A stretch of DNA of 20,000 nt from positions 1,778,649 to 1,798,648 of the forward strand of contig NC_057757.1 of assembly GCF_004010195.1 (NCBI RefSeq), written 5' to 3'. Made by a program: the position numbers and the translations under genes. Position 1 is the stretch's first letter. Each line of letters opens with the position of its first letter. This document shows positions 1 through 20,000 of the stretch, piece by piece. The notes below the pieces were generated by a model. The model was given only the letters and a program-made list of their open reading frames with translations, was not told the origin of the DNA and searched no databases. This DNA is from Chiloscyllium plagiosum (Eukaryota).

Positions 1-489
1 ATTTCTTTCCCCCTTTCTCTTTTACTAGGATTTGCAAAGCGAGTGGTTAACAAAGGAAATATGAGGGAGATACCTAACTTTAAGGGATTTTTCTTCTGTT
101 TTTCCAATCAGAGGAGGGGGATAAAGAAAGAGGGATGCTTTCTGTTCGCTAGCTAAATGTTTCTGCTGTATTGTCTATACATAAGGCTGTAGCCACCTGC
201 CCAAGAACCAATCAAGAAGTTGTTACAATGCTGAGCTCTCCTGATAACTGGTACCAATTGAAAAGCAAATCAAAAGACTGTCTCTGAGCTGAATTGCCTT
301 GAACACACAGTTGGTGCAATTTGTTTAAACTTCTCCCTCACTGATTCATTACGGCAGCATTGCATAGACAACTCATAACATGGTCCTTGTTATTTGTTTC
401 TTAAGCTGCATGCATCTTCTTACACAATTTCCTCATTTTAAAGGCAGCATTCTTTTTCCCTATTCAGTCCAGAGTCTAAACAAAAAAGT

Positions 490-920
490 GTTTGTTACCC
501 AATTTCCTTTTGAAAGCATTGATCACTTCCATCAGCCTCATAGGCAGTGATTCTGCATTTAAAGGAAGTTCTTCCTTGCATTCTTCCTTCCTGCATTCTT
601 TGCCCAAAACCTTAAATCTCTGTCCGTAAATCCTTGTGCAACCAATAAATAAGAGTAGCATTTCTTTGTCTTCCTTGCTTAGATCTGTCATAACTTTGTG
701 CACTTCGATCAGATTTGCCCTCAGCCTCCTTTAAAGCAAGGAGGATTACCCTGTTTCTCCAAGCTAACCTAACAGTTAAATTCCCCTTTTCCTTGGATCA
801 GTTCTGGTAAATTTTCTCTGCAACCTCTCATGGATCGTCACATTATTTCTAAAGTGTTATTGATCAGAACCGGATGCAACACAGGTCGTCATCCAATGAG
901 ATCTTCATAAATGTACAGAT
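490..920 (-). mobile_element. Highly decayed CR1-type LINE, 3' part of ORF2
   Basis: Minus-strand remnants such as 'RIYGQRFKVLG', 'EVINAFKRKLG' and cagagaaaatttaccagaactgatccaagg (QRKFTRxIPG-like), typical of the CR1 ORF2 C-terminus. Confidence 0.65.
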
Positions 921-1504
921 TATGAGACAAAGGCCAGCCTTGCTCCAGTACTCAATAAGTTCATGACTGATCTCTTTATGATCCAATAACCTTTGATTAT
1001 CTTCATAATCAGAATCTATCTACCTTTTTATCTACTTTTTAATAGCATTATAAAGGATTTAGATTGTATATGTTCTTGTACGTACAACAGACTGCACCAA
1101 TAATAGAAGAGATGCTCTTGTATTGTGTGTACCAATCTAGCAAAATGCTAAATCCCACATGGTATTGATCTTTTATGTTACTGTAGCTGCACCATCCATG
1201 TAAATAGTGAGTTACGCACCTGATTCAGGGGAATAAGCTTATTATCCAGAAAGCCCTGTATAACTGTGTTGAGAGTACTGATATGGCTCAACAGAAACCT
1301 CTGATTAGTGTTGACCACTAAAATGGCAACACTGAGGATTTTGTCAGTTAAGTAGCGCATTTTGAGATTGAGAGCATTTAATGAGGCCTATGTAACCCAG
1401 TGTCACCTACCATTTATTAGCTCAAACCTGGGCATGAAGTAGCTCTTGCTGGCATGGGCTGCTTCATTATGGAAGGGTTTATGATTGGATCTGAACATTG
1501 AAGT

Positions 1505-1700
1505 TATCAGTAAACATGCCCCATTTCTGGCCTTACTTGTTTTATGGCCAAGGGAAGGTAATTGATGATGCAGTTCAAGATGGTTGAGCTGGAGACCTCT
1601 TGCAGTGATGTTTTAAGATTTTGATGATGTCCCCCAACAGCCACACTATTTTTTTTTGTGCCAGATATGTCTCCAGGAACGTTTTTCATTTGACCTCTTA
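1505..1700 (-). mobile_element. Decayed RT fragment of a shark non-LTR LINE (same family as 12715-13430 and 16545-17430)
   Basis: gggaaggtaattgatgatgcagttcaagatggttg is the reverse complement of the PTIFSCFINDLP-type RT motif seen at about 16560-16590. Confidence 0.55.
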
Positions 1701-1703
1701 TCA

Positions 1704-1975
1704 GCTATTACAAGGGGGCATAGCTTTAAATTAAGGGGGGGTAGGTATAGGACAGATGTTAGGGGTAGGTTCTTTACTCAGCGAGTCGTGAGTTCATGGA
1801 ATGCCCTGCCAGTAGCAGTGGTGGACTCTCCCTCATTATGGGCATTTAAGCGGGCATTGGATAGGCATATGGAGGATAGTGGGCTAGTGTAGGTTAGGTG
1901 GGCTTGGATCGGCGCAACATCGAGGGCCGAAGGGCCTGTACTGCGCTGTATTCTTCTATGTTCTATGTTCTATGT
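1704..1975 (+). mobile_element. Young, 5'-truncated CR1 LINE 3' end with (TTCTATG)n tail
   Basis: ORF ITRGHSFKLRGGRYRTDVRGRFFTQRVVSSWNALP...FKRALDRHM* (CR1 ORF2 C-terminus), 3' stem-loop gggccgaagggcc, tail ttctatg x3 at about 1954-1974. Many CpGs retained. Confidence 0.9.
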
Positions 1976-2465
1976 ATCGGACAGCAGTTCTATCCTGCCT
2001 CCCTCCAGTTGCTTGTTTTGATTGTCTATTAGAAATTTAGTTTTGTTTTAGTGCATAGACAATGGAACGTGTTTGTATTAATAATATATTTGAAATACAA
2101 CAAAAGAAAAATTTCACAGCTTACCAAAGGTCAAATGAACCAAAGTACTCACATAAGATGTAACCGTAGAAAAATAGCTTGTGGTAGCCAATAAAGTTCT
2201 ATCTTCCATTTTCTTCAGATTTGTAATTATGACCTTCCTAAATTTATACTCTTTCTGGCTTAAACTAATCTATAGGCTTTCATGTCGATAATTTTCTCTT
2301 TCTATTTGTCTGTATTCTGGCATCTTATGATTTAAAACTTTCGCAGAAAAGCATCAATGTTAAGAGCTAACAAGGCATACAAGGAACCGTCTTACCTAGT
2401 GTCTTTTATTAAGTTATTGGAATCTCTAGTTAATGCCAGAGAAATGAGCCTTTGGAGAAATTTGA

Positions 2466-3005
2466 ACTAGTTAGCAGAACTGAAAATGTGTTGCTGGAAA
2501 AGCGCAGCAGGTCAGGCAGCATCCAAGGAACAGGAGAATCGACGTTTCGGCCCTTCTTCAGGAATGAGGAAAGTGTGTCCAGCAGGCTAATATAAAAGGT
2601 AGGGAGGAGGGACTTGGGGGAGGGGCGTTGGAAATNNNNNNNNNNNNNNNNNNNNNNNNNNNNNNNNNNNNNNNNNNNNNNNCTTGGACTCAGCACCGCC
2701 TTCTTGACCTGCAATCTTCTTCCCGACCTCTCCGCTCCCAACCCCTCTCCGGCCTATCACCCTCACCTTGACCTCCTTCCACCTATCGCATTTCCAATGC
2801 CCCTTCCCCAAGTCCCTCCTCCCTACCTTTTATCTTAGCCTGCTGGACACACTTTCCTCATTCCTGAAGAAGGGCTTATGCCCAAAACATCGATTCTCCT
2901 GTTCCTTGGATGCTGCCTGACCTGCTGCGCTTTTCCAGCAACACATTTTCAGCTCTGATCTCCAGCATCTGCAGTCCTCGCTTTCTCCCCGACTAGTTAG
3001 CAGAA
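2466..3005. mobile_element. Penelope-like element with inverted pLTR arms and a 14-bp TSD (internal part falls in an assembly gap)
   Basis: TSD actagttagcagaa at 2466-2479 and 2992-3005. Inverted arms of about 160 bp at 2480-2635 and 2790-2952. Each arm carries a degenerate hammerhead motif (ctgaagaagggc...ccgaaacgtc). Confidence 0.85.
2636..2682. other. Assembly gap (47 N)
   Basis: Run of N between the inverted arms. Confidence 0.99.
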
Positions 3006-3074
3006 GCCAGCATACGACATTCACAGCAGTTCTAAATGATACTGTTAACTAAAATTGAAGTTCATGGAAGTCAC

Positions 3075-3218
3075 AGCAAATTATTGACTTAGTTAGGAGA
3101 CTTGTGAGACAATTAGAGGTAGTCAAGTATTAAGCATGTACTCAAATTTAGTGAAACTGTACAGCACCCATGGACCTGGACCAGGGCCTCAACTGTTCAG
3201 TATATTTATTAATGACCC
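3075..3218 (+). mobile_element. Short decayed CR1 RT fragment
   Basis: gggcctcaactgttcagtatatttattaatgacc = GPQLFSIFIND (RT motif B' region). Confidence 0.5.
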
Positions 3219-4689
3219 ATGTGCAGTTCTAGGCACCCAAATCATGGATTGAACCAGGGCTCTTCCCTAGGTCTCTTAGTGTTTACTTGCTTTGCAGCTG
3301 CTTCAATGCTCACAGCATATCAGCCTTGTTTTGCTTTGCCTTTATACACTTTGCCACCACAGCCAGACTTAAATACTCATAATATTTCTGTCTTGCCTTT
3401 TAATGCAGGCACTATGCCAGTTGGTGCATTTTGATTGTCAGCAATAATCAGTTAAGGGAGTGAACATGTTCCTGTATGGCACCGTGCTATGTCAGTATCA
3501 CACCTGCATCGTATTTGCCAAATGTACTGAATGCGCTTCAGCCAAAAGCTATGCCTGAAAGTGAAACGCTAGTGGTCTTCAGTTAGGTAAAGGGAGAAAG
3601 CCTTCAATCAGAGGGTCCCGACATAGTGAGGGCTCCATCCGATATCTCTTGCAAGGGATATGGATCACGGCCAATTCTGCAGATCCAGTGCAGTCAGTCT
3701 GGAGAATAATGGTAAGTCAATCTGGGAGCTTCACAGAGGTCAGTTAGGGGTCCTGTAACACGCCAGGTGTAGATGTCTATCCAAGTCAGTCAGGTGGCAC
3801 TGCTTTGGTTAGGAAGTTAATGAAGTCAGATCTAGGGATTGAGATGCAGAGGGAGCAGTAATTGTGAAGGGAATAACTCAATACCGGGAAGGGAAGAGAG
3901 ATGATAGTTCATTGAGGAGATGGTTTATCAATGGTCAAAACCATCCTAGCTTCAATGGGAGGTAGTGCGGCTCGATGTTTGGAATGTCTAACCTGTAGGG
4001 TGATGACTCAGGTGTAATGTTAGGAGATGAAGTTATAATTCAGGAAAGGTGAGTGGGAGCACTTTTTCTAAGCTCAGTATTAATGGGTTCAACTGATACT
4101 GCAAAGAAAGGAACATGGAGGATCATAGAATTCTTGACCACCAGGCTGAACCTGTGAGTCACTGTTGACACAATCTGCATTGTTTTCATGCAAGACATAA
4201 ATAAGAACTGGAAATGGAAAATGGCCGTCACTAGAGTAGGCAGAGTAATTTTTTTCTGTCTGAATATTGGGCTCTACATGTGAATGATGTGAAGTCATTG
4301 AAGGTGCAATTGGGATAATTGGGCCCTTTATTAGTATAGATTTAAGTTATTTGTAATCATAGTACCATGCTCAACTTCCAACTATGTGGGTTACAATTTC
4401 CTCATTATAAGCATGTTATTAATCATTATGCATTGATGTAGTCATTTCTGTGAAACAGATATACCCATAGGCAACGTTAAAAATCATAGCTGTGGTCCAC
4501 AATTCACAAAGGCAATCTAAGATCTCCTGGGCTACACAAGGGCACAGAGCTTATTCCTCTCACCTTGAACTAAATATTTCCCACATGCTCTAATATGCAC
4601 TGCTGCTTTTCTTGGATATTCTGGGGTTGGGGGACAAAGTTTCACCAATTGTTCCAAACCCTCAGCCTGACAGCGAAGTTCTGTAGCTT

Positions 4690-4900
4690 GGCGGAGGGTG
4701 GGGCCTTGCATTCAACCCCACATGCAGTGTGCCACATAATTGTAACATGCTGTGCTTTGCACAACTGGAGCAGGCAAAGTGGAGATATGATGGATGCTGA
4801 AGAGCTGCGAGAACAGCAGCAGTCTTCCAAGGAGGAAGATGAAGATATTTGGCATGAGCTGCATCATCGAACACAACAAGGCAGAGAAGACTTAATTGAC
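4690..4900 (+). mobile_element. PIF/Harbinger transposase relic (C-terminal part of the DDE_Tnp_4/HARBI1-like domain)
   Basis: ORF 4595-5014 contains GGALHSTPHAVCHIIVTCCALHN followed by an acidic stretch and GREDLI, resembling the Harbinger consensus GGALQYSP.KV..II.ACC.LHN...R..LI. Confidence 0.7.
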
Positions 4901-4911
4901 AAAAAGATTTC

Positions 4912-5018
4912 AGAAACTAAAACAGGAATTGCAGGAAAATCTCAGCAAGTCTGGCAACATTTGTGGACAGAAGGTAGAGTTGCCCTTGAAGAGCCATTGG
5001 ACCCAAAACGTTAAGACT
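4912..5018. mobile_element. Fragment of a PLE-derived fold-back element (family of 15305-15476 and 18275-18770)
   Basis: aaaacaggaattgcaggaaaatctcagcaagtctggcaacatttgtgg...gagtt matches aaaacagaagttgctggaaaagctcagcacgtctggcagtatctgtg at 15346-15391. Confidence 0.6.
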
Positions 5019-6028
5019 TAATTGATCCCTGGTTACAGTGCCATGATCACTCATTGACTAAATTTATTGTTGCTGGAAACTCGAGCAATCCTTTTCCATT
5101 CCCAAAGGCAAATGCAGTTTCTGTTTTCTTTTTTTTTTCTTTGCTTTTGCTGCTATTGAACATAAATGGGCATTTTCAACCATTTGGAAGGCTTTCGGGT
5201 ATGTAATGCTCCACACTGAACGATGAAAAAATGCTAGGCTACACCAGTAAATGGGGAGAGAATAGTTCTCTTTTAGACAAGCTAAAATGGGATTATGCTA
5301 AGGACGGGTAACCTGTGTAGCTTGTTTCTTAAATCGCAATACTTTTACTCATGTGAACTTCTATTTGCAATGAAATGTCAGCCTTGCCACCTGTGTACCT
5401 TGAGAATCACTTGTTTTTGGATCCCCTCTCATCATGTGCATGGTGAAGGACAACTTGTAACTACCAGCGCCTGTTCTGATGGCCAATTGGACATTAAAAA
5501 TGCCATGAGTGTCAGGATCTCAGGAGTTTCCAGCAATGGCAAGTACTTGTACTTCTGGCAAGAGGGAAGAGAGGATATAGTGGTGTGGTGCAAAGTCATG
5601 AGGCAAATTTTAGAGAATAGCATTTTGAAATCTCACTAGGGTTCACAGTGAGAAACCCTCCACAGAACTCACTAAAATTGTTACTTTACCGAGTTTTGGT
5701 AAAATTTAGTCCTTCTTCTGTGGTAAAGTGTGACTTGTTGAAATATAAACAAAGATAATTCCATTTTACCAAACTTTGTTAGACTGCAGTTAATGTTAAA
5801 ATTTCCTGTCTACGTGTTTATTCATTTTGTTTCGCTTCTGTTGAAAGTAGGAAAAGTATTTTGCCTTTTTATTTACAGTTAGAAATCCATCCTCAATACT
5901 GTGTGTTGAGTTATCAACCAGAGAAGCAAAACAAGCACATTAATGTCTTGTGCTAAAGACGAAAAACAGGTAAGGAATACCCAAGGTTTTGGGTGTAGGT
6001 TTGCTCGCTAAGCTGGAAGATTCGTTTT

Positions 6029-6066
6029 CAGACATTTCGTCACCATACTAGGTAACATCTTCAGTG
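6029..6066 (-). ncRNA. Minimal hammerhead ribozyme motif in the PLE pLTR
   Basis: Minus strand: CA CUGAAGA U GUUACC UAGUAU GGUGAC GAAA UGUC UG. Six-bp stem II, stem I CA/UG, GUC triplet. The stem III palindrome is altered (ACGU to AUGU). Confidence 0.6.
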
Positions 6067-6131
6067 AGCCTCCGAATGAAGCACTGGTGGTGTAGTCCAC
6101 TTTCTATTTATATGTTTGAGTTCCCTTGGGT

Positions 6132-6185
6132 TGGTGATGCCATTTCCTGTGGTGACATCATTTCCTATGGTGATGTCATTTCCTG
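6132..6185. repeat. 3 x 18-bp tandem repeat inside the PLE 3' region
   Basis: tggtgatgccatttcctg / tggtgacatcatttccta / tggtgatgtcatttcctg. Confidence 0.85.
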
Positions 6186-7082
6186 TTCTTTTTCTCAGTT
6201 GATAAATGGGATCCAAGTCAATGTGTTTGTTGATAGAGTTCCAGTTGAAATGCATGCTTGTAGGAATTCTCGTGCGTGTCTCTGTTTGGCTTGTTCTAGG
6301 ATGGACGTGTTGTCCCATTGAAGTGGTGTCCTTCATCCATATGTAAGGATTCTAGTGAGAGTGGGTCATACCGTTTTGTGGTAAGATGATGTTAATGTGT
6401 CCTGGTGGCTAGTTTTCTGCCTGTTTGTCCAATGTAGTGTTTGTTACAGATCTTGCAAGGTATTTTGTAGATGACATTAATTTTGTTTGTTGTCTGTATA
6501 ACGTCTTTCAAGTTCATTAGCTGCTGTTTTAATGTGTTGATGGGTTTATGGGCTACCATGATGCCAAGAGGTCTGAGTAGTGTGGCAGTCATTTCCGAGA
6601 TGTCTTTGATGTAGGTGAGAGGGGCTAGGGTTTCTGGACATGTTTTGTCTGCTTGTTTGGGTTTGTTGCTCAGAAATTGGCGGACTGTGTTCATTGGATA
6701 CCTGTTCTTTTTGAATACACTGTGTAGGTGGTTTTCCTCTGCTTTGCGTAGTTCCTCTGTGGTGCAGTGTGTGGGGGTTCATTGAAATGATGTTCTAATG
6801 CAGCTTCGTTTGTGGATGATGGGATGATTGCTTCTGTAGTTCAATATTTGGTTTGTATATGTTGTTTTCCTGTAGATGCTAGTTTGAAGTTCCCCATTGG
6901 CTGTTCATTCTACTGCGACATCTAGGAATGGCAGTTGGTTGTTGTTTTCCTCCTCTTTAGTGAATTTTATGCCAGTAAGGGTATTATTGATGGTCTTGAA
7001 GGCTTCCTATAATTTGTTTCGTTTAGTGATGACAAACATGTCATCCATGTAGCAGACCCAAAATTTGGGTTTGATGTTTGAT

Positions 7083-7475
7083 AGAAGAGGATGAAATAAT
7101 GGTCTCCTTTGACATAACAGCCCTGTTCACATCCATCAACATCAACTGGCCAAGGAAACACTGACTATATTATTAGAAGAACCAAAGACACATACCCAAA
7201 CACCACCAACTTCAGTAAGGACAGTATCGTCAAGCTAGTGGACCTATGCCTTACCACCCACTTCACCTTCAACAACAAAACCTACAGACAAACCATCGGA
7301 ACACCCGGGATCTCCGATATCAGGGTTCTTAGCAGAGGCAGTAATGCAGAGACTCGAACAAACAGCTCTGCTAACCATCCAACCCAAACTTTGGGTCCGC
7401 TACGTGGATGACACCTTTGTCATCAGTAAACGGAATAAATTAGAGTAAACCTTCAAGACCCTTACTGATATAAAA
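7083..7475 (+). mobile_element. Inverted PLE RT core fragment (motifs A-C)
   Basis: Plus strand encodes EEDEIMVSFDITALFTSIN...GSPISGFLAEAVMQRLEQTALLTIQPKLWVRYVDDTFVI, with frameshifts. Confidence 0.9.
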
Positions 7476-7559
7476 AGGGGCCTCAGATTTATTAGAAAGA
7501 GTCATATATCCATGATTACTGATAATATTATGCTTGGGGTGTAAGTCATACAGAGAGAA

Positions 7560-8190
7560 GCATTAAATTACAAAGATTGTTAGAGTAAGTGGGTGGACAA
7601 AGCTATGGATTTCAATGCAAGTGGATGATCAGAGTATTATTTAAATGGGTAAGAGCTAGAAACAAAGGATAAAGAAACTTGTCGGACCATGTCCTCAAAT
7701 AATAAGATGTAGTTGTACAAAATGCAAACCTATTGGAATGATACCTTTTATGTAAAGGTGTTAATGATGGAATGGCGTTTACTACGAATGGTTAGGTCAC
7801 ATCGAGAGGCTGCTGTACACTAAAGGGAACTGCAACTTAAAAAGGATATTTAACATGGAATTGGGTATAACACAGACTCATGAGAATGTAAAAAGGGCTC
7901 CCCTGATTAGATTGTGAGAAGAAAGTACATAAACTGCCTATATTCCCTGTCATTTTGAAGATCAAACAATGATTTTATTGAGGTTTATAAGATTTTGAAG
8001 ATGATTAGTGGGCTAAAGAGAAATTTTTCCATTGGTATTAGAATCTAGTATTAAATTCACGCCAGGTCATTTACAAATTAGGTTGGGAGAATTTCCATGC
8101 AAATCTTGGTGCAAGCATTGAAATTTTTTCTCATAAACAACAAGCAAGACAGAAATTCATTGACACTTGGTTCCAATAGATGTGAGCTGG
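7560..8190 (+). mobile_element. Highly decayed CR1 LINE ORF2 3' region
   Basis: Residual motifs aaaaggatatt (KDI), gattttattgaggtttataagattttgaag (DxIEVYKILK) and ggttaggtcacatc (VRPHL-like). Confidence 0.55.
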
Positions 8191-8394
8191 GTGCAGTGAT
8201 CATTCATTGACAGTAGATTTGCTGTTCCACATAAGGCAAGTGGTCCCTGTTAGTCACCAGAAGCAAATGCAGCTTTTTGTTTTGTTTTGTTTGTTTCCTG
8301 TTTGCTTTTGCTGGCATTCAATTAATGTTGATACTTCAACACATTGAGTCTGTGCTGGTCAAAATCAAGAACTTAACTATTCTAATTCTGTTTT

Positions 8395-10290
8395 CTAGCA
8401 CTTGGCCCATAGCCTTGTATATCCTGACTTCTTAAATGTTGTTTCTGCCCCTATCGCCTGTGCAGACAATTATTTCTAGATTCCCACCATGCCCTGGGTG
8501 AAAAAACTTTTCCCCACATCCCTCTCAACCTGTAAATCTATGCCTCCGTGCCATTGATTCCTCCACCAAAGAGAAAGGTCGTTTCAAGTCTTCCCCACCT
8601 ATACCTCCTCACAATTTTATTCATCTCAATCATGTCCCCCTTGAGCCTTCTGTGCTCCAAGGAAAACAACCCACTTTATCCAATCCCTCTTCGTAATTAA
8701 AACTTTGCAGCCCAGGCAACATCCAAGTGAACCTCCTCTGCACCCTCTCCAGTGCAATCATATCTCTCCTCCAATGTGGATTCCAGACTCCACAAAATAC
8801 TGTCACCGCACCCTAACCAACATTTTATATAGTTCTAGCATAACCTCTGTGCTGTTAAATTCCATGCCTTAGTTAATAAAGTCAAAATGTCCCGTATGTC
8901 TTCTTAGCCTTGCTCCTACTACTGTAAGGTTACTTTGATCCTCAGTGCTTCCCAGGACCTAACTGTTCATCCTGTGTTCTCTTGCCTTGTTTGTCCTTCC
9001 CAAGTTCATCACCTCATATGCTTTGGACTGAATTCCATTTGCCACTGATCAGTCTATCTGTCCATCTGTATTCTCCTATAACCTAAGGCTATCCTCCTCA
9101 CTGTCTGCCAACCTAAGAATTTAATGATTAACCTTCCTACTTTAAAGTCTAAATCGCTCTTAAATGGTACAAATAAATGAGGGCCCCAATTCTAGTCCTT
9201 GCTGAATCCCATTGGACAAGGGTTCCAATCATAGTCCTTGACCATCACTCTCTGCTTTCTGCTAGTCACCCAGTTCTGGATCCAATTAATCAAGTTTCCT
9301 TGGATCCCATGGGCTCTTACCTTTGCTGTCATTCCCCCATGAGGGATCTTATCAGAAGCCTTCCTGAAGTCAAAGTAGATTATGTCAAATGTATTGCCTT
9401 CATCTACATGTCATTGTCTCTTTGAAAAATTCAGTCAAGTATATCAGACATGACCTCCCCTTAACAAAACCGTGCTGACTGTTCTTGATTAATCCCTGCC
9501 TCTCCTGTCCTTCAGAGTCACTTTCAATAGTCTCATGACCACTGAGATTAGACAGATTGGCCCATAGTCTCCTTGTTTATCACTTCTTCCTTCTTGAGTA
9601 ATGGTATCACATTAGCTGTCCTCTAGTCCAGTGCCACCTAGCCTATTGTCTGAGAAGAATTGAAAATTACTGCCAACACTCCTGTTACTTCCTCCCTTGC
9701 CTCATTCAACAACCAGAGATACATTTCACCCAGCCCTGGAAATTTATCTACTTATAATTCTTCCAGACCATTCAGAACTTATTGCTAATTTCTTTAATTA
9801 TGTCACTGTCCTCCCCCCAGTTTCTGTACTCACATTGTGCCCCCTCACTAGTAGTAATTTTAAATCCTATGTCCTCTGCCTCCACGCATAAATAACCTTG
9901 TAGTCTTTCTCTAGTTATCCTCTTACTGTAAATATATTTGTAAAATAACTTAGGATTTTCCTTTATTTTATCTGCTATTAATCTTTCATGTCTCCCTCCC
10001 CCACTCTGTTTTGCTGTCCTGATTTTCTTTTTCAGTTCCTCTCATGCACATTCTTTGAGGGCTTATGCTGTCAGTGTCTGCCATAAGCCTCCCTTTCTGT
10101 CTTTATCCAATTCTGTATATCCCTCACTATCCAGGAGTTATTGGATTTGTTGGACCCTACATTTATTGGAATGTGTTGGCCCTCTGCTCTCCCTATTCAA
10201 TCTTGAATGCATCCCACTACACTGACTCATATTTACCCACAAGTAAATTTGGCAAAATGATATCTCATGGTATTAAAACAGCCTTCCCCC
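8395..10290 (-). mobile_element. Old CR1 LINE, about 1.9 kb of ORF2 with many indels
   Basis: Reverse complement shows CR1 motifs: gtagatgaaggcaatacatttgacataatctactttgacttcaggaaggcttctgataagatccctcat (VDxGxxxDIxYxDFxKAFDKxPH), cagcacggttttgttaagggg (QHGFVKG) and gcactggagagggtgcagaggagg (ALERVQRR). Confidence 0.85.
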
Positions 10291-10559
10291 TAGCCTTTCC
10301 GACTGTGACTGCATTTCAAAGGTTGAAAGTTGTCACAACCTTTGGTGAGAATTGAGAGAGTAGGGTGGGAGTGATGGAGATCACTGATGAGAGCAGCTGT
10401 TGTGGGATAGAAGATTAGTAAGGCTGGGCAGGAGGTGATGCAAAGCCCTGTGGTGGCCATGTGCTGCCTAGAGTTTACAACTTTAAAATCTCAGCTTGTG
10501 ACCCACTTTAGGTCCCAATCTCCAGTTAGGAAGCCTTGACATAAAATATACACCATTTG

Positions 10560-10780
10560 GCCCCACCAATCAATGCTAATTTCTTCTGAATAGTGAATTT
10601 CATGACCTCAATCTTTTATCAATAGTTATGCTTTTTCCCACAAGTGGAAGCATTCTTTGTATCCACTCAGTCAAAATATTTTGTCATTTTAAACATCTCT
10701 ATTAGGTCTCTCCTCTCCTGCTTTATTCAAGAATAAGAAACCTAGCCTGTCATCTTTTCTAATATACAATTGTAACTTCT
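10560..10780 (-). mobile_element. Decayed CR1 fragment
   Basis: ggagagacctaatagagatgtttaaaatgacaaaatattttgactgagtggatac on the minus strand (RGDLIExFKIxxxFDRVD-like). Confidence 0.5.
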
Positions 10781-10842
10781 GGCTGCCAAACCATCTGCCA
10801 GTGGAAACAGTTTCTCATCTACTCAGAAACAGAAATCCCCTT

Positions 10843-11512
10843 ATAGAGTCATACAGCATGGAAACAGAACCTTCAATCCAACCAGTCCATGCCAAACTAA
10901 GTGAGTCCCACCTGCCTGCTCCTGGCCCATGTCCCTCCAAACCTTTCCTATTCATGTACTTATCCAAATGTCCTTTAAACATTGCAATTGTACCCTCATG
11001 CCTTTTTTAAAACCTTTCTTCTCTCACTTTAAAAATGTGTCCCCTAATCTTGAAATTCCCCACTCCAGGGAAAAGACAACTACCATTAACTCTATCCGTA
11101 CCCCTCATTATTTTATCAACTTCTATCAAACTGCCTCTCAAGCTCTGATGCTCCAGTGAAAAAGGTCCCAGCCTTTCTTTATAACTCAAATTTTCCATAC
11201 CTTGCAACATCCTGGTGAATCTCTTCTGAAGCCTCTCCAGCTTGATGATATCCTTCCTACAACTGGCAACCAGAACTGGACACAGTATTCCAGAAGAGAC
11301 CTCACCAACATCCTGTACAACTTCAACATGATATCCCAACTCCTATACTCAAACGACTGAAGGCAAGTGTGCCGAATGCCTTTTGAATCACCCTGTCGAG
11401 ATGTGACGTAAACTTCAAAGAATTATGTCCCTGCACCCCTAGATCCCTCTGTTCCACAACACCACCCAAGCCCTTACCATTAATTGTATAAGCCCTGCTC
11501 TTGTTTGTTGTT
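10843..11512 (-). mobile_element. CR1/HER1-type LINE 3' fragment
   Basis: ORF 11007-11339 reads RKDIIKLERLQKRFTRML...LRGSLIEVDKIMRG...RGHIFKVR. The 3' tail tgctgtatgactctat lies at about 10843-10858 (minus strand). Confidence 0.9.
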
Positions 11513-11561
11513 ACTTTTGAGTATAATCAGAAAAATAAATGAAGAGACGGTTGTTAAAATC

Positions 11562-11567
11562 TTTATT
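11562..11567 (-). promoter_or_regulatory. Candidate polyadenylation signal AATAAA
   Basis: Plus-strand tttatt at 11562-11567, about 470 nt after the stop codon, with a U-rich element downstream. An alternative ATTAAA lies at 11639-11644 inside the PLE insert. Confidence 0.5.
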
Positions 11568-11593
11568 ACAAGTAAGATGTCTTAAAAGAAAGT

Positions 11594-11770
11594 TCATGCA
11601 TTTTGAAATCACACAACACCAGGTTATAGTCCAACAGATTTAATTGGAAGCACTAGCTTTCGGATCGCCACTCCTTCATCAGGTAATCCTGGACTATAAC
11701 CTGGTGTTGCGTGATTTTTAACTTTGTACACCCCAGTCCAACACCAACATCTCCAAATCATGCATTTTGA
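11594..11770. mobile_element. Penelope-like (PLE) pLTR-derived mini-element with inverted arms and a 13-bp TSD
   Basis: TSD tcatgcattttga at 11594-11606 and 11758-11770. Inverted repeat aaatcacacaacaccaggttatagtcca (11606-11633) / tggactataacctggtgttgcgtgattt (11690-11717). Contains a hammerhead core. Confidence 0.8.
11651..11685 (-). ncRNA. Minimal type I hammerhead ribozyme motif (PLE-associated)
   Basis: Minus strand: UAC CUGAUGA A GGAGUGGCGAUCC GAAA GCUA GUG. Core CUGAUGA and GAAA intact; stem I UAC/GUG; stem II GGA/UCC, then a G-A mismatch; palindromic AGCU stem III with a CUA cleavage triplet. Confidence 0.65.
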
Positions 11771-12034
11771 CTTCTGGAAAAAAAAGAACACTTATGCAAC
11801 ACAGTGCAGTCTTGGGGATTTTAACAACACCGGCATTAAAAAAGTCTTAATATTACATTCACATGAATTGTAGTGCTTCTTTGGGTCCCCTTGACTTTTC
11901 ATTTGGGCTTAGCACTGCTGAACATATGTAAGAGTATTGGTTCATTTTAAAACGATTAAAAATGAAACGGATCAAAAACATTTGAGGTTTCCAACTAGTT
12001 AGAGGAAGGAAATTGAATCAAAGTGTGCTGTACA

Positions 12035-12202
12035 TTAATCTGGTGTGTATTTCCTAGGATCTCCTGGAAACGGGAATTCTGGTGCTTGGTTGAAGTGCCC
12101 TGTGAGAAAAATCGTCACAGTGCCGATGGTAAAGAGGAGAAGCGCAATCCAGAAACAAGCCTTGTCGATAACCTTTCCGATCAGAATCCAGTTTTCATTC
12201 TC
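12035..12202 (-). CDS. chrne: Last coding exon (end of MA helix, M4, extracellular C-terminus) of a muscle nicotinic acetylcholine receptor epsilon/gamma-type subunit (Torpedo 'gamma'-like)
   Basis: Minus strand reads ttctgttctttcag|GAG AAT GAA AAC TGG... = [55 protein letters not shown] (55 aa + TAA at 12035-12037), phase 0. Nearly identical to the recalled Torpedo AChR gamma C-terminus ([54 protein letters not shown]). The chrne versus chrng symbol is an inference. Confidence 0.95.
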
Positions 12203-12559
12203 CTGAAAGAACAGAACTTACATTTTGTTGTTATAATTTCAACTGTTCTGGGGCATAAGTTCAGCTGTAACTAAACGCTAAAACATTGATTTAGTTATAT
12301 GAAAAATAGACATCCCTTACCAGAAGCATTAAGGGATGGTACTTGCTTTTCAGGAATCAGATAGTGTATGTTGCAGACTACTGACACATACACTAGATGA
12401 AAAAGTACAAGCACAATCATTCAAAATTTACAGCTAAACTGTCCGAAATGGAAAATACTGATGACACAAAGTTGACAGGTATTTTATTGACCTGTTTTTG
12501 AACTCATTCAGTACTTGCTTAAATCAATTTGTACCTTTGTAGTTTTAAACAGATACTTT

Positions 12560-12695
12560 GGCAGCAGGATTCCAACTTATGTAATAAGTTCCTATTCTTC
12601 AACATCATAACCCCTTTAAAAGTATTTAATTGGATTGGAATCACTTTGAGACATCCTCAAGTTATGGAAGTTACTACATGAATGTAAGTTCTTTT
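12560..12695 (+). mobile_element. Decayed L2/DeuSINE-type 3' tail
   Basis: aattgg...cactttgagacatcctcaagttatggaagttactacatgaatgtaagttctttt resembles the recalled shark L2/SacSINE tail (gcgctttgggacgtcctgaggtcgtgaaaggcgctatataaatgcaagtctt). Confidence 0.45.
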
Positions 12696-12714
12696 GATGT
12701 TAAGAACAATTGAC

Positions 12715-13430
12715 AGGATTGACAAGTGGCGAGTAACATTTGCGTCATACAATGGCAGTCAATCACCACCTGAAACAGCGAATTTAATCATCATCCCTTG
12801 ACATTCAATAGCATTACCATCATTATTGATCGTTGACTATTCATTACTGAATCCTCTACTATCCAGAACCTGGAGGTCACCATTGACCGGAAGCTGAACC
12901 ATACTACCCATGTCAGTACTGTAGCTACAAGAGCAGTCAAATGCTTGACATTTTGCAGCGCCTAAACTCCTTCCTGATTCCCCAAAGCCTGTCTATTGTC
13001 TACAAGACACAAGTTAGGATTGTGATGGAATACTTGCATGGATGAGGGAAACTATAACAACAGTTAAGAAGCTTGATACCATCCAGGGACCAGGGAAAAG
13101 CAACCTGCTTGACTGATACCACGTCCACAAGCATTCATACCCTCCAAGACCGATGTTCAGTGTGTACAAGATGCACTGCAGAAATTCACCAAGGCACCTT
13201 CAAACCCCCACAACCACCATACTGAACGTGGAAGTATATCACTGTTCCTTCAGTATCACTCAAAATCCTGGAACTCCCTCCCAAATGGCATTGAGAGTTT
13301 ATCTACAGCAAATGGACTGCAATGGTTCAAGTAGGCAGCTCACTACCACCTTCTCAAAGGCAGCTAGGGATGGGCATGAAATACTGGTCAAGTCAGTAAT
13401 GCTCACATTTCCATCAGTGAATTAAAAAAA
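12715..13430 (+). mobile_element. Non-LTR LINE 3' part (CR1/L2-superfamily shark family), in the last nAChR intron
   Basis: Motifs gacaagtggcgagtaacatttgcg (DKWxVTFA), ggtcaccattgaccggaagctgaac (VTIDxKLN) and tacaagacacaagttagg (YKxQVR). The 3' end is ctagggatgggcatgaaatactgg...gtgaattaaaaaaa. A second copy lies at 16545-17430. Confidence 0.8.
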
Positions 13431-13534
13431 AGCTCACTTAGCAATGTCAGATCTGGAAGAATGTGTAGGCTTCAGGATCAAATCACATTTGAAGCATCAG
13501 AGTAGCATGTGGAAATTCACAAGACTAAATTACA

Positions 13535-13730
13535 GCAACAACAATAATTTGCAGTTATGAAGCATCTGTAGCAAGTTGTCCAGTCTGCTGCATGGATACA
13601 TTACCAATTTGACACCAAGCCACACGAGGAGATATTAAGATAGATCAGAGATAATTCTTAAATAAAGTCTTAAAAGATAAAGGAAGAAGCAGACAGGTGG
13701 AGTTTAGGAAGGCAATTTCGATAGGTAGCA
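13535..13730 (-). mobile_element. Decayed L2 LINE 3' end
   Basis: caacaataatttgc...aatttgacaccaagccacacgaggagatatta...gtcttaaaaga...gtttaggaaggcaatttc resembles the recalled reverse complement of shark L2 3' ends. Confidence 0.5.
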
Positions 13731-13732
13731 GG

Positions 13733-13815
13733 ACTTTAGTTTAACAGCTCATCTAAAAGATGACACATCCAACAATGTAGCATTCCTCAGTACATGCACA
13801 GGGAATGTTTGATTA
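13733..13815 (-). mobile_element. DeuSINE (SacSINE1/AmnSINE1-like) fragment
   Basis: gtttaacagctcatctaaaagatgacacatccaacaatgtagcattcctcagtac matches 14783-14835 (gtttaacatttcatctaaaagga...) and the recalled Deu-domain SINE sequence. Confidence 0.5.
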
Positions 13816-13879
13816 GTTTGGTTTCTAGAAACCTATAATTACAAGCTTATAACCAATTGACATCCCTGCATATACTCAC

Positions 13880-14013
13880 AGATTCAAAATCATTCTGTTC
13901 TTTTGTGCTTTTGGCAATAAAGTTACAGGCATCAACGCAGGTTTTTATGTCTGGGCCAAAGTGAGCCAGGTTTCTGTATAGATCAACTGTGGTTCCAATA
14001 TCAATGTCTGAAC
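13880..14013 (-). CDS. chrne: Penultimate coding exon (M3-M4 loop, MA amphipathic helix) of the same nAChR epsilon/gamma-type subunit
   Basis: Minus strand: gttttgtatttccatttcactcag|GT TCA GAC ATT ... GAA TCT|gtgagt. 134 bp = 2 nt + 44 codons: [44 protein letters not shown], matching recalled Torpedo gamma [44 protein letters not shown]. Splices in phase 0 to the exon at 12202. Upstream exons were not found and probably lie beyond 20000. Confidence 0.95.
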
Positions 14014-14544
14014 CTGAGTGAAATGGAAATACAAAACTTATTATCTAAAAACTGCAGAATAAAAATCACTTTTTTTTTCACCTTGTATTCTCCCTCCACT
14101 GCCTCGAATGTGCAGCAGTGAAAATAATGTTTCAGCAATTTGCTAGGAAATATTTATTTACAGTATTTAGAGAATCATAACGATTTTGATCTGACACTTG
14201 AGAGGTGAATTTGAGCAAACAGGATATCCTCAGAGAGGCCCCACTCTAGCAAATTCTAGGCGAATGACTTGTGAGAAACAGAATATAGAGTCATCCCATC
14301 CCGCTCCAGATGACATCCTGGAAAATATAGAGTGCAGAGGTTCATCAGACTCTTCAGACAGTGTTGGAAGAGCTGCAGACAGAATTCAACATGGGGTTGT
14401 GGGATTTTTGGAAGGTTCTTATTGAACCATGACCTTACATGATGTGTATACACTTGCATTCAGTCATGCTGTCACTCTCAGGCATTGTAGAGCTACATGC
14501 GATGGCTGAAATTTTCTCTCCCTCTTTGCTCAATTCTCCAATAT

Positions 14545-14912
14545 TTCAGCCAAGGCAATGCTTTGAAAGTGAAAGCCACTACTGTAATATAGAAAACACT
14601 GGAGGCATATCCTGCACAGTAAACTCCCCTCCAACAGTGATGTTACAATGTTTTGGTAATCAAGGGATTTAAGGGGAATTAGTTTGAGGGATTAAATATA
14701 AACTGGGTAGAATTCATCTGCATTCCTGAAAAATACCCCCTTTGGATGTTTAATTTCTGCATGAGTGAACAGAGGGGCCTCAGTTTAACATTTCATCTAA
14801 AAGGAAGATCTAGCAGCACAGCACTGTTTCAGCATCATACTAGAATGTTACTCTAGAATGGGATTTGACGTACAATCTCCTGAAGCAAGGGAAGCATTGA
14901 ACCCCAGCTGAA
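14545..14912 (-). mobile_element. Decayed DeuSINE (SacSINE1-like)
   Basis: Successive recalled blocks: tttgaaagtgaaagccactactgtaatatagaaaacac; tttgagggattaaata; ggggcctcagtttaacatttcatctaaaag; gaatgggatttgac (tRNA-head-like end). Confidence 0.6.
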
Positions 14913-15289
14913 ACCAGCAACTAACGCAATGCTGACCAGCAGCTGAAGCTTTGCAATTTGCATAACTATAAAGTAGAAACTGTTGGTATAGCTCCTAATA
15001 AGTAATACAAACAATATTTACTGACAAACATGTAGCATTTGATGTAAAACTGCTAAAAGATTTATATCTTGATTATGTTTCAGAACAAGGAGAAATTTCC
15101 TGAAGTTCCCTCATTTTGGCATTTTTCCATGTGGTCATTCACCTCTTGCTAGACATTAGATTGCAACCAATAATAAATTATTTGATTTAAATAGTGGACT
15201 ATTGTGCTGAGTTAGCTTGACATGTTTCAGACGTTTCCAAGGCAAAATGCTCAGAACATTTAGGAATCCTAGCATGCTCTCGAGGAGAA

Positions 15290-15490
15290 CAAATTTCAGC
15301 CTAGATAAAAACTGAAAGAAATGTGGATGCTGTAAATCAGAAACAAAAACAGAAGTTGCTGGAAAAGCTCAGCACGTCTGGCAGTATCTGTGAAGAGAAA
15401 TCGAGTTAACTTTTTGGGTCAGGTTCCGAGGATGGGTCAACAGAGCTGATTTATCAGCAACTTCTGTTTTTGTTTCAAATTTCAGTTTAG
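15290..15490. mobile_element. PLE-derived fold-back mini-element with a degenerate 15-bp TSD
   Basis: Flanks caaatttcagcctag (15290-15304) and caaatttcagtttag (15476-15490). Perfect 22-bp inverted repeat gaaacaaaaacagaagttgctg (15340-15361) / cagcaacttctgtttttgtttc (15455-15476). Confidence 0.75.
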
Positions 15491-15864
15491 GCCTTGTTAG
15501 ATTACTGTACTGGTGTTAGTTCCCTTTCTCTACCGAAATGGAAATTGTCTTCTGCAATAATATTACTTCACTTCAGTTAGGTCACATTATCTTATGGAGA
15601 ACAAGATAAAACTTCTTCAAGAGTGTTTGAGAATTTGCTGTGTTTACTCAGAATATACTGATATTTCCATAATATGCTTGAGAGAAGTGTTGGTATTCTC
15701 AGGAGTTTGATAATAACCCGCAGCACATCCCTGGAAATCTGTTAATACTCGCAGTGAGACCTTTGTAGTGTCTAGGAATGAAGTGTCTAGGAATGTATCA
15801 GTTTCTACAGGATATTCTGCAGGTGTAGACTTGGAGTCCCACAAATGGGCATTTTAAAATCCTG

Positions 15865-16070
15865 TTTCTTTATTATGGTAGATAGCCAGTGCTGGCAAGC
15901 CCAGCACTTGCTACCCATCCAGAATTGCCCTTCATTTGAGTAACTTTTCCAATTATTCCAGGAAGGGTGTGTGGTAAGATGGGTTAGAATCAGACATGAG
16001 GGATGTCATAAGATAGGGTAGGTAGTCAAAGAAGCGCTTTTGATAAGAATTCTTGCTGGGTTTCATGGTG
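15865..16070 (-). mobile_element. Decayed SINE or LINE 3' end related to the 13340-13430 tail
   Basis: gctggcaagcccagcacttgctacccatccagaattgccctt is the reverse complement of the aagggcaattagggatgggcaataaatgctgg-type 3' end. Confidence 0.45.
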
Positions 16071-16544
16071 ACAATCCTTCCAAAAAGATTCAGCGCAACT
16101 CGCACTTAACTGAAATAATGCAAGATTTGGCCCAATATTATTGTCTTTGGTTCAGGTTCATTTTTGCTTTGTTACATTCCTGGGAAATGCCTTGGGATAG
16201 CGAACTGGGTTGAAAGTTCTAAATGTAGGTAATTGTACCCATTTTCTCTCAATTATTGTGTCCTACTGCAGTCACCCTTCCAGCGTGTAATTAAGTAGGT
16301 TTCCCTCTATGTCACATGCATGTAGGCTATAGCCCCACTGCAGCAGAAATGTATCCATGATATGACCATGATGCCCTTTACAGCATCCTTTACTCATGAC
16401 GCTGAGAAGAGTTGCTGTTCTTTGTGACTAGATGCATTGGGCCCAGTTTCACTCTTCCGCTGTAGAAAGCGAGGGACTGTATTGGAATTTGGAATAGCCA
16501 TGCCAGTGAGCAAGTAGTCCCTCTCTGCAGAAGGTCTTTCATGC

Positions 16545-17430
16545 CCCAGGCTGAAATACTCTCAGTTGCTTCATCAATGACCTTCCCTCCGTCCTGAGAT
16601 CAGAAGTGTTCACTGATGACTGTGCAATATTCAGCACCACTGACAACTGTTCAGCAGCTGAGAAATCATGCAAGGCCCTCACGATATCCAGATTTGGACT
16701 GACAAGTGGAAGTCACAGAAAGTGAGCACTGCAGTGGCTGGAAATCAGAGTCGAGAGTGTGGTGCTGGAAAAGCATCCGAGGAGCAGGAGAATCAAAGTT
16801 TCAGGCAGAAGCCCTTCATCGGGAAAGTGGAAGTCACATTTGTGCCACACGTGCCAGGCAATCAGCATCTCCAACAAGAGACAACCATCAACATTTGACA
16901 TTCAATGGCATTACCATTGCTGAATTCCCCCACTACAAACATCCCAGGGCTCACTATTGATCAGAAACTGAACTGGACCAGCACATAAATACTGTAGCTA
17001 CAACAGCAAGTCAGATGCAAGGAACCCTGCAGTAAGTAACATGTCTGCTGACTCCCTTAAGCCTGTGCATCACCTACAAAATACAAATGAGGAGTATGAT
17101 AGAGTACTTCTCACTTAACTGACTGAGTGGACCCAACAACATACAAGAAGCTTGACACCATCCAGGAAAAAGCAGTTTGCTTGATTAGCCCCATGTTTGT
17201 GTTCCCTCCCTCGACCACCAGTGCTCAGTAGCAAAAGTGTGTACCATCTACCATCTAAGGCTCCTTAGGCAGCAACTTCTAACTTATGACTGCTATTATC
17301 TAGATGGATAAGGGAAATAGCTACATGGGAACATTACCACCTGCAAGTTCTCCTTCAAACCAACCAACACCAATCTGACTTGGAATTTGCTGGGTTTTTG
17401 CTGGATCAATTTCCTGGAACTCCCTCCCTG
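16545..17430 (+). mobile_element. Non-LTR LINE ORF2 fragment (same family as 12715-13430), interrupted by a PLE mini-insert
   Basis: ttgcttcatcaatgaccttccctcc (CFINDLPS), ttcactgatgactgtgcaata (FxDDC), attgatcagaaactgaactggaccagc (IDQKLNWTS). aagaagcttgacaccatccagg is shared with 13066-13087. Confidence 0.8.
16704..16838 (-). mobile_element. Solo PLE pLTR fragment (107 bp) with a perfect 14-bp TSD
   Basis: aagtggaagtcaca at 16704-16717 and 16825-16838. The insert is homologous to the reverse complement of 2860-2990 and carries a degenerate hammerhead (ccgatgaagggcttctgcctgaaac on the minus strand). Confidence 0.8.
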
Positions 17431-17864
17431 ATGGCTGTAAAGATCATATTTCTTGCTTTTTATTTTCTTGATTATGGATAAAATGGGATAAGGACCGATC
17501 CGAAACCAAGAACTATGGGAAAGAGTTGTTGCACTTTCAAAATGACTGTACCGAAACTCATTATCAGCTGTGCTTACATTTTGCTTTGCAAGCAGTTGGG
17601 TAAGAGAGATAAGGTGCCGCACCAGGGGTGTGTGTGCAGAGTGAGATTGTTCCAGAAATACATTGCTGATTGGTTTATGCAGTTGTGACCAGAGCTGGAT
17701 TCCAGAAGTCATCTGCCTGATGACAATTGTCTGTCTGACTGCTGGGCACATAAACAGCTTGAGTGTTTAGGAGGGAATTAGGATGTTCAACTGTGCTATA
17801 ATTTAATATTGGACAATTCACAATAGACACCGCCCAAGACTCTGACCTTAAACAGGATGTCACA

Positions 17865-18273
17865 AACTCTGAAGTTTAGAAGGATGAGAGGGAATCTGAT
17901 TGAGTCGTATAAAATTATTAATGGATTGGACACACTGGAGGCAGAAAGCATGTTTCTGCTGATGGGTGAGTGCAGAAACAGAGGTCACAGTTTAAAAATA
18001 AGGGGTAGGCCATTTAGAACAGAGTTGAGGAGAAACTTCTTCACCCAGAGAGTGGTGGTTATATGGGATGCTCTGCCCCAGAAGGCAGTGGAGGTCAAGT
18101 CTGGATACATTCAAGAAAGAGATGGATAGAGGTGTTAAAGATAGTGGAATCAAGGATTATGGGGATAAGGTAGGAACAGGATACTGATTGTGGATGATCA
18201 GCCATGATCATAATGCATGGTGGTGCTGGCTCGAAGGGCAGAATGGCCTACTCCTGCACCTATTGTCTATTGA
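17865..18273 (+). mobile_element. 5'-truncated CR1 LINE 3' end
   Basis: ORF FRRMRGNLIESYKIINGLD...RGHSLKIRGRPFRTELRRNFFTQRVV. The 3'UTR reads gctggctcgaagggcagaatggcctactcctgcacctattgtctattg. Confidence 0.9.
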
Positions 18274-18274
18274 A

Positions 18275-18770
18275 ATAAAGAACCAAAGATGCTGAGGATC
18301 AGAAAAAAGACAGAAATTGCTGGAGAAACTCAGCAGGCATGGTGGCACAGTGATCAGTATTGCTGCCTCAACATACCAGGCGCCTAGGTCTGATTCCAGC
18401 CTTGGGTGACTGTCTTTGTGGCGTTTGCATGTTCTCCCTGTGTCTGCTCAGGTTCCCTCCAGTGATCTGGTTTCTTCCCACAATTCAATGAGGTGCAGGT
18501 TAGCTGTGTTAGCCATGGTTTAATTATGGTGCAGGAGGTGAGGTGGATCTGGGTGAAATGCTCTTCATAGGGTCAGTGCATTCTCAGTGAACTGAATAAT
18601 CTCTTTCTGCTCTGTAGGAGTTTATGATTCTGGGCTGCATTTGTGAACAGAAAGCAGAGTTAATATTTCAGGTCAGAACAAGACAAGCGACATTAGACTC
18701 GAAATGTTAACTCTGCTTTCTCTCCACATATTCTGCCAGACTTACTGAGTTTCTCAGCAATTTCTGATCT
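18275..18770. mobile_element. PLE-derived fold-back element, interrupted by a SINE
   Basis: Left arm cagaaattgctggagaaactcagcagg...[SINE]...gcatttgtgaacagaaagcagagttaatatttc; right arm gaaatgttaactctgctttctctccacatattctgccagacttactgagtttctcagcaatttctg is its reverse complement. Confidence 0.7.
18340..18630 (+). mobile_element. HE1-like tRNA-derived V-SINE
   Basis: Head ggtggcacagtg...gctgcctca...gattccagccttgggtgactgtc, V-domain gtttgcatgttctccctgtgtctgc...ggtttcttcccaca, and a HER1/CR1-like tail ctgtaggagtttatgattct. Confidence 0.8.
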
Positions 18771-18954
18771 AATTTCACTTTTATACATCAATGGGCAGTT
18801 CAGTTTATGACTTTTACAGGAGCAAGTGGGAGCTATTCAGTTTCGAGCCTGTTTTCCCGTAATAGGTTAGATTATGACTGTTCCTTATGAAAGCCTTTAC
18901 ATTCTTATCTAATAAAATATATCACTCATTATTTTGAAACATTCAAGTAGTCCA

Positions 18955-19075
18955 CATAGAGTCATGGGGGATGTACAGCACAGAAGCAGACCCTTCAGTC
19001 CAACACATCCATGCCAACCAGATATCCTAAGTTAATCTAGTCCCATTTGCCAGCACTTGGCCCACATCCCTCTAA
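18955..19075 (-). mobile_element. CR1/HER1-type LINE 3' tail, interrupted by a younger CR1
   Basis: catagagtcat...tacagcacagaagcagacccttcagtccaac...agtcccatttgccagcacttggcccacatccctctaaacc is homologous to 10843-10943. Confidence 0.75.
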
Positions 19076-20000
19076 ACCATAAGACCATAAGACATAGGAG
19101 TGGAAGTAAGGCCATTCGGCCCATCGTGTCCACTCCGCCATTCAATCATGGCTGATGCGCATTTCAGCTCCACTTACCAGCGTTCTCCCCGTAGCCCTTA
19201 ATTCCTCTAGACAACAAGAATCTATCAATCTCGGCCTTGAAGACATTTAGCGTCCCGGCTTCCACTGCACTCCGTGGCAATGAATTCCACAGGCCCACCA
19301 CTCTCTGGCTGAAGAAATATCTCCGCATTTCTGTTCTGAAATGACCCCCTCTAATTCTAAGGCTGTGTCCACGGATCCTAGTCTCCTCGTCTAACGGAAA
19401 CAATTGCCTAGCATCCACCTTTTCCAAGCCATGTATTATTTTGTACGCCTCTATTAAGTCTCCCCTTAATCTTCTAAAATCCAACGAATACAATCCCAGT
19501 ATCCTCAGCCATTCCTCATATGTTAGACCTGTCATTCCAGGGATAATCCATGTGAATGTCCGCTGGACACGTTCCAGTGCCAGTATATCCTTCCTGAGGT
19601 GTGGGGACCAAAACTGGACACAGTACTCCAAATGGGGCCTAACCAGAGCTTTATAAAGTCTTAGTAGTACATCTCTGCTTTTATATTCCAACCCTCTTGA
19701 GATAAGAGACAACATTGCATTCGCTTTCTTAATCACGGACTCAACCTGCATGTTTACCTTTAGAGAATCCTCGACTAGCACTCCCAGATCCCTTTGTGCT
19801 TTGGCTCTATTAATTTTCTCACCATTTAGAAAGCTTTTATTCTTTTTGCCAAAGTGCAAGAACTCGTACTTGCTCACGTTAAATTCCATCAGCCAAATCC
19901 TGGACCACTCTCCCAACCTGTCGAGATCCTTCTGTAGCCTCCCCACTTCCTCAGTACCACCTGCCTGTCCACCTAACTTCGTACCATCGGCAAACTTCGC
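19076..20000 (-). mobile_element. Young CR1 LINE, ORF2 C-terminal 278 codons still open, with (TCTTATGG)-type tail; continues beyond the window
   Basis: Frame open from 20000 to 19164: AKFADGTKLGG...RLQKDLDRLGEWS...LYKALVRPHLEYCVQFWSPHLRKDILALERVQR...RGHSLRI...FFSQRVVGLWNSLP. Tail cctatgtcttatggtcttatgg. Confidence 0.95.

Follow-up and report, generated by a model that had tools for sequence, protein, structure and literature searches.

The insert studied here lies in the 3'UTR of a receptor gene on the minus strand of a 20,000-nucleotide stretch of DNA that was analysed at its full length (hereafter the window). The last exon of this gene has its best protein match in the acetylcholine receptor gamma subunit (phmmer, E 6.4e-31), ahead of the epsilon (4.2e-11) and delta (2.4e-9) subunits, and the penultimate exon gives a weak Neur_chan_memb match in a profile search (E 0.0015, under the curated cut-off). 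By best match, the host gene can be regarded as muscle-type acetylcholine receptor gamma-like, in line with a preliminary description of this DNA that had placed the insert within a muscle acetylcholine receptor gene. Judged in part by this match, the source is probably a cartilaginous fish. The insert occupies the region 265-441 nt 3' of the receptor TAA (12037-12035), ahead of the first AATAAA (11567-11562), and carries a hammerhead motif in the sense orientation relative to the receptor mRNA; both the position and the orientation are as previously described. A LINE-like reverse transcriptase remnant, recognized by eye, occupies 10800-11526 and starts ~35 nt past this AATAAA, with related copies at 8688-8774 and 19513-19645. 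The locus comprises the following features:

13880-14013, minus strand: penultimate coding exon of the acetylcholine receptor gamma-like gene (end of the M3-M4 loop), with AG/GT borders and in frame with the last exon
12035-12202, minus strand: coding part of the last exon, with the gamma-subunit match and the TAA at 12037-12035; transcript contigs stop matching the window at the acceptor (12202) and have zero intron depth
11771-12034, minus strand: unique 3'UTR of 264 nt, covered by spliced contigs of the sequencing runs X1 and X4 (2 and 16 substitutions relative to the window, respectively)
11758-11770, minus strand: upstream copy of the 13-bp target-site duplication (TSD), whose inner 4-5 nt are also the element family's own end
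11718-11757, plus strand: 40-nt tail of the inverted element copy, antisense in the mRNA and found at one end alone
11685-11717, plus strand: inverted copy of the element 3' end, consisting of arm 1 (11690-11717) and a degraded continuation to the junction
11651-11684, minus strand: minimal type I hammerhead motif with its core and a decayed stem II; putative cut between 11654 and 11653
11639-11644, minus strand: ATTAAA hexamer found by motif scan, with AATAAA in roughly a third to a half of the family depth
11607-11633, minus strand: arm 2, the tail-less 3' end of the sense copy
11594-11606, minus strand: downstream copy of the 13-bp TSD, an exact repeat
11562-11567, minus strand: first AATAAA past the stop, followed by a U-rich stretch; putative native poly(A) signal

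The element insert measures 151 bp without the TSDs and 177 nt with both TSD copies. The two copies of the 13-bp TSD (TCAAAATGCATGA, minus strand), at 11770-11758 and 11606-11594, are identical, with the identity broken at base 14, and the inverted repeat is formed by arms at 11606-11633 and 11690-11717 (28 nt, 96% complementary, 56-nt spacing); these features, together with the ATTAAA (11644-11639) just past the putative cleavage site, had been noted earlier and are reproduced here. The last 4-5 nt of the element family coincide with the first TSD bases (11758-11762) and include ATG on the plus strand, an overlap that suggests microhomology at the insertion site. Self-alignment and the loose ends of family contigs point to an apparent 3-nt deletion in the continuation of arm 1. 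The insert has a folding z-score of -8.8, with none of 200 shuffles equally good, and fold prediction gives the hairpin a pair probability of 1.0 in the full UTR. The 28-bp hairpin simply follows from the head-to-head layout in which Penelope-like elements typically insert. Rfam matches to miRNA and snoRNA models are hairpin-driven noise (mir-607, 31.6 bits compared with a gathering score of 94), and a miRNA gene reading of the insert was rejected.

The Penelope-like family and its insertion structure

Four of 24 listed sequencing runs were used: contigs of X1 (organism A), X4 (organism B), and X12 (genomic) were aligned to positions 11250-12350 of the window, and X17 was sampled as reads (~6% of the run). 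Contigs matching the stretch numbered 2,386 of 953,466 in X1, 3,850 of 1,060,404 in X4, and 43,854 of 25,783,717 in X12, with their depth mostly over the insert (summed contig depth is not taken as a copy number); none of the 8,328,510 sampled records of X17 was placed on the stretch, which is no test of transcript ends. The ends of family contigs pile up at 11606 and 11761/11762, beyond which the flanks are unrelated. Family contigs also extend the upstream arm into the 3' half of the ribozyme, and they part from the window past 11684, so that the match ends 2 nt upstream of the hammerhead core. Based on these ends, this continuation, and this divergence point, we read the insert as a sense copy of the element end, clipped 2 nt before the core, plus an inverted copy with a 40-nt tail.

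Penelope-like insertions, in the examples described in the cited reports, consist of an inverted 5'-truncated copy, an optional tail of 30-40 bp at one end, and a short TSD (PMC8557442, PMC3846280), and the tail has been linked in one such account to two reverse-transcription start sites (PMC11167929). The inverted 5'-truncated copy, the tail at a single end, and the TSD are all present here, and thousands of contigs with shared ends represent an interspersed multicopy family. As in the head-to-head endonuclease-bearing insertions of these reports (PMC8557442, PMC3846280, PMC11167929), an inverted copy adjoins the 5' end, the tail is confined to one end, and a TSD flanks the whole; unlike those insertions, the receptor insert has no ORF, totals 151 bp, and has a TSD of 13 bp rather than the 8-10 bp of the rotifer examples given there. 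The insert is a truncated Penelope-like insertion carrying a minimal hammerhead, a known class and ordinary in kind, and its architecture supports the earlier assignment of the ribozyme to the Penelope type. A DNA transposon with terminal inverted repeats was rejected, as the arms are internal and asymmetric and represent two copies of one element end, and a tandem retrozyme was rejected, as the insert has a single ribozyme.

The 11643 A>T variant, which creates AATAAA, accounts for 39%, 33%, and 49% of the family depth in X1, X4, and X12, respectively, and the AWUAAA hexamer is a trait of the element family. Within this hexamer, plus-strand T>C at 11641 (A>G in the element's sense orientation) reaches 14% of depth in X1, 3% in X4, and 0.9% in X12, a family-level change that could be due to edited family transcripts or to a variant of the species. 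A scan of metagenome and viral contigs with the family pattern gave 0 matches; a shorter pattern gave 4 + 5 matches, all 9 of which were rejected as chance matches of 18-24 nt.

Presence in spliced receptor mRNA and in related organisms

In X1, 11733-12202 is covered by a 1,843-nt contig (depth 164) that differs from the window by 2 substitutions and 3 gaps; in X4, a 1,842-nt contig covers 11731-12202 and differs by 17 substitutions and 2 gaps. Although the runs carry only tentative labels, both contigs were read as spliced RNA because the match stops at the acceptor at 12202 with zero intron depth, whereas the genomic run X12 enters the intron. The receptor contigs of X1 and X4 cross the TSD and extend 25-27 nt into the element, and the main spliced contigs end where the 31-letter graph must branch. 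Since spliced contigs cross the TSD into the element, the insertion is transcribed and common to three organisms. The presence of the insert in receptor mRNA, which had been presumed from its position, is thus seen in organisms A and B, where spliced contigs enter it, and extends to 11625 in organism A; at its 5' junction, the insertion is common to three organisms and not private to one, and one of the three is ~6% divergent in the UTR. The copy therefore lies in mature mRNA, as a domesticated ribozyme should, and any insertion that had become fixed would be expected to persist in the three organisms.

The motif itself is represented in X1 by a 103-nt contig that equals 11625-11727 with 0 differences (depth 19.1) and spans the junction and the whole motif. 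This locus-exact contig extends 29 nt beyond the putative cut, compared with the 31 letters of the bridging rule, and among the X1, X4, and X12 contigs no single record joins the unique UTR and the ribozyme. The ribozyme contig has 0.12 of the depth of the upstream mRNA contig. Drop-out at the hairpin, a 3' end close by, an isoform, or cleavage could each account for this drop, which counts against reading the insert as a passenger. The bin 11546-11582 has no contig in any run; since the genomic run X12 is also empty there, this hole is not evidence on polyadenylation and may come from filtering by the tool or from a difference between assemblies. In organism B, the 40 nt of the TSD and tail to which its comparison extends (the ribozyme part is not among the listed pieces) carry 0 changes, compared with 16 over the 264 nt of the UTR. 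This pattern tends toward conservation without reaching significance (P about 0.09), and it likewise counts against a passenger.

The hammerhead motif and its predicted folding

On the minus strand, the motif reads UAC (11685-11683), CUGAUGA (11682-11676), an extra A (11675), GGAGUGGCGAUCC (11674-11662), GAAAGCUA (11661-11654), and GUG (11653-11651). The core boxes of the minimal hammerhead (min-HHR) are present (CUGAUGA, GAAA at 11661-11658, and CUA at 11656-11654), as are the extra nucleotide between 9 and 10.1 (A11675), the G10.1-C11.1 letters (G11674 and C11662), and the palindromic 15.2-16.2 (AGCU, 11658-11655), with helix III arising only in a dimer. The same core letters, extra base, G10.1-C11.1 pair, and palindrome without helix III are given for the min-HHR of metazoan Penelope-like elements, which occur as dispersed solo copies in large numbers in the account of Cervera and De la Pena (2014, PMC4209133). 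The receptor copy differs from the examples of that account in that its helix II is cut down to 3 bp and one mismatch, with no formation predicted (7-8 bp in Schistosoma), in that the insertion junction truncates its helix I, and in that it sits in a host mRNA.

Helix I comprises 2 Watson-Crick pairs and a U-G, compared with the usual 4-5 bp, and a chance 3-bp extension at the junction competes with the hairpin. In stem II, the G-A mismatch (11671/11665) pointed out in the preliminary description is present and adjoins a U-G pair (11670/11666); the "intact hammerhead core" of that description holds for the core letters but not for stem II. The bare core pattern has 5 matches in the window compared with 1.96 expected, and 12 of 200 shuffles reach 5; the pattern alone is not rare, and the argument depends on the anatomy as a whole and on the family. 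A search with the Rfam hammerhead models, proposed earlier as a check, gave no match at E<=1 in the window or at E<=10 with the 67-nt core. These models are insensitive to the minimal-hammerhead class, since a well-formed motif at 6064 was also missed.

The family letters, which have G on the plus strand at 11670 and 11665 (one X4 loose-end consensus of 25 contigs, agreement 0.59), turn the U-G and G-A of stem II into Watson-Crick pairs; they are only moderately supported, because 11670 and 11665 are missing from the alternative-letter table. Family depth drops 7.5- to 10-fold over 11657-11693, as expected where the stem II of this copy differs from most copies, and, judged by these letters, two changes in stem II seem to lack compensation. 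In folding models that leave out magnesium, tertiary contacts, and proteins, the stem II hairpin has -0.9 kcal/mol with the window letters compared with -5.8 kcal/mol with the family letters, and the G10.1-C11.1 pair has a probability of <=0.001 in 4 of 4 contexts compared with 0.75-0.96 in the family-letter control and 0.99 in the motif at 6064; on both values, a stable helix II is not predicted. Opening the core would cost 5.7-10.0 kcal/mol in the window copy and 1.7-4.4 kcal/mol in the family-letter control, and a double hammerhead of two copies is computed to lie 10 kcal/mol above the monomers. The predicted misfolding is to be set beside the fact that short stems II can be active.

The latent self-cleavage site proposed in the preliminary description finds no support, since stem II is predicted to be unformed, no second copy of the insert's family lies in cis within the 20-kb window, and solo minimal hammerheads showed no activity in the assays of the reports cited here. 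In those described in PMC4209133, cleavage was absent with one minimal hammerhead and slight with dimers, and in the results cited here even dimers are poor cleavers in vitro (PMC4209133, PMC6765202, 10.64898/2026.07.22.740005), 8 of 9 frog dimers being without cleavage (10.64898/2026.07.22.740005). For the anole element, the ribozyme requires the element's protein, and the account given reports no RNA-seq ends at the cut (PMC11167929). On these predictions, the ribozyme in the receptor mRNA most likely does not cut.

Origin of the insert and alternative explanations

We regard the insert as probably a fixed, decaying passenger with a silent ribozyme and no selected regulatory role; this is the favored explanation because the motif looks too worn to fold and cut. 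A Penelope-like element would have copied its last ~80 nt alone, from 2 nt ahead of the hammerhead core, and an inverted, tailed copy of the same element end would have been joined to the sense copy, a mechanism modeled on published insertions for a structure that is itself observed. Insertion into the gamma-like 3'UTR ~26 nt before the AATAAA would have duplicated 13 bp of target and would have been followed by fixation before the split of organisms A, B, and C, which share the 5' junction, and by retention in the mature mRNA, as seen to 11625 in organism A. The two uncompensated changes in stem II would reflect later decay, with the core now computed to be self-paired within a very stable hairpin. 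We infer that the ribozyme would not cut and that the insert would be tolerated as neutral. Apart from the depth ratio and the pattern in organism B, the intactness of all core letters and the retention of the insert in three organisms count against this explanation.

A structural role is unlikely, though it is the alternative to which we give most weight: the ribozyme would be dead, and the ~33-bp hairpin or the ATTAAA would shift the poly(A) site or draw double-stranded-RNA proteins, tuning mRNA ends or stability. The predicted formation of the hairpin in the full UTR, a GU-rich stretch following the ATTAAA, and the occurrence of the insertion in three organisms would suit such a role, but the GU-rich stretch would sit paired in the hairpin, and hairpin and hexamer come automatically with such insertions. 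The fall in X1 depth over the ribozyme, although compatible with an altered mRNA end, is also what drop-out at the hairpin or a usual 3'-end effect would give; the emptiness of X1 and X4 at 11546-11582 is uninformative, as the hole recurs in genomic X12, and with 0 differences the locus-exact contig has no editing visible in it. Hairpins of inverted-repeat Alu elements and Alu-Alu duplexes in mammalian 3'UTRs are a source of retroelement double-stranded RNA and a parallel for possible pairing with family transcripts; both the receptor and the Alu hairpins are made by retroelements in 3'UTRs, but they have ~33 bp and ~300 bp, respectively. It is extremely unlikely that most receptor transcripts end before or early within the insert and that the ribozyme is confined to a minor long isoform. 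The low depth of the ribozyme contig, the absence of a record bridging the unique UTR and the ribozyme, and weak AATGAA hexamers at 11946 and 11903, downstream of the stop, would be compatible with such an isoform; however, a hexamer scan of the window found no AATAAA or ATTAAA between the stop and 11644, and the main contigs of both organisms pass 11771 into the insert and stop at the 31-letter graph branch.

Assisted latent cleavage, in which a sense family transcript would dock on the antisense arm and tail, bringing its intact ribozyme next to the AGCUA-GUG half of the mRNA, and a hetero double hammerhead or the element protein would cut after 11654 regardless of how far stem II of this copy has decayed, is highly unlikely. 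The substrate half (AGCUA-GUG) is intact, and family sequence is plentiful in the RNA-type runs (in X1, a summed depth of 92,679 compared with 164, strand not distinguished). A model partner is computed to bind at -35 to -67 kcal/mol with nesting compatible with a double hammerhead, but hand-built double-hammerhead folds are less favorable than the best cofold by 15-19 and 27-31 kcal/mol, the second gap being overstated because the remainder of the RNA was left unpaired, and most of the tail toehold is base-paired (mean unpaired 0.25). Protein-assisted cutting has been reported for the anole element in the account cited (PMC11167929), whereas the dimers of the reports cited above are poor cleavers in vitro. 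About as improbable is the specific possibility that the inverted arm and tail serve as a docking site that places two minimal hammerheads in double-hammerhead geometry, so that a partner with an intact core might act in trans on the receptor mRNA and cleave it after 11654 despite the decayed stem II of this copy. If such docking were true, every head-to-head 3'UTR insertion would couple host mRNA fate to Penelope transcription, and proof of cleavage or of a shifted poly(A) site would make the insert a retroelement minimal hammerhead in control of a host gene. If the insert is a passenger, as we favor, the consequence is small: one more decayed Penelope-like stub, in a mature mRNA and shared by related species.

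The literature on hammerheads with Penelope, shark genomes, and UTR exaptation (mostly open-access, supplements aside) yielded no report of this locus and no case in which a host gene is controlled by a minimal hammerhead from a retroelement; the 3'UTR precedent described there is the structurally different Clec2 ribozyme. Like the receptor motif, the rodent Clec2 hammerhead lies on the sense strand, past the stop and ahead of the presumed poly(A) signal, and it is described as a discontinuous type III ribozyme of several mammals that lowers a reporter by 80% (PMC2950038, PMC6155905). In contrast, the receptor motif is a minimal, dimer-dependent, decayed retroelement motif. Non-LTR retrozymes share the origin from Penelope-like terminal repeats and the type I hammerhead but, as described, form tandem arrays with at least 2 ribozymes, compared with the single ribozyme and inverted arm of the receptor insert; rare exonic retrozyme copies in Xenopus tend toward 3'UTRs in the same source (10.64898/2026.07.22.740005). 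The insert is real, ordinary in kind, and mildly interesting for sitting in a mature mRNA, and the locus offers a compact test case for the question of whether minimal hammerheads are silent once landed in mRNAs.

About eight related stubs lie in the window, three of which pass the hammerhead descriptor. Because about eight such stubs sit there, the chance of a sense motif in a UTR of 0.5-1 kb is put at ~2-5% per gene, a crude figure based on 2 other motifs per 40 kb of strand. A head-to-head pair of a second hammerhead-bearing family occupies 2475-2960 around an N gap (2636-2682), with arms 96-97% complementary; of its two motifs, one reads AAAA in place of GAAA, and the other is shorter in the stem II region. 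Further related stubs occur at 15334-15482, 18633-18766, 4910-4972, 16744-16832, and 18298-18335; two of these five share the short inverted-arm layout, and their decayed cores fail the hammerhead descriptor. Broken Penelope-like ORF remnants in both orientations extend over 5985-7448, with a weak RVT_1 match at 7239-7445 (plus strand) and a GIY-YIG-like stretch, seen by eye, near 6400-6470. Behind a reverse transcriptase remnant there, a family other than that of the receptor insert has a well-formed minus-strand minimal hammerhead at 6064. With a computed stem II of -6.7 kcal/mol and a closing pair probability of 0.99, the motif at 6064 is predicted to be a better test substrate than the motif in the receptor UTR.
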